DNA of 64,000 nucleotides, from contig CAVPBK010000006.1 of NCBI GenBank assembly GCA_963701855.1, positions 1,440,001-1,504,000 of the forward strand, read 5' to 3'. A program made the translations under genes and the position numbers. This document shows, in pieces, positions 1 to 64,000 of the stretch. The notes below the pieces were generated by a model. That model was not told the origin of the DNA and did no database searches. It saw nothing but the letters and a program-made list of their open reading frames with translations. This DNA comes from Nitrospirota bacterium. Lineage in GTDB: Bacteria > Nitrospirota > Nitrospiria > Nitrospirales > Nitrospiraceae. Each line of letters opens with the position of its first letter. Positions within the stretch are counted from its first letter, which is position 1.

Positions 1-518
1 TCTGTATCGATTTTTGTGGCGGACTCGGGAACACCGAGGCGAACCGCCCATCGTTTCATTTCGACCGCTTCTTGGGGGCCCGTGCCGAAGACTTGACCGT
101 CTCCTCCCGTCAGCACCAACGTGGGGGCATAGCCTTGCTGGTAGAGATCCACGCCGCAAATGGTTCGATTTCTGGAATAGGAAGATGGCTCGGTGGTTGG
201 TCGAAGGGAACCTTTCGCATTGATGCCTCCTCCCAATACGACGATGGCGTCGAAGCGATCGGATGGTGTCAGCCGTGGGGGGTGGTACCAGGATTCGAGC
301 GAACCGATCAGCGGGGTGGCGATCAATGGACTGGATAGCGCCACGAGGAGAAGGAGGGAAAACATAAGGAGTTGGCGCACCCATCGCAGGCGTCTGGGAG
401 AAAATGGCAAGAGGGCCAAGACCGTCGCTACGCTGAGGAGCAGCACAACCCACGTCAGTGGGTAGAGACCGTACTTGACGAACTTATACAGCCCGAAGAA
501 GAATGGAGTCAGTTCCAT
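1..518 (-). CDS. YdcF/DUF218 family membrane protein (3' end runs off the window)
   Basis: Not in the ORF track. Manual translation from ATG at 518: MELTPFFFGLYKFVKYGLYPLTWVVLLL...RFDAIVVLGGG...LVLTGG...EAVEMKRWAVRLGVP; DAIVVLGGG and TGG motifs are typical of DUF218. Confidence 0.8.
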   Translation of the reverse strand, partial: MELTPFFFGLYKFVKYGLYPLTWVVLLLSVATVLALLPFSPRRLRWVRQLLMFSLLLLVALSSPLIATPLIGSLESWYHPPRLTPSDRFDAIVVLGGGINAKGSLRPTTEPSSYSRNRTICGVDLYQQGYAPTLVLTGGDGQVFGTGPQEAVEMKRWAVRLGVPESATKIDT

Positions 519-600
519 CAGCAGGTCTCAATCGAACAAGGGGCATCGTCGACAGCATACATGGAGTAAGGCAAATGACCAAGCAGGAAGAGGTGATGTG

Positions 601-1083
601 ATGGCACAAGGGCGCCGCTATTGGCTAATGAAATCCGAACCACGTGTATTTTCGATCGAGGATCTTGCGCAAGCCCCCAAGCAGACGACTTGTTGGGATG
701 GAGTGCGGAATTATCAGGCGCGCAACTTCATGCGTACGATGGCCGCCGGCGACCAGGTACTTTTTTATCATAGCAATGCCGAGCCGCCGGCCGTGGTGGG
801 GATTGCGGAAGTCGTGCGGACCGCCTATCCCGATGAGACGCAGTTCGACAAGACCAACCACCACTATGACCCAGCCAGTGTTTCCTCTGCTCCACGATGG
901 GATATGGTGAACATTCGGTATCGTCAGACATTCAAGACCGGTCTTTCGCTCGATCGATTAAGGCAGGAACCTAAACTGCAGGGTATGGTCTTGTTGCGAA
1001 AAGGCTCTCGTCTCTCGGTCCAACCAGTCACAGAAGCCGAATGGGCTGTGGTGCTGAAGTTAGCCGGAACCAAAGTCAGCTAG
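601..1083 (+). CDS. EVE domain-containing protein
   Basis: YWLMKSEP, WDGVRNYQARN, FYHSN and SRLSVQPV motifs; ATG at 601 after GAGGTG. Confidence 0.9.
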   Translation: MAQGRRYWLMKSEPRVFSIEDLAQAPKQTTCWDGVRNYQARNFMRTMAAGDQVLFYHSNAEPPAVVGIAEVVRTAYPDETQFDKTNHHYDPASVSSAPRWDMVNIRYRQTFKTGLSLDRLRQEPKLQGMVLLRKGSRLSVQPVTEAEWAVVLKLAGTKVS

Positions 1084-1138
1084 TGGAACAAATATTGGGT
1101 ATTCAAGTCGTGTACAAAGAGAGGATTTTTGCAGGCTG

Positions 1139-1387
1139 CTAGGTTTTGGCTTTGCCGTTATCAAGATGCCGATGCTGCCAGTCGAGCCAGGCATGGCCAA
1201 GTTCGTGGGCAAGAATGTAGCGCCGTCTGGTCACGGGCAAGCGCTTGCGCAGATAAATGGTCTTCGTGGCATCGTCCCAGATACCGTCGGCATTCGGGTC
1301 CCGACGATCCATGTCAGTATCGGAAAGTTGGCGTACGGAGATCCGATAGCCGAACGGAAACACAACTCGAGAGGGCATTCGCAACAT
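1139..1387 (-). CDS. Small ImmA/IrrE-like zinc metallopeptidase (82 aa)
   Basis: RRRYILAHELGHAWL (HExxH) preceded by a GIW...IYL strand pattern. Confidence 0.65.
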   Translation of the reverse strand: MLRMPSRVVFPFGYRISVRQLSDTDMDRRDPNADGIWDDATKTIYLRKRLPVTRRRYILAHELGHAWLDWQHRHLDNGKAKT

Positions 1388-1706
1388 ATCCGCTGCTCCT
1401 GACAGTGTGTCAGCGTATCACAAAGTCTTCTCTCGCTTCACGACTAAGACATCATTAATAATCAGTGACTTATACTATTACTCCATTCGAAAGTCCTGCA
1501 CCTCACCGGTCTTCCTTTGTCAGAAGGTCTAGACTGTTTTCGCTGAGGCCTGGCCGTAATCCCTCTTGCCGAGGCTGACGGTTCATACTACAAGAAAGGT
1601 TTTTCCTGCTTTCAACGCGTGCCACACCAGTTAGCGCTGCTGAAAGTGAGATGTTCTTCATTGGTGACCTAGAGCAGGAGTATACTGATCTCACATGAGG
1701 TCTACT

Positions 1707-2795
1707 ATGCATCGTGTACTTGTCCTGGGTGCTGGAAAGATCGGATCCCTGGTTGCCTGTCTCTTGTCAGAAAGTGGCGACTATGAGGTTTGTTTCGGTG
1801 ACATCAGCCTCGACGCCCCCAAGAGGTTCGTCGAGGATCTTGGCCTCTCGCGAGTGACGCCCCTGCACCTCGACGCCCGACACCCCGACTCCATCAGCGC
1901 ATACCTGACGGCACATCAATTCGATGCAGTCCTGTCGAGCCTTCCGTATTTCTGCAACCCAGTTGTAGCCGGATTGGCCCGAGAACACCGGCTTCACTAT
2001 TTCGACCTGACGGAAGACATCGAGGTGACCAATCAGGTTAAAGTATTGAGTATCGACTCGCCGCAAGCCTTTGTGCCGCAATGCGGTCTTGCCCCTGGAT
2101 TCATCAGCATTGCGGCGCACGACTTGATCACCCACTTCGATACGGTGGACACGGTGAAAATGAGGGTCGGAGCCTTGCCGGTCCATCCCAGTAATGCCCT
2201 CAAGTATTCGCTCACGTGGTCCACCGATGGGCTGATCAATGAGTACGGCAACATCTGTTACGGAATTGAGGAGGGGGAGAAGGTGCCGCTTCTTCCCCTT
2301 GAAGGGTATGAGACGATCGAGGTGGATGGACTCCTGTACGAAGCGTTCAACACCTCAGGAGGATTGGGAACATTGGCGGACACCTATGCAGCGAAAGTCA
2401 GGACCATGAACTATAAGACGCTGCGGTATCCGGGCCATTGCGAGAAAATCCACCTCTTGATGAAAGATCTCAAGCTGAACGAGGACCGTGAGACGCTCAA
2501 ACGAATCCTTGAACGAGCGGTTCCCCAGACACTGCAGGATGTCGTGCTGATCTATGCCTCTGTCATGGGGATGAAGGAAGGCGCCTTGTTCGAGGAAAAC
2601 TATGTGAAGAAGATCTATCCCCAATGCATTAAAGGAAAACTGTGGTCTGCCATTCAAGTGACGACCGCCTCGAGCTTGTGTGCCGTAGCCGACCTAGTGC
2701 TTGCGGCGCCTACACAGTACAGGGGATTCGTGACCCAGGAATCGTTTCCGTTGCAAGACGTGCTCAAGAATCGGTTCGGAGCCTGTTACAAATGA
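1707..2795 (+). CDS. Saccharopine dehydrogenase family / putative L-lysine 6-dehydrogenase
   Basis: VLGAGKIG Rossmann motif, [41 protein letters not shown]; start refined to ATG 1707 after GAGG. Confidence 0.85.
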
Positions 2796-4321
2796 TGTCT
2801 ACCGCGGAAATCCTCAAGGGATTGGGCTTGAGTGCCGTCAACGCCGGCGGCAGCACTGGAATCCATTGGTGGACTTCCGGCGAGAACACACCGCTGCTGG
2901 AGTCCGTGAATCCTGCAACAGGCGGGACGATCGCGAAAATTCGCACCTGCTCAGCCGACGACTATGAGCACATCGCGAAGGAGTCTAGAGAGGCATTTCA
3001 GCAATGGCGGCTTGTCCCGGCTCCCAAGCGGGGGGAGTTCGTCCGGTTGCTCGGCACATCGTTGCGGGAGCACAAGGATCTGCTCGGTTCGCTGGTGTCT
3101 CTCGAAGTCGGCAAAGTCAAAGCGGAGGGAGACGGCGAAGTTCAGGAAATGATCGATATGGCGGACTTTGCCGTGGGCCAGTCGCGCATGCTGTATGGAA
3201 CGACGATGCATTCCGAGCGCTCGCAGCATCGGATGTCGGAGCAATGGCATCCGCTCGGACCGGTCGGTGTGATTACCGCCTTCAATTTCCCTGTCGCGGT
3301 CTGGGCCTGGAACGCGTTCCTGGCTGCGATTGCCGGAGATACGGTGGTGTGGAAGCCTTCACCGAAAGCGCCGCTCTGCGCGATTGCGGTGCAGCATCTC
3401 TGCAACCGCGTGATGGAGCAACAGGGCTATCGAGGGATTTTCTCACTGATGGTGACAGCTGAGAAGACCATTGCAGAGACGTTGGTCCAGGATTGCCGAT
3501 TGCCGTTGATTTCGTTCACGGGGTCCGTACCGGTGGGTCGAGCGGTGGCCGCGACTGTCGCGCAACGGCTGGGGCGGACGCTGTTGGAATTGAGCGGGAA
3601 CAACGCGATCATTGTGGATCAGACGGCGGACATTTCTTTGGCGATTCGCGCCATCGTGTTCGGAGCGGTCGGCACCGCCGGCCAACGTTGCACGACAACC
3701 AGACGGCTGTTTGTACATGAGTCTCGTTATGATGAAGTGGTTGCGAAGCTGGTCTTGGCATACAGGCAGATCCACATCGGCAATCCATTAGAGCCAGGCG
3801 TGCTCTTGGGTCCGCTGATCGATCGCGCCGCGGTGGAGGCCTATCGGAAGGCGATCGAAGAAGTAAAGCAGGCGGGAGGAAAAGTGCTTTATGGGGGGCA
3901 GGTATTGAGTCAGCCGGGCTATTTTGTGGAACCGGCCATCGTGAAAGCGGAGAACCATTGGTCCATCGTTCAGCGCGAGACCTTTGCACCGATTCTCTAT
4001 GTAATGCCTTTCAAGATACTTGACGATGCGATTGCGTTGCAGAATGCGGTACCTCAAGGCCTGTCTTCTGCGATTTTCACGTCCGATGTGCAGAGCAGCG
4101 AACGGTTCACATCCACTGCCGGCAGCGATTGCGGGATTGCCAATGTGAACATCGGGACATCAGGGGCGGAAATTGGTGGCGCCTTTGGAGGTGAAAAGGA
4201 AACCGGTGGAGGACGCGAAGCCGGCTCAGATGCCTGGAAAGCCTATATGCGGCGGCAGACGAACACGGTCAACTGGGGTCACGATTTGCCGCTGGCCCAG
4301 GGGATTCAGTTCGGCTCATAA
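2792..4321 (+). CDS. ALDH family 7 (antiquitin-like) piperideine-6-carboxylate / aminoadipate-semialdehyde dehydrogenase
   Basis: [69 protein letters not shown] overlap with the upstream stop. Confidence 0.9.
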
Positions 4322-4353
4322 TGTCTATGTCTAAGCAACAAGGAGCGTAGACC

Positions 4354-4950
4354 ATGGAACCAGGTGTTGAGTTGGATGCACTGATCGCCAGGATGATTGA
4401 GGCCTATCTGTCTCGAAATCGGGCAGCCAAGGTGCTGCAGGATTCGTTGGACAAGGCGGGAGTCGGCTTCTACCCGGTTGCAGATCATCTCACGCTACGG
4501 ACGCTGAATATCGACCGGCGTGCCGAGGAATTTACGAGGCTTGGGTATGGGTATAGCGAAACGATCGAGTATGAAGACTGGTATGCGAAAGTCTATCGGA
4601 AGGTTGGGTACCCAGCGCTCTTTGTGGATCAAGCCTATCCCGATGACCGGGGCCGCACCAGCATCATCCCCGGATGGGTTAATCAATTTGGCGATCAGGT
4701 GTTCCATCATGTCGCGGTGCGTGTGGAAGACATCGAGCAGGCGATTGAACGGTTGAAGGCACAAGGGGTGGTCTTTACCGGTCAGATTGTCGGCGCGCGC
4801 GGTGGCCAGCTACGGCAAATTTTTACGGCGCCTGAAATGATGGACGGTCAGCCATTTTCCGTGTTGGAACTCGCCGAGCGCCACAGAGGATACCAGGGGT
4901 TCTCGCCTCCACAGGCAGACAGTTTGATGAAATCCACCGTAATCCGGTAG
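4354..4950 (+). CDS. VOC-fold protein resembling DUF1338 2-oxoadipate dioxygenase/decarboxylase
   Basis: DHLTLRT...F..LGY, HHVAVRV, LRQIFT and ELAER...YQGF...AD.LM.ST; AGGAG RBS. Confidence 0.6.
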   Translation: MEPGVELDALIARMIEAYLSRNRAAKVLQDSLDKAGVGFYPVADHLTLRTLNIDRRAEEFTRLGYGYSETIEYEDWYAKVYRKVGYPALFVDQAYPDDRGRTSIIPGWVNQFGDQVFHHVAVRVEDIEQAIERLKAQGVVFTGQIVGARGGQLRQIFTAPEMMDGQPFSVLELAERHRGYQGFSPPQADSLMKSTVIR

Positions 4951-4992
4951 CGCTCTGCCCCGCCCCGCCTTTTCCGCTCGTCGCGCATTTCC

Positions 4993-6489
4993 TTATCCCC
5001 AAGCTTTCTCGCCTCGCTTTACGAGTCCGCGCAAGAGTCGCTGCATCTTTCTTTTAGCCTTCTCACGACGCTGGCGTTGGCGTTCGACCATGCGTCCGGC
5101 GACAAATGCAGCCCGCGTGCTGGTCGATTGCTTGAGGAACGTTCGGATATACGCTTCAGCCTGAATGGCGTCTTGGTGCACGCCTAAGATGTCCTGTACA
5201 ACGCGGGCTTTGTTGATGAAGCGTGTGGCTTGCTTGCCGACCATCGATTCCGCGAGTTCGGCGGCATAGCGGGCTCGTTTGGTTTTGATCCTGGTATCGT
5301 GGATAGTGGCATTGTTGGGTGTGTGACCAGCCTGGCGGATCGCGTTTCGCAACTTTGTGAATTCCTGCTTGGCAATGTCATGCAATGTCACGGTCGATTC
5401 GACGGCGGTTGGATCGTGCGGCGCTTGCTGGAGCCGCCTGATGAGGTCGAGATACCGTGCGCTCTTCAGCTCGTTCAGCAGGACTTCCTGGATATTATTC
5501 CGCTGGGTTTCCAGATGGGCGATGAAAGGGGACAAAGGCCGGCGGTCTCGCGCATCCAGCGCGGCAGATTCCTCACAGAAATAGGCGAGCTGCACGTCGA
5601 GGTCGCGAGCCGGTCCAAGCAGTCGTCCGAGCCAGCGCAACTCATCCCGAAGCGAGTCTGCCCATTCAGGCATCAGCAGAGGCCTGGCAGCGCGCAGGAC
5701 GGCGCGCAATTGTCTCGTGGCCACGCGCATTTGATGCAGGCTCTCCGGTTCCCTTCCGAGCCTGGTGCCGGGATCATGCGCAAGCAGCCACCGGGCATGA
5801 CGTGCGAGAGCCCACCTCACATGAGCCAAGGCAGGTGCATCCGATGCCGGAAGCGGCTCAGGGCTGGGAGTCGCTAAAGAAAGTGCGCGAAAGAGCTTGG
5901 GGCGTCCGTCATGATCTTCGGCTCCGGCTCGACGGAGCTGCCGTTCGAGGTCCGGCAATGTGCTGTCCTTCCCATTCACCTGTTCGATTTCGAGTTCTCG
6001 AAAACGCTGAGAGACCGCTCCGTCTTTCACGACCGACACGTGGTCGAGCGTGACATCTGCGACAGGGGCATGGTCCGTGCCTACGCGGACTCCCGCCCGC
6101 CAGACTCGCAAGATTGCCACAGGCATAAGTGGCCGTTGTCCGATATGAAGAAAAAGCAGATCGCGGAAGATTGTTGGGGGAGTAGACTGGCGATCGACCA
6201 GCTCAACTTCCTGCCGGCCCTTCATGAGAGGGAGTTTCAGTTGCCAGGCCTGTTTCCCGCGCTCAACTCGATGGCGAAAGGTGATCCCAGCATGGGCCAA
6301 GTCATACTGGGAGGTGTCATGGTAGGTCGAAGTTAGCAGGCGTCGTGGAAGCGGGGTGCCGGGAAGATGGGGCAGACGGAAGTGGTCACTGACCGCCAGT
6401 TTGATCTCACGCTCCACCGTTGATCGTACAGATGAATTGATAGCAACGGGATCTGGCGGTTTCGAGGGAGGTTTATTGGCACGAGCCAT
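4993..6489 (-). CDS. CYTH + CHAD domain protein
   Basis: N-terminal EREIKL and ELEIE (CYTH); LHQMRVATRQLR, ARDLDV, HDTRIKTKRARY and QDILGVHQD (CHAD). Confidence 0.85.
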   Translation of the reverse strand: MARANKPPSKPPDPVAINSSVRSTVEREIKLAVSDHFRLPHLPGTPLPRRLLTSTYHDTSQYDLAHAGITFRHRVERGKQAWQLKLPLMKGRQEVELVDRQSTPPTIFRDLLFLHIGQRPLMPVAILRVWRAGVRVGTDHAPVADVTLDHVSVVKDGAVSQRFRELEIEQVNGKDSTLPDLERQLRRAGAEDHDGRPKLFRALSLATPSPEPLPASDAPALAHVRWALARHARWLLAHDPGTRLGREPESLHQMRVATRQLRAVLRAARPLLMPEWADSLRDELRWLGRLLGPARDLDVQLAYFCEESAALDARDRRPLSPFIAHLETQRNNIQEVLLNELKSARYLDLIRRLQQAPHDPTAVESTVTLHDIAKQEFTKLRNAIRQAGHTPNNATIHDTRIKTKRARYAAELAESMVGKQATRFINKARVVQDILGVHQDAIQAEAYIRTFLKQSTSTRAAFVAGRMVERQRQRREKAKRKMQRLLRGLVKRGEKAWG

Positions 6490-6748
6490 CGCAGTCTCCT
6501 TAGCGGGACCGCGTAATGTCGCAGATGGAAGAGGAGGGAAGCAATCCCTAGTCCGTGTTCCTCGCGCGCAACTCGCTCATCATGCGCCACGTTAACAAAG
6601 GCCTCAGTGTCATTCAGGCCAAATCAGATCCCATTGCGCCATTTTCAGGATTAATCCTTGAATAGACGAGAGACGGTCGTCGCATTATGGGTGCATACTG
6701 TCCTATAGGCACACAAGTGAACACCCTTCCATCCCGCAGGAGTATGGG

Positions 6749-6780
6749 TTGACAGTGGGATACATCCAACGGTACAAAAT
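6749..6780 (+). promoter_or_regulatory. Putative sigma-70 promoter of tRNA-Leu-tig
   Basis: TTGACA-N18-TACAAA about 70 bp upstream of the tRNA. Confidence 0.5.
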
Positions 6781-6849
6781 ACCCACAGGAACCTGTCTTT
6801 TTGTTTGCTTGCTCATCATGCCGGGGTCGGCTCCTGCATACTCCACCCT

Positions 6850-6932
6850 GCGAGAGTGGCGGAACTGGCAGACGCGCGAGACTTAGGATCTCGTGGGTAA
6901 CCGTGGGGGTTCAAGTCCCCCCTCTCGCACCA
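6850..6932 (+). tRNA. tRNA-Leu(TAG)
   Basis: GCGAGAG/CTCTCGC acceptor stem, CGAGA-CTTAGGA-TCTCG anticodon arm, variable arm, GGTTCAAGTCC, encoded CCA. Confidence 0.95.
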
Positions 6933-7009
6933 GATTACGGCCGGACGGTCGGCGATGGCGCGGTAGTCAGCACAAGGCTTCTTACAAGGAACAAGGGTGC
7001 GCACCAGCT

Positions 7010-8320
7010 ATGAAAATGGAAGTGACTGAACTAGGACCAATGAAACGCGCCCTCAAGATTGAGGTGCCGGCCGATGAAGTCACGCAACGGTTTGCCCGCG
7101 CTTATGGTGAACTGAACCGCCAAGCCAACATCCCAGGATTTCGCCCTGGCAAGGTACCCTTGGCCTTACTGGAAAAACGCTATGCCAAAACCGTGGAAGA
7201 GGACGTGATTCGAAGCCTCGTGCCGGACTTTTACGACAAGGCTGTCCGCCAAGCGGGGATTGTGCCGGTCCATGTCGAGATTCCTCCGCTGGACCGTGTG
7301 AAGATTAAGAAGAACGAACCTTTTACGTTTACCGCGACCGTCGAGATCAGGCCGAATATCGAGTTGCGGGACTATAAGGCGCCGAGTCCGATCTCGCTCA
7401 AGCCCGACAAGCGCACTGTCACAGACGAACAGCTTGACCGAGGCCTTGAGGTCTTGCGCGAACAACAGGCCCGTCTGGAAGCCACAGCTCCTGGCCACAC
7501 TATCGTGGACAGGGACTATATCGTGCTGGATGTGCAAGGTGCGCTCGATGGAGCACCGCTGGAAGGGACGAAGAAAGAAGGTCAGCTCCACAAGGTTGGA
7601 TCACACGCGTCCGTTTTGGGATTGGAAATTGATCCGCATGTCGGGGGGAAGAAAGAGGGCGATGTGCTCGAAATCTCCCAGCCGTACCCAGCAGGCCATC
7701 CCGATCCCCGCGTTGCCGGTAAGACAGTCGTGTTTACGCTGACGATCAAATCCGTCAAGGAAAAGAAACTGCCGGCCCTGGACGATGAATTTGCCAAAGA
7801 TTGTGGTCCTTACAACTCGCTCCAGGAAATCAAAGATAAACTGCGAGAGGGGATGGAGCAGGGGCTGAAGCGAGAGATCGAAGATACCTATAAGGATACG
7901 ATCGTTAAGCGGCTCATAGACACCCACCACTTCGATCTCCCGGAAACCCTAGTAGAGCGTGAGCTGGAGGCCATCATCCGCCAGCACGTGCAGCAGCAAC
8001 AGCGGAAGGGTGGCGCCCAGGAGTCGCCCGGCACGGAGGATCTCACAAGCCTTCGCCAAGAACATCGGGACGAAGCGGCGCGCCGTGTGAAGGTCAGCCT
8101 CGTATTAGAAACGATCGCCGAGAAAGAAGGGCTGACGGTCACGCAGGACGATTTCAACGCCGAAATTATGAGGCTGGCGTCGGAGCTCAAAATGCCGGCT
8201 GCAGATCTCGTCAAGATGATCAAGGCCGGAGGACAAGAGTCCATTGATGATTTACGTACCAGGATTTTGGTGGATAAAGCCCTGGATTTTGTATACCGCA
8301 ATGCGGTGATTCAGGGATAG
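7010..8320 (+). CDS. tig: Trigger factor
   Basis: IPGFRPGK ribosome-binding motif, LDDEFAK; canonical tRNA-Leu-tig-clpP-clpX order. Confidence 0.95.
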   Translation: MKMEVTELGPMKRALKIEVPADEVTQRFARAYGELNRQANIPGFRPGKVPLALLEKRYAKTVEEDVIRSLVPDFYDKAVRQAGIVPVHVEIPPLDRVKIKKNEPFTFTATVEIRPNIELRDYKAPSPISLKPDKRTVTDEQLDRGLEVLREQQARLEATAPGHTIVDRDYIVLDVQGALDGAPLEGTKKEGQLHKVGSHASVLGLEIDPHVGGKKEGDVLEISQPYPAGHPDPRVAGKTVVFTLTIKSVKEKKLPALDDEFAKDCGPYNSLQEIKDKLREGMEQGLKREIEDTYKDTIVKRLIDTHHFDLPETLVERELEAIIRQHVQQQQRKGGAQESPGTEDLTSLRQEHRDEAARRVKVSLVLETIAEKEGLTVTQDDFNAEIMRLASELKMPAADLVKMIKAGGQESIDDLRTRILVDKALDFVYRNAVIQG

Positions 8321-8385
8321 TGTCGAGCGGTTCTGGCTGGTCTGAATTTCATTGGTCAGCGAGTTGGAATATAGGAGCACACCAC

Positions 8386-8511
8386 GCGGGATGCTCAAAA
8401 AGTTTGTCCAGCAAGGCCGCAGCGAATGAAGACCGGAGGCGTACCCTCGGAAGTACGTTGAGGATCTGAACGACGCGAGAACGATGCTGGCGAGCTTTTT
8501 CAGCATCCCGC
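8386..8511. mobile_element. MITE-like repeat (family A, GTACCC-type cargo)
   Basis: Inverted ends GCGGGATGCTCAAAAAG / CTTTTTCAGCATCCCGC; internal CAGCAAGGCCGCAGCGA; similar to 21669-21792 inverted. Confidence 0.75.
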
Positions 8512-8533
8512 TAATCGGAAAGGAACGATCTGC

Positions 8534-9169
8534 ATGCTAGTTCCCATTGTTATCGAAACGACTAACCGAGGCGAACGCGCCTACGACATTTACTCTCGGC
8601 TCCTGAAAGACAGGATCATCTTCCTCGGCGCGCCGATCGACGACATCTTTGCCAACCTGATTATTGCCCAGCTCTTGTTTCTCGAAGCAGAAGACCCTGA
8701 AAAAGATATCAATCTCTACGTCAACTCCCCCGGGGGAAGCGTCACGGCGGGATTGGGCATTTACGACACCATGCAGTATGTGAAACCTCCGATTAACACC
8801 ATCTGCCTAGGCCAGGCCGCCAGCATGGGGGCTTTTTTGCTCACCGCAGGAACCAAAGGGAAGCGATTCGCCTTGCCGAATGCGAGGGTCATGATTCACC
8901 AACCTATGGGCGGGTTTCAGGGGCAAGCCACTGAAATCGACATTCATGCCAGAGAGATTTTGAAAATCCGTGAACGACTCAATGAAATCATGGCCAAACA
9001 TACCGGCCAGCCTCTGGAGAAGATATCCCTGGATACCGAACGGGATTACTTCATGTCGGCAGAAGAAGCCAAGCGGTACGGTCTCATCGACGAAGTCATT
9101 ACACGGCCACCGAAACTCCTCAAGGCTGTCAGTGGTGACGCAGGAAAAGACGCGGCTAAGGATAAGTAA
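8534..9169 (+). CDS. clpP: ATP-dependent Clp protease proteolytic subunit
   Basis: [34 protein letters not shown]. Confidence 0.97.
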
Positions 9170-9182
9170 CAAGGGAGGACGC

Positions 9183-10439
9183 ATGGCGAAGCCAGATAAG
9201 ATGGATCGACATCTCCGCTGCTCGTTCTGTGGAAAGAGCCGCGACGAAGTCCGCAAATTGATTGCGGGGCCCACCGTCTACATCTGCGATGAATGTGTCA
9301 ACCTCTGTAACGACATCATTGCCGAGGATTGGGAAGAAGCCAAAGAAGAAATTTCGTCGAAACTCAAAAAGCCGGTGGAAATTAAACACCACCTGGATCA
9401 ATACGTCGTGGGACAGGAACGGGCCAAGAAAATTCTCGCGGTGGCCGTGCATAACCACTACAAACGAATCTCGTCCAAGGATAAAGATGTTGACGATGTG
9501 CAACTCCAGAAGGGCAACATCCTCATGCTGGGGCCCACAGGCACGGGGAAAACGCTGTTGGCCCAGACCCTCGCGAAGTACTTGGATGTCCCTTTCACGC
9601 TGGCTGATGCGACCACGCTCACCGAGGCAGGGTACGTCGGAGAAGATGTGGAAAACATCATTCTCAAGCTTCTGCAAGCTGCGGACTACGATGTGGAACG
9701 GGCCGAGCGGGGCATAGTCTACATCGATGAAATCGACAAGATTAGCCGCAAGAGCGACAGTCCGTCCATCACCCGCGACGTTTCTGGCGAAGGGGTACAA
9801 CAGGCGCTGCTCAAGCTCATTGAGGGGACTGTCGCCAACGTGCCGCCGCAAGGCGGACGCAAGCATCCGCATCAAGAGTTTATTCAAATCAATACGAGCA
9901 ACATTTTGTTCATCTGCGGCGGAGCGTTCGTCGGGCTCGAGCAAATTATCGAGCAACGCTTGAATCGGAAGGCGATGGGATTCGGAGCCGAAGTTCGCGG
10001 ACGGAGCGAAATACGACTGGGCGAACTGTTCGCGAAAGTTCAGCCGGAAGACTTCCTCAAGTACGGATTGATTCCGGAGTTTGTCGGTCGGCTGCCGGTT
10101 GTCGCTACCTTAGATGAGCTGGATGAACGCGCTCTCATTCGAATCTTGACCGAGCCGAGAAACGCGCTCACGAAACAGTATGAGAAATTGCTTTCTTTTG
10201 AGAAGGTGAAGCTCAAGTTCACGGAGGGCGCGCTCGGGGCGATCGCACGGAAAGCGTTTCACCAGAAAACCGGCGCGCGAGGATTGCGTGCCATCCTCGA
10301 AGATGTGATGCTGGACGTGATGTACGATGCCCCTTCTCAGAAGCAGATTAAGGAAGTCCTCATCACTGAGGATGCCATCCTCGGCAAGCACGATCCCATC
10401 CGGATCTTCGAGCAAGACAAGGAGGTAAAGACAGCTTAA
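9183..10439 (+). CDS. clpX: Clp protease ATP-binding subunit ClpX
   Basis: CSFCGK...ICDEC zinc finger, [34 protein letters not shown] before ATG 9183. Confidence 0.97.
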
Positions 10440-10484
10440 GTCGTTATAGGTATAGAGATTTTTATCATCCAGTGGGGTCTACCA

Positions 10485-10526
10485 AGGAGCCTCCAAGCCA
10501 GGATCATCTTGGCCGGAGGCTTCTTC
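10485..10526 (+). terminator. Hairpin downstream of clpX
   Basis: GGAGCCTCCAAGCCAGGATCATCTTGGCCGGAGGCTTC imperfect stem-loop. Confidence 0.5.
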
Positions 10527-10660
10527 ACGTCTTTTCTTCTCGAATACTCTCCACCCCTTCTTTCTTCTATGCCTGTAGCGATGGTTACGACTCTACGCTT
10601 TTCCTCGACAAGATGAAACGCTGCGCTATACTTGCGTTACAGATTGAACGTGGAGGACGT

Positions 10661-11179
10661 GTGAAATATCCCGTGTCTTCAAGCCTTCGACACAAAGGGA
10701 AAGCCCTCGACCTTGATGCAAACCGTGAAGTGATTACCCTTCTAGGGATCAACGGCGAACCCATGGGCAACCTGTCCTGGGACTTCGTCATCGACCAGAT
10801 TCTTGCCTATCGTAAACCCCAGGCGAGCCGAGAAGTCAGGAATGAGCCGCGCGTCACACTCACCTTCCGTGTCAAGTACATAACCCCGGAAGGCCAGCAG
10901 TTTGAAAGTCGCGCAAGTGGCATTGGCGGAGGCGGGCTCTTTATAGAAAGCCTGAGCACTCTACCGGTCGGCACCAAGCTTGCCCTTGAATTTTCGCTAC
11001 CAGAGCAGCCGTCAGAGTGGTTACCAGCGAAGGGTCTTGTCGCGTGGGTGTGTCCTAAAGCAGACCAATATACGTTTAGTCCTGGCATGGGGGTGCGCTT
11101 TACGGAGATTAACCCCGATATCCGTAACCGCGTGCTCGAACTGGTGAAATCTCTCCAAACCGTCGGACAGTCAGCCTAG
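10661..11179 (+). CDS. PilZ domain protein (TIGR02266-like) with N-terminal extra domain
   Basis: RNEPR, GGGLFIES, GLVAWV, PGMGVRF; GTG start after GGAGG. Confidence 0.8.
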   Translation: MKYPVSSSLRHKGKALDLDANREVITLLGINGEPMGNLSWDFVIDQILAYRKPQASREVRNEPRVTLTFRVKYITPEGQQFESRASGIGGGGLFIESLSTLPVGTKLALEFSLPEQPSEWLPAKGLVAWVCPKADQYTFSPGMGVRFTEINPDIRNRVLELVKSLQTVGQSA

Positions 11180-11225
11180 TGAGTATCCATTTGCCACTGA
11201 AGCGGCCCGCCTTCAATACCAGGGT

Positions 11226-11750
11226 ATGACCATGAAGCATTCTGTGATCATGACGGAAGGGCATGAGGGCAAAGTCCTTGAGGTGAATGCCGACCAGGAA
11301 GTGGTCAGTATTCATAGTGCCACGGGAAAACTGCTCGGCACCCTATCGTGGGGAGCAGTCATTGAACAGATTCTTGCCAGCGACGACGATGTACGATTCG
11401 CCCATGCGCGCTCTCACCCGAGAGCCCCGCTGGCCGTCAAGGTTCGTTACACGACACCGGAAGGAAGACAGGTTGACAGCTTAACCGGCGGCATTGGTGC
11501 AGGTGGGTTGTTCATCGAAAGCAGCGCCCCGCTAGCTCCTGGGACCGAGCTTTCCGTTGAGTTTGCACTGCCCGATCGTCCTTGGGAAAAACACAAGGCC
11601 AAAGCGAAGGTCGCCTGGACTCGCAACAAGCCTGAACGGCATTTGCTTTTTCCTGGTATGGGCGTCCAATTTACCGATATCGATGAAAAGGCCCGCAAAG
11701 AGCTTATCGAGCTTGTGGACGCGTTGAATCGTTCCCGCCTTGCGACCTAA
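11226..11750 (+). CDS. PilZ domain protein, tandem paralogue
   Basis: RSHPR, GGLFIES, AKVAW, PGMGVQF; aligns along its length with the upstream gene. Confidence 0.8.
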   Translation: MTMKHSVIMTEGHEGKVLEVNADQEVVSIHSATGKLLGTLSWGAVIEQILASDDDVRFAHARSHPRAPLAVKVRYTTPEGRQVDSLTGGIGAGGLFIESSAPLAPGTELSVEFALPDRPWEKHKAKAKVAWTRNKPERHLLFPGMGVQFTDIDEKARKELIELVDALNRSRLAT

Positions 11751-12215
11751 CAGGTTGCGGAAAAACTATTTTCATCCTCGGTGAGACTCTGTGAATGGGA
11801 CATTCGCGATGATTGTTGGTTAGCCCGCAAGATGCTCAAAAATGCCGTCCAGCGAGGTCGCATTGAGTTGCATTTTGTAAGGGGTGGGTGAGTGATCCCA
11901 ACTGCGCGCGCGCAACATTCTCACCCGCCCACCCACTGGCAGATATTTTCACCCGCCCTACCCTCAGATTGCTTCGCAATCGATTTCCCGAGACGTGCCA
12001 TTAGCCCGAGCGAGGGCCTTCAGATTCCCCAACTTCCCCAGAGAAAGTAGGCAGATTGTTCTTCACTGCGCGCATTGAGCGACCACCGCTTTATCGTGGG
12101 GGCTCTGCGAGCAAGAAAAACGGTCTGCCTGCTCCCTCGCATCCTTCTGAGGCCGCGCGTTGCGCGAGCAAGGGGATTGTCCCGCTATCCCCATCCCCCC
12201 TTTTTCAGCATCCTA
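11751..12215. mobile_element. MITE-like repeat (family A, long cargo)
   Basis: CAGGTTGCGGAAAAA outer end, inner GATGCTCAAAAA, far end TTTTTCAGCATCCTA; fills the gap between two convergent stop codons. Confidence 0.8.
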
Positions 12216-13000
12216 CTAAGTTCTTGGTTTCGCCCAGCGCCGCACCCCATTGTCTGAATCCTTCGCGATAGTCGTATCGAGTGCCGCCCTAGCCTCAGGG
12301 TCGTTGAGCAGTCCAAGACGATAGACAGCCTCTGCTCTCACGCCAGACGAGGGATCTTCTACCAACCGCTCTCTGAGCCAAGGGGAGGACGCCGACCCTC
12401 TCCACTCACCCACCACCGCCACGATCCTCTGACGAACCTCTGCATCGGAGTCACGCCCTGCTGCGACGAGGGTAGGAACCCATTAGCTTGAGTCGGCTCG
12501 TAGCAATGCCCGCACTGTCGCTCTTCTATCGTTGCGTCCGGAGATCGCAGTAAGCCTACGACAGGCTCCAATAATTGAGAACCTGGTTCTATTACGCCAA
12601 TCGCCGCTACCGCCGCCTGCCGGACCGATTTAACAGGATCCTGCAGCGCCTGTGTCAACAGAACCACCACTCCCATTAGTAGCTGCAGGCTTCAAGCGTC
12701 CCATGGCCAGCACCGACGCTTCGCGGACTAGTGCTGCGGGATCGTGAATGAAGGGAAGAATGGAGTCCGTGGTTCGTGCATCGCCGATCTTGCCCGGAGA
12801 CTCTGCAGCCATCCGCCGTATCTCTGGTGCCTCATCGCGGAGCAACTCTAACAATGACGAGAGACCGTACGCTCCCTCGAGAATGGTGGAGAATCCTGGG
12901 CACAACCAGCGAGACAGAGGACTGACGCGACAACTGCGTACCCTATGGTGCGAGATGACGTGCGACAGAGCAGGGTGCCGACATCAGGTAAGCTGATAAA
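12216..13000 (-). pseudogene. HEAT-repeat lipoprotein pseudogene
   Basis: Lipobox LAGC, then HEAT repeats (LLELLRDEAPEIRRMAAE; LTQALQDPVKSVRQAAVAAIG; LVEDPSSGVRAEAVYRLG) split by about three frameshifts and an in-frame TAA. Start approximate. Confidence 0.75.
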
Positions 13001-13013
13001 GACTGCCCCCAGT

Positions 13014-13829
13014 TCACGCTTGTTTAGGAGGCTCTTCGTGAAAGGCAGGCAGTTCTTTGGCCGCTTCGATGGATTGTTGGAATTCCTTCTGGGCCGAATC
13101 CATTTCGGCTTGAATTGTTCGTATCTCGGGATCGACAGAATTGCGGACATCGGCCACGGCCTGCTTAAACGTCCGCAACGCATCCCCAAGTCCTTCTCCC
13201 AAATTCTGCATATCCCCCGAGGAAGTGCTGGCCGGTTGCGCAGCCTTCGCCTTTATCGCCGCCTGCTGTGCCTGCACACGGGTCACGGCGTCTTTGTTGA
13301 CAATGGCTGAGGGGCGATTGACCACAGGTTTCACTTGGGCGCCCGCAGGAAGAGGTGGGTACTGCGCCCGCATTACCGGCGCGGGGGCCGCCGCTCGTTC
13401 TTCCATCGTCGGGGGCTGGTTGCCCTGCCCTGTCGTTTGGACTGAGACTGGCCGGGCTGCCGTGGAGGTCAGTGGCCGATCCGGCTGTGGCGGAGCAGCC
13501 ATGTTGTGCATCAAGGAAGCAGTGGTCCCGGGAGTCAGTTCCGGCCCAGGCATATAGGGTGCCGTGGGCTTCGGAGCGGCAGGGGCCTGTCCATGCGTCA
13601 TTGCCGCTGCAGGTGCAGCTTGAAGTGTTGATTGGGCCTGCATGGGTGCCGGTTGATTCGCTTCGGGCGGTGCTGCATCTGGCGCAGGGATATCGTTGAC
13701 TTCTTTTTTGAACCCTCTGAGCGCTTTGCCGACCCCCTCACCGATTTGTGGAAGTTTTCCCGCCCCGAAAATGATGAGGACAATGACGAGGATAATAATG
13801 AGTTCCGAGATCCCCATGGTACCGAACAT
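13014..13829 (-). CDS. tatA: TatA/E family subunit with long Pro/Ala linker and a second Tat-like amphipathic helix
   Basis: MGISELIIILVIVLIIFGAGKLPQIGEGVGKALRGFKK; C-terminal LGEGLGDALRTFKQAV repeat. Confidence 0.85.
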   Translation of the reverse strand: MFGTMGISELIIILVIVLIIFGAGKLPQIGEGVGKALRGFKKEVNDIPAPDAAPPEANQPAPMQAQSTLQAAPAAAMTHGQAPAAPKPTAPYMPGPELTPGTTASLMHNMAAPPQPDRPLTSTAARPVSVQTTGQGNQPPTMEERAAAPAPVMRAQYPPLPAGAQVKPVVNRPSAIVNKDAVTRVQAQQAAIKAKAAQPASTSSGDMQNLGEGLGDALRTFKQAVADVRNSVDPEIRTIQAEMDSAQKEFQQSIEAAKELPAFHEEPPKQA

Positions 13830-13895
13830 GGCGTGGGTCCTTTTCCTTAGCCCGACAAATCGCCGTGGGCCGTACTCTATTTTCCTGTCGAATCA

Positions 13896-13925
13896 ACTCT
13901 ATAGGCCAGTAGGAGGCACTGTCAA
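13896..13925 (-). promoter_or_regulatory. Putative sigma-70 promoter of tatA
   Basis: Reverse strand TTGACA-N18-TAGAGT. Confidence 0.45.
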
Positions 13926-13938
13926 GGAATGGACTGGG

Positions 13939-15147
13939 CTAGCAAATGGAGATGATCTCGCCCTGCAACGGCAACCCAAATACCAATGTCTCACGCTCCG
14001 CGAGGTACACATCCAGTTCGCTTCTGATTCCAAACTCGCCTGATAGGTAGATTCCCGGCTCAATAGAAAAACAGGTCCTCGGCATCAGTCGGCGAGTGTC
14101 CTGCGTCTCTAAGCCATCGATGTTGGCTCCATTGCCATGAACTTCTTCGCCGATCGAATGACCCGTGCGATGGACGAATTGGTCGCCGTAGCCACTATGC
14201 TGGATGACCTGTCGGCAGGCGTTGTCGACTTCCCAGCCGAATGGGCGATGGCCGGCAGCCATTTCTGTCTGGACGAATGTCAGCGCTGCGTCCCGTCCCT
14301 GCCGGACCAAGTTGAAGATCTCGCGATGTTTCACCGGAACGGTCCGGCCGACATAGCCGGTCCATGTGATATCAGCATAGACCGAGCCGGCCTCTGCTCG
14401 TTTGGCCCAGAGATCGATCAAGAGCAACGCATCGCGGGTGACTTCCGCTGACCCCGTCTCTGTCGGACCATAATGGGGATCAGCGCTGTGGGCGTTGACG
14501 GCGGCGATCGGCGCGCTCGACGTGACCATCCCGGCATCGCGTATACGAGCCAGGATAAACTGCTGCACTCCATATTCCGTGAGACTTCGCCCTTGCGTGA
14601 TCGCCTCATGCACATGACCAAATGTCTGATCAACGATGCGCCGAAGCGCCGCCGCAGCATACTGATGCGATTCGAGTTGGCGATCCGTCCATCGCGCTTC
14701 AAACGTCTGAATCAAATCCGCCGAACTCACCACCTCGACGTCGTAGCTTCTGATCAACTCGATCGTACCGGCATCCACGCGCGACACATAGGGAACCGCA
14801 TTCAGCGGGGAATATTGCATGGCGACACGGAGGCCACCGTCGAGCAGGCGCGAAAGGATCTGCCGTTGCTGCTCCCACGACACATAGCAATCGGCCTGTC
14901 CTGGCAGTGCATCCAGTACGTGCGGCTCGATGCGGTGAAGCAGCTTGACAGGTGCCCCCTGCGACGGGATCCAGTAGTACCATCGCCTGGTGACATGGAC
15001 GGTAGGATCGAGTTGGAGAATACGATAGGCGAGGGGGTCGCTTCCGCGGAAATCGTAGAAGAGCCAGCCGTCGATCTCAGTATCGCGCAGTGCCTGTTGA
15101 ATTTCGCTAACACGCTGATAAATGGCCGTAGTCATAGTAGCGGACAT
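13939..15147 (-). CDS. M24 family Xaa-Pro aminopeptidase
   Basis: LLLIDLWA, YADITWT, HRTGHSIG, FSIEPGIY, GIRSE metal-ligand motifs. Confidence 0.88.
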   Translation of the reverse strand: MSATMTTAIYQRVSEIQQALRDTEIDGWLFYDFRGSDPLAYRILQLDPTVHVTRRWYYWIPSQGAPVKLLHRIEPHVLDALPGQADCYVSWEQQRQILSRLLDGGLRVAMQYSPLNAVPYVSRVDAGTIELIRSYDVEVVSSADLIQTFEARWTDRQLESHQYAAAALRRIVDQTFGHVHEAITQGRSLTEYGVQQFILARIRDAGMVTSSAPIAAVNAHSADPHYGPTETGSAEVTRDALLLIDLWAKRAEAGSVYADITWTGYVGRTVPVKHREIFNLVRQGRDAALTFVQTEMAAGHRPFGWEVDNACRQVIQHSGYGDQFVHRTGHSIGEEVHGNGANIDGLETQDTRRLMPRTCFSIEPGIYLSGEFGIRSELDVYLAERETLVFGLPLQGEIISIC

Positions 15148-15217
15148 CTTATCGTCGCGCTGTCAAGCCGTCAATGTGGTGGCCATTGAGGTCGGTGGTC
15201 ATGCTACAATGCGCGCC

Positions 15218-15682
15218 ATGGCAATTGAGTATGCACCGGAGTCTTCCCAGTTCCGCGTGACTCTGTTTGTCGGACCGCAGCCAGTGGAGGGAAGACCCTT
15301 CACCACCACCTGTGTTTTTAACGTCAAGAAACGAAGTTGGAAGGGTGGAGTCCAGATCGCCGTCGTTGTCACCCAGAGTCAGATCGATCGGCTCAGCAGC
15401 GATGTCGATTTCCCCAGCTGGTTGGCTCTGGCCCTAGTCGATCTCACAGATGAAGATCGACTCTCTCATCAAGAACGAGCCCGTGAGCTGTTTATCCAAG
15501 CAGTCTGTCGGTGCAAGCTGGACCTGGCATTGCAATCCGGCATCGCTCAAGAGAACCAATGTCTGGCAGACGACATAGGAATCACTGAAATCAGAGCCGC
15601 CGTGATCAAGCGGACAAACTTCATCACATCACATGTTGCATCTGAACTGGACCTCATACTGAGGGATGTTGCTGCTCCGTAG
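15218..15682 (+). CDS. Hypothetical protein
   Basis: Open frame divergent from the peptidase; TACAAT -10-like box upstream; start uncertain. Confidence 0.6.
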   Translation: MAIEYAPESSQFRVTLFVGPQPVEGRPFTTTCVFNVKKRSWKGGVQIAVVVTQSQIDRLSSDVDFPSWLALALVDLTDEDRLSHQERARELFIQAVCRCKLDLALQSGIAQENQCLADDIGITEIRAAVIKRTNFITSHVASELDLILRDVAAP

Positions 15683-15823
15683 AAGATACTCCTCGTTGGC
15701 GCGGCAGGGGGTTTGCATTCAGAGGCGAATTTGTTATAACCGCACTAATACTGAATCGTGGGAGAGCGTCCTGAAGTCAACCATTGCCGCTCGGTTCGTT
15801 CTGTCGAAGAAGGAGGAAAATCT

Positions 15824-16276
15824 GTGAATACATACGCGTCTTCATCCAATCGCCCCCGTGAGGCTTCCACATTCAAACTGGTGGCAGTCTTCCTGCTCCT
15901 GACCCTGTGCACCGTCATGATCGTGCCGTCGGCGTGGAGTCAAGAAGCCACAGGCTCCCCGTCGAGCCAAAGCATCGAGGGCGGAAGCCCGTCAAACGCA
16001 GGTATGCAAGCCGCAGCTGTTCTCAGCACACTCGTATATTTTCCACTGAAGTTGGCTTTCGCCATCGGTGGAGGGATTATCGGAGGACTCACCTATGCGT
16101 GTTCCGGCGGGAATGAGGAAGCGGCCAAGAGCGTTTGGACCACGAGCCTCTACGGCACCTACCTCATCACCCCCGATCATCTCCAAGGCAATCGGCCCAT
16201 CCGATTCCTGGGAGTCGCCGACTCGAACAATACACCGGCGCCAGCCTCTGTTCCGGAGCCCATCCCTAGCCGATGA
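15824..16276 (+). CDS. Hypothetical exported/membrane protein
   Basis: AGGAGG RBS then GTG; signal-like segment (VAVFLLLTLCTVMIVPSAWS) and a Gly-rich hydrophobic helix; overlaps the next start (ATGA). Confidence 0.7.
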   Translation: MNTYASSSNRPREASTFKLVAVFLLLTLCTVMIVPSAWSQEATGSPSSQSIEGGSPSNAGMQAAAVLSTLVYFPLKLAFAIGGGIIGGLTYACSGGNEEAAKSVWTTSLYGTYLITPDHLQGNRPIRFLGVADSNNTPAPASVPEPIPSR

Positions 16277-17019
16277 AACCGATCATCGGCGTCACACCAG
16301 ACTTCAATGCCGGTGATCGGAAGGAATGGGGTGGGAGAGAGCCCACCTACTTTTTGCGCGGGCGCTACATTCGTGCCATCGAAGAACTTGGCGGCATCCC
16401 GCTGGTCCTTCCACTCCATCCAGACCGAGCCACGAGACGGCGTCTCCTCCAGCAGCTTGACGGACTCCTTCTCACCGGAAGCGGGCCGGACCTGTCACCC
16501 TCATTATATGGTGAACGTCAGCGCTATCCGTTCGGAATCGTGAGCGAACGTCGCACGAGTTTTGAACTGGACATTGTCCACCTGGCGAGACAGGCTGACG
16601 TCCCGCTGCTCGCCATCTGTGGAGGCATGCAGGCCATGAATGTCGCCTTCGGCGGCAGTCTGTTTCAGGATATCTCATCCCAAATCTCGACCGCGCTCCA
16701 ACATCGGCAACGAACTCCAGCGACAAACCTCAGCCACACCGTCACAGTCATACCCGACAGCCTGCTCCGTCGCATTGTGCGATCGCGGTCAATGCGGGTG
16801 AATAGTTCACACCATCAATCGGTCAAAGTCGTTGCGCCGTCGTTGATCGCCAGTGCCCTGGCCGAGGATGGTATTGTCGAGGCAGTCGAATCGCCGGCTA
16901 ACCGCTTTTTTCTCGGCATCCAGTGGCATCCGGAGTTTCTCTTCGACCGGCACCCTCTCCACCGACGATTGTTCGAAGCCTTTCTGCGTGCCGCCCGTAC
17001 CACAGACCGTAGTGCGTGA
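16273..17019 (+). CDS. Gamma-glutamyl-gamma-aminobutyrate hydrolase family (peptidase C26, PuuD-like)
   Basis: KPIIGVT, DGLLLTG, LAICGGMQ, VNSSHHQS, GIQWHPE. Confidence 0.9.
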   Translation: MKPIIGVTPDFNAGDRKEWGGREPTYFLRGRYIRAIEELGGIPLVLPLHPDRATRRRLLQQLDGLLLTGSGPDLSPSLYGERQRYPFGIVSERRTSFELDIVHLARQADVPLLAICGGMQAMNVAFGGSLFQDISSQISTALQHRQRTPATNLSHTVTVIPDSLLRRIVRSRSMRVNSSHHQSVKVVAPSLIASALAEDGIVEAVESPANRFFLGIQWHPEFLFDRHPLHRRLFEAFLRAARTTDRSA

Positions 17020-17045
17020 AGTGCAAGAACCGGAAGGTCTTTTTT

Positions 17046-17108
17046 TGTTTATTTGGTCTATCTGGTTTGTTTGGTTGAACGGGATAGACCAGATGAACCA
17101 GATCAACG
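17046..17108. repeat. Inverted 9-mer tandem repeat hairpin
   Basis: (TTTGGTCTA/TCTGGTTTG)n facing (TAGACCAGA/TGAACCAGA)n. Confidence 0.65.
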
Positions 17109-17210
17109 CGCCTCACTCGGCTATCCATGAAGTAGGCCTGCTATACTTGACCCCATGTGGAGCAGAAGCTCGTTGACCCTACAATGCCTTTCGCCATCTC
17201 CGCGATCTAA

Positions 17211-17443
17211 CCCGCATTATTCATGAGCATTTCTGCTACAACCGTCGATCCGCAGCTACGACGAGCCTTCGGCCAGCGGGCTTGCCCCTCGGCCCCTCAC
17301 CGTACTGTTGGGGACTGGCGCCATTCTTTTTGGCGCCAGTCCCTGTCTGACGAGCAACGGGACAGGCACCGCCGTAGACGTCGGAGCCAGTCCCCTGGGT
17401 TCCGCGCGCCGGTCTCGCGACGAACCGTCATGAATAACGCGGG
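17211..17443. mobile_element. 233-bp MITE with IS1380-like ends
   Basis: TIRs CCCGCATTATTCATGA / TCATGAATAACGCGGG (15/16 match), CTAA direct repeat at 17207-10 and 17444-47, internal REP-like palindromes. Confidence 0.8.
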
Positions 17444-17456
17444 CTAAGGAGGTACG

Positions 17457-18875
17457 GTGATCAGCCGACTCTTCCGAACCAAGTCCATTGAACAGATCCT
17501 CGCAGACGCAGATCATCCCGATCATCGTTTAAAGAAAACCCTCACGGCTTGGGATCTGACCGCGCTCGGTATCGGCGCGATCATTGGCACAGGCATCTTC
17601 GTCCTGATCGGCACCGCCATTGTCGGTGATGTTCACCGGCCCGGGGCAGGGCCTGGAATCATTCTGTCCTTTGTGCTCTCCGGCCTGACCTGTGTCTTCG
17701 CGGCACTCTGCTATGCAGAGTTTTCCACCATGATTCCCGCAGCCGGCTCTGCCTATACCTATTCGTATGCCACGTTGGGAGAATTCCTGGCCTGGATTAC
17801 CGGCTGGAACTTGATTCTCGAATACGGTGTGGCCTGCGTCGCCGTTGCCATCGGATGGTCCGGCTATTTCAACAATCTACTCAGGTTGGCGGGGATTGAA
17901 CTGCCGCACTGGGCGACGCATCCACCCGGAGGACCAGACGGGGGTGTGGCAAATTTTCCCGCCGCGATTATTGTGCTGCTCGTCACCATCATTCTTGTCA
18001 TTGGGATCAAAGAAAGCGCACGAGCAACCGGCATTATTGTATGTTTGAAACTTGCGGTGATCCTCTTCTTCATTGCGGTGGGGACGCCGGCCGTGAATAG
18101 CGACAACTGGACGCCTTTCTTGCCGCAGGGGTTCGCCGGTGTCGGCGCTGCAGCGGCGATCGTGTTTTTTGCGTATATCGGATTCGATGCCATCTCGACG
18201 ACCGCCGAGGAAGCCAAGAATCCTCAGCGGGATTTGCCGATTGGAATCATTGCCTCACTCAGTATCTGCACCGTCCTCTACATTGCCGTAGCCGCCGTCC
18301 TGACCGGTTTGGTCCCCGCAGCACAGATCGACATCCATGCGCCGGTGGCCGCAGCGCTGAGTAAGGTGGGTTTTAAGTGGGGAGCGGCGATTGTGGCATT
18401 TGGAGCCGTAGCCGGAATTACCAGCGTACTCGTCGTGATGATGCTAGGGCAGATCCGGGTATTCTTTGCCATGTCGCGCGACCACCTCTTGAGCCCCTGG
18501 CTCTCAACCGTGCATCCGCGCTATGGCACACCGCACCATGCCACCATTCTCACTGGTATCGCCGTGGCCACGCTTGCTGCCTTGATTCCCATCGGCGATG
18601 CGGCGGACATGACGAACATCGGCACTCTCTTTGCTTTTGTCCTGGTCTGTATCGGTGTCGTGGTCTTGCGCTATACGAAGCCCAACCAGCTCCGCCCATT
18701 CAGGCTTCCGTTCATGCCGGTCGTTCCCATTCTAGGCATGTTGGCCTGCCTCGGTTTGATGAGTTTTCTCCCATGGGTGACCTGGATCAGATTCGCCGTC
18801 TGGACTGCTATCGGCGTTGTGGTCTATCTGGGATACGGCATGAAACATAGCAAACTAGCCGGCCCTTCCTCCTGA
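17457..18875 (+). CDS. APC family amino acid permease
   Basis: GIGAIIGTGIF, LCYAEF, GSAYTYSY, FAYIGFDAISTTAEEAKNPQR; about 12 hydrophobic segments; AGGAGG RBS. Confidence 0.93.
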   Translation: MISRLFRTKSIEQILADADHPDHRLKKTLTAWDLTALGIGAIIGTGIFVLIGTAIVGDVHRPGAGPGIILSFVLSGLTCVFAALCYAEFSTMIPAAGSAYTYSYATLGEFLAWITGWNLILEYGVACVAVAIGWSGYFNNLLRLAGIELPHWATHPPGGPDGGVANFPAAIIVLLVTIILVIGIKESARATGIIVCLKLAVILFFIAVGTPAVNSDNWTPFLPQGFAGVGAAAAIVFFAYIGFDAISTTAEEAKNPQRDLPIGIIASLSICTVLYIAVAAVLTGLVPAAQIDIHAPVAAALSKVGFKWGAAIVAFGAVAGITSVLVVMMLGQIRVFFAMSRDHLLSPWLSTVHPRYGTPHHATILTGIAVATLAALIPIGDAADMTNIGTLFAFVLVCIGVVVLRYTKPNQLRPFRLPFMPVVPILGMLACLGLMSFLPWVTWIRFAVWTAIGVVVYLGYGMKHSKLAGPSS

Positions 18876-18900
18876 CGACCAACTTCCATAACGTTCCTAG

Positions 18901-19325
18901 TAGGATGCTGAAAAAGGGGGGATGGGGTAGCTGGGACGATCCCCTTGCTCGCGCAACGCGCGGCCTCAGAAGGATGCGAGGGAGCAGGCAGACCGTTCTT
19001 CTTGCTCGCGGAGCCCCCACGATAAAGCGGTGGTCGCTCAATGCGCGCAGTGAAGAACAATCTGCCTACTTCCTCTGGGGAAGTTGGGGGAATCTGAAGA
19101 CCCTCGCCTGGGCCACTGGCACGTCTCGGCATGCCAGTGGGTGGGCGGGTGAGAATGTTTCGCGCAGTTGGGATCAACCCACCCAACCCCTTATAAAGTG
19201 ATAGCTCGCTGCGGCCTTGCTGGACGAACTTTTTGAGCATCCTGCAGGGTTGTATCCTGTTGCCACAGACAGATAGACCATTGGGTGGGATTGCCGGAGG
19301 GCCAGCATTGCTTTCCCTAGCCGGC
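18901..19325. mobile_element. MITE-like repeat (family A, long cargo, inverted relative to 11751)
   Basis: CTAG|TAGGATGCTGAAAAAG...CTTTTTGAGCATCCTG plus an ~80-bp tail; long near-identity to the reverse complement of 12020-12215. Confidence 0.8.
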
Positions 19326-19338
19326 TAAATAAATCAGA

Positions 19339-19767
19339 TTAGCTTGATTTGTCCACAGGTTGAGCTGCTAAGGCTGGGGCAGGAGTCGGTGCGTTGTCAG
19401 CAGGAGAATCTGGAGAGGCTGCAGATGCGACAGGCTGGCCAGCTGGTGCTGATGCAGCAGTGGCTGCCGCTGGTTTGGGAGCAGCGGGCGGCTTGGGAGG
19501 AGCAGGTTTCTCCGGCTTGATGCCTCCTTCCCACGAGGGGCCGGAGTACATATCCGCCGAGAGACCTTTCGATTTCCATTTCTCTTCAAAATCTGCGGCC
19601 GCCTTATTCGGCGTCTCCCCATTCCCCACGACATTATTCCACGGATAGATCTTTGGGCTGATCTGGCACCCGGTCTCAGTTCGCTTCAAATACAAGGAGA
19701 TAGGGTTTCCGCGATAGGGTCCAAGATAGATATGCACGGACCCGGCATATTCGAGCAAATGCTCCAT
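19339..19767 (-). CDS. Hypothetical protein with Pro/Ala-rich C-terminal tail
   Basis: GGAGG RBS before ATG 19767; globular N-half and low-complexity tail. Confidence 0.65.
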   Translation of the reverse strand: MEHLLEYAGSVHIYLGPYRGNPISLYLKRTETGCQISPKIYPWNNVVGNGETPNKAAADFEEKWKSKGLSADMYSGPSWEGGIKPEKPAPPKPPAAPKPAAATAASAPAGQPVASAASPDSPADNAPTPAPALAAQPVDKSS

Positions 19768-19804
19768 CCCCGCCTCCAAAGGGTCGCATGATGCCATAAT
19801 AGGG

Positions 19805-20130
19805 AAGGGGAGGGCAAGGAGGCGCGGGGATGAGCCTGATGATCCTCCGTGCTTGCGCAACGCGCGGCCTCAGAAGGGTAGAGGGGATCAGATGCCCTTC
19901 TTGCTCGCAGAACGCGCACAGTGAAACTGTGCTCGTTCGATGCGCGCAGTAATGGGCAGCCGTGTCCGCTCCTCTAGCGAGAGGTACAGAGAGTCGGAAG
20001 GCCCTCGCTCGGGCTAATGGCACGTCTCGGGAAATCGATTGCGAAGCAATCGGAGGGTAGGGCGGGTGAAAATATCTGCCAGTGGGTGGGCGGGTGAGAA
20101 AGTTGCGCACAGTCAGGGGGCAAACCTCCT
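19805..20130. repeat. Long-cargo repeat lacking family A termini
   Basis: Shares CAACGCGCGGCCTCAGAAGG and GGCACGTCTCGGGAAATCGATTGCGAAGCAATC...GCCAGTGGGTGGGCGGGTGAGAA with 11900-12170 (inverted). Confidence 0.75.
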
Positions 20131-20251
20131 CGCTTTCTAAGGGAATAGAGAAGATGAGAATATGCGGCGGGTCCCAGCGAATGACGGCATGGAGTCAGAC
20201 GCTGCAGAACTCGCCGATTACGATGTCACCGATACCCAGCTGCTCGTTAGA

Positions 20252-20281
20252 TTGACAGGCTTTTCAGCTGTCCCGTAGACT
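20252..20281 (+). promoter_or_regulatory. Putative sigma-70 promoter of rimO
   Basis: TTGACA-N18-TAGACT ending 7 bp before the ATG, suggesting a leaderless or near-leaderless mRNA. Confidence 0.5.
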
Positions 20282-20288
20282 GCCTCGT

Positions 20289-21668
20289 ATGCCTTCACGA
20301 TTGATCACCCCGTCTCGCCCAAATAGTAAGAAAACCACCATCGGTTTTGTCAATCTAGGTTGTTCGAAAAACCAGGTCGATTCCGAAGTCATGCTAGGTG
20401 CCTTGGTGACGGACGGGTTTGCTTTGACCGATAACCCAAAGAAAGCCGAAGTGGTCATCATCAATACCTGCGGTTTCATCGAAGAGGCCAAGCAGGAATC
20501 GATCGATACGATCATTGCGCACGGCAAACTAAAAGAGACAGGATCCTGTCGGGTGTTAATTGCCGCCGGCTGTCTGGCGCAACGGTATCAAGGAGATCTC
20601 CTCAAGCAATTACCGGAACTTGACGGTGTGGTAGGGACCGGTGAGTTCGGAAAAATCGCGGAGATTTGCCGGAACCTGCTGGCGCCGAAGAAGCGGCAAC
20701 AACGGCTCTGGATCAGCGAGCCGCCCTATCTGTACGACGCAGACGCGCCGCGTCTCCGTCTCGGGAAGGCCCATAGCGCCTATGTGAAAATCGCCGAAGG
20801 CTGTAACCGGAATTGCGCCTTCTGCGCGATCCCCCTGATGCGAGGCAAGCAACGAAGCCGTCCGGTGGAATCGATCGTAGCCGAAGCCACTCGCCTCGCA
20901 GCTGAAGGCGTAAAGGAAATCAATCTTATTTCCCAGGACACGGTGAATTATGGCGTGGACCTTGGTGTCCGCCACGGCCTCGTCACACTGCTTCGCGAGC
21001 TGGTGAAGGTGAAAGACTTGCGCTGGATCAGGCCGTTCTATCTCTATCCGCAGCAGGTATCGGACGAGCTGTTAGATCTCTATGCAGGCGAAGAAAAGAT
21101 TACCAGATATATCGACATGCCGCTGCAACACATCAACGATCGGATGCTTAAGCGGATGCACCGACTGGGCGATCGCGCCGCCATTACTTCCCTTGTCGAT
21201 CGGATTAGGACGCGCATTCCCGGCGTCACGTTTCGCACGGCCTTCATCGTGGGGTTTCCTGGAGAGACGGAGCAGGCGTTCGACGAACTGAGAGGCTACG
21301 TGGAAGAGGCCGAGTTTGATCGGGTGGCGGTGTTTTTGTATTCGGACGAGGAGGACACGCCGGCCGTCGGGTTTGATGACAAGGTCGAGCGATCGGTCAT
21401 GGATGACCGACGGAATGAAATCTTAGCCGTACAAGAAGAGATTGCGGCGGCACGAGGCCAAACCCGTATTGGCTCTGTGATGGAGGTCTTGGTCGAAGGA
21501 GTCTCAGAAGAAACAGAGTTATTACTTGAAGGACGCCATGAAGGGCTGGCTCCGGAGATCGACGGGGTTGTGTATATCAACGATGGGTCGGCTACGGCAG
21601 GGGAACTCGTCAAGGTCGAGATCACCGATGCGGCATTGTATGATCTTGTAGGCCACATCGTCACTTAG
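20289..21668 (+). CDS. rimO: Ribosomal protein S12 methylthiotransferase
   Basis: LGCSKNQVDSE, NTCGFIEEAKQES, CNRNCAFC radical SAM motif, APEIDG, TRAM domain. Confidence 0.95.
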   Translation: MPSRLITPSRPNSKKTTIGFVNLGCSKNQVDSEVMLGALVTDGFALTDNPKKAEVVIINTCGFIEEAKQESIDTIIAHGKLKETGSCRVLIAAGCLAQRYQGDLLKQLPELDGVVGTGEFGKIAEICRNLLAPKKRQQRLWISEPPYLYDADAPRLRLGKAHSAYVKIAEGCNRNCAFCAIPLMRGKQRSRPVESIVAEATRLAAEGVKEINLISQDTVNYGVDLGVRHGLVTLLRELVKVKDLRWIRPFYLYPQQVSDELLDLYAGEEKITRYIDMPLQHINDRMLKRMHRLGDRAAITSLVDRIRTRIPGVTFRTAFIVGFPGETEQAFDELRGYVEEAEFDRVAVFLYSDEEDTPAVGFDDKVERSVMDDRRNEILAVQEEIAAARGQTRIGSVMEVLVEGVSEETELLLEGRHEGLAPEIDGVVYINDGSATAGELVKVEITDAALYDLVGHIVT

Positions 21669-21873
21669 CAGGATGCTGAAAAAGCTCGCGAGCTTCGTTC
21701 TCACATCGTTTGGGTCCTCAACGTACCCCAGAGGGTACGTCTCCGGGCCTTCACTCGCTGTGGCCTTGCTGGCGGACATTTTGAGCATCCTGCGTGATTT
21801 TCATCTGTTGTCCATGACCTGTAGGCCGTGGGAGGGGTTTCTGCATACCACACAATAATTTCCAGAACCGCCC
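21669..21873. mobile_element. MITE-like repeat (family A, GTACCC cargo) abutting the rimO stop
   Basis: TAG|CAGGATGCTGAAAAAG...TTTTGAGCATCCTG plus tail. Confidence 0.75.
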
Positions 21874-21949
21874 AGCGTCGGTTCTGCCGTGATCGCTACC
21901 TGTCTGCTACACTTCAGAAAGTTCCTTTCATCGGAAAGATAGGCCCACG

Positions 21950-22813
21950 ATGGCACACCGAAACGAATCTGTCGTTCTCCTGATCCATTGTAAGGATCGC
22001 AGGGGTATTGTGGCCCGTGTTTCAGGCTTCATTCACGACTTCGGTGGGAATATTCTCGATTCGGATCATCATACAGATGAAGAGACGAACGAATTTCTCA
22101 TGCGCATGGAGTTTGCCGCCGAGGGTTTGCAGATTCCACCCGATGAGATTGCGACCGCCTTCGCTCCAGTTGCCAAGACCTTCGAGATGCGTTACGAGGT
22201 TCGCTCTTCAAGCCGCCGAACGCGGGTTGCGATGTTGGTCTCAAGACAGGATCACTGCCTGGCGGATCTGCTCCAACGGCACAAACGCGACGAGTTGCAC
22301 ATCGATATCCCCGTGATTATTTCCAATCACGATACCTGTGCCGTCTGGGCCGAACTATTCCAGATTCCCTTCTCCATCTGTCCCGTAACCAAGGAGACCA
22401 AGCCGCAGCAGGAACAGCAAGTCCTCACCCTGCTGAGGGACCAGCGAATCGAGCTCGTGGTCATGGCCCGGTACATGCAAATTCTTAGCGGCACCTTTCT
22501 GTCACAGGCCGGCTGTCCAGTCATCAATATCCATCACTCCTTTCTCCCCGCATTCATCGGCGCCAATCCCTATCGGCAGGCCTATGACCGGGGCGTGAAA
22601 ATCATCGGAGCGACAGCGCACTATGCCACGGAGGATCTGGACGAAGGTCCGATCATCGAGCAAGACGTCATGCGTGTGGGCCACCGGGATACGGTCGATG
22701 ATCTGGTGAGGAAGGGACGGGACCTGGAGGAAATTGTGCTGGCCCGCGCCGTGCGCCGCCATGTTGAACGACGGGTGCTGGTGTATGGCAGAAAAACCGT
22801 GGTGTTCGATTAG
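21950..22813 (+). CDS. purU: Formyltetrahydrofolate deformylase
   Basis: ACT domain, ARYMQILS, INIHHSFLPAFIGANPYRQA, LDEGPIIEQ. Confidence 0.95.
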   Translation: MAHRNESVVLLIHCKDRRGIVARVSGFIHDFGGNILDSDHHTDEETNEFLMRMEFAAEGLQIPPDEIATAFAPVAKTFEMRYEVRSSSRRTRVAMLVSRQDHCLADLLQRHKRDELHIDIPVIISNHDTCAVWAELFQIPFSICPVTKETKPQQEQQVLTLLRDQRIELVVMARYMQILSGTFLSQAGCPVINIHHSFLPAFIGANPYRQAYDRGVKIIGATAHYATEDLDEGPIIEQDVMRVGHRDTVDDLVRKGRDLEEIVLARAVRRHVERRVLVYGRKTVVFD

Positions 22814-23035
22814 CCGGAAGCCCCAAAAGTCCGCCAGTACGAAGAAGGTTGAGGCTAAGGTTGAGATAAAGAGAGTCTGATCTTTGATCAACCTTGACCT
22901 CAACCTCAGCCTACCCTTTCGCTGCGGCCTTGCTGGACGAACTTTTTGAGCATCCGGCTGGGTCTATACCTATTATCCTAGACGTGCAGACCATTGAAAT
23001 TCCTGCGTACCCACAGAGTCTTTCCGCCGCCTGCG
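22814..23035. mobile_element. MITE-like repeat (family A, hexamer-hairpin cargo) abutting the purU stop
   Basis: AAAAGTCCGCCAGTACGAAGAAGGTTGAGGCTAAGG...CTCAACCTCAGCC...CTTTTTGAGCATCC; near-identical inverted copy at 42930-43044. Confidence 0.75.
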
Positions 23036-23239
23036 TCTAACCCCATATGCGCTTCCATGCTAGATCTCGACGCCAGAGCGTGAATGTTGCTTTCGGGGCA
23101 TTCATGCTAATACAACGAACCAGCGAGGATACTTGGCGAAAGAGGTAGAAATTTGTCCCAAGAAAGATGACGTTGCCCTGTTGGTCGTCATCTCTCTTGG
23201 GTACAACTCCACGCAAACTCCGGCCGGCTAAACCAAAAC

Positions 23240-23719
23240 CTAACGGTCCGCTACTCCGGGAGCGAGGACGAGATTGACAGGAATCTTTTCCGCTAATGTG
23301 TAGGGGCTCGCCTTATTTTCCTTCACCCACCGCTTCTCAGCGACAGACTCAAAAGGTGGAGCCAGTTCCCCTTGAAGAGACCACAGATCGACCGGTGTCT
23401 CGTCAACGGAAATCTCCCAATCATAGCCCCTGTCCTTGATGTAGGGAGCAATGACGGCATCAAGTGTCCTAATCCACCATTCTCTGAGGATCGGGCCAGG
23501 TAGCGTCCTCGCAATGTGGTCGATCTTAAACCGAACAAATTTGTTATGCAGCTCGCCACCGACAAAGCAGGAGTCCTTGGCTATCTCCTCAAAAATGAAC
23601 ACGACATAGAACTTAGGAATCGGGATGCTCGCATACACCTCCGTCACCCTCTTGGCCAGCGCCTTTTTGTCTTCGGCAGAAAACGCTCCGACTGGATGAT
23701 AAACTTTCCATAACGGCAT
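23240..23719 (-). CDS. Tautomerase superfamily protein (Pro-1)
   Basis: Starts M-P-L-W after GAGGAGG; YHP..AFSAEDKKALA..VT..Y...IPKFYV pattern of beta-alpha-beta tautomerases. Confidence 0.75.
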   Translation of the reverse strand: MPLWKVYHPVGAFSAEDKKALAKRVTEVYASIPIPKFYVVFIFEEIAKDSCFVGGELHNKFVRFKIDHIARTLPGPILREWWIRTLDAVIAPYIKDRGYDWEISVDETPVDLWSLQGELAPPFESVAEKRWVKENKASPYTLAEKIPVNLVLAPGVADR

Positions 23720-24013
23720 ATTGTGTCCCTCCTCATTGGTTCGGCATTTGCTGTTTTGTGTTTGTCTGCACAATGGAGACCCATGGTCTTGTCCATCTCC
23801 GAATAGACCATGTCGGCTCTTTGGGGCTAATGATTCATCAGTCAGTCCTCCTTTCTTATCAGAACGCCGAATTGTCTTGAGTCATGTCGTTGCCAGGCAA
23901 AGCGCAAGGTGACTTGAACAACCTTGCAGCAAAAGGACTTAAGCAGGGAGTGCCACAGGCGCATTCACATTGATGGAGCTTCAACAGATTACAAATCCTT
24001 CCTGGTTCGAATG

Positions 24014-24086
24014 TGCAATTCTGTCACTTGCATTTCGAAAGTCATAGTAGTCCACATACTTGTGAAATGCAAGTGACAGAATTGCA
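24014..24086. promoter_or_regulatory. Perfect 23-bp inverted repeat containing two ACTT-N9-AAGT boxes (probable HxlR operator)
   Basis: TGCAATTCTGTCACTTGCATTTC-N27-GAAATGCAAGTGACAGAATTGCA between divergent tautomerase and regulator genes. Confidence 0.7.
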
Positions 24087-24165
24087 TTATTTGCTGTAAC
24101 CCGGTAGTTCTAAATGGGTAAGATGATGGGTAATGTTGGGCGATGGTGAGCAGATGGGTGGCAAA

Positions 24166-24510
24166 ATGAAATTTAAGCGATCATCTTGTCCGATCACGAA
24201 TGTATTGGATACTCTCGGGGATAAATGGACGTTGTTGGTTATTCGCGATCTGGTCTTGGGCAAGAGACGATATCAGGAGTTCACGTCCTCTCCGGAAAAA
24301 ATCGCTTCAAACATCCTTGCGGATAGACTCAAGAAGCTGGAGACGGGTGGCCTTGTGACCCGGTATGCATACCAACGGAACCCCGTTCGCTATGAATACC
24401 TTCTCACAGAAAAAGGCGAGGGCCTAAAGCCGGTATTGGAAGCAATCATCGTATGGGGGAAAAAGCACTACCCGGGCACAAAGAGATTCCCTCGCATCGA
24501 GCAACGTTAA
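24166..24510 (+). CDS. HxlR/MarR-DUF24 family transcriptional regulator
   Basis: RSSCPI...LGDKWTLLVIRDL...ILADRLKKL...YEYLLTEKG. Confidence 0.9.
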   Translation: MKFKRSSCPITNVLDTLGDKWTLLVIRDLVLGKRRYQEFTSSPEKIASNILADRLKKLETGGLVTRYAYQRNPVRYEYLLTEKGEGLKPVLEAIIVWGKKHYPGTKRFPRIEQR

Positions 24511-24708
24511 CTCCATGGTTCATGAGGTTCGCGGCCAAATCCTCTGAAAGTGCATTTCCTGCAACGCCTATCGTGTGTTTTCGAGCAAGGTTCAATGCGT
24601 GGCTCATGCTGCTCATCGAACATTTAATTTTTAGCATGACGGCTACTGTTGCCTCTGGCCTCCCACCTCTCGCCAAAATATCGGCGACGACGGCAGACGT
24701 GCCGCGAA

Positions 24709-26142
24709 TCATGCGGATTTGGAAGGGGCTAGAACTCTTTTCGTCGGCACTGGGGCCAGCGGCAGTATCGCTGTAAAAGTCGAACCTTCGCCGACCTTGC
24801 TCTGGACCTCGATGCGCCCGCGATGGGATTCGACAATCCAAGCGCAGATGGCTAGCCCTAGGCCCGTGCCCTTTTTGGTATGGGCTCGCGCGTTATCAGT
24901 ACGATAGAACCGGTCGAAGATCCTGGACTGATCCTCTTGTGCGATCCCGATGCCGTGATCGGTCACGGCCACTCGTGCGTGAGTCTGGTCAAGTGTCAGC
25001 GCGATATCGACGATTCCACCGGGGCGAGAGTATTTGACTGCGTTATCGAGAAGGTTCAGGAACAGTTCGCGTAAACGTAGTTCATCTCCCAATATCATTG
25101 CCGGCGCGGTGGCTCGTAGCACGACCTGAATGTCCCGTTCCTGCCCCAAAAACAAGGCTTGCCGGTGGAGGTCCTCGACAAGCGTGTCCAATGGGATCGG
25201 CAGACGTTCCATCTTCACCTCGCCCATGTCGGCTCGGGAGAGAAAAAGCAACTCATCTACAATGCGCGTCATCCGGTCGATCTCTTCGAGATTGCTCTCC
25301 AGGACGATTTTGTAGTCGTCGGTTTCGCGAGGGCGTCGGAGCGCGAGTTCGGTTTCCCCTTTCATGACCGTCAACGGTGTACGCAGTTCGTGCGAGGCAT
25401 CGCTGCTGAACTGGCGGATCTGCCGGAAGGAGGTTTCAAGCCGGTCGATCATGTCATTAAACGTATTAGTCAGACGGCCGATTTCGTCGGCCGAGGCCGG
25501 TACAGTCAGTCGTTGTGTGAGATCGCCTCCGGCAATGCGTTGGGCAGCCAGCGTGATCGCATCGACCGGGCGCAAGGCTCGGCCGGCCATGAACCAGCCG
25601 CCGGCCAGCGACACGGCCAGCGCGATGGGGATACTGACTAGCAGTACGAGCAGGAGACGGTTCAGGGTCTGCTCGACGGAATCCATTGAAGTGCCGACCT
25701 GGATGATGTAGAGCAGGTTGCCTCGATAGATAATGGGAACTGAAATGAGGCGTAATGGCGGCTCCTTAGGATATTTTGCGAATTCGAGGAGCCTTCGGCC
25801 TGTGTAAGCGATTTCCAAGGCCTGGCGACTCAGAGGCATCTCATGCTGTTTCATGTTCGGCGAGCGAATGGTAATGGTGCCGGAAGGGCTGAAGATCTGA
25901 AAGAACTTATCGATGCGCGCCAATTCCGGGAACTGCGACATGAGTTCGTCTTCATCGATCAGGGGAAGAAACCCACGTTCTTCCAGCGACCGAACGGCTG
26001 CCTCAGCGGTTTCCTCCAGCGATTCATCGACCGCCTCGCGGAGGCTTCGAGCCGTCACCACGTAGAGGATGGTTGAAAAGATGATGAGGATGAGCGCGAG
26101 AGCGGTGCCGTACCAGAGCGTGAGCCGGAGGCGAAGCGGCAT
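24709..26142 (-). CDS. Sensor histidine kinase (HAMP-HisKA-HATPase, CusS-like)
   Basis: Two TM segments, DASHELRTPL, NLLDNAVKY, DHGIGI, GTGLGL; TGATG coupling to the regulator. Confidence 0.92.
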   Translation of the reverse strand: MPLRLRLTLWYGTALALILIIFSTILYVVTARSLREAVDESLEETAEAAVRSLEERGFLPLIDEDELMSQFPELARIDKFFQIFSPSGTITIRSPNMKQHEMPLSRQALEIAYTGRRLLEFAKYPKEPPLRLISVPIIYRGNLLYIIQVGTSMDSVEQTLNRLLLVLLVSIPIALAVSLAGGWFMAGRALRPVDAITLAAQRIAGGDLTQRLTVPASADEIGRLTNTFNDMIDRLETSFRQIRQFSSDASHELRTPLTVMKGETELALRRPRETDDYKIVLESNLEEIDRMTRIVDELLFLSRADMGEVKMERLPIPLDTLVEDLHRQALFLGQERDIQVVLRATAPAMILGDELRLRELFLNLLDNAVKYSRPGGIVDIALTLDQTHARVAVTDHGIGIAQEDQSRIFDRFYRTDNARAHTKKGTGLGLAICAWIVESHRGRIEVQSKVGEGSTFTAILPLAPVPTKRVLAPSKSA

Positions 26143-26813
26143 CAGTCGACCTTCAGCATGTATCCGCTTCCGCGAATCGTGTGAATCAGCTTCTTTGAGC
26201 GTCCCCGGTCGATCTTGTTGCGGAGATAATTCACGTAGACATCGATGACATTGGTAAAGGTGTCGAAGTCCTGGGCCCACACATGTTCTGAGATCATAGG
26301 CCGGGTCAGTACGCGTCCTGTATGGCGCATCAGATATTCGAGCAGGGCATATTCCTTCAAGGTGAGGTCGATCCGCTGTCCGCCCCTGGTCACTTCGCGC
26401 GTGGCCGGGTTCAAGGCCAGATCGTCGATCTGGAGCACGCCGGGGCTTTCAGTGGAGCCGCGGCGGAGCAGGGCGCGAATGCGGGCGAGTAGTTCGTCGA
26501 TGGCGAAGGGCTTGGTGAGGTAATCATCCGCCCCTGCGTCGAGACCTTTCACGCGTTGGTCTACCTGCGATTGGGCAGTCAGAATCAGAATGGGGGTGCG
26601 AATCCCTGCCTGGCGGACGCCCTTGAGAATTTCCAATCCGGGCAATGACGGCAGCATCAAGTCGACGATCAGTAAATCGTAGTTGGTAATGAGGGCCATC
26701 TGAAGGCCTTGCGCGCCGTCTTCACAGAGGTCGACGGCGTAGCTCTCTTCTTCAAGCGCGCGCCTGATGAAACAGCCGACCTTGGTTTCGTCTTCAATGA
26801 CCAGGATACGCAT
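26142..26813 (-). CDS. OmpR-family response regulator (CusR-like)
   Basis: ILVIEDE, DLMLP, GADDYLTKPF, TNVIDVYVNYLRNKID, IHTIRGSGY. Confidence 0.93.
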   Translation of the reverse strand: MRILVIEDETKVGCFIRRALEEESYAVDLCEDGAQGLQMALITNYDLLIVDLMLPSLPGLEILKGVRQAGIRTPILILTAQSQVDQRVKGLDAGADDYLTKPFAIDELLARIRALLRRGSTESPGVLQIDDLALNPATREVTRGGQRIDLTLKEYALLEYLMRHTGRVLTRPMISEHVWAQDFDTFTNVIDVYVNYLRNKIDRGRSKKLIHTIRGSGYMLKVD

Positions 26814-26860
26814 AGTTGTCGATGGGGATTATAGCAAACCTCTGCCTATAATTTGTCTAG

Positions 26861-26973
26861 CAGGATGCGGGGAAAATCCGACAGCGGAAGAAGGCTGTTA
26901 CCCGGTTTGTCTCGTTTGTTTGGTTAAACAAGACCAATGAGATGAACAAAACAAACCAGACAAGCCAGATAGA
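26861..26973. repeat. Family A half-element with 9-mer cargo, left of sdhA
   Basis: CTAG|CAGGATGCGGGGAAAATCCG...ACAAGACCAATGAGATGAACAAAACAAACCAG. Confidence 0.7.
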
Positions 26974-26989
26974 GCAAACAACAGTCTTC

Positions 26990-28666
26990 TTATGTCGGCG
27001 GGAAGCGCGTGACCGTCACAGGCTCATAGGTCAAGGCCGTTCCCTCGGAGGTCCGGCGGATGAGGCTATGTCTCAACCAATACCGATCATCGCGGACAGG
27101 GTAGTCCGACCGGTAATGAGCCCCACGGCTTTCCTTCCTGGCGAGGGCGCTGGCGACGATGGTTTCTGCGACATCGAGGAGAGACTGCAGCTCGAAGGCT
27201 TGCACGAGATCCGTATTAAATACTCGCCCTTTGTCCTGCACCGAGACGGAGGTGGCGCGATGGGTCAGTGCCGTGAGGGCCGAGAGCGCAGCAGACATGG
27301 ATTCGTGCGTCCGAACGAGGCCAAGGTTGAGGCTCATCAACTGGCCGAGCTCTTCCCGAACCTGCCACGCTCGGACCGGCCCCTCCTGTGACAGCAGGCG
27401 CTGAATGCGATGTTGCTCGGTTGCGAGCTGGTCTATTGTGAGTGCCTTTGGCGCGACGGTTCGAGCGTACTCTTCGGCTCGAATCCCGGCGCGCCGGCCG
27501 AACACAATCGTTTCAAGGAGTGAATTGCCTCCGAGCCGATTGGCGCCGTGCACACTGACGCAGGCGCATTCACCGGCCGCGTAAAGGCCGGCGATGCCTG
27601 TTTCAGTCCATTGATTGGTCCGGACACCGCCCATCTGATAGTGCGCGCCGGGACGGACAGGAATGGGCGTTTCGATGGGATCAAGACCGGCAAACTCAAT
27701 AGCGAGTTCTCTAATCTGAGGGAGCCGTTCAAGAATGCGCTGGCGTCCAAGGTGCCGCAAGTCCAGCAACACGCACCCGTCAACCCCGCGGCCTTCGAGG
27801 ATCTCTTGCCCGATGGCCAATGAGACAGTGGAGCGAGTGGCCAGCTCCATCTGCTGCGGGGCATAGGTTTTCATAAACCGTTCGCCCAACGTATTCAGGA
27901 GATAGGCTCCTTCTCCGCGAGCCCCTTCGGTAATGAGGATACCCGTGCCCTTGAGTGTGGTGGGATGGAACTGGACAAATTCCATGTCCGCCAGCGGAGC
28001 CCCGGCACGATACGCGAGTGCCATGCCGTCACCGGTATTGATCACGGCATTTGTACTCGTCAGGAAGACGCGCCCGCTGCCTCCCGTGGCTAAGATGACG
28101 GCTTTAGCCCCGATTGCGTGTAACCCTCCATGGATCAGATCCCACGCCACAACTCCTCGACAAACGCCGTCTTCCATAATCAATGTTGTGACATACCATT
28201 CTTCGTACACGTCGATGCGCCGCTTGAGCAGCTGTTCGTACATGGCGTGGAGGATGGCATGGCCGGTACGGTCGGCGGCATAACAGGTACGGGGAAAGCC
28301 CGCTCCGCCGAACGGACGTTGGGCTATCCGTCCCTGGTCGTTGCGACTGAAGATGACCCCCAGCCGTTCTAATTCGTGAATGTCGCCAGGCGCTTCGCGG
28401 CACATCGTCTCGATGGCATCCTGATCGCCGAGGTAGAGCCCGCCCTTCGCGGTGTCGAAGGCATGGGCTTCCCAGGAATCGTGCTCACCCAGTGCCGCGT
28501 TGATGCCCCCTTGCGCAGCCACAGAGTGACTGCGAACCGGATGTACCTTGGATATGACGGCGACGTCGAGATCCGGCGAGGCAGCAACCGCCGCTCTCAT
28601 CCCTGCCAGACCAGCTCCGATGATAAGAATGTCGTGTAGTTTCACAGCTCCCTGGGTATCTGTCAT
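26990..28666 (-). CDS. sdhA: Succinate dehydrogenase/fumarate reductase flavoprotein subunit
   Basis: [16 protein letters not shown] (covalent-FAD His), [36 protein letters not shown]; no sdhB/C adjacent. Confidence 0.88.
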
Positions 28667-28787
28667 TCTATCTAGTTCAGCTGGTTTGTTTTGTTCATCT
28701 CATTGGTCTTGTTAACCAGGCAAACGAGACAAACCAAATAAACCAAGAAACAATCTTCTTCCGCTGGCGGACTTTTTCAGCATCCTG
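28667..28787. repeat. Family A half-element with 9-mer cargo, right of sdhA (inverted copy of 26861-26973)
   Basis: CTGGTTTGTTTTGTTCATCTCATTGGTCTTGT...GGCGGACTTTTTCAGCATCCTG|CTAG. Confidence 0.75.
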
Positions 28788-28836
28788 CTAGATTGTCTGC
28801 ACTCATACGTGACTCTCAGTCTGAAGGCAAGTCCCG

Positions 28837-29281
28837 CAGGCCTGAGAGAAATTCTGTGTATACACCGAAATTTCATTGGTCTATACGTCTGGGATAACAG
28901 GAGCGCAGCACGCAGGATGCTCAAAATGACCAGACTTCTCACCAGCCCAACCCTGGCGACTACTTCACCCTCCTGTCCTGAGTCTGCCAAGACAGCCTCT
29001 TTGTCTAAGGACGCGCCTTGTCCCAAGCAAGGCCGCAGCGAACTATCACTTTCATAAGGGGTGGGCGAGCGAGCGAGGGCCTTTCTGATTTCCCAACTTC
29101 CCCAGAGGGAGCAGGCAGATTGTTCTTTACTGCGCGCATCGAGCGAACACTGCTTTATCGTGGGGGCTCTGCGAGCAAAAAGAACGGTCTGCCTGCTCCC
29201 TCACATCCTTCTGAGGCCGCGCGTTGCCTGAGCGCAAGGGGATCGTCCCGGCTACCCTGTCCCCTCTTTTTCAGTATCCTG
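28837..29281. mobile_element. MITE-like repeat (family A, composite long cargo)
   Basis: Inner CAGGATGCTCAAAA, AGCAAGGCCGCAGCGA, long cargo, end TTTTTCAGTATCCTG|CTAG. Confidence 0.75.
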
Positions 29282-29407
29282 CTAGAAGCTCTCACGTGAC
29301 TCTTGGAGAACAGGGGGTAGGCATGGTATTCTCCGAACCGCACGTGAGTCAGCCGGCACATCGGGGCTCTCAACGACCAGATATATCCAAAGGACAAGAC
29401 AAACGCC

Positions 29408-32290
29408 ATGGCCACACCGGACTTTCTGAGCCCGACCGACACGTTTATCCATCGCCATATTGGCCCCACCGACGCTGAAGCTCACGAGATGCTGGCGACG
29501 CTCGGCTTGCAATCGCTGGAGGAGCTGAGCGAGGCAACCGTGCCAACCGACATTCGTTTGCGGAAGGAATTGGCCCTGCCTCTTCACCGCGGGGAACAGG
29601 CCGTGCTGGAAGAGGTCCGATCCATCGCCGAAGAAAACCAGATCTACCGTTCATTGATCGGCATGGGCTATCACGATTGCATCACACCCGGCGTGATTCA
29701 GCGCAATATTTTCGAAGACCCGTCCTGGTATACCCAGTACACGCCTTACCAGGCCGAGATTGCCCAGGGCCGCTTGGAAGCACTCGTGAATTTTCAAACC
29801 CTGGTGTCCGATCTCACCGGCTTGCCCCTAGCCAATGCCTCGCTCCTGGATGAAGCCACCGCGGCAGCGGAGGCGATGGCCATGTGTCTCGCCATTTCTC
29901 GTTCGTCCGGCCGTGAACGGACAGAGTTCTTCGCCTCGCAAGACTGTCATCCCCAAACCGTTGCCGTGATGCAGACACGGGCTGAACCGCTCGGCATGAC
30001 TCTGCGTGTAGGGCAGACGCAGACCATCGATTTCTCCAACCCTCTGCTGGCCGGAATTTTACTCCAGTATCCGACCACTGACGGCTATGTCGGGGACTAC
30101 AGCGCGTTGGTAGTGCAGGCCCACGCGGCCGGGGTTCTCGTGGTGGTCGCTACCGATCTGTTGGCCCTTACCCTTTTGCGCCCACCGGGAGAATTCGGGG
30201 CCGATATCGCCGTGGGCTCCAGTCAGCGGTTTGGTGTCCCGCTCGGATTTGGCGGCCCCCACGCCGCGTTTCTCTCGACCACCGAGACATTCAAGCGGCA
30301 GATGCCGGGACGCATCGTCGGGGTGTCCAAGGATGTCACAGGGAAGCCTGCCTACCGGCTTTCTCTGCAGACTCGCGAACAGCATATTCGGCGTGAGAAG
30401 GCGACGAGCAACATTTGTACGGCGCAGGTGCTCTTGGCCATCATGGCAAGCATGTATGCGATTTACCACGGGCCGGAGGGCTTGCGGCGGATTGCCGAGC
30501 GCGTGCATGGCTTGGCTGTGATACTGGCAGCGGGGTTGCGGCAGCTCGGATTCGATGTCGTAGCGGAATCATACTTCGATACGATTCGAGTTCGTCTGAC
30601 GAAGATGCAGTCCGAGTCTATCTTGGTCCGGGCCGACGAAGCAGGCATCAATCTTCGCGGGCATGAGGACCACTCCATCGGGATTGCACTGGATGAGGTG
30701 AGTACGGAAAACGAAATCTGCCGCCTGATGGAAATTTTCATAGGTCACAATCGGTTGCCTTTTCAGGTTCGGGACTTGAGCCACAGCGTCGATACAAGCT
30801 TTCCCACGAATCTCGCCCGCACCAGCAAGTACCTGACCCATGAGGTGTTCAACCGCTATCATTCGGAACACGAGATGCTGCGGTATATCCACCGTCTAGG
30901 TGCGAAAGATCTGTCACTCGTCCATTCGATGATCCCTTTGGGGTCCTGCACCATGAAGCTGAACGCGACAACCGAGATGCTGCCGGTTACCTGGCCAAAG
31001 TTCTCACGGCTTCACCCCTTTGCTCCGATCGAGCAGACCAAAGGGTATCAAGAGTTGTTCCATCAGTTGGAGGCCTGGCTGGCGGAGATTACCGGATTCT
31101 CTGCCGTGTCCCTGCAACCGAATGCCGGCTCTCAGGGCGAGTATACGGGACTGATGGTGATCCGAGCATATCACCGGAGCCAGGGGGAAGAGCATCGGGA
31201 TGTGTGCTTGATTCCCGTGTCCGCCCACGGCACGAATCCAGCCAGTGCGTCTATGGTCGGCATGACGGTTGTAACGGTCGCCTGTGATCGACAGGGCAAT
31301 GTGGAATTAGCCGATCTCGAGGCCAAGGCCGCTCAGCATCGCGAGCGGCTGTCTGCGCTCATGTTGACCTATCCCTCGACTCACGGTGTCTTCGAGGCGG
31401 AGGTGCGGCGCATCTGTCAGATCGTTCATACACACGGCGGGCAAGTCTATATGGATGGCGCTAACTTGAATGCTCAGGTGGGGCTTTGTCGGCCCGGGGA
31501 CATCGGTGCGGATATCTGCCATCTGAATCTACACAAGACATTCTGTATCCCCCACGGCGGGGGAGGGCCTGGGATGGGACCGATCGTTGCAGCGCGCCAT
31601 CTGGCGCCGTTTCTTCCCGGCCATCCGGTGATGCAACTGGGCGGACAAAGCTCCATCGGACCGGTATCGGCGGCGCCGTACGGCAGCCCTAGCATCGTGA
31701 CAATTTCCTGGGTCTACATCGCCCTGATGGGGCGCGATGGCTTGACCAAGGCGACGCAGGTGGCGATCTTGAGCGCCAACTACATGGCCAAACAACTGGA
31801 GAAATACTACCCTGTCCTCTACACGGGAACGTCCGGGTTCGTTGCGCACGAGTTTATTCTCGATCTACGTCAGTTCAAGGAGACGGCGGGAATTGAAGCG
31901 ATGGATGTGGCGAAGCGATTGATGGATTACGGATTTCATGCTCCGACGGTCTCGTTTCCGGTTGCCGGAACGCTCATGATCGAACCGACGGAGAGCGAAA
32001 CGAGGGACGAATTGGACCGGTACTGCGAGGCGCTGATTTTGATTCATGCAGAGATACAAGACATCGTCGAGGGCCGCCAGCCGCGCACAAACAATCTGCT
32101 GAAGAATGCTCCCCACACGGCACAGGCTGTGACGGCCACCGAATGGAATCGACCCTACAGCCGCGAACAGGCTGCCTTTCCTGCTCCCTGGGTACGCGAC
32201 CATAAATTCTGGCCCAGTGTGAGCCGCATCGACGAAGCCTATGGAGATCGCCATCTCGTCTGCACGTGCCCCCCGACCGACACCTACTAA
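29408..32290 (+). CDS. gcvP: Glycine dehydrogenase (glycine cleavage P protein, single chain)
   Basis: [62 protein letters not shown]. Confidence 0.97.
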
Positions 32291-32703
32291 GTCGGCTGCT
32301 GAAAAAGGTCTCTGACTTCGTTCTCAGTCGCGTGCCTCCCTGCGACGTACCGCACATGGGAAAAGCGATGTTCCGACAACTCGGGGTGGGAGGGTGAGAA
32401 TGATACACCTCAGTCATCCCGCTCCCTACGGCCTTGTCATAGAACTTTTTTGAGCAGCTCTGAAAAGAGGATCTCCAAACACAATCCAGTTTGCTCAGAC
32501 GAGGGCCTTCAGATTCTCCAACTTCCCCGGAGCGAGTAGGCAGACTGTTCTTCACTGCGCGCATCGAGAGACCACCGCTTTATCGTGGGGGCTTTGTGAG
32601 CAAAAAGAACGGTCTGCCTACTCCCTCGCATCTTCTGAGGCCGCGCGTTGCGCGAGCACGGGGATCGTCCCAGCTACCCCATCCCCACTTTTTCAGCACC
32701 CTG
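32291..32703. mobile_element. Composite family A repeat between convergent gcvP and PBP1A stops
   Basis: GGCTGCTGAAAAAGG...CTTTTTTGAGCAGC followed by long cargo ending TTTTTCAGCACCCTG|CTA. Confidence 0.7.
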
Positions 32704-35088
32704 CTAAAGCGCCCCCTCGGTGATTTGATCCAGCTTATAGAAATCAATTGGGTCCAGTCGGCGCTGAGTCGCTTGAGTCGGTTCACTGCCTTTGGTAAAG
32801 AGTTCAACGGTGCTAGCCTGTCCCCCTTGCTCATCCTCAAGTAACCCCGTCGCCGGATCGACCTTGACGAACGTGACACCTTCCGGAATGATAAAGGCCA
32901 TGACCGGTAGCGGCTTGAGCGCGCTCTGCATGAACTTGACCCAAATAGGCAGCGCGGCATGTGCTCCCGATTCCGCCTCGCCGAGTGAACGTCGATCGTC
33001 AAATCCGACGTAGATGCCCGTGACCAAGTTCGGCGCACCGCCGATAAACCACGCGTTGATAAACTCGTCTGTGGTTCCAGTTTTCCCAGCAATCGGACGC
33101 CCGATCCCTTTGGCTGCCTGGCCGGTCCCCTTTTGAATCACATCTTCCATCATGTTGGTGACCAAATACGCCGTTTCTTTGGAAATCACAGGAATGGCTT
33201 GCGGTTCCGCTTGTTCAAGCACATTTCCCGCGTTGTCCTTCACGAACAGGATCGCGTATGGTTCCGCACGGCTTCCCTGGTTGAGCAACACGCTATAGGC
33301 AGAGGTCAATTCCATCAACCCGACGGAGGATGAGCCCAACCCCAGCGATAGGTCAGCCGCCAGCGGGCTGGTGATCCCGACCGTTTTCGCAAATTCAATG
33401 ACATTTTTTACGCCAACTTTGTCCAGCAACCGGACCGTCGCCAGATTATGCGAGTGAGCCAGGGCATCCCGCAAACTCACCATGCCATGGATTTTTCTTC
33501 CATAGTTCTCCGGCTTCCAGGTTTTCTCATCCTCTTCCTGTTCGTAGACAACCGGCGCATCGAGAATCATCGACGCGGGACCCATCCCCTGATTCATGGC
33601 CGTCGCGTAGATGATCGGCTTGAAGGCGGATCCGGGCTGGCGGTGGGCCTGCACGGCTCGATTGTACTCGCTGCGACCAAAATCGTAGCCTCCGACCATG
33701 GCCCGAATGGCTCCCTTGCCCGGCTCTAGCGCAATCAACCCTCCCTCAACAAGGGGAGTCTGCTCCAATTGCACATGGACGATGCTACGATCCAGATTCT
33801 TCACCATCACCTCGATGACATCACCGGGTTTCAGCACTTGCTTGAGGTTCAGATTGATCACAACATCTTTCGCTGTATCTGATCCAGTCAGACGACGTTT
33901 TGCCCATGCCATATCGTCAAATGCAAGTTTGGCCACCGTCGTGCCAATCTGAACAAGATAATAGTCCTTCGCCACTTTGGTGACGAAGCCTTCGCGATGG
34001 TCTCCCACCTTCACCGCCTGATCGGTCGCCGCTGCAACCATGGGCGGGGTCGGCTCAGTCACGTCGACTGTTCGGAGCGGGCCGCGCCATCCTTGGCGCT
34101 TATCTAATTCGCGCAGGCCGGCGGCAAAGGCGGCTTCAGCAGCTTTCTGCATCTCCATATTCAATGTCGTAAAAATCTTGAGCCCGCCCTTGTACACCAT
34201 CGCTTCGCCATACTTCGCGACCAGCATCTGCCGAATATACTCCACGAAGTAGGGCGCAGCCTGTTCAGCGCCGGGACGCCGGAAATTGAGTATCTCCGCT
34301 GCGGCCTGTTCGCGTTCCGCCGTGGTGAGGAACTTCGCCTCTTCCATGCGTGACAGCACATGCTCCTGTCGCTTTTTTGCACGGTCGTAGGCTTTGAAGG
34401 GCGAATAGTGGTTCGGCGATTTCGGGAGACCCGCCAGAAATGCCGATTCTCCTATCGTAAGGGCGGAGAGGTCTTTCCCAAAATACGTTTGCGCCGCCGA
34501 GGCGACGCCATAGGCGCCTTGTCCGAAGTAAATCTGATTCAAATATAGTTCGAGAATTTGCTCTTTCGTCAGGACCAATTCCATCTTGTAGGCCAGAATC
34601 AGCTCGCGGACTTTGCGGTCGAAGGTGCGTTCGGACGAGAGGAATAGCGACCTCGCCAACTGCTGAGTGATGGTACTGGCCCCTTCGACCTTGCTTCCTC
34701 GGCGCACATTCGTCCAGGCCGCACGGAGCATGCCGATGTAGTCGAGGCCGGGATGCTCGAAGAACCGGACATCCTCGACCGCGATGACCGCCCGCCGCAA
34801 CCGTTCGGGAATATCCGCCACCGGGGTCAGGATGCGCCGCTCGATGAAAAATTGACCGATGAGCTGCTGATCACTCGAATAGACCTGCGTCACCAGGCTG
34901 GGCTGATAAGTCCCCAACTGCTCCAATGCGGGAAGGTCTTTCGAAAAATGCCAAAGCAACCCGCCCGCTGTCAGCCCCCCGATCACGACTGACACCCCCA
35001 GGCCTAGGAGTGAGATCTGCCACCAGCGCCATGAGCGGCGAGATGGTGGACGAAGCGGATCCTGTAGCTGTATCGGTCGATCTATCAT
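32704..35088 (-). CDS. mrcA: Penicillin-binding protein 1A
   Basis: N-terminal TM; EDVRFFEH, GASTITQQLA, RKVRE (transglycosylase); GSAFKP, SHN, GKTGTT (transpeptidase). Confidence 0.92.
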   Translation of the reverse strand: MIDRPIQLQDPLRPPSRRSWRWWQISLLGLGVSVVIGGLTAGGLLWHFSKDLPALEQLGTYQPSLVTQVYSSDQQLIGQFFIERRILTPVADIPERLRRAVIAVEDVRFFEHPGLDYIGMLRAAWTNVRRGSKVEGASTITQQLARSLFLSSERTFDRKVRELILAYKMELVLTKEQILELYLNQIYFGQGAYGVASAAQTYFGKDLSALTIGESAFLAGLPKSPNHYSPFKAYDRAKKRQEHVLSRMEEAKFLTTAEREQAAAEILNFRRPGAEQAAPYFVEYIRQMLVAKYGEAMVYKGGLKIFTTLNMEMQKAAEAAFAAGLRELDKRQGWRGPLRTVDVTEPTPPMVAAATDQAVKVGDHREGFVTKVAKDYYLVQIGTTVAKLAFDDMAWAKRRLTGSDTAKDVVINLNLKQVLKPGDVIEVMVKNLDRSIVHVQLEQTPLVEGGLIALEPGKGAIRAMVGGYDFGRSEYNRAVQAHRQPGSAFKPIIYATAMNQGMGPASMILDAPVVYEQEEDEKTWKPENYGRKIHGMVSLRDALAHSHNLATVRLLDKVGVKNVIEFAKTVGITSPLAADLSLGLGSSSVGLMELTSAYSVLLNQGSRAEPYAILFVKDNAGNVLEQAEPQAIPVISKETAYLVTNMMEDVIQKGTGQAAKGIGRPIAGKTGTTDEFINAWFIGGAPNLVTGIYVGFDDRRSLGEAESGAHAALPIWVKFMQSALKPLPVMAFIIPEGVTFVKVDPATGLLEDEQGGQASTVELFTKGSEPTQATQRRLDPIDFYKLDQITEGAL

Positions 35089-35218
35089 AGTTACGCAGGG
35101 TTACCCTCGAAGGCGGCTTGGTTTCTTGAGAAAGGTACCAAGGTCACCATACCGTGGAGACCCTCAAAACTCAAGATTCAAACCGGTGCCGTCGTGCCGG
35201 CCCTCGCACTTTCCGCCG

Positions 35219-36500
35219 GGTGATGTAATCTTCTCTGTGTAAAAGACGAAGGGTGTAAGCTGGTCGTTGCTGAGACAAACCATTCTCCACTCAAGGAGGC
35301 TTACACCCATGCAAACGCTAACACCGTGGACCGAGCAGTGGCAACACTTCACCTCCGAGATCCGAGAGCAGTTCTGGGGCGACCTCGCTCAGCACACCCG
35401 ACAGAGTTGGCAAGACTTGTTAGGCCGGCTCTCCATTGAGGCGCGGGATCGTTACCTGGGGGTGCGGGAGTATGAACGGAGTCCGGAGCGAACCGATGCC
35501 CGCAACGGCTTTTATGATCGGGACTTCGTGACGCGGTTGGGGACGCTGCGAGTGCGGGTGGCCCGGACGCGGCAACGCGCGTTCTTACCGGCAGGACTCA
35601 TGCGGTTGGAGCGCCGGGCGGCGGAGGTGCTCCTGCTCATTCGGGAAGCCTTCTTACGGGGACTCAGTACGCGGACCGTGGGGCGCGTCGTAGCGTTGGT
35701 GACGGAGGAGCCGGTCAGTGCCCAGACCGTCTCGCGCCTCACGCGGGACTTAGACCAGGCGGTGGCGCAGTTTCACCAGGCGCGGCTGTCCGATGACTGG
35801 CGGTACCTGTTTCTCGATGGGGTAAGCTTGCGAGTCCGGCGTCCCAGCGGCCGCAAGCGGGTTCAGCTCTTAGTGGCCTATGGCGTCCGGGTCGATGGCA
35901 CGCGGCACCTGCTCGGGTTCACGCGGAGCACGGGGGAGAGCCAGGCGGCATGGGAAGGACTCTTGCTGGATCTCTATCGGCGTGGCCTGGAAGGCCGCCA
36001 GCTCCAGCTCGTCGTCACCGATGGCTGTGCCGGGTTGGCGGCGGCGCTGCAGACGGTCTATCCCCGCGCGGCCCATCAGCGCTGTTGGGTCCACAAGCTG
36101 CGCAATCTGCTGGGGGCGGTGCGGCGGCGGGATCACGCCGCCATGAAGACCGATGCTCAGGCGATCTATCAGGCGGCCGATCGGGCCGAGGCGGTGGCCC
36201 AGGCGCAGGCCTTTGCTCGTCGGTGGCGGGACGCGTACCCGCAGCTCGTGACCCGGCTGCTCCGGGATCTGCCCGAATTGCTCGCGTTCTTCCAGTGTCC
36301 GCGGGCCCTCTGGCGCAAGCTCCGGACGACGAATGTGATTGAGCGGTGCTTTGTTGAGGTCCGACGGCGGACCCGACCGATGGTGTGTTTCGTGAACGTG
36401 CAGAGCGTGGAGCGGATTATCTTCTCCATCGTTAACCGATTTAACCTGGAATGGCGCCGGCGCACCCTTCGCCAATTTACACAAGTCGCGTGACATCACC
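35219..36500 (+). mobile_element. IS256-family insertion sequence, 1282 bp, intact
   Basis: Imperfect TIRs GGTGATGTAATCTTCTCTGTGTAAA / reverse complement GGTGATGTCACGCGACTTGTGTAAA; 9-bp TSD TTTCCGCCG at 35210-18 and 36501-09. Confidence 0.93.
35309..36493 (+). CDS. IS256-family (Mutator) transposase
   Basis: RNGFY.R...TRLG, GLSTR, YLFLDG, VVTDG, QRCWVH, RTTNVIER; AGGAGG RBS. Confidence 0.93.
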   Translation: MQTLTPWTEQWQHFTSEIREQFWGDLAQHTRQSWQDLLGRLSIEARDRYLGVREYERSPERTDARNGFYDRDFVTRLGTLRVRVARTRQRAFLPAGLMRLERRAAEVLLLIREAFLRGLSTRTVGRVVALVTEEPVSAQTVSRLTRDLDQAVAQFHQARLSDDWRYLFLDGVSLRVRRPSGRKRVQLLVAYGVRVDGTRHLLGFTRSTGESQAAWEGLLLDLYRRGLEGRQLQLVVTDGCAGLAAALQTVYPRAAHQRCWVHKLRNLLGAVRRRDHAAMKTDAQAIYQAADRAEAVAQAQAFARRWRDAYPQLVTRLLRDLPELLAFFQCPRALWRKLRTTNVIERCFVEVRRRTRPMVCFVNVQSVERIIFSIVNRFNLEWRRRTLRQFTQVA

Positions 36501-36553
36501 TTTCCGCCGGCATCGCTTGTGCCGGACATCATGCTTCGGGTATACTCCCGTAC

Positions 36554-36583
36554 GACGCCTGGATTCCTGGGCGTCTTTTTTTT
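36554..36583 (+). terminator. Terminator-like hairpin in the typA leader
   Basis: GACGCC...GGCGTC followed by T8, just after a TATACT -10-like box. Confidence 0.5.
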
Positions 36584-36602
36584 GGAGCATGCAGCAATAT
36601 CT

Positions 36603-38489
36603 ATGGACCAGACAGCCGCATCGGAATCTCCCGTTACGACACAACTTGATCCCAAAGAGCGCCGGAGCGATATCCGGAATATCGCGATCATCGCCCACGT
36701 CGATCATGGCAAGACAACACTAGTCGACGCCGTGCTCCGACAGACCCATGTCCATCGCAAGATCGACGATATGGGTGAACGAATCATGGACTCGATGGAC
36801 CAGGAACGTGAGCGTGGGATCACCATTCGAGCCAAGAACGCCAGCGTGACCTACAAGGGTGTGAAGATCAATATCGTCGATACGCCGGGCCACGCCGATT
36901 TCGGCGGTGAAGTCGAACGGACCCTGCGCATGGTGGACGGCGTCCTCATCTTGATCGACGCAAAAGAGGGCCCCATGCCGCAAACGACTTTCGTGTTGCG
37001 GAAGGCGTTAGCGCTCGGCCACAAGGCCATTGTCGTCATCAACAAGATCGACCGGCCGGACGCGGTGATCGATGACGTGGTGAACCGGACTTTCGACTTG
37101 TTTGTCCATCTCGGCGCCACAGACGAGCAGCTCGATTTTCCGATCGTCTACACGGCGGCGATCAAGGGCACGGCAACGCTCGATGTGAATAAGCCCGGCA
37201 CGGACATTACACCGCTCCTCGACACCGTGCTGGAGAAGATTCCGGCACCGGCCATCGATGCCGATGCGCCGCTCCAGATCCTGGTTCTCTCCCTGATTCA
37301 GGATCTCTACAAAGGCAAAATGGGCGTGGGGAAGATTCAGTCCGGCTCAATCGCCCGCAGACAGAATGTGACCGTACTCGGAAAGGATGGCGCACAGTTC
37401 CATGGGAAAGTGTCGGACCTCGCGGTCTACTCCGGTCTTGAACGAACGGATATGGAACGAGCCGAGGCAGGGGAAATTGTCGCGGTCGCCGGTCTGGATG
37501 AGGTGAGCATCGGCGATACGATTGCTGATGCGGAACATCCGGTCGCGTTGACCCGAGTTACGGTCGACGAGCCGACCGTCCAGATGACCTTCTCCGTGAA
37601 CAATAGTCCGTTCGCCGGGCGGGAAGGCAAGTACCTGACCTCGCGGCATTTGCGCGATCGACTCTTCAAAGAACTTGAAACCAATGTGTCGTTGCGCGCG
37701 CAAGAAACAGATAGTGCGGATAAGTTCCTCGTGGCCGGTCGCGGCGAGCTTCATCTCGGCGTCTTGATCGAACAGATGCGGCGGGAAGGATATGAACTGC
37801 AAGTCTCGCAACCGGAAGTGATTGTCCACCGAGAGGGGGACAAAGTCCTCGAACCCTATGAGGAACTGACCATCCAGGTGCCTGAAACCTATCAAGGAAC
37901 CGTGATTGAAGAGCTGGGCAAACGCCGCGGCGAGTTGCGCCACATGCGACTCATCCATTCCGACGCCGGACCGAGCGAAATGCACTTGGAGTACCACATC
38001 CCCACCCGCGGCATCATGGGGCTCAAAAACCTCTTGGTCGCCAAGACTCGCGGCACCATCATCATGCACCATGTCTTCGTCGCGTACGAACCGGTGGAAG
38101 AGCGCGATCTCGCGGTGGCAACACACGGGTCCCTTGTCGCACACGAAGACGGAACCAGCACCGGCTATGCCATCTTCATGACCCAAGAACGAGGTGTCAT
38201 GTTTATTGGCCCTGTCGTGGAGGTCTACCGCGGGATGGTCGTCGGTGAGAACAGCCGGGACGAAGACATGGACGTCAACGTCTGTAAAGAGAAGCACCTG
38301 TCCAACATGCGGGCGTCAGGCACCGATGAAGCGTTGGTCCTCACACCGCCACGGGAAATGGGCCTGGAGTTCGCACTCGAATATATCGGCCCGGATGAGC
38401 TGGTTGAGGTCACGCCGAAGAGCCTGCGTATTCGCAAACGGCTCCTCAATCCAGATGACCGCCGCAAGGCCCGCAAATCCAGCAAATAG
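36603..38489 (+). CDS. typA: Translational GTPase TypA/BipA
   Basis: IAHVDHGKTT, ERERGITI, DTPGHADFGGEVER, GRGELHL, DELVEVTPKSLRIRK. Confidence 0.96.
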   Translation: MDQTAASESPVTTQLDPKERRSDIRNIAIIAHVDHGKTTLVDAVLRQTHVHRKIDDMGERIMDSMDQERERGITIRAKNASVTYKGVKINIVDTPGHADFGGEVERTLRMVDGVLILIDAKEGPMPQTTFVLRKALALGHKAIVVINKIDRPDAVIDDVVNRTFDLFVHLGATDEQLDFPIVYTAAIKGTATLDVNKPGTDITPLLDTVLEKIPAPAIDADAPLQILVLSLIQDLYKGKMGVGKIQSGSIARRQNVTVLGKDGAQFHGKVSDLAVYSGLERTDMERAEAGEIVAVAGLDEVSIGDTIADAEHPVALTRVTVDEPTVQMTFSVNNSPFAGREGKYLTSRHLRDRLFKELETNVSLRAQETDSADKFLVAGRGELHLGVLIEQMRREGYELQVSQPEVIVHREGDKVLEPYEELTIQVPETYQGTVIEELGKRRGELRHMRLIHSDAGPSEMHLEYHIPTRGIMGLKNLLVAKTRGTIIMHHVFVAYEPVEERDLAVATHGSLVAHEDGTSTGYAIFMTQERGVMFIGPVVEVYRGMVVGENSRDEDMDVNVCKEKHLSNMRASGTDEALVLTPPREMGLEFALEYIGPDELVEVTPKSLRIRKRLLNPDDRRKARKSSK

Positions 38490-38503
38490 TCTCTCGTGCA
38501 ACA

Positions 38504-39259
38504 ATGAGAATCAGAAAGAAAACCCCCAAACCTTCCGCCCGCCGTCCCCCGCTCTACTTTATCGGTTATCGGGGGACTGCGCCGGCCACAGACGAACTGA
38601 AGACCTGGTACGAACGGGAATATGGCGGGCCGTTGACCATTCACCACGAAGCGGGTTCAACAGAATCCTGGCAAGCGATTCACGGCCCCTGGTCTGCCCA
38701 TGTTGTGATGCCGTTGCCGATGAGCCATGTCGCAGATATCATGAAGAAGTTGGCTTGGGAGCACGACGTGATGGGTGCGGTCGCGCCTTCCCTCGTATCC
38801 CCGCGAGATATGCCGGACACGATACTCTTTGCCGCGCGACTCGCGCGAGGGCTCACGCTCCTCACGCAAGGCACAGCTCATGACATCATCACCAACCAGT
38901 ATGTAAACCCGTCGGATTGGCAGGATCGTCCCCTCACCCACTTTGTCGCCGTCGATCACATCCCGATCACGCAGGGCGAGGATGAGCAGAGCCATCGGAG
39001 CTGGTGCTACACCCTCGGCCTCAGCAAGTTTGGGCTGGATGAAATAGAAATATTTCTTCCTCCCGGCCTTCCAGACCAGCCCGTGCGCGATCTCCTCAGA
39101 GAAACGGCAGATGAATTGACGAGGACCGGACAGTTGCCAAAAGTCGGAAGCCACCTCCGCGTGGGCCTCTTGGGTCAGAATGTTGAGATTGCCAATCACC
39201 GCACTGCTGCACCAGCCGGGCGCATGCTGAGTTTTCGGGAAATTCGCCTGCTGCCATAG
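38504..39259 (+). CDS. Hypothetical protein (C-terminus weakly DUF4261-like)
   Basis: 251-aa frame 14 bp after typA; WCYTLGLSKFGLDEIE motif. Confidence 0.6.
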   Translation: MRIRKKTPKPSARRPPLYFIGYRGTAPATDELKTWYEREYGGPLTIHHEAGSTESWQAIHGPWSAHVVMPLPMSHVADIMKKLAWEHDVMGAVAPSLVSPRDMPDTILFAARLARGLTLLTQGTAHDIITNQYVNPSDWQDRPLTHFVAVDHIPITQGEDEQSHRSWCYTLGLSKFGLDEIEIFLPPGLPDQPVRDLLRETADELTRTGQLPKVGSHLRVGLLGQNVEIANHRTAAPAGRMLSFREIRLLP

Positions 39260-39289
39260 TTCACCTACTTTGTCGGCGACTTATGGGCG

Positions 39290-39404
39290 TCTGGTCTGTT
39301 CAGTCTGTCTAGTTTGTCTGATTGAACAAGGCCGACTCGATGATCTAAATAAACCGGATAGACCAAATGAACAAGACAGACCAGCGGACTGTGTCAGCAT
39401 CCTG
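39290..39404. repeat. Family A half-element with 9-mer cargo
   Basis: 9-bp periodic inverted arrays ending GCGGACTGTGTCAGCATCCTG|TTAG. Confidence 0.65.
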
Positions 39405-39421
39405 TTAGGCCTTCAGGACCG

Positions 39422-39453
39422 TTGACAACATTCTGAGCCGCACGGTACAAAAT
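39422..39453 (+). promoter_or_regulatory. Putative promoter of peroxiredoxin-thioredoxin
   Basis: TTGACA-N15-CGGTACAAAAT, same layout as 6749-6780. Confidence 0.55.
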
Positions 39454-39505
39454 TGCAGATGACAGTGTCAGAGGCCGGACTAAACCCAGTGAAGGAGGTA
39501 TAGAG

Positions 39506-39976
39506 ATGAGCGACGTAGCAGCAGAAATCAAGGTTGGCGATACCGCACCGGATTTTAATTTAAAGGATCAGGACCAGAAAGATGTGAAGCTGAGCGACTA
39601 TCGCGGCAAGAAGAATGTCGTGCTCTGCTTCTATCCGCTGGACTGGAGTCCCGTCTGTCAAGGCGAGAACAAGTGTTTGACCGACGACTTTCCCAAGTTC
39701 CAGTCGGCCAACGCGGAACTCTTTGGAATTAGCTGTGACAGCTTCTTCTCGCACAAGGCATGGGCTGATTCTATGGACCTCAAGCATCGGCTGTTATCGG
39801 ACGTGCATCGGACCACGGCAAAAGGCTACGGCCTCTACTTCGAGCCGTTGAACTGCTCGAAGCGTGCGACCGTCATCGTCGACAAGAACGGCAAGGTCGC
39901 CTACGCGAAAGTCCAGGAAATCAAGGTGGCGCGGGAGGACAAGGACATCCTCGCGGCACTGGCGAAACTAAGCTAA
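39506..39976 (+). CDS. Peroxiredoxin (AhpC/TSA, AhpE-like)
   Basis: [45 protein letters not shown]. Confidence 0.9.
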
Positions 39977-39977
39977 G

Positions 39978-40037
39978 AGTGTTGAGGACTGAGCGCTGAG
40001 ATTGAGGAGGATACTCTTTGGTCTCAGCACTCAGCAC
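39978..40037. repeat. Inverted 7-mer repeat hairpin
   Basis: (GTGTTGA/GGACTGA/GCGCTGA) facing (CTCAGCA)2. Confidence 0.5.
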
Positions 40038-40045
40038 ATCGAATC

Positions 40046-40378
40046 ATGCCAGGAATCGTCGAAGACGTCAGAGACGAAAACTATAAGGAGTTCACCGATG
40101 CACCTGCGTCGATCGTCGCCTACGGCCTAGCTACCTGTGAGCCCTGCAAGACGTACGACCCGATTCTGGAAGAGATCGCCGCCAAGTTTCCCGATGTGAA
40201 AGTCGGCAAAGCTAAGATGCACGTCCCAGGGCGCTGCCGCGAGATTAAGAAAAGCCACACCTTCGAGACCTACCCCACGACGCATTTCTTTGCGAATGGC
40301 AAGCTGCTCCTCACCCGCGAAGGCGTCGTTGAGCCGGCTGAACTTGCCGCGCTGATTTCGGATCACTTGCTAAAGTAG
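40046..40378 (+). CDS. Thioredoxin family protein (CEPC)
   Basis: CEPC active site, TYPT cis-Pro motif, NGK; follows peroxiredoxin. Confidence 0.82.
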   Translation: MPGIVEDVRDENYKEFTDAPASIVAYGLATCEPCKTYDPILEEIAAKFPDVKVGKAKMHVPGRCREIKKSHTFETYPTTHFFANGKLLLTREGVVEPAELAALISDHLLK

Positions 40379-40687
40379 TTTCTCTCCTACTGACTTCGGC
40401 AGAAAGAGAAGGTGTGTTTTCCGCATCTTCGCTCTTAGGTTGCGCTGAAAGTGCCGAGCTAGAACGTTGTTCGACCCACCGTTACGCAGGTTATAGTACC
40501 TAAGTATAATACTTATAAAACAAGGATACTTCCGCAATCAACTATGGGTTGAAAGAGCGCCGTCGCGCTCTTTTTTGTACGGCCAAACTTTTGTCATCTA
40601 CTGACGCAAATCGTTGTCCCTAGCGGCTTTGCCGCACATGGGCCACCCATAACTCTGCGAAATGAATTGGGTCTCCCGCCTGCTGAT

Positions 40688-40702
40688 CGGCATAGGCCTT
40701 GC
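40688..40702 (+). promoter_or_regulatory. Putative sigma-54 (-24/-12) promoter
   Basis: CGGCATAGGCCTTGC: GG-N10-GC, close to the TGGCAC-N5-TTGC consensus. Confidence 0.55.
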
Positions 40703-40839
40703 GATCACATACGGTGACCAGGAGAGAAGGCGGATTCACATGGAAGACGCGAGATCTGGTCACGTTTCAGGGGCCAAAACAAAAAAGTCGGTCCTGTGAT
40801 GAGCAGAGCTTTACGTCACAATTAAATAAGAGGTGGGTC

Positions 40840-41598
40840 ATGAGAGGATACGCAATGGCTGCGTCCGTGGGTCTATTGATGATGGGACTACTGGCTATGC
40901 CGAATCTGTCTCCGGCGACAGACGGATCATCGAACCGAGATGGGAATGCGCGGCACAGTTTGTTGAAAGCGGATCTACGGTCAAAAATCGAACATATTCG
41001 TGACAAGATCGAGGACCGCCGTGAGCATGACCATAATAATAACCAGGGAGGGAGCTCTGGTTCCCTTACGGCTTTGCAGGCCGAGGTCACCAATCTGAAG
41101 AGCGCCTTGGCCACCGCAAATGCTCAACTCGTGGGGCTCACGGGCCGTCTCAGCGCCCTTGAGCAGAAGGGAGCGAGCGGAGGCACTGTCGACCCTGTGC
41201 TTGTTGATCTGGCCAAATACGTAAAAGTTGTGACGAGTGATATGAACGGAGTGAAAGGACCGCACGTGGTATTCCATCACGCGAACGTCCACGTCCAGAG
41301 TGGGTCGGGCACTACCGCTGAGGCAAGCGCATTAACAGGCCTGGGGAACTTGATCGTGGGATACAACGAAACGCCTACCTTACAGGGTTGGTCACGCGCT
41401 GGATCCCACAACTTCATAGTGGGACCATCTCACTCATTTTCCTCGGCGGGAGGAGCTGTCTTAGGGACAAATAACTTGATTTCAGGCCAGTACGCAACGG
41501 TCCTCGGAGGGAACCAGAACCGCGCTCAAGGTCCAACGTCAAGTATTCTCGGGGGCTACGGGCTTGTGGTTAACGGCACGGAAGAAACATACCCATAA
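40840..41598 (+). CDS. Exported coiled-coil protein with Gly/Asn-rich beta-repeat C-terminus
   Basis: Signal-like N-terminus, heptad segment LQAEVTNLKSALATANAQL, repeats GSHNFIVG/VLGTNN/VLGGNQN/ILGG. Confidence 0.65.
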   Translation: MRGYAMAASVGLLMMGLLAMPNLSPATDGSSNRDGNARHSLLKADLRSKIEHIRDKIEDRREHDHNNNQGGSSGSLTALQAEVTNLKSALATANAQLVGLTGRLSALEQKGASGGTVDPVLVDLAKYVKVVTSDMNGVKGPHVVFHHANVHVQSGSGTTAEASALTGLGNLIVGYNETPTLQGWSRAGSHNFIVGPSHSFSSAGGAVLGTNNLISGQYATVLGGNQNRAQGPTSSILGGYGLVVNGTEETYP

Positions 41599-41743
41599 TA
41601 CCCATAACGGTTGCATGGCCTGCTCGGCCCTACTGTGCCGAGCAGGCTTCTTGTTCATCAATCGATAATCAAACCGCTCTCACTCCTTCGGTTTATTTCA
41701 ATGCGTACAATGGTCCATGGTTGGTTCTATTTATTCCACTTAG

Positions 41744-42016
41744 GCGTCCATTGTCGCCTACGGCCTAGTCACCTGCGAGCCCTCAAAAACTTACGACCCG
41801 ATCCTGGAAGAGACCGCCGCCAAGTTTCTCGATGTGAAAGTCGGCAAGGCTAAGGTTCACGTCCCAGCGCGCTGCCGCGAGATGAAGAAAAGCCACACCT
41901 TCGAGACCGACCCCACGACGCATTTCTTTGCGAATGGCAAGCTGCTCCTCACCCGCGAGGGCGTCGTTGAGCCGGCTGAACTTGCCGCGCCGATTTCGAA
42001 TCATATGCTGAAATAG
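41744..42016 (+). pseudogene. Degenerate duplicate of the 3' ~270 bp of the thioredoxin gene
   Basis: Direct repeat of 40106-40378; no 5' end; 1-bp deletion at the second Cys codon (CCCTGCAAG to CCCTCAAA). Confidence 0.88.
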
Positions 42017-42025
42017 AAAAAATGA

Positions 42026-42125
42026 TTGGGAGGACACCCACGTCGGTCCTGTGCTCCCGGAACGCGCGCCCTGAGAAGGGCCTCGTTCGACGGCCGCACG
42101 TAGACCAACATGGGTATCCTCCCAA
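42026..42125. repeat. REP-like long hairpin related to family A cargo
   Basis: TTGGGAGGACACCCACGTCGGTC / GACCAACATGGGTATCCTCCCAA arms (20/23) enclosing an AACGCGCG...GAGAAGGGCCTCG variant. Confidence 0.6.
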
Positions 42126-42292
42126 AAGAGGGAAAGCGAGCGAGCTTGGAGGGAGCATGTGTATCGTTCAAGGTGCCGACTGCAAGGCGCAACAAGATAT
42201 TCGCTAGCAATGGAAGAAATGAATCTTCACGCTGGGCGAGGGGGCGAGGGACGACAGCAAACGGCTTAGCGGAACGGCGCAGAGACAGGATG

Positions 42293-42769
42293 CTATTTCA
42301 TCGGTCGCGTCTTGGAGCAATGCTCATGCTGAATCAGCCAGGTTGAGCCTTCCTTGCGCAGGAGTGTAGTGCATTGCCCGGAGTCCTGCCCTTCGAGTTC
42401 GCCTTTCCTGATCGCTTGAAACACATAGTCGTAGGTCGCCCAAGCCGTTGAGCCAGGCACCCGAACGCGCAAGTTCGATACGACGCTGATAAAGCGCAGG
42501 GTGCTTCCCTTGTTGAGTTCGGATTCATAGTCAGACAGCCACTTCTCAATGGAATCACGGGTTTCCGTCTCGCCATCCTGAATACCGACATAGTCCTTGG
42601 TGTACAGCTTCAACGCGGCTTGTTTGTCTTTCGTTTCGGAGAAGGTCGCGGCTGCCATGGCAGCTTCCTTGATGGTCTTCTCGATCGCCTCATTTTCCTC
42701 GGCAGACCAGGCGACCGAGGTCCACGAAAGGCCCGCCATCAGCAGTAAATAGACCAGCCGTATGCTCAT
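42293..42769 (-). CDS. Exported NTF2/SnoaL-like (DUF4440-type) protein
   Basis: Signal peptide (AWS-A), LYTKDYV, G.TAWATY, LRKEGSTWLIQHEH.S. Confidence 0.8.
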   Translation of the reverse strand: MSIRLVYLLLMAGLSWTSVAWSAEENEAIEKTIKEAAMAAATFSETKDKQAALKLYTKDYVGIQDGETETRDSIEKWLSDYESELNKGSTLRFISVVSNLRVRVPGSTAWATYDYVFQAIRKGELEGQDSGQCTTLLRKEGSTWLIQHEHCSKTRPMK

Positions 42770-42780
42770 AGCACACCCGG

Positions 42781-43044
42781 CAGGCTGCGAAAAAAAATAT
42801 TGTGGCACCGCAGATTTTCGATTACCTTCACATCTTGGGATCGAGGAGAAGGCCTCCCCCACAGGATGCTCAAAAAGGCCAGCCTTCTCACCCGCCCAGC
42901 CCTGGCGCGCCAAGACGCGCCTTCTCCCAAGCAAGGCCGCAACGAAAGGGTAGGCTGAGGTCAAGGTTGAGCAAAGATCAGACTCTCTTTATCTCAACCT
43001 TAGCCTCAACCTTCTTCGTACTGGCGGACTTTTTCAGCATCCTG
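42781..43044. mobile_element. MITE-like repeat (family A, hexamer-hairpin cargo)
   Basis: CAGGCTGCGAAAAAA, inner CAGGATGCTCAAAAAGG, AGCAAGGCCGCA, end GGCGGACTTTTTCAGCATCCTG|TTAG. Confidence 0.8.
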
Positions 43045-43053
43045 TTAGATGCG

Positions 43054-43806
43054 TCAGCCTGCGTACTCAAAGGACAGGTCCCGAGACTGAACGAGACGAA
43101 CATTCGATAATCTTCCAGGTGAGAGAGAGGAGACCAGTTGTGCCCAGATGTGTTTGACCAGCTGCTCGCCGGTCACGGGCTGAGTCCCGAAGGATTGACG
43201 AAGCTCATGATGGCCGAACGTCTTCACCACCTTATCCTGTACCAAGCGATCCAGCGCGCCGATATCCGTCACCATTCCGGTTACTGGATCTATCGTGCCA
43301 TGGACCGTCACGAAGCAGTCCCACTCGCGGCCTTGATGGCCATCCTGCAGGGCCGTGAACGAGTAGCGTCGCGTGACGCTGGCGACGTCGAGCCCGGCCG
43401 CCGCCGTCACTTCGGCATACAGGTCTTCATCCTCATACAGCCGAATCGCGTGGAGCGTACCGATATTTTTCTGCGCGTCCAACTTGCTCCAGAGGACACA
43501 TGCCAGGTTTTCCGACGTGGGAATCCGGTCCTCGAAATAGGGCATATCCAGGTTCAAATTCTTATGGTCGAACTCTTCGAGCACATTGAGCAAGATGCGC
43601 TTCAAATCGAAGAGATTCACGACCATGCCGGTCTTCTGGTCCACCTCGCCTAAGACCGTCACCTCGACCATGTAGTTATGCCCATGCGCCGGGGGATTGT
43701 AGCAGCGGCCGAACACTGCACGGTTCTTGGCCTCATCCCATTCTGCCTTGAGATAGCGATGCGCAGCCGCAAACTCGATTCGTTTCGTCAGCAAGACTTT
43801 CGACAT
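43054..43806 (-). CDS. 6-pyruvoyl-tetrahydropterin synthase family protein, tandem domains
   Basis: FAAAHR, CYNPPAHGHNY, GMVVNL, FDHKNLN, PTSENLA; second degenerate domain with DPVTGMVTD. Confidence 0.85.
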   Translation of the reverse strand: MSKVLLTKRIEFAAAHRYLKAEWDEAKNRAVFGRCYNPPAHGHNYMVEVTVLGEVDQKTGMVVNLFDLKRILLNVLEEFDHKNLNLDMPYFEDRIPTSENLACVLWSKLDAQKNIGTLHAIRLYEDEDLYAEVTAAAGLDVASVTRRYSFTALQDGHQGREWDCFVTVHGTIDPVTGMVTDIGALDRLVQDKVVKTFGHHELRQSFGTQPVTGEQLVKHIWAQLVSSLSPGRLSNVRLVQSRDLSFEYAG

Positions 43807-43835
43807 CAGCTGATTCTCACTTCTAACACTCAGCA

Positions 43836-44417
43836 CTATTGTAAGTCAGAGAGCCACTCTTCGCGCATGCTCCCTGGAACAGGCGTCTCGGCATGGTACT
43901 CACGATGGCGCACTGTCAGCGTGACCGGCACATGCAAGTCGGCGAATGCGGCCGTCATCGACGCGGTCGGCCTGAATCGGACGAAATGCACCGCGCTGAT
44001 TTTTGTTTCATGACTATGGCCGCCTTCAAACTGCCCGAATATCTGTTGACTTCCGGCTCGAATCGCAAGGGTTTCGCCGTGATCGAGCCCCATGAACACA
44101 TCGAGCCACTCTTTCATCCGATCCTGCTCCGTAATCTCAATCAGCAATGTAGCGCTCAACTCACCGGAATCCGGCATGAGGGCATTATAGACGTCCAATT
44201 CATCCTGAACTTTGTGTGGATCGAGAATGTGCTCAACCCGGATCATTTCCTGAGTTTGAAACCGTAAGGTTTCACGGTTTTCGAAGATGAGCGTGATGAG
44301 CGGCCCGACGGAAATCCGTCGCCGCTGCTTGAGTGCGATGATGTGCGAGCGGAATTGCTCCCGCTGGCGTTCATAGTCAGCCGTGGGCAACAGATCAATC
44401 TGTGTCAGTTGTTTCAT
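43836..44417 (-). CDS. DUF3501 family protein
   Basis: K..RRISVGP...FEN..T...Q.QEM.R.E, YN.L.P...ELSATL.IE, KISAVHFVRF. Confidence 0.85.
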   Translation of the reverse strand: MKQLTQIDLLPTADYERQREQFRSHIIALKQRRRISVGPLITLIFENRETLRFQTQEMIRVEHILDPHKVQDELDVYNALMPDSGELSATLLIEITEQDRMKEWLDVFMGLDHGETLAIRAGSQQIFGQFEGGHSHETKISAVHFVRFRPTASMTAAFADLHVPVTLTVRHREYHAETPVPGSMREEWLSDLQ

Positions 44418-44432
44418 CGTTTTTCTCGCGCG

Positions 44433-45746
44433 TCACGAATGACGCTTCATGAATGACGGACCGGTTGAGGGCAACCCATAGGCATCGCGCACAATTTGAA
44501 TCGGGTGCTGCGTCGGCCTGCCGCCGGCATGGGCCATAGCGCCGGCCTGATCCAGCTGCAATCCCGCCAGTGGGCAATCGGACGCCACGAGATCGGCCGG
44601 ATCCTGTTCAATCACTCGAACGGCCTTCTGCGCGATCAGCATCGAAAGGGGAAAGAACTCTGTCTTGGCGGACCACGAACCGTCGTGCCCGGAGCATTTC
44701 TCAATCACCTCGACCTGCGCGCCGGCGCACTCCATGAGTTCCTTGGATTTGAATCCGATGTTCTGATCCCGCAAATGGCAGGGCACCTGGTAGGCGACTC
44801 GCCCAGGATTTTGTCGAAAGTCTGTGGCCAGTGTACCCTCCCGCTTTAACTTCATGAGATATTCACAGACATCGAACGTCCGTTCTGCCACGCGCCTCAC
44901 CTCATCGCCCCCGATAATCTCAGGATATTCCCGCTTCCACATCAAGCTGCAACTGGGCACGGGTACGACAATTTCGTAGCCTTTCTCCACCCAGGGCAAA
45001 AACGAGGCGACATTCGCCGAGGCGGCCTGCTGAATCGCCGTGGTATTGCCGATGTCGAACGAGGGCATGCCGCAACAGCGCTGTTCGGGAATCACGACAT
45101 GCACACCGTTCTTTTCAAGGACTTGTATCGTCGCTTTGCCGATATCCGTCGCTTGATAATCGACCAGGCAGCTTCCAAAGAGTGCGACCTTCCGCGGTGC
45201 GGAGGTAGGAACTTGTGACTTCCCTCGACGCACCCACCAATGGATAAACGTCTCCGGAGAAAATCGCAAGACCTGCCGATCCCGATGTACGCCGACCCAC
45301 GATTCTATCAGTCCGCGAAGAAACCGGAGGCCCAAAGTCCAATTGGCAAGAGACGCCATCAGACTCCCGAGGGGACCGATGATATCCGTCTTGATCAACA
45401 ACCGATCGCGCCAACTCACCCCCCGCGTTGCGGCAAGATGCTTTTTCCACGCGATCATCAAGCGGGGGAAATCGAGAGCATACTGATGCGGTGGTGTATA
45501 GGGACAGTGGTTGAAACAAAGTTTACAGTAATAGCATTCATCGACGATCCGATGATGGTCAGTCGGTGTGAGTTTCGCGACGTCTCCTTCGTACCGATCA
45601 ATGCCGTCAAGCAGCGTGTTGAACGACGGACACAGATTGAAACAGCGTCTGCAGCCATCGCAGACTTCATAGATGCGCTGCGTGTTTTTCTGGAGCTGCG
45701 CGGGGTCGATGGGATTGATCAGGCTCAGACCATTCACAGTGCCCAT
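44433..45746 (-). CDS. Fe-S oxidoreductase (GlpC/HdrD-like, rubrerythrin-associated)
   Basis: CDGCRRCFNLCPSF, CYYCKLCFNHCPY, CCGMP, PCH, CSGHDG, SDCPLA. Confidence 0.88.
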   Translation of the reverse strand: MGTVNGLSLINPIDPAQLQKNTQRIYEVCDGCRRCFNLCPSFNTLLDGIDRYEGDVAKLTPTDHHRIVDECYYCKLCFNHCPYTPPHQYALDFPRLMIAWKKHLAATRGVSWRDRLLIKTDIIGPLGSLMASLANWTLGLRFLRGLIESWVGVHRDRQVLRFSPETFIHWWVRRGKSQVPTSAPRKVALFGSCLVDYQATDIGKATIQVLEKNGVHVVIPEQRCCGMPSFDIGNTTAIQQAASANVASFLPWVEKGYEIVVPVPSCSLMWKREYPEIIGGDEVRRVAERTFDVCEYLMKLKREGTLATDFRQNPGRVAYQVPCHLRDQNIGFKSKELMECAGAQVEVIEKCSGHDGSWSAKTEFFPLSMLIAQKAVRVIEQDPADLVASDCPLAGLQLDQAGAMAHAGGRPTQHPIQIVRDAYGLPSTGPSFMKRHS

Positions 45747-45843
45747 TGTCTCCTGTGAGGTCCCGTGAATACAAGATCGGAACGCACAAAGGGTGAGCTG
45801 GAGCACCCCAGCTCACCCTCGTGATGTCAGACAGAGAACAGAG

Positions 45844-46272
45844 CTAGGGCTGCTTCAGGCTGTCGAGCCCCTTCGTGAAGCGATTCGCATGGGACCGCTC
45901 GGCCTTCGCGAGTGTCTCGAACCATTCGGCAAGTTCAGGAAATCCCTCGTCCCTGGCTGTTTTGGACATGCCAGGGTACATCTGCGTGTATTCGTAGGTT
46001 TCGCCTTCGACCGCCGACTTCAGATTGGCTTCGGTATTGCCGATCGGCACCCCGGTCGCCGGATCCCCGACTTCCTTCAAGAAATCCAGGTGCCCGAACG
46101 CGTGGCCAGTTTCTGCCTCGGACGTATCGCGGAACAAGCCTCCGATATCGGGGAAACCCTCAATGTCCGCTCGTCGGGCGAAATAGAGATAGCGCCGATT
46201 GGCTTGGGACTCACCGGCAAATGCACCCTTGAGATTGTCGTGGCTCTTGGTCCCTTTTAAACTCTTCCCCAT
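45844..46272 (-). CDS. Rubrerythrin lacking a rubredoxin domain
   Basis: [46 protein letters not shown]. Confidence 0.93.
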
Positions 46273-46378
46273 CGTATCCTCCTTATGCTTAGAAAGCGTA
46301 CCGTCACTCTGCCCGGGATCTTATCACTATGCCCTCGGTGAATAACATAGCGGTCATCGTGGAATCAATGGGGCCTCT

Positions 46379-46939
46379 TCATCCGGCCGATCGATACCGT
46401 GGTAACTCTGGCTCCATTTCGGCCAAAGACTTGTAGGTTTGGTCCTTCGCAGACAAGGTGGGTGTTGCAACCGGCCAAGGAATGGCGAGAGCCGGATCGT
46501 TCCAGACGATGCCCCGCTCGTTGCTCGGCGCATAATAGTCCGTGCACTTGTACAGAAACGAAGCGCGGTCGCTGATCACACAGAATCCATGCGCACAGCC
46601 TGGTGGCACATAGACTTGGAGGCGATTCTCGGCCGAGAGCTCTGCTCCATACCACCGACCAAAGCTCGGTGACCCCTTTCGGATATCCACTACGATATCG
46701 TAGACGGCTCCGTCCGTCACCATCACAATCTTCCCCTGGGCATGAGGTTCTTGATAGTGGAGCCCACGCAATGTGCCACGCAGAGACTGTGAAAGATTAT
46801 CCTGAACAAAGGGACCGGGAATGCCTGCGTCCGCATACCGGCGTGCATGGTACGTCTCAAGAAAGAGCCCCCGTGGGTCGCGGAAGACATTCGGTTCAAT
46901 CAGTAATAGGTCTGGGATATCGGTGGTCGTGACCCGCAC
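46379..46939 (-). CDS. rfbC: dTDP-4-dehydrorhamnose 3,5-epimerase
   Basis: FVQDNLSQS, LRGLHYQ, VDIRKGSPSFG, AHGF, YKCTDYY, LSAKD. Confidence 0.95.
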   Translation of the reverse strand: MRVTTTDIPDLLLIEPNVFRDPRGLFLETYHARRYADAGIPGPFVQDNLSQSLRGTLRGLHYQEPHAQGKIVMVTDGAVYDIVVDIRKGSPSFGRWYGAELSAENRLQVYVPPGCAHGFCVISDRASFLYKCTDYYAPSNERGIVWNDPALAIPWPVATPTLSAKDQTYKSLAEMEPELPRYRSAG

Positions 46940-46989
46940 GATGCTCCTCTCCGTCCGCTCGTCTGTCTCTCATGCGCGGGACAGGCAAG

Positions 46990-47114
46990 CAGGATGTTGC
47001 AACAGTCATCTGGCACAAAGAAGGTTGAGGCTCAGGCTAAGGTTGAGCCTCAGACGAAGAAAGTGAGATCTTCGCTCAACCTGAACCTCGACCTTAGCCT
47101 GTTTGCTCGCGCTG
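46990..47114. repeat. Degenerate family A element with hexamer hairpin
   Basis: CAGGATGTTGCAACAG...(AGGTTG/AGGCTC/AGGCTA)n...(CAACCT/GAACCT/CGACCT)n. Confidence 0.65.
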
Positions 47115-47522
47115 CTAACCCGGTGCCGGATTTTCCGGATCGACGATCTCAGGAGGATCGGGGTACAATTGCCCAAGTCGATCGATCAACGGCTTCGCGG
47201 CCGGTGTACTCTCGTGGGTCGGCTCACTCACCGGGTGGTCCCAGGTAAGGGTACGAATGCCTGCCTCCGCCAGTAACGAGCGGATCGTAGCCAGACAGGC
47301 TTCCAGCGTTAATTCTGTGCCCTCGCGAAGATCGAGCACGCGTTCCTTGGGATCAGTTGGTGGAGCCTCGGTATGGGTGAGTGCCCAACAGCGGTCGAAA
47401 ATAATGGTTCGAAGCTCCAACGGCACATTCAGTGACGTGAGATCAGCCGTACAGAGGGCTGATACGAACAGGACGAACTGTAAATCCGGCATCCCGGAAT
47501 TCTGGATATCCAAGGACGGCAT
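47115..47522 (-). CDS. Hypothetical protein
   Basis: 135-aa open frame filling the gap between repeats; no recognised motif. Confidence 0.55.
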   Translation of the reverse strand: MPSLDIQNSGMPDLQFVLFVSALCTADLTSLNVPLELRTIIFDRCWALTHTEAPPTDPKERVLDLREGTELTLEACLATIRSLLAEAGIRTLTWDHPVSEPTHESTPAAKPLIDRLGQLYPDPPEIVDPENPAPG

Positions 47523-47587
47523 GGCCGAGCATTATCGATGGCGACCGGCACGGAGTCAACGGGCGAAGGGCCCCAGCGGTAGAGAAA

Positions 47588-47660
47588 AGGTTCAGGTTAA
47601 GGCTAAGGGTGAGATGAGGAAAGTCAGATCCTTGCTCAACCTTAACCTTGACCTCAACCT
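47588..47660. repeat. Free-standing hexamer inverted-repeat hairpin
   Basis: AGGTTCAGGTTAAGGCTAAGG...CAACCTTAACCTTGACCTCAACCT. Confidence 0.7.
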
Positions 47661-47687
47661 GCTTCATTCAATGAGGAGTGTCCGACT

Positions 47688-47960
47688 ATGATTACCATTT
47701 CTTTGATGGGTCAGCTTCAAACTGCCGATGGCGAACGGGACCTCGCTTGTCATGTTCCGTCCCCCATGTCCGTCCGTCAGGTGATCCAGCGGCAGGGCAT
47801 TCAGTTGCGCCATCTTCTCCAGCTCATTCGCGAGAAGAAAGTGCTGGTGACCATCAATAAGAAGATTGCCAGTGAGGACTCACTGGTTCAGGACGGCGAC
47901 GCAATCAGGCTAGTGGGGCACGACGGCATGGGCGGAACGGGGTTAGGCCCCTCGATGTAA
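47688..47960 (+). CDS. MoaD/ThiS ubiquitin-like protein with an extension after GG
   Basis: VLVTINKK...LVQDGDAIRLV...MGG-TGLGPSM; GAGGAG RBS. Confidence 0.75.
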   Translation: MITISLMGQLQTADGERDLACHVPSPMSVRQVIQRQGIQLRHLLQLIREKKVLVTINKKIASEDSLVQDGDAIRLVGHDGMGGTGLGPSM

Positions 47961-47975
47961 CACAGCCACAAAAGT

Positions 47976-48011
47976 ACAGGGCCGGTTCCCCGAGCGGGGA
48001 ACCGGCCCTGT
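47976..48011. terminator. Perfect 16-bp hairpin between convergent genes
   Basis: ACAGGGCCGGTTCCCC-GAGC-GGGGAACCGGCCCTGT. Confidence 0.75.
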
Positions 48012-48068
48012 GATTCTTCATGCGGCCTAAACGGGGCCGGAGAAAGATATGTTGCGAACGATCTTCGC

Positions 48069-48356
48069 TTACTTCTTCCCGAGGATCGCATCCTTGGCGG
48101 CTTTGGCCACGCGGAACTTGACCACACGCTTGGCAGGGATCTTGATGGCCTCGCCAGTCTGTGGATTCCGTCCCATGCGGGCCTTGCGGTTCGCCAATAC
48201 GAGCTTCCCGATCCCTGGTATCACGAACACGTTCTTCGCTTCCTTGTAGGCCAAGGCGGCAAAGTCGTCCATGAGCTGGACGGACGCTTTCTTGGTCAAC
48301 CCGGTCTTCTGGGCCAGGTAATCGGCGATCTGCGACTTGGTCATTGATTTAGCCAT
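48069..48356 (-). CDS. hup: HU family DNA-binding protein
   Basis: MTKSQI, ARMGRNPQTGEAIKIPAK, KFRVAK; AGGAGG RBS. Confidence 0.93.
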   Translation of the reverse strand: MAKSMTKSQIADYLAQKTGLTKKASVQLMDDFAALAYKEAKNVFVIPGIGKLVLANRKARMGRNPQTGEAIKIPAKRVVKFRVAKAAKDAILGKK

Positions 48357-48651
48357 GCGAGCAACCTCCTTAAAAAAGAACAAAGATGGTGAATGGTGAA
48401 ATGTAGTAAACTCGCCCCTCGTGACTCCGCTCAGATTCAATGAATATTCATGAACGAATAGTCGTGTCGTTGGAAGCGGCGAAAACCTGCGGGAGTCTAT
48501 CCAAGCGCTCCGAGGCTGTCAACCAGAAAAACACAAGCCAGGCGTAGGAAAGCGCCTTTATCGCCTTCTTGCAGTTTCGAGACCAGCCAGCGTACAGTAC
48601 GGTCGTCCAGCGTATTTTTGAGTCACTAGTGCCATATCTCGAGTTGCTAGC

Positions 48652-49209
48652 ATGGCAAAAGAACTACCGATTCTGCCATCAACCGCCCAACCGACTGACG
48701 AGGAACAGGCCGAGCCGCACCAGTATTCTCGCGTGTTTTGTCAAAAGGAAAATTCCCCCCCGCTCCGTTTGCTCTTGGAGTTCCTCACCTCACGCGGTCA
48801 GACGCCTATCACTCCACCGAACATGGACGACAGCATGTTGGATGAATGGGCCTGGGTTCAGGTGACGCTCGGGTACGATCGCAATAGAAAGCCGATCCAA
48901 GTGGTCTGTGTCCGGGATCGAGGCACGTATCAGGACGTATTCGACAAAGAGAAGGAACAGTTTTTAGCCATCCTCGCTGCTCACGACGATGTCGAGGCGG
49001 GACTTGTGCGTGGGTTTGTGGAACGCGCGCGGTTTGTGCTCACGACCCGGTTCGCCCAGAATGATATGACCGACGAAGGCTATGACTTCAACGGATGGAT
49101 CCTGGAATTCTTCCAAGACCAATGCAGCGGAATCGTCCAGATTGATAACCAGGGCTTCTACTCACCCAAAGGCGATCTCATCGTCGACCTCTCCATCAAA
49201 GTAGAATGA
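48652..49209 (+). CDS. Hypothetical protein
   Basis: 185-aa frame, 6 bp from the next gene. Confidence 0.65.
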   Translation: MAKELPILPSTAQPTDEEQAEPHQYSRVFCQKENSPPLRLLLEFLTSRGQTPITPPNMDDSMLDEWAWVQVTLGYDRNRKPIQVVCVRDRGTYQDVFDKEKEQFLAILAAHDDVEAGLVRGFVERARFVLTTRFAQNDMTDEGYDFNGWILEFFQDQCSGIVQIDNQGFYSPKGDLIVDLSIKVE

Positions 49210-49215
49210 GCAACA

Positions 49216-49845
49216 GTGGCAGGCCCGACTCCACCCGATCCTCCTCCGCTGTATCAAAAAACCGATCACTGGTTCCAGCGGGCCACTGCCGCCCTGCTGG
49301 GTGAAGTTCCCTGCCGACTCGGCTGCACCAGCTGTTGTATCGGCCCCTTTCCCATCACCATCCTCGACGTCCAGACCCTCCAACAGGGACTCGCCGCTCT
49401 TCCGCCGGATCACCGCCATCGCATCGAACAGCGCGCCATCAAACAGACCGCCGCCATGGAGGCCTCGTTCCCACAACTGATTCACACCGACCTGCTCGAT
49501 AATTGGCCCGATCGGGAGATCGATCGACTGGTCACAGAATTTCACCACCATTCCTGTCCAGCGCTGGAAGCCGACGGGCGCTGCGGCATCTACCATCACC
49601 GACCGCTGGCCTGCCGATCGATGGGCATCCCGACAGAAGATCGCGGTCTGGCCCATGGCGCCTGCGAAGTCCAAACCTTCATCCCGATCCTGCGGCTCCC
49701 CTCCGCATTCAGAGAGGAAGAAGATCGCTTGGCGCAGGAGGAAGCGGCTTCACTAGCTGCGCTTCGTCGGGCCACCGGATCAACAGGAGAAGAAGTATTC
49801 CTGCCCTACGGGTTCTTGGCGAGCCGCATCAAGCAAGTAGGCTGA
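49216..49845 (+). CDS. YkgJ family CxxxCxxCC cysteine-cluster protein
   Basis: CRLGCTSCC, CPAL...CGIY..RPLACR. Confidence 0.85.
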   Translation: MAGPTPPDPPPLYQKTDHWFQRATAALLGEVPCRLGCTSCCIGPFPITILDVQTLQQGLAALPPDHRHRIEQRAIKQTAAMEASFPQLIHTDLLDNWPDREIDRLVTEFHHHSCPALEADGRCGIYHHRPLACRSMGIPTEDRGLAHGACEVQTFIPILRLPSAFREEEDRLAQEEAASLAALRRATGSTGEEVFLPYGFLASRIKQVG

Positions 49846-49945
49846 GGTCGAGGTCAAGGTTGAGCGAAGATCTGACGTTCTCATCTTAGCCTCAATTAGC
49901 CTGAACCTCAACCTTCTCCGCGCAGCGAACCTTTTCAGCATCCGG
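49839..49945. repeat. Family A half-element with hexamer hairpin
   Basis: AGGCTGAGGTCGAGGTCAAGGTTGAG...CTCAACCTT...CTTTTCAGCATCCGG; overlaps the YkgJ stop codon. Confidence 0.65.
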
Positions 49946-49997
49946 CCTAGACAGAGGTTAAAATCCTGTGCTAGTCTCAGCCCCCTTGGTTGCAGGA

Positions 49998-50074
49998 GCG
50001 CCTGTAGCTCAGCTGGATAGAGCATCAGCCTCCGGAGCTGAGGGCCACAGGTTCAAATCCTGTCAGGCGCACCA
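49998..50074 (+). tRNA. tRNA-Arg(CCG)
   Basis: GCGCCTG/CAGGCGC acceptor stem, TCAGC-CTCCGGA-GCTGA, GGTTCAAATCC, CCA. Confidence 0.95.
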
Positions 50075-50128
50075 AACACAGGCAAGGAACAGGGCCGCAC
50101 ACAGATATCCGCCACATACATACCCGGT

Positions 50129-50200
<72 letters not shown>

Positions 50201-50204
<4 letters not shown>

Positions 50205-50306
50205 AACCTCGCTTGCGCGTGCCGCCGCGTTCGATCACATCGCGGCGGATATCCAATACCACCAGTGATCTTCTTCCTCTATACCAAACCTCGCTTGCGC
50301 GTGCCG
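50201..50306 (+). repeat. 24-bp direct repeat starting at the tRNA-Lys ACCA end
   Basis: ACCAAACCTCGCTTGCGCGTGCCG at 50201-50224 and 50283-50306. Confidence 0.85.
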
Positions 50307-50524
50307 GCGGCCATTCAGGCGAAGCCTCTCTTCATTGACGCCGCCGGATAACTCCCTCCAGTGGACCCTCACTTTCTTTTGCTTTCTCGATTTCCCCATT
50401 CCAAAAGAGCTCTTGCAAAGACCCTCTGGCTTTGAAAGATTTGGCTATATTTCCTTCAAAGGTACAATGGCTTCGTAATAGAGAACGGTGCCAGACACCT
50501 GTACTTGAGCAGAAATGCCGCACG

Positions 50525-50881
50525 TTACCCAGCGACCTTGTCCAATTTCCCGGTGATCCTCGTACGGACTGTCCCTCGCCGTCGCCCACTGGGAGCCTTG
50601 CGAACCGTGACTTCTACGTCTTGGCCTAACAGGGAAAGAAAGTGAATGAGGCGTTCGATAGAGAATCCCGCCATCTGACCGGCGAGGAGTTTTGAGACCT
50701 TAGCCTGGTCGATCCCTAGTTGAGCCGCCGCTTCGACCTGTTTCCACCCCCGCCTCTTGATGGTTTCTTGAAGCGCTTGAAGCAGACCGCTTTTCAGAAT
50801 TAGTTCTGCGGACTTTTCCTCTGAGAACCCCAAGTCCCTAAATACACTCCCGCTGCCTTTAGTGACTGTCGCGCGTGTCAT
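50525..50881 (-). CDS. XRE/HTH antitoxin (HigA-like)
   Basis: GSGSVFRDLGF, Q.EAA..LGIDQ.KVSKLL.G...FSIERL; ATGA overlap with the toxin. Confidence 0.88.
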   Translation of the reverse strand: MTRATVTKGSGSVFRDLGFSEEKSAELILKSGLLQALQETIKRRGWKQVEAAAQLGIDQAKVSKLLAGQMAGFSIERLIHFLSLLGQDVEVTVRKAPSGRRRGTVRTRITGKLDKVAG

Positions 50882-51216
50882 AGCTGTTGCTCCTTCCTCC
50901 ACTTCAATAAGTCGGCATATCGGCCCTTGGCAAGTTGGATATCGACTTTCGGAGTCTTCTGAGAGCGCTTCTCGAAGACATGCAGCACGTAGATCGCCTC
51001 CTCAAGCTTGGCGACGTAGAGAACCCGATAGGTCCCGCTTTCTTCCCAGACGCGGATCTCCTGCACACCGGCCCCAACCGTTGGCATGGGCTTCCAATCA
51101 TCCGGTTCTTTTCCTTGCTGTACCTTGAACAGTTGATGCCCCGCGGCTTCCCTGGCATTTTCGGGAAGCTCCCGCATGTCCTCCCGAGACGATCCGACGA
51201 AATGAACCGGCTTCAT
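50878..51216 (-). CDS. RelE/ParE (Gp49/HigB-like) toxin
   Basis: PDDWKPM..VG.GV.EIR, YRVLYVA, IYVLHVF.KRSQKT; toxin upstream of antitoxin. Confidence 0.9.
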   Translation of the reverse strand: MKPVHFVGSSREDMRELPENAREAAGHQLFKVQQGKEPDDWKPMPTVGAGVQEIRVWEESGTYRVLYVAKLEEAIYVLHVFEKRSQKTPKVDIQLAKGRYADLLKWRKEQQL

Positions 51217-51403
51217 TCAAGTCCTGCTGTACGGTGCTCTATGGTAGCCTGCCGCACGCTATGATATGCTACAATTGGCATATCTGAAAGAGGCCCGGTG
51301 AGTTGTTGAAAGCGGACCCTAACGGAGGTATCACACTTATCACAATATGATAGTTTTGAGGCACAAAGGCCTGCTGACTTTCGATGTCCGATTGAAAATT
51401 GCT

Positions 51404-51430
51404 GGGCCGTAGGTTCGACCCCTACACGGC
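51404..51430 (+). repeat. att-like 27-bp duplicate of the tRNA-Lys 3' portion
   Basis: GGGCCGTAGGTTCGACCCCTACACGGC identical to 50172-50198. Confidence 0.9.
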
Positions 51431-51455
51431 TCTGATTTATTGAATTGAAGCGGGG

Positions 51456-52451
51456 ATGTTCATGAAATTAATGCTTTGTAATATCGGGTGGCCAACCAAG
51501 TACGAAGGCTCCTTTCTTAAGGGTAGTCATGAATTCATAAAGAAACACAAAGGGGACGGATCGGAACGATGGAATTTCAAGAAGTTTCCGGACGGCAAGG
51601 TGTATGGATACATCAGGGGAATGGGAGGAAAGAGCCACTCTCCTCCTCAAGTGTCTGCAAATCTACAGAGTGGATGGACAATCCTTTACTATGCAAAAGA
51701 TCCCGATGATCAGATCCTAAAGTTTGTCGGATTCTATCGAAATGCTACTGTTTATTCTCGGTGGCGAGACCATCCAATCGATAAGGCCATTCGAGGAGAG
51801 ACTGAAAAGCATGTGTACTGCGCAACAACTTCCGCTCGTCAGGCGATATTGTTTCCGGAAGATAGGCGCCCGGTTCTCGGGAAAGGCTTTGGCCAAGCGG
51901 GCTTTGTTTATCTCACAAACCCGAAGACTCGAAAGATATCCAGGGGAAATGCAAGCCTCTACAAGCGAGTCCTCAGCCACCTAAAGGGCCGTCTTCCCCA
52001 CCCAGTAGACGACAAGAAAGTGAGGAGGCGTGCTTCGCCAACCACTATTGATCAGGAGCACCGCGAGGCTGTGGAAAAGGTGTCGATGTCATTTGTAACG
52101 CGCCAGCTCCGGAGGGAAGGATTTTCAGTGAAGGATATCTCACGGGAGAAAATCGGATTCGATCTCCAGTGCGCGCGAGGCGCAGATGTTGTGTATGTGG
52201 AAGTTAAAGGGACAGCTGGAACTGAACCCAGGTTTATCATCACTAAAAACGAGATCGAGTTTATGGAAAAAGACCCGTCTGCAATAATCGCCATCGTCAC
52301 CACTGCACTTGCTCAGCCAATGCTCCACGCTCTAAAGGGATTGAATATTCAGAAGGCATATAATTTAAGGCCTCTCCAGCTCGAGGCCATACCTCGCCTC
52401 AATAATTCGCACATAATTACTCGCAGGAAAAAGATGTTTAACCTGCCTTAG
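51456..52451 (+). CDS. DUF3883 (PD-(D/E)xK-like) domain protein with an uncharacterised N-terminal domain
   Basis: VEK.SM..V...L...GF.V.D....IGFDL.C...YVEVKGT...ITKNE. Confidence 0.75.
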   Translation: MFMKLMLCNIGWPTKYEGSFLKGSHEFIKKHKGDGSERWNFKKFPDGKVYGYIRGMGGKSHSPPQVSANLQSGWTILYYAKDPDDQILKFVGFYRNATVYSRWRDHPIDKAIRGETEKHVYCATTSARQAILFPEDRRPVLGKGFGQAGFVYLTNPKTRKISRGNASLYKRVLSHLKGRLPHPVDDKKVRRRASPTTIDQEHREAVEKVSMSFVTRQLRREGFSVKDISREKIGFDLQCARGADVVYVEVKGTAGTEPRFIITKNEIEFMEKDPSAIIAIVTTALAQPMLHALKGLNIQKAYNLRPLQLEAIPRLNNSHIITRRKKMFNLP

Positions 52452-52610
52452 GGGGGAAGGAATGAGCCATCTCTACCTGCTTGCGCTGATCTCCAGGCGG
52501 GGAGTAGGCTCAGCATTCGTGGGTCAAGTAAAACTTAGACATTGCCAGCAGACGTATTTTCCGATAATAATGTGTCGCACACTCTGCGAATTCCGATCAG
52601 CTTCAGCTCC

Positions 52611-53444
52611 ATGTCTGAAAAGAAATCTAATCTTCTTCCCGATTACGAACGACCGCCTGTAATCGAAGTGGTTTATGGCATGCAGTTTTCCCCGCTGATT
52701 GAACTGCGCACCCCACAGATCGGTCTTTTATGGCAAACAATCAAGGCTGATTACCCCAAGTTTAAAGAAATGCCAGTTCTCGCTCCCGTCATCGAGCGTT
52801 TCGATCAAGAGGGGAAAACCGAGCAGCCTACACTTGAGTTTCTTCAGGAAGCACCTCTTCCTCGGATGTTTTTCTTGGATGCCCACGAAAATTGGGTAAT
52901 GCAAATTCAGAATGATAGGTTTCTCCATAATTGGAAACGAGTTAACGATGACGACGTTTATCCAAGATATATTGCTGTCTCAGGAAAGTTCTTCCAGGGG
53001 TGGGACAGATTTTGTGAATTTTGTCGATCTGAAGGCATTTCTAAGCCAAAGTTAAATCAATTGGAATTGACGTATATCAATCACATACCCGTTCGTGCGA
53101 ACAGTACCATTGGAGACGAGATTACGGCGATATTCCCAGACATAGTTTGGCGAAAGAACCACGAATTTCTGCCGGTCCCAGAATCGCTTTCATGGAAAAC
53201 TTCTTTCCTCCTCCCAAACAACCAAGGCCGCTTACATGTTTCATTGCGTCATGCGATGCGCATAAAAGATAAGACCCCAACACTTCTCCTCGAACTCACA
53301 GCTAGAGGTATTCCTCAAACGCCCGAACTCCCTCAGATTATGGAATGGTTCTCGCTCAGTCGTGAATGGATAGTCAGGGGCTTCTCGGACCTGACTAATT
53401 CTGAGGTGCAGAAGAATGTGTGGGATCTGAAGACAAAGCTATGA
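52611..53444 (+). CDS. TIGR04255 family protein
   Basis: LPDYERPPVIEVVYGMQF, MQIQNDRFLHNW, YPRY, ELTYINHI, FSDLT...W. Confidence 0.8.
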   Translation: MSEKKSNLLPDYERPPVIEVVYGMQFSPLIELRTPQIGLLWQTIKADYPKFKEMPVLAPVIERFDQEGKTEQPTLEFLQEAPLPRMFFLDAHENWVMQIQNDRFLHNWKRVNDDDVYPRYIAVSGKFFQGWDRFCEFCRSEGISKPKLNQLELTYINHIPVRANSTIGDEITAIFPDIVWRKNHEFLPVPESLSWKTSFLLPNNQGRLHVSLRHAMRIKDKTPTLLLELTARGIPQTPELPQIMEWFSLSREWIVRGFSDLTNSEVQKNVWDLKTKL

Positions 53445-54136
53445 CTGAGTACGCGACTGAAGATAGTACAACAAGAAATAGGCACGCTGGCTCACTTTTT
53501 AGGCCGCTATACAAGATGGCTTCGGCCTTAGAAGAACCCAATGAGTATCAACGCAGGCTAGTTTCCTTACCAGGAGCTACTCTATCTTCTGTAGTCACTC
53601 ACCGAGTTGCATCAAGTCCTGATGTCTGGGGTGGGCAAGGAACAATTACGACATCACAATACGCACCCAACGTTTCTAATGCGACTGTCACGGTTGCAAC
53701 CAGCTTTGCTCATTTAATTGCGACGGAATATCTTGATTCTAGGAACATTGCCATTTCAAAGTTTGGCCTTGGCGTACGCAATGTTTTGTGGACTACCGAG
53801 CCGATTGAAGTTCCTGAAAATGCACCAGCGCATGCTCAGGCACGAAGCGTTCTTTTATCAGACGAGGTTCTAACGTTTTGCTCTCGAGAGCAGATCTTCA
53901 ATCATTTTCATCGCGCCCTTCGATTAGCTCAACAATCCTTTCTTGACCTAAAGAATATCGAAGTTGAAATTGAAAACGACCCAGAGTCTGAGGGTGAATG
54001 GCTAGTGATAGTTGTCCAAATCCATGGTGAAATAGGCAAAGTCCTTGATATGTACGATGCTTACACAAGGAAATTTGTTCGGGTAGTTCCTTGGCCGGCC
54101 CTGGACAAGATACGACTAATTTACGACTTCGTCTGA
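53441..54136 (+). CDS. Hypothetical protein: Ser/Thr-rich N-half plus small alpha/beta C-domain (possible antitoxin)
   Basis: ATGA overlap with the upstream gene; ends 2 bp before the HEPN gene. Confidence 0.65.
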   Translation: MTEYATEDSTTRNRHAGSLFRPLYKMASALEEPNEYQRRLVSLPGATLSSVVTHRVASSPDVWGGQGTITTSQYAPNVSNATVTVATSFAHLIATEYLDSRNIAISKFGLGVRNVLWTTEPIEVPENAPAHAQARSVLLSDEVLTFCSREQIFNHFHRALRLAQQSFLDLKNIEVEIENDPESEGEWLVIVVQIHGEIGKVLDMYDAYTRKFVRVVPWPALDKIRLIYDFV

Positions 54137-54138
54137 TT

Positions 54139-54582
54139 GTGGACCCCAAGAAATTCTTAGAGCTAGCGCAAGTGCTTGCGCTTGAGACACCTCAAGCCTC
54201 AAAACTCAGAACTGCCACAAGTCGTGCGTACTACGCAGCATATAACGTTAGCGTCGAGACGTTAGATGGTATGGGATTTCGAATAGACCGTTCTGGAAAT
54301 GGCCACGGACAAGTTCAGAATTTACTTGGCAATAGTAAAAACGAGGATCTTAAGAAAATCAGTAGTGACCTGGGAAGCTTGCTTACTAATAGGATAGGTG
54401 CAGATTACCGGATGGATGACCCGAGAGCAGAAAACCCGACCAACGTGAAGGCGCACGTGCTGCACGCAAGTAGAATCATTCAAACACTGGAGCGGTGTTG
54501 CGGAGGCCCCAATAGAAACGACATTATCCAGGCAATAAAGGACTATGGCCAATTGATCAAAGGTGCTGGGCAAAAAGGATAG
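54139..54582 (+). CDS. HEPN domain protein
   Basis: FLELA..L, RTATSRAYYAAY, H..V, RIGADY (Rx4Y-type motif). Confidence 0.8.
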   Translation: MDPKKFLELAQVLALETPQASKLRTATSRAYYAAYNVSVETLDGMGFRIDRSGNGHGQVQNLLGNSKNEDLKKISSDLGSLLTNRIGADYRMDDPRAENPTNVKAHVLHASRIIQTLERCCGGPNRNDIIQAIKDYGQLIKGAGQKG

Positions 54583-54773
54583 AACCCGCCTCTATTCGCA
54601 CTCGGTTCTGAGAATCTCAACACCCCACTCCACCCTACCTTAGGAAAATAACAGCTATCGAGAAATAAAAGAGCGCCATTCTGCCTATTTCAGCAGCAGC
54701 GGCCCCGTTTGCGCTGATCTTCAGGGAGAAGTAAGCTAACTGCGCTTGCTGTTCCGTTTCCAGGAGGCTCGCC

Positions 54774-55229
54774 ATGTGGGCTGTCTTCATCTTCTTGCTC
54801 CTGCTGCTGCCACTGCCTCTCTCCGTGCACGCGGAACATCTCGGCGAGTTGAGCGCGAATCCGTTCAATCCTAATTCCACATCCAATCCCTTCGGAGCCG
54901 GAAGCCCCTTCAAGCCGGACGGCCTGAACAATCCCTTCAGTCCCTACAGCAGTCCGTTTAGTAATCAATCGGCGACGAATCCATTCGCCACCGACGCGCC
55001 TCGGCTCCTTGCTCGTCTCTCTGGTCCGTCTGGTCTCTTTGGTTTCTCTGGCGATTTTCCGGTCCGGTCAACAAAACAGACCAAATAGACCAGATAAACG
55101 AGATAGACCAGTTTCGTATCTTCGTTCTCGCCGGACTCAATCAACAATCCCTTCGGCGCAGGGAATCCCTACAGCCCCAGCAGTCCCACGAATCCCTACG
55201 GCCGCGGCCTGCGAATCGAAGGACGCTGA
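54774..55229 (+). pseudogene. Secreted NPF/NPY-repeat protein interrupted by a 9-mer repeat element
   Basis: AGGAGG RBS, signal peptide and NPF repeats to ...DAPRL; ~115-bp insert with stops at 55086, 55095 and 55104; same frame resumes FSPDSINNPFGAGNPYSPSSPTNPYGRGLRIEGR*. Confidence 0.8.
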
Positions 55230-55283
55230 TCCAGCCGTTGAACAGCTCCACGTGATCTCATGGATGCTTGATACCTTGGCCTT

Positions 55284-55505
55284 ACACCTGCGAACCAGCT
55301 GCGTTGCGGCAACATCAAAGCGACCATCTGGGAGAATGTCAGCGAGAAAGGTCCGTTCTTCTCAACGACATTCTCTCGCCCCTTCAAGGATCAGTCTGGC
55401 GCGTGGCGCAATGGGACTTCTTTCAGTCTCAACGACCTTGAAGCGCTTGTCACCGTCGTGCGTGACGCCAAGGAATGGATCTCCGCTCATGCCTTGAAGC
55501 GTTGA
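55284..55505 (+). pseudogene. 5'-truncated small gene remnant
   Basis: Frame TPANQLRCGNIKATIWEN...FSRPFKDQSGAWRNGTSFSLNDLEAL...AKEWI* with no start after TGA at 55269; followed by a hairpin at 55518-55545. Confidence 0.5.
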
Positions 55506-55912
55506 ACCGCTTCAAGAGGAAGCCTCCGGCCTTCCGGGGGCTTCCCTTCGACCCATTTACGCTACTAGGTCTTTGTGAAATGACATAATTCTGACTTAGT
55601 TTGGTCTAGTTTTTGGTGGGAAAGTCAGAACAAGCACACGAATTTCTCGGAGCATTGGAAGGCGCTCCCGTGAACCCTGGGGGCGTCTAGTATTAGAAGT
55701 TGATGACGGCCTAACGAAGCGCTGCGCCAAACAGCTGTTGTAATCAAAAGTACAAGGGCAAATCGGGTCAGCCGGTGGCCCCCGAAGACCATCGGCGAGC
55801 CCATCCCTGAGCCAATTCAGCTAGCTTCTTTCTCGCATGCGATCCGAACCCTGCAGCGTCAGTGGTCAGATGTGTTCTTGTCAGGGAACCAATTTCGCAG
55901 GTATACCTGGAA

Positions 55913-57160
55913 TTAGTCGTGGATGATATTCATAAGGGAACGGTGTACTTTCAATCCACCGTTGTATTCGATGAGCCCCAATTTACGGAACTTGTTCATG
56001 AAAAAGCTCACGCGGGAGCGCGTCGTACCGATAATTTCCGCTAGCGTTTCCTGGCTGATCTTCGCAATCACCCGCTCCTGTTTGCCGTCCGTGCCAAAGT
56101 TGGCCATCAGGAGCAGGACCCGCGCCAGCCGCATCTCGCTGGAGTGGATAAGTTGATCCAGCATATCCTCCTGCAGCCGGATGTTACGGGTCAGCAGATG
56201 GGAGAGGAACAGTGCGGAAAAACCCGGTTCGTCGTGGAGCACCTGAACCGCCTGCGATTTCTCCAGTCGCACGATCCTGCAATTCGTCAGGGCCGTGGCA
56301 GTAACCATACGCGTCGGCTGGCCCGCGAGGCAGCTCTCGCCAAAGAAGTCGTCGGCCCCGAGCATGCCGACGGCCACTTCTTTGCCCTTTGAGGACACGA
56401 TCGTGAGCTTGATCGTGCCGTGCTGGATAAAACAGATGTCGTCGGACGGGTCGCCTTGCGAGAACACTTGCTGGTTCTTCCGGTAGTTGCCAATCGTGTG
56501 TCCTGCGCCGATCTTGGCGAGAAAGATTTGTGGATCGAACGGCAGTGTTGATTTCGGTTCCTTTCCTGCTTTCTTTAAAACCGGCAGCGGCCTAAAACGG
56601 CGACTGATTCTGGATAACTCAAGAGTGATTCCCTGAGGAGGCAGCACGAAATCAACACAGGCTGAAGCCTGAGCACTGAGAGGCATGCCGTTTATATCGG
56701 GAGACATATCCTGAGCAAAGGTTGTTCCTCCCATGGCCCTAATATGCTTGCATCCCTCAATACCGTCTCCCCCATATCCAGCGAGGAGAATGCCGATCGC
56801 ACGCGCCTCCATTGCCTCTGCTAACGACATAAACAAACAATCTATCTGCGCGTGCTTTCGAGTGGGCGGAGAGACGACCTTGAACGTATGGCTCTCAATG
56901 AGAAGATCTGCGTCCGGAGGACTCATGTAGACGTGATTCGCATGGATCGGCATCGCCGTGGAAGCCACCAGTACTGGCATTTTCGTGTGACGAGAGAGAA
57001 TTTCAGCTAACTGACCATTGGCGGTGGGGAGAAGATGAGAAACAAAGACAAAGGCCATACCTGTATGAGACGACATGGCGTCCAAGAGCGCTTTATAGGC
57101 GTGAAGCGCTCCAGCTGAGCCCCCGATACCAACAATGAGATTCGGATGTACTGGTCCCAT
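55913..57160 (-). CDS. CheB methylesterase-like domain fused to a Crp/Fnr regulator
   Basis: VGIGGSAGA, FVSHL, GILLAGYGGDG, GMP.SA (CheB); FSQGD, FGESCL, SQETLAEIIGTTRSRVS (cNMP-binding + HTH). Confidence 0.8.
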   Translation of the reverse strand: MGPVHPNLIVGIGGSAGALHAYKALLDAMSSHTGMAFVFVSHLLPTANGQLAEILSRHTKMPVLVASTAMPIHANHVYMSPPDADLLIESHTFKVVSPPTRKHAQIDCLFMSLAEAMEARAIGILLAGYGGDGIEGCKHIRAMGGTTFAQDMSPDINGMPLSAQASACVDFVLPPQGITLELSRISRRFRPLPVLKKAGKEPKSTLPFDPQIFLAKIGAGHTIGNYRKNQQVFSQGDPSDDICFIQHGTIKLTIVSSKGKEVAVGMLGADDFFGESCLAGQPTRMVTATALTNCRIVRLEKSQAVQVLHDEPGFSALFLSHLLTRNIRLQEDMLDQLIHSSEMRLARVLLLMANFGTDGKQERVIAKISQETLAEIIGTTRSRVSFFMNKFRKLGLIEYNGGLKVHRSLMNIIHD

Positions 57161-57188
57161 CGCTAAGCCAAATTTCCATCATCCACTT

Positions 57189-58703
57189 TTACCGTTGATT
57201 GTTGTTTTGTCTCTCAGAAATATTGTTTTCCAGCCTTCTTTTTCTGAGTGAGGCTTCTGCCATATCCACTGCTGCTAATTCAATTCCATCATCACTCAAA
57301 ATTAATTTTTGGACATCGCTGGAGTGGCCCATGCCACGAGACTTCACAATGTACAGTCCACGAATACGTTTCTTACCCGCTTCTTCTATTTCTCTCACGA
57401 CAACCCACGTGTCAATTAACGACGAGACGCCGACTTCACCGCTTGTGTAATTTTGTGCGGTTGACGAAACCAGACTGGTAAAATACCCGGTAATGCCCTT
57501 GGATTTTAAAAGATCAATCATGCGAGTCACCATTGATTGAATTTCACGTTGGCTCCCCTCTGCAATGAGACTGGTCAGGGGATCTATGACCACAGATTGT
57601 GGCTTGAAACCTTCAAGGGTCTTGTATAAATCGAGTAGATGCTGCTCTAGCCCAAAAAAGGAAGGTCTCGTAGACACGATCTTTAAGAGTCCTCTTTTCA
57701 CCACTGGTTCCAAATGAAGACCTATAGAAGTCATGTTTTGAATGAGCTGACCCGAAGATTCCTCATAAGACAGGAACAGACACCGTTCTCCACGTTTACA
57801 TCGTTCTAATGCGAATGCAGCCGCGAGGCTTGTTTTGCCAGTGCCTGCGGTACCTGAAATGAGTATCGTGCTGCCTTTGGTAAACCCTCCACCCCGGAAC
57901 ATTTTATCTAACGACGGAATTCCCGTCGAAACCCTCTTGCCTGTGCCCGGTTGATCGAGTCCAGCAGCCGTAATAGGAATGACTGAAAGGCCATTTGTAT
58001 CAATTACGAACGGATATTCGTTTGTTCCATGATTTGACCCACGATATTTAATGACACGAACCCTACGGATGGAAATTTGTTCATTCACTCTGTTATCCAG
58101 AAAAATGATGCAATCGGAAATGTACTCCTCCAGGCCATGACGCGTATACACGCCCTGTCCCGGCTCGCCGGTCACGATTGCCGTCACGTGTTTCGCCTTA
58201 AGCCATCGGAAAAGTCTTTTGATCTCTAAGCGAAGAATGCCTGAATTGGTGAGACCTGCAAAGAGAGATTCGATCGAATCTAACACCACGCGTTTGGCGC
58301 CAATGGAATCAATGGCATGTTCCAAACGAATGAGGAGTCCTTCAAGATTAAAGTCGCTTTCTTGAATATCTCTCCGCTGCAACAGAACATGGACAAGTAG
58401 AATCTTCTTTTGTGACACCAGCCTTTGCAAATCCAGGTTGAGAGAAGCCACGTCGTGATACAGTTCATCTTCTGTCTCTTCAAAGGACATGAAGACGCCT
58501 GGCTCGTTGTAATTGATCGCACCCTTGACGACAAAATCAATCCCCCAAAGGGTTTTTCCAGACCCAGCACTTCCGCAAATTAACGTGGTTCTATTTTTCG
58601 GAAGCCCACCTTCTGTAATTTGGTCAAAACCTTTGATGCCGGTGGGGCACTTGAGTAATTGATAATGGTTCAGGGCCTTTGTTTTCTTAGAAGTTTTGGG
58701 CAT
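57189..58703 (-). CDS. kaiC: Double-domain KaiC-like ATPase
   Basis: GSAGSGKT and GTAGTGKT Walker A, SFEE/SYEE, KYRGSNH, VSSLIDT phosphosite region, KSRGMGHS. Confidence 0.9.
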   Translation of the reverse strand: MPKTSKKTKALNHYQLLKCPTGIKGFDQITEGGLPKNRTTLICGSAGSGKTLWGIDFVVKGAINYNEPGVFMSFEETEDELYHDVASLNLDLQRLVSQKKILLVHVLLQRRDIQESDFNLEGLLIRLEHAIDSIGAKRVVLDSIESLFAGLTNSGILRLEIKRLFRWLKAKHVTAIVTGEPGQGVYTRHGLEEYISDCIIFLDNRVNEQISIRRVRVIKYRGSNHGTNEYPFVIDTNGLSVIPITAAGLDQPGTGKRVSTGIPSLDKMFRGGGFTKGSTILISGTAGTGKTSLAAAFALERCKRGERCLFLSYEESSGQLIQNMTSIGLHLEPVVKRGLLKIVSTRPSFFGLEQHLLDLYKTLEGFKPQSVVIDPLTSLIAEGSQREIQSMVTRMIDLLKSKGITGYFTSLVSSTAQNYTSGEVGVSSLIDTWVVVREIEEAGKKRIRGLYIVKSRGMGHSSDVQKLILSDDGIELAAVDMAEASLRKRRLENNISERQNNNQR

Positions 58704-58914
58704 ACCTGTCTCCAATCAGTTCGAGCTGACATTCCGGTCTGAGACTAAAATAATACAACGTCGAAAACTGTCCCATAGTGCACAGTTGCAAGATTGAATG
58801 AGAGGACGGGCAGTCAGACAGGATGATCGTCTCCCGATTCAGCGACCCATGTCCTACCTAGGTTGAAATACACTGGCGAAAATCTTGTTTGAGCTCTTCC
58901 ACGAGGATGCGTCT

Positions 58915-59238
58915 GAAATTCGTCGTGCAGTACACGGATCATCACCTGTTTGGCAATACGGACGATCGTAGATTTTTCTGTAGCGGCTGCCGTGGCCATA
59001 CACACCAGCTGCCCGGCCAGACACCCTTCACCAAAAAAGCACCCTGCTCCAATATCGCGACGATCGCTTCTTGGCCCTGGGACGATGCCACGGAAAGCCT
59101 GACTTTGCCCGTTTGAATATAGAACACGGCGGACGCCGCGTCGCCTTGCGAAAACAGAATCTGTTTCTTTGAACAGTTCAGCGTGGTATTGCCGTTGCCA
59201 ATTTCGGTGAGGAATTGCTAGAGATGAAACTTCGCCAT
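58915..59238 (-). pseudogene. Crp/Fnr family regulator remnant
   Basis: MAKFHL*QFLTEIG...LFSQGDAASAVFYIQTGKVRL..., frameshift, FGEGCLAGQ...VLHDE then truncated; paralogous to the Crp half of 55913-57160. Confidence 0.8.
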
Positions 59239-59535
59239 TCGTTAAGCCTTTCCGATCTTCTTCCCTTGAAATCGGGAGGAGCCGAGAACCACTGACACAG
59301 TGGTTTTTCTACCATAATCGACACGGAAATCAAGACCATCTGTGAGGACAGGAAGCGGCGTTACGGGCGAATCGTGAGGAGCATAGGAGGCTCTAGGGCG
59401 AGCGGTTTGCATGAAGAATGCGAACGACAGCGCTGAGCTGTATTGACCAGTCGGCAACCGGTCCAGTGGCTTAGCATGAGCGTAGATTCATCGTGTCCCA
59501 CAAAGGGGCGCATCACAGACAAAGGAGACTTCATT

Positions 59536-60177
59536 ATGACGAAGATAGCAATGGTAGTCATCGGAATGGGATTGGTGAGCGTCCCATTCGCTATGTACTC
59601 TCATGCCGAAATGAAGTCGGACAATCCCCTGGACGCGAGCGAGATCGGGTCGCCGCAGCCCAGGGGAGCGATCCAGGCGGGCGAGACGGATATGACCAAC
59701 ACCAAAGGCCAAGGCGGTGTCCCGAGCAAGTACACCATCATGCCCGTTGCCAGAGGGAAGAAGGTGGAAGTTAATAATGAAATGATCGGCGATACGGTCA
59801 AGAATACCAAAGGTGAGGACCTTGGCAAGTTGGAGCAACTCATCATGGATTCTGAGACCAAGAGGATTGAGTATGGAATGATCTCAATTGGCGATACCGG
59901 CCAATTGAAAGCCTATCCCTGGAGCGCCTTCAAGGTGAACAAGGAACAAGGAAACGTTGTACTCAATGTGACCCGGGAACAGCTCGGGATGAAGGCGACC
60001 GATCTCTCTCCGGACGTTCAGGCGCTCCAAGACCAATTACAGACCTTGCGAAGAAGTGAGTCACGCATAGGAGTACGCGAGGGACAGAATTTCGGCGACC
60101 GTGGCGATGCTGGCCCAATGGGCGAAACAAAAAAAGGCGGGGGTGGCGCGGAACGATCACCGGCAGTCAACAAGTAA
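59536..60177 (+). CDS. Exported PRC-barrel domain protein
   Basis: AAGGAG RBS, signal peptide, MIGDTVKNTKGEDLGKLEQLIMD...YPWSAF. Confidence 0.82.
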   Translation: MTKIAMVVIGMGLVSVPFAMYSHAEMKSDNPLDASEIGSPQPRGAIQAGETDMTNTKGQGGVPSKYTIMPVARGKKVEVNNEMIGDTVKNTKGEDLGKLEQLIMDSETKRIEYGMISIGDTGQLKAYPWSAFKVNKEQGNVVLNVTREQLGMKATDLSPDVQALQDQLQTLRRSESRIGVREGQNFGDRGDAGPMGETKKGGGGAERSPAVNK

Positions 60178-60460
60178 ATTCAGCGTCGAATGGCCGACGT
60201 GCCTTCTCCTGGTTGAACGAGGAAAGTGGTACTGGGTTCCTGGTGGCGAGGCTGATGGGAAGGTATCGAGAAGAGAGAGGTGGGCCATCGAGTAATGTCA
60301 CATTTTTGTTACGGAGACTAAGCCAACGAAATAGGTGCGGTATACGAAGCTAGAAGTTCAGGCACAGTGATTGGGCCAGTCCTCAGTGCTGGCCCAATTC
60401 GTACCTAAAAGGCGGTAGAGAAACAAGCCGAACGAGAACCGCCCTCTATGAGGAGGTCGC

Positions 60461-60541
60461 ATGCCGATAATTTTATGGTTACTTGGAGTTCCTCTGACGC
60501 TGGTTCTGGTATTATGGTTTTTCGGGATTGTGAGATTTTAA
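60461..60541 (+). CDS. 26-aa small membrane protein
   Basis: AGGAGG RBS 4 nt before ATG; MPIILWLLGVPLTLVLVLWFFGIVRF*; below the ORF-track length cutoff. Confidence 0.7.
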   Translation: MPIILWLLGVPLTLVLVLWFFGIVRF

Positions 60542-60987
60542 GCGCGAGCCAGACCGTCTTTATGGTGATGAGACTCGCAAGGTCACCGCCTATACGACAT
60601 GGATTCTCTGCTAATCTGGGGGGTGTCGTCTGAAACACCTCTCGCACTAACGCGCGGGATTCCGGGCCAAGTGCGCCAATGCGGACGTTGTTCATTTACC
60701 CATTCCTGACATTGATTCCGGAAAGACCGTCCTAACTATCGTAGTCGATATTTCTTACCCTCTTGAAAGTGGAGCCACTCCGATCCTGCATCGGGAAGCA
60801 TGGCGATATAATCAAGCTTTTAAGAACATTTATCTGTCTCCTCTAAAGTGAGTGTCTCCTCTGCTACCACGCTGCTACCGGAACCGCCGAACTCTTCCTG
60901 ATCCATCAAGAGGATGGTTCTTCCGATTCGTCAGTTTTACCTTGGGTTAGCTCGTCGTGGGTCGTGTCAGGCAGCTCTGAATCGAGT

Positions 60988-61031
60988 TTATAAGCCGCAG
61001 GTTGGAGGTTCAATTCCTCTCGCCAGCTCCA
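60988..61031 (+). other. 3' half tRNA fragment (tRNA-Thr-like), att core
   Basis: GCAGGTTGGAGGTTCAATTCCTCTCGCCAGCTCCA has a T-arm, 3' acceptor strand and CCA but no 5' half. Confidence 0.7.
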
Positions 61032-61266
61032 TTATTTCACTTACTCACGCGCATATACGACGGCGAACAGGTCATTCAGCTTCCTCCAGGTAGCAGCCTA
61101 GGTGACAAACCCTCAGCCCACGCGTTTTCGGCTCGGCAGGAGGAAGACCAATTTGGGAACTCCCACTTCCAAATCGCTACTCTGCGCGCCTCCTCAGGCA
61201 ACTGTCAGATTCCTGAATCTTCTTGCGAGACAAGGCGTCCCATGGCACACCAAATCTATGAACGTC

Positions 61267-61554
61267 ATGCGTAAATGGGCCTGGCGAGGCCTAGGAGGAA
61301 TTGGGCTGCTGTGGGCCATCGCCCTGAGCGGTTGTGGGATACTCCACCCCTCGTCCTCGTCGCCAGCCGCCTCGGTGGCGAATACAAGCGATCCAACTGT
61401 GAACTCAAGCGTAGTGCAGTCTCTCCAAAGGCAAATACGAGAACGAGATAAGCGCATTGCAGAGTTGACATCTCAATTGGACGCCTTAAAGGTGATTGAT
61501 CAAGACCTGCAGGAACGGAGAACATCACATCCAGCCGACAACCTGCGACGTTGA
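61267..61554 (+). CDS. Small coiled-coil lipoprotein
   Basis: Lipobox LSGC; LQRQIRERDKRIAELTSQLDALK. Confidence 0.7.
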   Translation: MRKWAWRGLGGIGLLWAIALSGCGILHPSSSSPAASVANTSDPTVNSSVVQSLQRQIRERDKRIAELTSQLDALKVIDQDLQERRTSHPADNLRR

Positions 61555-61754
61555 GGCCTGCAACAATTGATCAACTTCGCTAACCTGCAGCCATGCACAT
61601 CGAAGCACCTGCTCTCATCGACCACCTTCTCATACGGGCATAGCGTGGCGTTGGAACGAGGGCACGACAGAAACCTGTGAAGGCAGTCGCAGTGATCGCG
61701 ACCATCCGAGGAGTGCTCGGTACCCAGGCGTGATCGTGAGAGGAAGGAGACAGC

Positions 61755-62099
61755 ATGGCCGGGTTTGTCATGCGCACGGATCAACGACTCAAGAAATTGG
61801 TGCCGGTACGGTATCTTGGGGACGGGATGGCTGGTGAAGGAATCATCAAAGATCTTTCGCTGAGCGGGAGCTATATGACCGGGAATGCACCGGTCTCCGT
61901 CGGGATGACGCTCGCCCTGCAAATTTTTGTGCCGGGGGACCCGGAGCCGTTGCTGATCGATCGCGCTATCGTGAAATGGGTCAAGGGGTCTGAGTTCGGG
62001 GTGGACTTCGACACACCACAGCCGAAGGTGACTGAGCGAATCACAAAGATCATCTCCACGCTGGTCAAGTCACAGCATGGCTTATCCCGCAAGGGATAA
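61755..62099 (+). CDS. Stand-alone PilZ domain protein
   Basis: RTDQR and DLSLSG motifs, VKW...FGVDF; AGGAG RBS. Confidence 0.85.
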   Translation: MAGFVMRTDQRLKKLVPVRYLGDGMAGEGIIKDLSLSGSYMTGNAPVSVGMTLALQIFVPGDPEPLLIDRAIVKWVKGSEFGVDFDTPQPKVTERITKIISTLVKSQHGLSRKG

Positions 62100-62284
62100 G
62101 CTAAGCGGGCAGGTGTATTTGGCGGATCACACGGGGTCTTGCTCTGCCCTCCGCGTTCCGGAGGCATGAAGGCAGCGACGATCTTGTGTTTGAGGTCGTC
62201 GCTGTGCCTCCCGCCACTGGCTTCAATTGATAGGGCTTCCGGTTTTCCGAATACATTCCGTGAATCGGGTGAGCGAGGAAGGTG

Positions 62285-64000
62285 CTACCAGCGACCGCCT
62301 GAGGCAAGAAAAGAGGGCACGTCCGCGCAGGGCAGCGGCTTGGCAAATACATAGCCTTGCCCGTATTCGCATCCGAGCGCGCGGAGGATCATCAGCTGTT
62401 CGGCGGTTTCCACCCCTTCGGCGATCACCTGCCGCCCCAGCTGATGCCCGAGGACCACGATGGTCTTCACGATGGCGAGCGCATCGTCGTCGGCCCCCAG
62501 CCGCCGCACGAACGACTGATCGATCTTGAGAAACGCAATCGGTAGCTGCTGCAGATAGCTTAAGGACGAATAACCCGTGCCGAAATCGTCCAGGCAGGTT
62601 TGAACCCGTTGCGATGCGAGGTGTTTCAGCACCTCGGTGACCGCTTCAGGGTCTTGCATCATGTCCGACTCCGTGATTTCGATCTTGAGGCTCGACGGAT
62701 CCACGCCGGTGGCCAGCAGTACCTCGTTGACGAGTGCTGCCACATCGGCGTTCACGAAATGGCGGAGCGAAAAATTGACGCTCACGGTCAGCGGACGGAT
62801 CTGCGGGAACGCCGCGTGCCAAACCGTGAGCTGCCGGCAGGCCTCCCGCAAGCTCCACTCCCCGATTTTCGTCATCAACCCCAGTTCCGTCGCCATCTCC
62901 AGAAACCCATCAGGCCTGGTCAGCCCATACTCAGGATGTTCCCAGCGCAGCAACGCTTCAAACCCGGCGACCTGGCCTGACGTCAAGGCCACGATCGGCT
63001 GATATGCCAGCCGGAACTCCTGCCGTTCCAGCGCCTGCCGAAGATCGGCTTCCAGCTTCAACCGGACCATCGCCTGCTCATGCATGGCCGCATCGAACAT
63101 CACGAACCCCGTCCGACCGGAGGCTTTGGCCCGATGCATCGCGGTCGTCGCATCGCGCAGGAGATGGTCGCCGCTCTCATACCCGGCATGACAGCACGTG
63201 AGGCCCAGGCTCGCCGTGAGCACAATCTGCTGGCCCTGCACGGTAAACGGCGTGGCGAATTCCTGCTGGAGCCGACCGGCCACACGCGTCGCATTGCTCA
63301 GGGCTTTTAGGTTATCCAGCAGGAACGCGAATTCGTCCCCTTCCATCCGGGCCATCGTGTCGGCCGAGCGCACACGACGCAGCATGCGTTGACTGACGTC
63401 AATTAGCAGGCGATCTGCCGCCGCGGGTCCCAAGCTGTCGCGAATCACGCGGAACCCGTCCAGATTGAGCGAGAGCAGCGCGAACAGATGGCTGGGTTGC
63501 CGCCGAGTCTGCTGGTAGACACGATCCAGCCGGTCCAGAAACAGCGCGCGATTCGGCAGTCCAGTGAGCGAGTCGTGAAACGTTTCCAGAAACAGTCGCT
63601 GCTCAGCCTGGCGCTTGTCTTCGATCAGCCGTTTGCGATCGAGCGCCTGTGTCACGGAATGACCCAGGCGGCCCAGGCGGTCTTTCAGCAGATAGTCGGT
63701 GGCTCCGGCCCTCATACATTCCACCGCCGTCTCCTCACCGATGCAACCCGATACGACAATGAACGGAATATCGAGCCCTCGCTCTTGCATGAGTCGCAGC
63801 GCATCACGCGCCGTAAATTGCGGCATGGAGAAATCCGATAGAATGAAATCTGGAGGCTGGTCGAGTTCGCGCAAGTAGTCGGCTTGAGAATCGACGCGGC
63901 GGGAGGCCAGCTCGAACCCGGCGTCCCGGAGCACTTCGAGAATCAGCTCCGCATCATTCGGCGAGTCTTCGAGCAGAAGGAGGTTCAGACTCCTTGGCAT
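62285..64000 (-). CDS. REC-GGDEF-EAL c-di-GMP signalling protein
   Basis: LLLEDS/ILSDF receiver; HDSLTGLPNR and degenerate EGDEF; EALLRW and DDFGTGYSSL. The start lies at the window edge. Confidence 0.9.
   Translation of the reverse strand: MPRSLNLLLLEDSPNDAELILEVLRDAGFELASRRVDSQADYLRELDQPPDFILSDFSMPQFTARDALRLMQERGLDIPFIVVSGCIGEETAVECMRAGATDYLLKDRLGRLGHSVTQALDRKRLIEDKRQAEQRLFLETFHDSLTGLPNRALFLDRLDRVYQQTRRQPSHLFALLSLNLDGFRVIRDSLGPAAADRLLIDVSQRMLRRVRSADTMARMEGDEFAFLLDNLKALSNATRVAGRLQQEFATPFTVQGQQIVLTASLGLTCCHAGYESGDHLLRDATTAMHRAKASGRTGFVMFDAAMHEQAMVRLKLEADLRQALERQEFRLAYQPIVALTSGQVAGFEALLRWEHPEYGLTRPDGFLEMATELGLMTKIGEWSLREACRQLTVWHAAFPQIRPLTVSVNFSLRHFVNADVAALVNEVLLATGVDPSSLKIEITESDMMQDPEAVTEVLKHLASQRVQTCLDDFGTGYSSLSYLQQLPIAFLKIDQSFVRRLGADDDALAIVKTIVVLGHQLGRQVIAEGVETAEQLMILRALGCEYGQGYVFAKPLPCADVPSFLASGGRW

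Follow-up and report, generated by a model that had tools for sequence, protein, structure and literature searches.

The window, a stretch of 64,000 nucleotides from a Nitrospirota genome, carries three co-directional open reading frames on the plus strand, here called A, B and C. A and B share an ATGA, the ATG of B lying over the stop codon of A, and a gap of 2 bp separates the stop of B from the start of C. For C, the GTG at 54139 was favoured over the TTG at 54091 given in the ORF list, because most homologues begin at the residue matching 54139. The features of the locus are as follows.

52477 to 52514, plus strand: 38-nt repeat element marking the left boundary of the cassette, with about six further, aligned copies in the same genome
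52542 to 52571, plus strand: candidate sigma-70-like promoter (TTGCCA, 18 nt, AATAAT; 10/12), 40 bp before gene A
52611 to 53444, plus strand: gene A, a TIGR04255 protein of 277 residues, ATG to TGA, assigned by NCBIfam and predicted fold
53441 to 54136, plus strand: gene B, 231 residues, ATG to TGA
53441 to 53845, plus strand: N-terminal region of B (residues 1–135, class N4), Ser/Thr-rich, with a low-confidence model
53846 to 54136, plus strand: C-terminal alpha/beta domain of B (residues 136–231), the constant HEPN partner, acidic (pI 4.9)
54139 to 54582, plus strand: gene C, a basic HEPN protein of PF05168 (HEPN-T) type, 147 residues, GTG to TAG, assigned by family profiles and invariant residues
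54704 to 54737, plus strand: degenerate second copy of the 38-nt element, recognized as repeat family D6 and by alignment with the copies in the same genome

The cassette forms a patch of GC 0.454–0.466 (52500–54499) between flanks of higher GC content (0.54–0.58 at 49000–50999 and 0.536–0.550 at 54500–55499). A preliminary description of this DNA had reported three AT-richer genes joined by the overlap and the short gap, which agrees with our data, and had placed them in a tRNA island. Genes for tRNA-Arg (49998–50074) and tRNA-Lys (50129–50204) are indeed found 2.4 kb upstream of the cassette. However, the last 27 nt of the tRNA-Lys gene recur exactly at 51404–51430, where 0 matches are expected by chance. 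This places the operon just beyond the first tRNA-bounded islet, not within it.

The edges of the cassette are discrete in the contigs of relatives. Their match to the window sets in at precisely 52514, the end of the 38-nt element, with unlike DNA upstream; on the other side, their DNA past about 54634–54645 continues into a copy of the same element. Other genomic copies of the element are located in front of genes for small secreted proteins, and the degenerate copy in the window is likewise followed by a small secreted-protein ORF (54774–55088). We considered the element as an attC-like integron hairpin or a structured RNA and rejected this, as it folded no better than shuffled sequences (z 0.57) and an Rfam search of 52300–54900 gave no match. 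In the one RNA run compared with the locus, reads covered the 38-nt element alone and none of the genes. Sigma-70-like sites in the region do not exceed the number in shuffles (four found versus 3.6 expected), and the site at 52542–52571 is a candidate only. Neighbours of the cassette include a Gp49/HTH_37 pair and a NOV_C gene. Together with the low GC content, the discrete edges and the occurrence of the B C-terminal domain in a single genome among the 301 sampled from the phylum, they point indirectly to an accessory or mobile context.

By family profiles, C is probably a HEPN protein of the PF05168/HEPN-T type. The C sequence alone has no Pfam match at E-values up to 1, but matches to PF05168 were obtained for eight of 22 relatives (best E 5.9e-6); for one relative a PF05168 match was precomputed, and another bears the name UPF0332. 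The family profile retrieves the PDB entry 9xbd, a ‘HEPN domain-containing protein’ (E 9.6e-4). The motifs reported for the last gene, SRAYYA and Rx4Y, are present as S28-R-A-Y-Y-A33 and R85-I-G-A-D89-Y90. The histidine of the canonical Rx4-6H motif is absent, with an aspartate in its place, and R24, R29, Y31, H56 and R85 are invariant in all 69 sequences compared. A HEPN survey (PMC3710099) describes a PF05168 variant having D for H and a second conserved histidine, possibly forming an alternative active site. Since R85-x3-D89-Y90 and the invariant H56 match that description, C can be assigned to this variant of the HEPN-T branch, the catalytic competence of which is a published prediction.

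Protein B consists of two dissimilar parts. The content of Ser plus Thr is 20.7% in residues 1–135 versus 7.3% in residues 136–231, which supports the Ser/Thr-rich N-terminal half of the preliminary description; its designation as low complexity was overstated, as the region holds residues that are invariant within its own family. The structural model of residues 1–135 has a pLDDT below 50, which can mean disorder or too few sequences. N-terminal extensions of B-type proteins are 110–170 residues long and fall into 56 classes among 123 proteins. Comparison by hhalign detected no relation of N4, N5 and the type of locus L004 to one another, and N4 is found solely behind TIGR04255 (seven of the seven uncut loci).

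The C-terminal domain of about 95 residues is modelled confidently (block means 80–91) with the topology helix-helix-strand-strand-helix-strand. F167, D180, P181, L202, Y205, P217, I224 and Y228 are invariant. The family comprises 1232 clusters at 50% identity, in which the domain is always C-terminal. For the best 148 of the 1232 clusters, no Pfam family was matched in 145 of 148 representatives. The domain also exists alone: in 28 of the 148 best representatives measured (150 listed) the protein has at most 125 residues, and the Atlas neighbours have 93–104. PDB searches with sequence profiles of B and of its C-terminal domain gave chance-level matches only. A tblastn search with the domain found no match in 50 697 phage or 72 556 plasmid records, and a pattern scan of IMG/VR was likewise empty. 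These empty searches leave unsupported the idea that the stand-alone 97-residue copies lacking a HEPN gene (L065–L067) are phage anti-toxins.

The compact alpha/beta domain without a GS..DxD motif is as previously described: the motif is absent from the conserved columns. Its proposed derivation from an MNT antitoxin was not borne out. Neither Pfam nor NCBIfam assigns B to a nucleotidyltransferase family, the topology is different, and a Foldseek search returned nothing at E-values up to 1e-3. In fold comparison, nucleotidyltransferases score around Z 5 (CdnE 5.2, TUTase 5.0, FAM46B 4.9), tied with dozens of unrelated alpha/beta folds; the top match is a baseplate protein (Z 6.6).

Protein A matches the NCBIfam model sporadTIGR04255 with 69.2 bits (cut-off 30; E 4.6e-19) over positions 2–248 of 252, and with 68.8 bits in the genome-level search. 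Its Atlas neighbours carry the same name (score 0.97). A Pfam search of A gave no family, no SecB family was matched in Pfam or NCBIfam, and a PDB search with the TIGR04255 profile gave chance-level matches only. The predicted fold (pLDDT 86.7, pTM 0.84) is a two-repeat TBP-like sheet. The model resembles TBP (Foldseek E 2e-4 to 1e-3; Z 6.3), the TBP-like part of LsoA (Z 7.0 over 72 residues), RnlA (Z 5.6) and the RNase H3 N-terminal domain (Z 6.1); the values for the last three proteins are in a range which unrelated folds reach too. Over the whole domain, A is closest to the kinase domain of McsB (Z 8.6; 180 residues, 4.0 Å) and to arginine kinase (Z 8.2), followed by glutamine synthetase, glutamate-cysteine ligase and PafA (Z 5.3–5.7). 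Foldseek TM-scores are low throughout (0.24–0.42). Among 34 TIGR04255 proteins only P16, Y117, Y155 and F258 are conserved to at least 90%, with no polar residue conserved family-wide, and because of this a binding role suits A better than catalysis. Of the 34 proteins, 32 are acidic (median pI 5.73; A itself 6.34). Within the phylum, 52 of the 301 genomes sampled contain the family, and it is also present on plasmids from four further phyla.

The order TIGR04255, B C-domain protein, HEPN recurs in 15 loci. Recurrence of the B–HEPN pair extends beyond this. A C-type HEPN gene directly follows the B C-terminal domain in all 15 genome loci. In a set of 93 loci from genomes and metagenomes, the B reading frame was present in 89, five of which had less than 400 bp of contig downstream; of the 84 loci with room, 79 carry the HEPN gene directly downstream. 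The five loci with room and no HEPN gene are L065–L067, which represent one element, L074 and L082. Such recurrence is far beyond chance.

What changes is the front end. The class of the upstream gene and the class of the B N-terminal region never mix in 37 coupled pairs, these being the pairs in N-terminal classes having more than one. Classes N4, N5 and N7 pair with TIGR04255 (15 loci), N2 with a family designated U1 (14 loci; four single-locus classes likewise) and N3 with a family U3 (eight loci), while N9 and N10 pair with a ClpP-like SDH protease (two loci). Class N1 is a form fused to a BREX/type IIG-like DNA methylase and lacks a coupled gene upstream (10 loci). U1 and U3 showed no detectable relation to TIGR04255 in profile–profile comparison (six sequences, then 13 and six), and the front ends may therefore not be inputs of a single kind. 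The C-terminal domain of B and the HEPN protein are thus a constant pair with at least five front ends, of which TIGR04255 is one. This arrangement, a constant pair with swappable front ends, is the main structure of the locus and had been overlooked in the preliminary description. Many of the loci behind these counts are near-identical relatives, and the independent events are far fewer than the loci; inheritance of entire cassettes from common ancestors would produce the same table even if the products did not bind each other.

TIGR04255, in turn, also heads other cassettes. In 32 loci from the phylum sample and the own genome, examined by a mechanical chain of reading frames, TIGR04255 is followed by two further chained ORFs in 24 and overlaps the next ORF by 4 bp in 17. 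Among the third genes are HEPN (five), DUF7689 (two, E 2e-45) and one weakly matching HicA-like proteins (E 0.008). A Vibrio plasmid carries TIGR04255 followed by a hypothetical gene and then by an annotated zeta toxin, and comparable three-gene layouts were seen on plasmids of Crinalium and Mycobacterium. Variable toxin-like genes had been expected behind TIGR04255, and the neighbourhoods revealed them.

No part of the cassette obtained a convincing score in PADLOC-DB v2.0.0, in line with the earlier suggestion of an uncatalogued system: A had no match, B only TniQ_IB (E 0.05) and C only HEPN_IX (E 0.045). Matches among relatives were weak, namely PDC-M05B for one C homologue (E 9e-4) and PDC-M32A for an unrelated second-gene family (E 2e-5). 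Among the papers listed in a literature search on tripartite HEPN toxin–antitoxin systems, none describes this one by title or abstract; no paper naming TIGR04255 was found, and none for DUF7689.

The layout is that of a generic type II toxin–antitoxin pair, with adjacent coupled genes, an acidic partner, a basic downstream gene and a conserved pairing. The locus shares with HEPN–MNT systems (HepT–MntA, type VII) and PF05168 pairs a small, basic HEPN protein encoded immediately after a small, acidic partner. Unlike the HEPN–MNT partner, B lacks the nucleotidyltransferase motif, differs in topology and gave no convincing fold match, and here a third gene and an exchangeable N-terminal region on the partner are added. 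Toxin–antitoxin–chaperone systems also have three genes, comprising a SecB-like chaperone and an antitoxin with an extra, poorly structured extension. B resembles such an antitoxin in having a poorly structured extension which could depend on a third protein. The preliminary description drew this analogy, with TIGR04255 as a conjectural chaperone or sensor that would release the HEPN toxin on infection. In contrast to these systems, the third protein is a TIGR04255 protein with a TBP-like sheet rather than a member of a SecB family, the extension is N-terminal and 110–170 residues long, the toxin is a HEPN protein, and the third component is swapped for unrelated families. The PanA domain (DUF4065) is reportedly a hyperpromiscuous antitoxin or adaptor domain in combinatorial toxin–antitoxin networks. 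One conserved small module recombining with many partners is common to both, but two layers are present here: the B C-terminal domain is faithful to one toxin type and promiscuous in its front end, whereas TIGR04255 combines promiscuously with entire gene pairs. In the anti-phage systems RnlA–RnlB and LsoA–LsoB (PMC8266594), a small antitoxin and TBP-like domains act together with a HEPN RNase. The A model matches LsoA and RnlA weakly; however, the TBP-like domains and HEPN form one chain in RnlA and are separate genes here, no relation could be detected between the sequences, and TIGR04255 occurs with genes other than HEPN as well.

We propose, tentatively and at a little less than an even chance, that A, B and C form a modular three-part toxin–antitoxin-like cassette in which A is the input, B the adaptor or antitoxin and C the HEPN effector. 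Its probable role would be abortive infection or defence, with mobile DNA as its carrier. C would be a ribonuclease of the HEPN-T branch, the likely active site of which combines R85 with the invariant H56 instead of the Rx4-6H histidine. B would act as a two-part adaptor or antitoxin, the acidic C-terminal domain (136–231) of which binds and silences the basic HEPN protein. The charge pattern is antitoxin–toxin-like, because the pI is 4.90 for this domain versus 9.15 for C; the domain is also antitoxin-like in size, since it exists alone with at most 125 residues. The 135 N-terminal residues of B may serve as an exchangeable handle matched to whatever the preceding gene encodes. A, as an acidic TBP-like sheet without conserved catalytic residues, would bind this handle and set whether B stays on the HEPN protein. 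It would do so by keeping B stable, or by releasing it once a trigger, for example a phage product, competes for binding. We infer the physical contacts, the RNase activity, the toxicity and its neutralization, the trigger and the role in phage defence. A prediction of the A + B + C complex, in which A was the partner scored, yielded 0.00, 0.50 and 0.00 in three runs carried out without controls (mark 0.32), a result neutral as to binding.

The matching of front ends to N-terminal classes also bears on other explanations. B and C might be an ordinary two-gene toxin–antitoxin pair, with A as a DNA-binding autorepressor supplying the DNA binding that B lacks. First-encoded regulators of this kind are omega in omega–epsilon–zeta and PaaR in paaR–paaA–parE operons. 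A is indeed the first gene with a candidate promoter-like site just upstream, B showed no HTH or RHH match in Pfam, NCBIfam and PADLOC searches, the predicted fold of A is reminiscent of the DNA-binding saddle of TBP, and TIGR04255 on the Vibrio plasmid sits at the place of omega, before the hypothetical gene and the annotated zeta toxin. An acidic character in 32 of 34 family members would be unusual for a DNA binder, though, and an autorepressor leaves the tracking of upstream gene class by the B N-terminal class unexplained and does not explain why a protease or a fused methylase should occupy the place of A. We regard it as unlikely.

The likeness of A to the TBP-like parts of LsoA, RnlA and the RNase H3 N-terminal domain could be taken further. 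PMC3710099 already notes HEPN domains fused to TBP-like domains, and TIGR04255 might supply two TBP-like substrate-binding domains in trans to a split RnlA/LsoA-like nuclease, B being RnlB-like or a bridge between A and C. A would then guide RNA or RNA–DNA substrates as a cofactor of the toxin instead of regulating the antitoxin. We consider the split nuclease, and with it the cofactor role of A, improbable: the Z values are in the range of unrelated folds, TIGR04255 proteins are acidic, the family also heads cassettes with a third gene not of RNase type (annotated zeta toxin, DUF7689), and B–HEPN pairs occur with quite different upstream genes or none. The whole-domain matches of A to McsB and arginine kinase, and at lower Z to glutamine synthetase, glutamate-cysteine ligase and PafA, would instead suit an enzyme of the glutamine-synthetase/guanidino-kinase type, which phosphorylates or tags the Ser/Thr-rich region of B and so causes its degradation, freeing the HEPN protein. 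The ClpP-like protease upstream in two loci would fit such control via B stability. With no polar residue conserved across the family, the D-x-D-like stretch ‘LDIDVF’ of the family consensus absent from the subfamily of A itself, and low TM-scores, a marking enzyme appears very unlikely.

The cassette is recurrent, and no paper or catalogue entry was found for it in the literature search and PADLOC v2.0.0. TIGR04255 is widespread without an assigned function, and the B C-terminal domain comprises more than 1000 clusters without a Pfam model. If our preferred reading of input, adaptor and HEPN effector is true, it gives a role to both families and adds a non-MNT partner to HEPN toxins. It would represent a natural plug-and-play design, with an exchangeable input, a constant clamp and an RNase output, and would help to explain how toxin–antitoxin modules become phage sensors through re-wiring. 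The form fused to a methylase hints at a link between DNA modification enzymes and the RNase effector, reminiscent of PrrC and its restriction–modification partner as described in PMC3710099. A bolder, conjunctive version is possible but rather doubtful: that the B C-terminal domain is a new, widespread HEPN-dedicated antitoxin or adaptor wiring at least five inputs, and that TIGR04255 is a general non-enzymatic ‘third component’ which docks onto the lineage-specific extensions of a wide variety of antitoxins and gates HEPN, HicA-like, zeta and DUF7689 toxins. If this were true, TIGR04255 would be a promiscuous trigger or chaperone module for toxin–antitoxin and defence cassettes across bacterial phyla.

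The three-gene operon proposed in the preliminary description (A-B-C) is present as three co-directional open reading frames (ORFs), joined by an ATGA overlap and a two-base gap. The operon and its surroundings contain the following features:

50204–51430: tRNA-bounded islet, flanked by the final 27 nt of tRNA-Lys as an exact direct repeat
51456–52451: NOV_C-domain gene, 331 aa, C-terminal NOV_C/DUF3883-type domain (PF13020, E = 1e-10)
52477–52514: 38-nt element, core TTGCGCTGATCTCCAGGCGGGGAGTAGGCT
52611–53444, plus strand: gene A (TIGR04255), ATG to TGA, 277 aa
53441–54136, plus strand: gene B (partner protein), ATG inside the ATGA sequence, TGA stop, 231 aa
54139–54582, plus strand: gene C (HEPN), GTG start two bases past the stop of B, 147 aa
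54704–54737: degenerate copy of the 38-nt element, preceding the ORF at 54774
54774–55088: 104-aa ORF with a signal-peptide-like start, of the family behind the 38-nt element

The residue equivalent to the GTG start of gene C is the start in most C homologues. The GC content is 0.454–0.466 over 52500–54499, compared with 0.54–0.58 upstream and 0.54–0.55 downstream. A tRNA-Arg/tRNA-Lys pair upstream of A-B-C ends at 50204, and the final 27 nt of tRNA-Lys have an exact second copy at 51404–51430. The islet thus delimited encodes a minus-strand toxin–antitoxin pair, Gp49-like (PF05973, E = 4e-27) and HTH_37 (E = 3e-23); no integrase ORF was seen in it. As the NOV_C-domain gene and then A-B-C come after the repeat, the operon lies beside the tRNA-bounded islet. 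The earlier description of AT-richer genes in a tRNA island is therefore correct for composition and has to be revised for location. The NOV_C gene, directly upstream of the cassette, may be another defence-island gene; in PADLOC its protein weakly matched HmaA and TmtA at their C-terminal ends. On the minus strand at 55913–58715, an unusual CheB-methylesterase/cNMP-binding/Crp-HTH fusion (415 aa) adjoins a KaiC-like double ATPase (508 aa).

In two other data sets, close relatives have contigs whose match to the window starts at 52514 precisely; upstream of that point their DNA is unrelated, and past about 54634–54645 they run into a copy of the 38-nt element. A-B-C thus behaves as a discrete 2.1-kb cassette sitting, or inserted, at one copy of this element. 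No structured-RNA or hairpin signature was found for element or cassette. About six further copies of the element occur in the same genome, among them:

contig C6, 1505708–1505741 and 1515112–1515151
contig C11, 120085–120119 and 115376–115409
contig C12, 37448–37479

Several copies, like the degenerate one before the ORF at 54774, stand about 40 nt ahead of the ribosome-binding site and ATG of small ORFs, which begin with MWxVFxFLL and have signal-peptide-like N-termini. In contigs from metagenomes and metatranscriptomes the element occurs in great numbers and with differing flanks; it looks like a leader or regulatory box common to a paralogous family of small secreted proteins. The 104-aa ORF of the window has no Pfam match and contains repeated ‘NPF’ motifs (NPFNPNSTSNPF..NNPFSPYSSPF..TNPF).

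The assignment of the last gene to HEPN is supported at family level. The protein of gene C by itself (P0003) matched no Pfam model. One of its 28 relatives in a large protein collection had a PF05168 match and one was named UPF0332; PF05168 was matched by 8 of 22 gene C relatives (best E = 5.9e-6). The family profile found the ‘HEPN domain-containing protein’ 9xbd in the PDB (E = 9.6e-4), in an alignment spanning SRAYYA and R-x3-DY. Among 69 distinct homologues R24, R29, Y31, H56 and R85 are invariant, and D89 and Y90 occur in 68. A HEPN survey (PMC3710099) describes a PF05168 variant with D for H plus a second conserved H as a potential alternative active site; gene C corresponds to this variant, and its activity is a prediction.

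The 43 relatives of gene B hardly vary in length, and no Pfam domain was matched in any of them. When it was folded with 34 sequences, residues 1–135 (the N-region) had pLDDT values below 50, whereas residues 136–231 (the C-domain) reached block means of 80–91, in the order helix, helix, strand, strand, helix, strand. Conserved columns of the C-domain are F167, D180-P181-E182, W187, L202, Y205-D206, Y208, P217-W218-P219 and I224-R225-L226-x-Y228. Its best Z in an exhaustive structural alignment was 6.6, with RimP, CDF-transporter C-domains, KH-like and other two-layer alpha/beta folds tied. The proposed derivation of gene B from an MNT antitoxin is unsupported, because the GS/DxD motif is absent; nucleotidyltransferases reached a Z of about 5 at most, and Foldseek returned nothing at E up to 1e-3. 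The C-domain is acidic (pI 4.90) and the C protein basic (pI 9.15).

A profile search with the C-domain alone against 1.84 billion representatives gave 1232 clusters at E up to 1e-3, of which 642 also pass 1e-10. In all of the best 150 of the 1232 clusters the domain is at the very C-terminus. The median length of 148 of these 150 (two already among the gene B relatives were left out) is 207.5 aa, the shortest having 94 and the longest 845 aa; 28 proteins have at most 125 aa, and in 145 no Pfam family was matched at E up to 1e-4.

When one genome per species was scanned by pattern, 15 loci encoding the C-domain emerged, from Nitrospirota, Thermodesulfobacteriota/Syntrophia-type and Scalindua MAGs, all with a C homologue directly behind. 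Of 301 sampled genomes of the phylum, the C-domain was found in one, that of the window. A metagenome scan added 78 loci, and the B ORF was obtained in 89 of the 93. The C-profile match starts at most 80 bp from the stop of B in 78 of these and overlaps B by 89 bp in another (L102); five contigs end less than 400 bp past B and were excluded from the pair count. Five loci have room downstream and lack the HEPN gene (L065–L067, which represent one element, L074 and L082), so that the pair is kept in 79 of 84. On the three contigs of the one element, a stand-alone 97-aa C-domain copy (L065 1101–1394, L066 3495–3788, L067 479–772), surrounded by small uncharacterised ORFs, could be an orphan antitoxin.

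The region preceding the C-domain is highly variable, with 56 BLAST classes in 123 proteins (44 singletons), and each class is associated with a single kind of upstream gene. TIGR04255 precedes classes N4 (the type of the window), N5 and N7 in 15 loci, which establishes the recurrence of the three-gene order. Two uncharacterised families without detected relation to TIGR04255 take this place elsewhere: U1 (216–234 aa) before N2 in 14 loci and before four single-locus classes, and U3 (234 aa) before N3 in eight. A ClpP-like SDH serine protease (PF01972, E = 8e-18) precedes N9 and N10 (two loci). In class N1 (10 loci), which lacks a coupled upstream gene, the front part is itself an N6-adenine DNA methylase (PF02384), fused on together with a TaqI_C-like domain; the PADLOC models closest to it are mad2, type II MTase and PglX. 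By hhalign, the N-regions of N4, N5 and the type at locus L004 are unrelated to one another. Among the classes represented by several coupled loci, none mixed partners (37 pairs, many from close relatives, so that independent events are far fewer); whole-cassette inheritance could produce the same table.

TIGR04255 also occurs in other gene sets. The family is present in 52 of the 301 genomes, and the genome of the window has a second member 24 kb from the first:

contig C6, 1516053–1517470 (L016 762–2178), minus strand: TIGR04255 (233 aa), 136-aa ORF, 101-aa ORF

These genes are joined by a 4-bp overlap and a 2-bp gap, and the 101-aa ORF has a weak HicA match (E = 0.008). The operon adjoins a C-terminal fragment of a phage integrase (L016 2627–2938). 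Among 32 loci (30 from the phylum sample and both of this genome), a mechanical ORF chain gave two further coupled ORFs behind TIGR04255 in 24; in 17, TIGR04255 overlaps the following ORF by 4 bp. The followers form several unrelated pairs, most commonly a 150–190-aa family (13 loci) with a 124–168-aa family (11 loci). The third gene is HEPN in five loci (two with a different second gene), DUF7689 in two and another shared family in three. In four loci the second gene encodes an Xre-type HTH. On plasmids of Crinalium and Mycobacterium paragordonae two overlapping hypothetical genes follow, and on one of Vibrio parahaemolyticus the followers are a hypothetical gene and a gene annotated as zeta toxin. 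Variable toxin-like genes behind TIGR04255, as sought in the preliminary description, were thus found. A 147-aa gene behind TIGR04255 on Thermus brockianus plasmid pTB1 (L128 3336–3779) includes ‘LEIDLDPETDEEHIVLYARF’, a stretch resembling the DPE-hairpin motif of the C-domain; the protein stayed below threshold in a profile search at E up to 1.

Gene A belongs to TIGR04255 (69.2 bits, cut-off 30) and had no match in Pfam or PADLOC. Its model, from an alignment of 34 family members, is confident (pLDDT 86.7, pTM 0.84): two strand–helix–several strands–helix repeats form one long antiparallel sheet with the helices behind. The Foldseek matches were AdoMet decarboxylase, McsB and TBP (E = 5e-5 to 1e-3); their TM-scores are low. 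The exhaustive aligner placed the McsB kinase domain (Z 8.6; 180 residues, 4.0 Å) and arginine kinase (8.2) before the TBP-like domains of LsoA (7.0), TBP (6.3), the RNase H3 N-domain (6.1) and RnlA (5.6), a range where the common arrangement alone is certain. Only P16, Y117, Y155 and F258 are conserved at 90% or more across the family; that TIGR04255 is a tagging enzyme seems very unlikely. Its proteins are acidic in 32 of 34 cases (median pI 5.73). We read gene A as a non-enzymatic binding protein, a protein ligand being likelier than nucleic acid. A split RnlA-like nuclease, with A assisting the toxin's substrate binding (compare PMC8266594), is improbable. We give equally little weight to an omega-like regulator.

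The data support a modular cassette with an input (upstream gene and matching N-region), a clamp (the C-domain) and an output (HEPN). We suggest tentatively, short of holding it probable, that the clamp would bind and silence HEPN, and that TIGR04255 would bind the N-region and so control this hold. In line with the view of an undescribed system, PADLOC v2.0.0 had no convincing model for any part of A-B-C, Pfam none for A or the domain of B, and in the literature searched we found no paper naming TIGR04255 or DUF7689. The HEPN toxin and the tripartite toxin–antitoxin idea are already known. What the cassette adds is a putative partner domain of HEPN that is undescribed, and for TIGR04255 a first functional context. 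The cassette is likely to serve in abortive infection or in stabilisation of mobile DNA. Proteins of about 900–930 aa combining methylase, TaqI_C-like target-recognition and C-domain, each with a HEPN gene behind (L013 609–3323, L015 894–3608, L084, L105, L111, L112, L117, L121 and L123), would represent a methylase-tethered RNase module.
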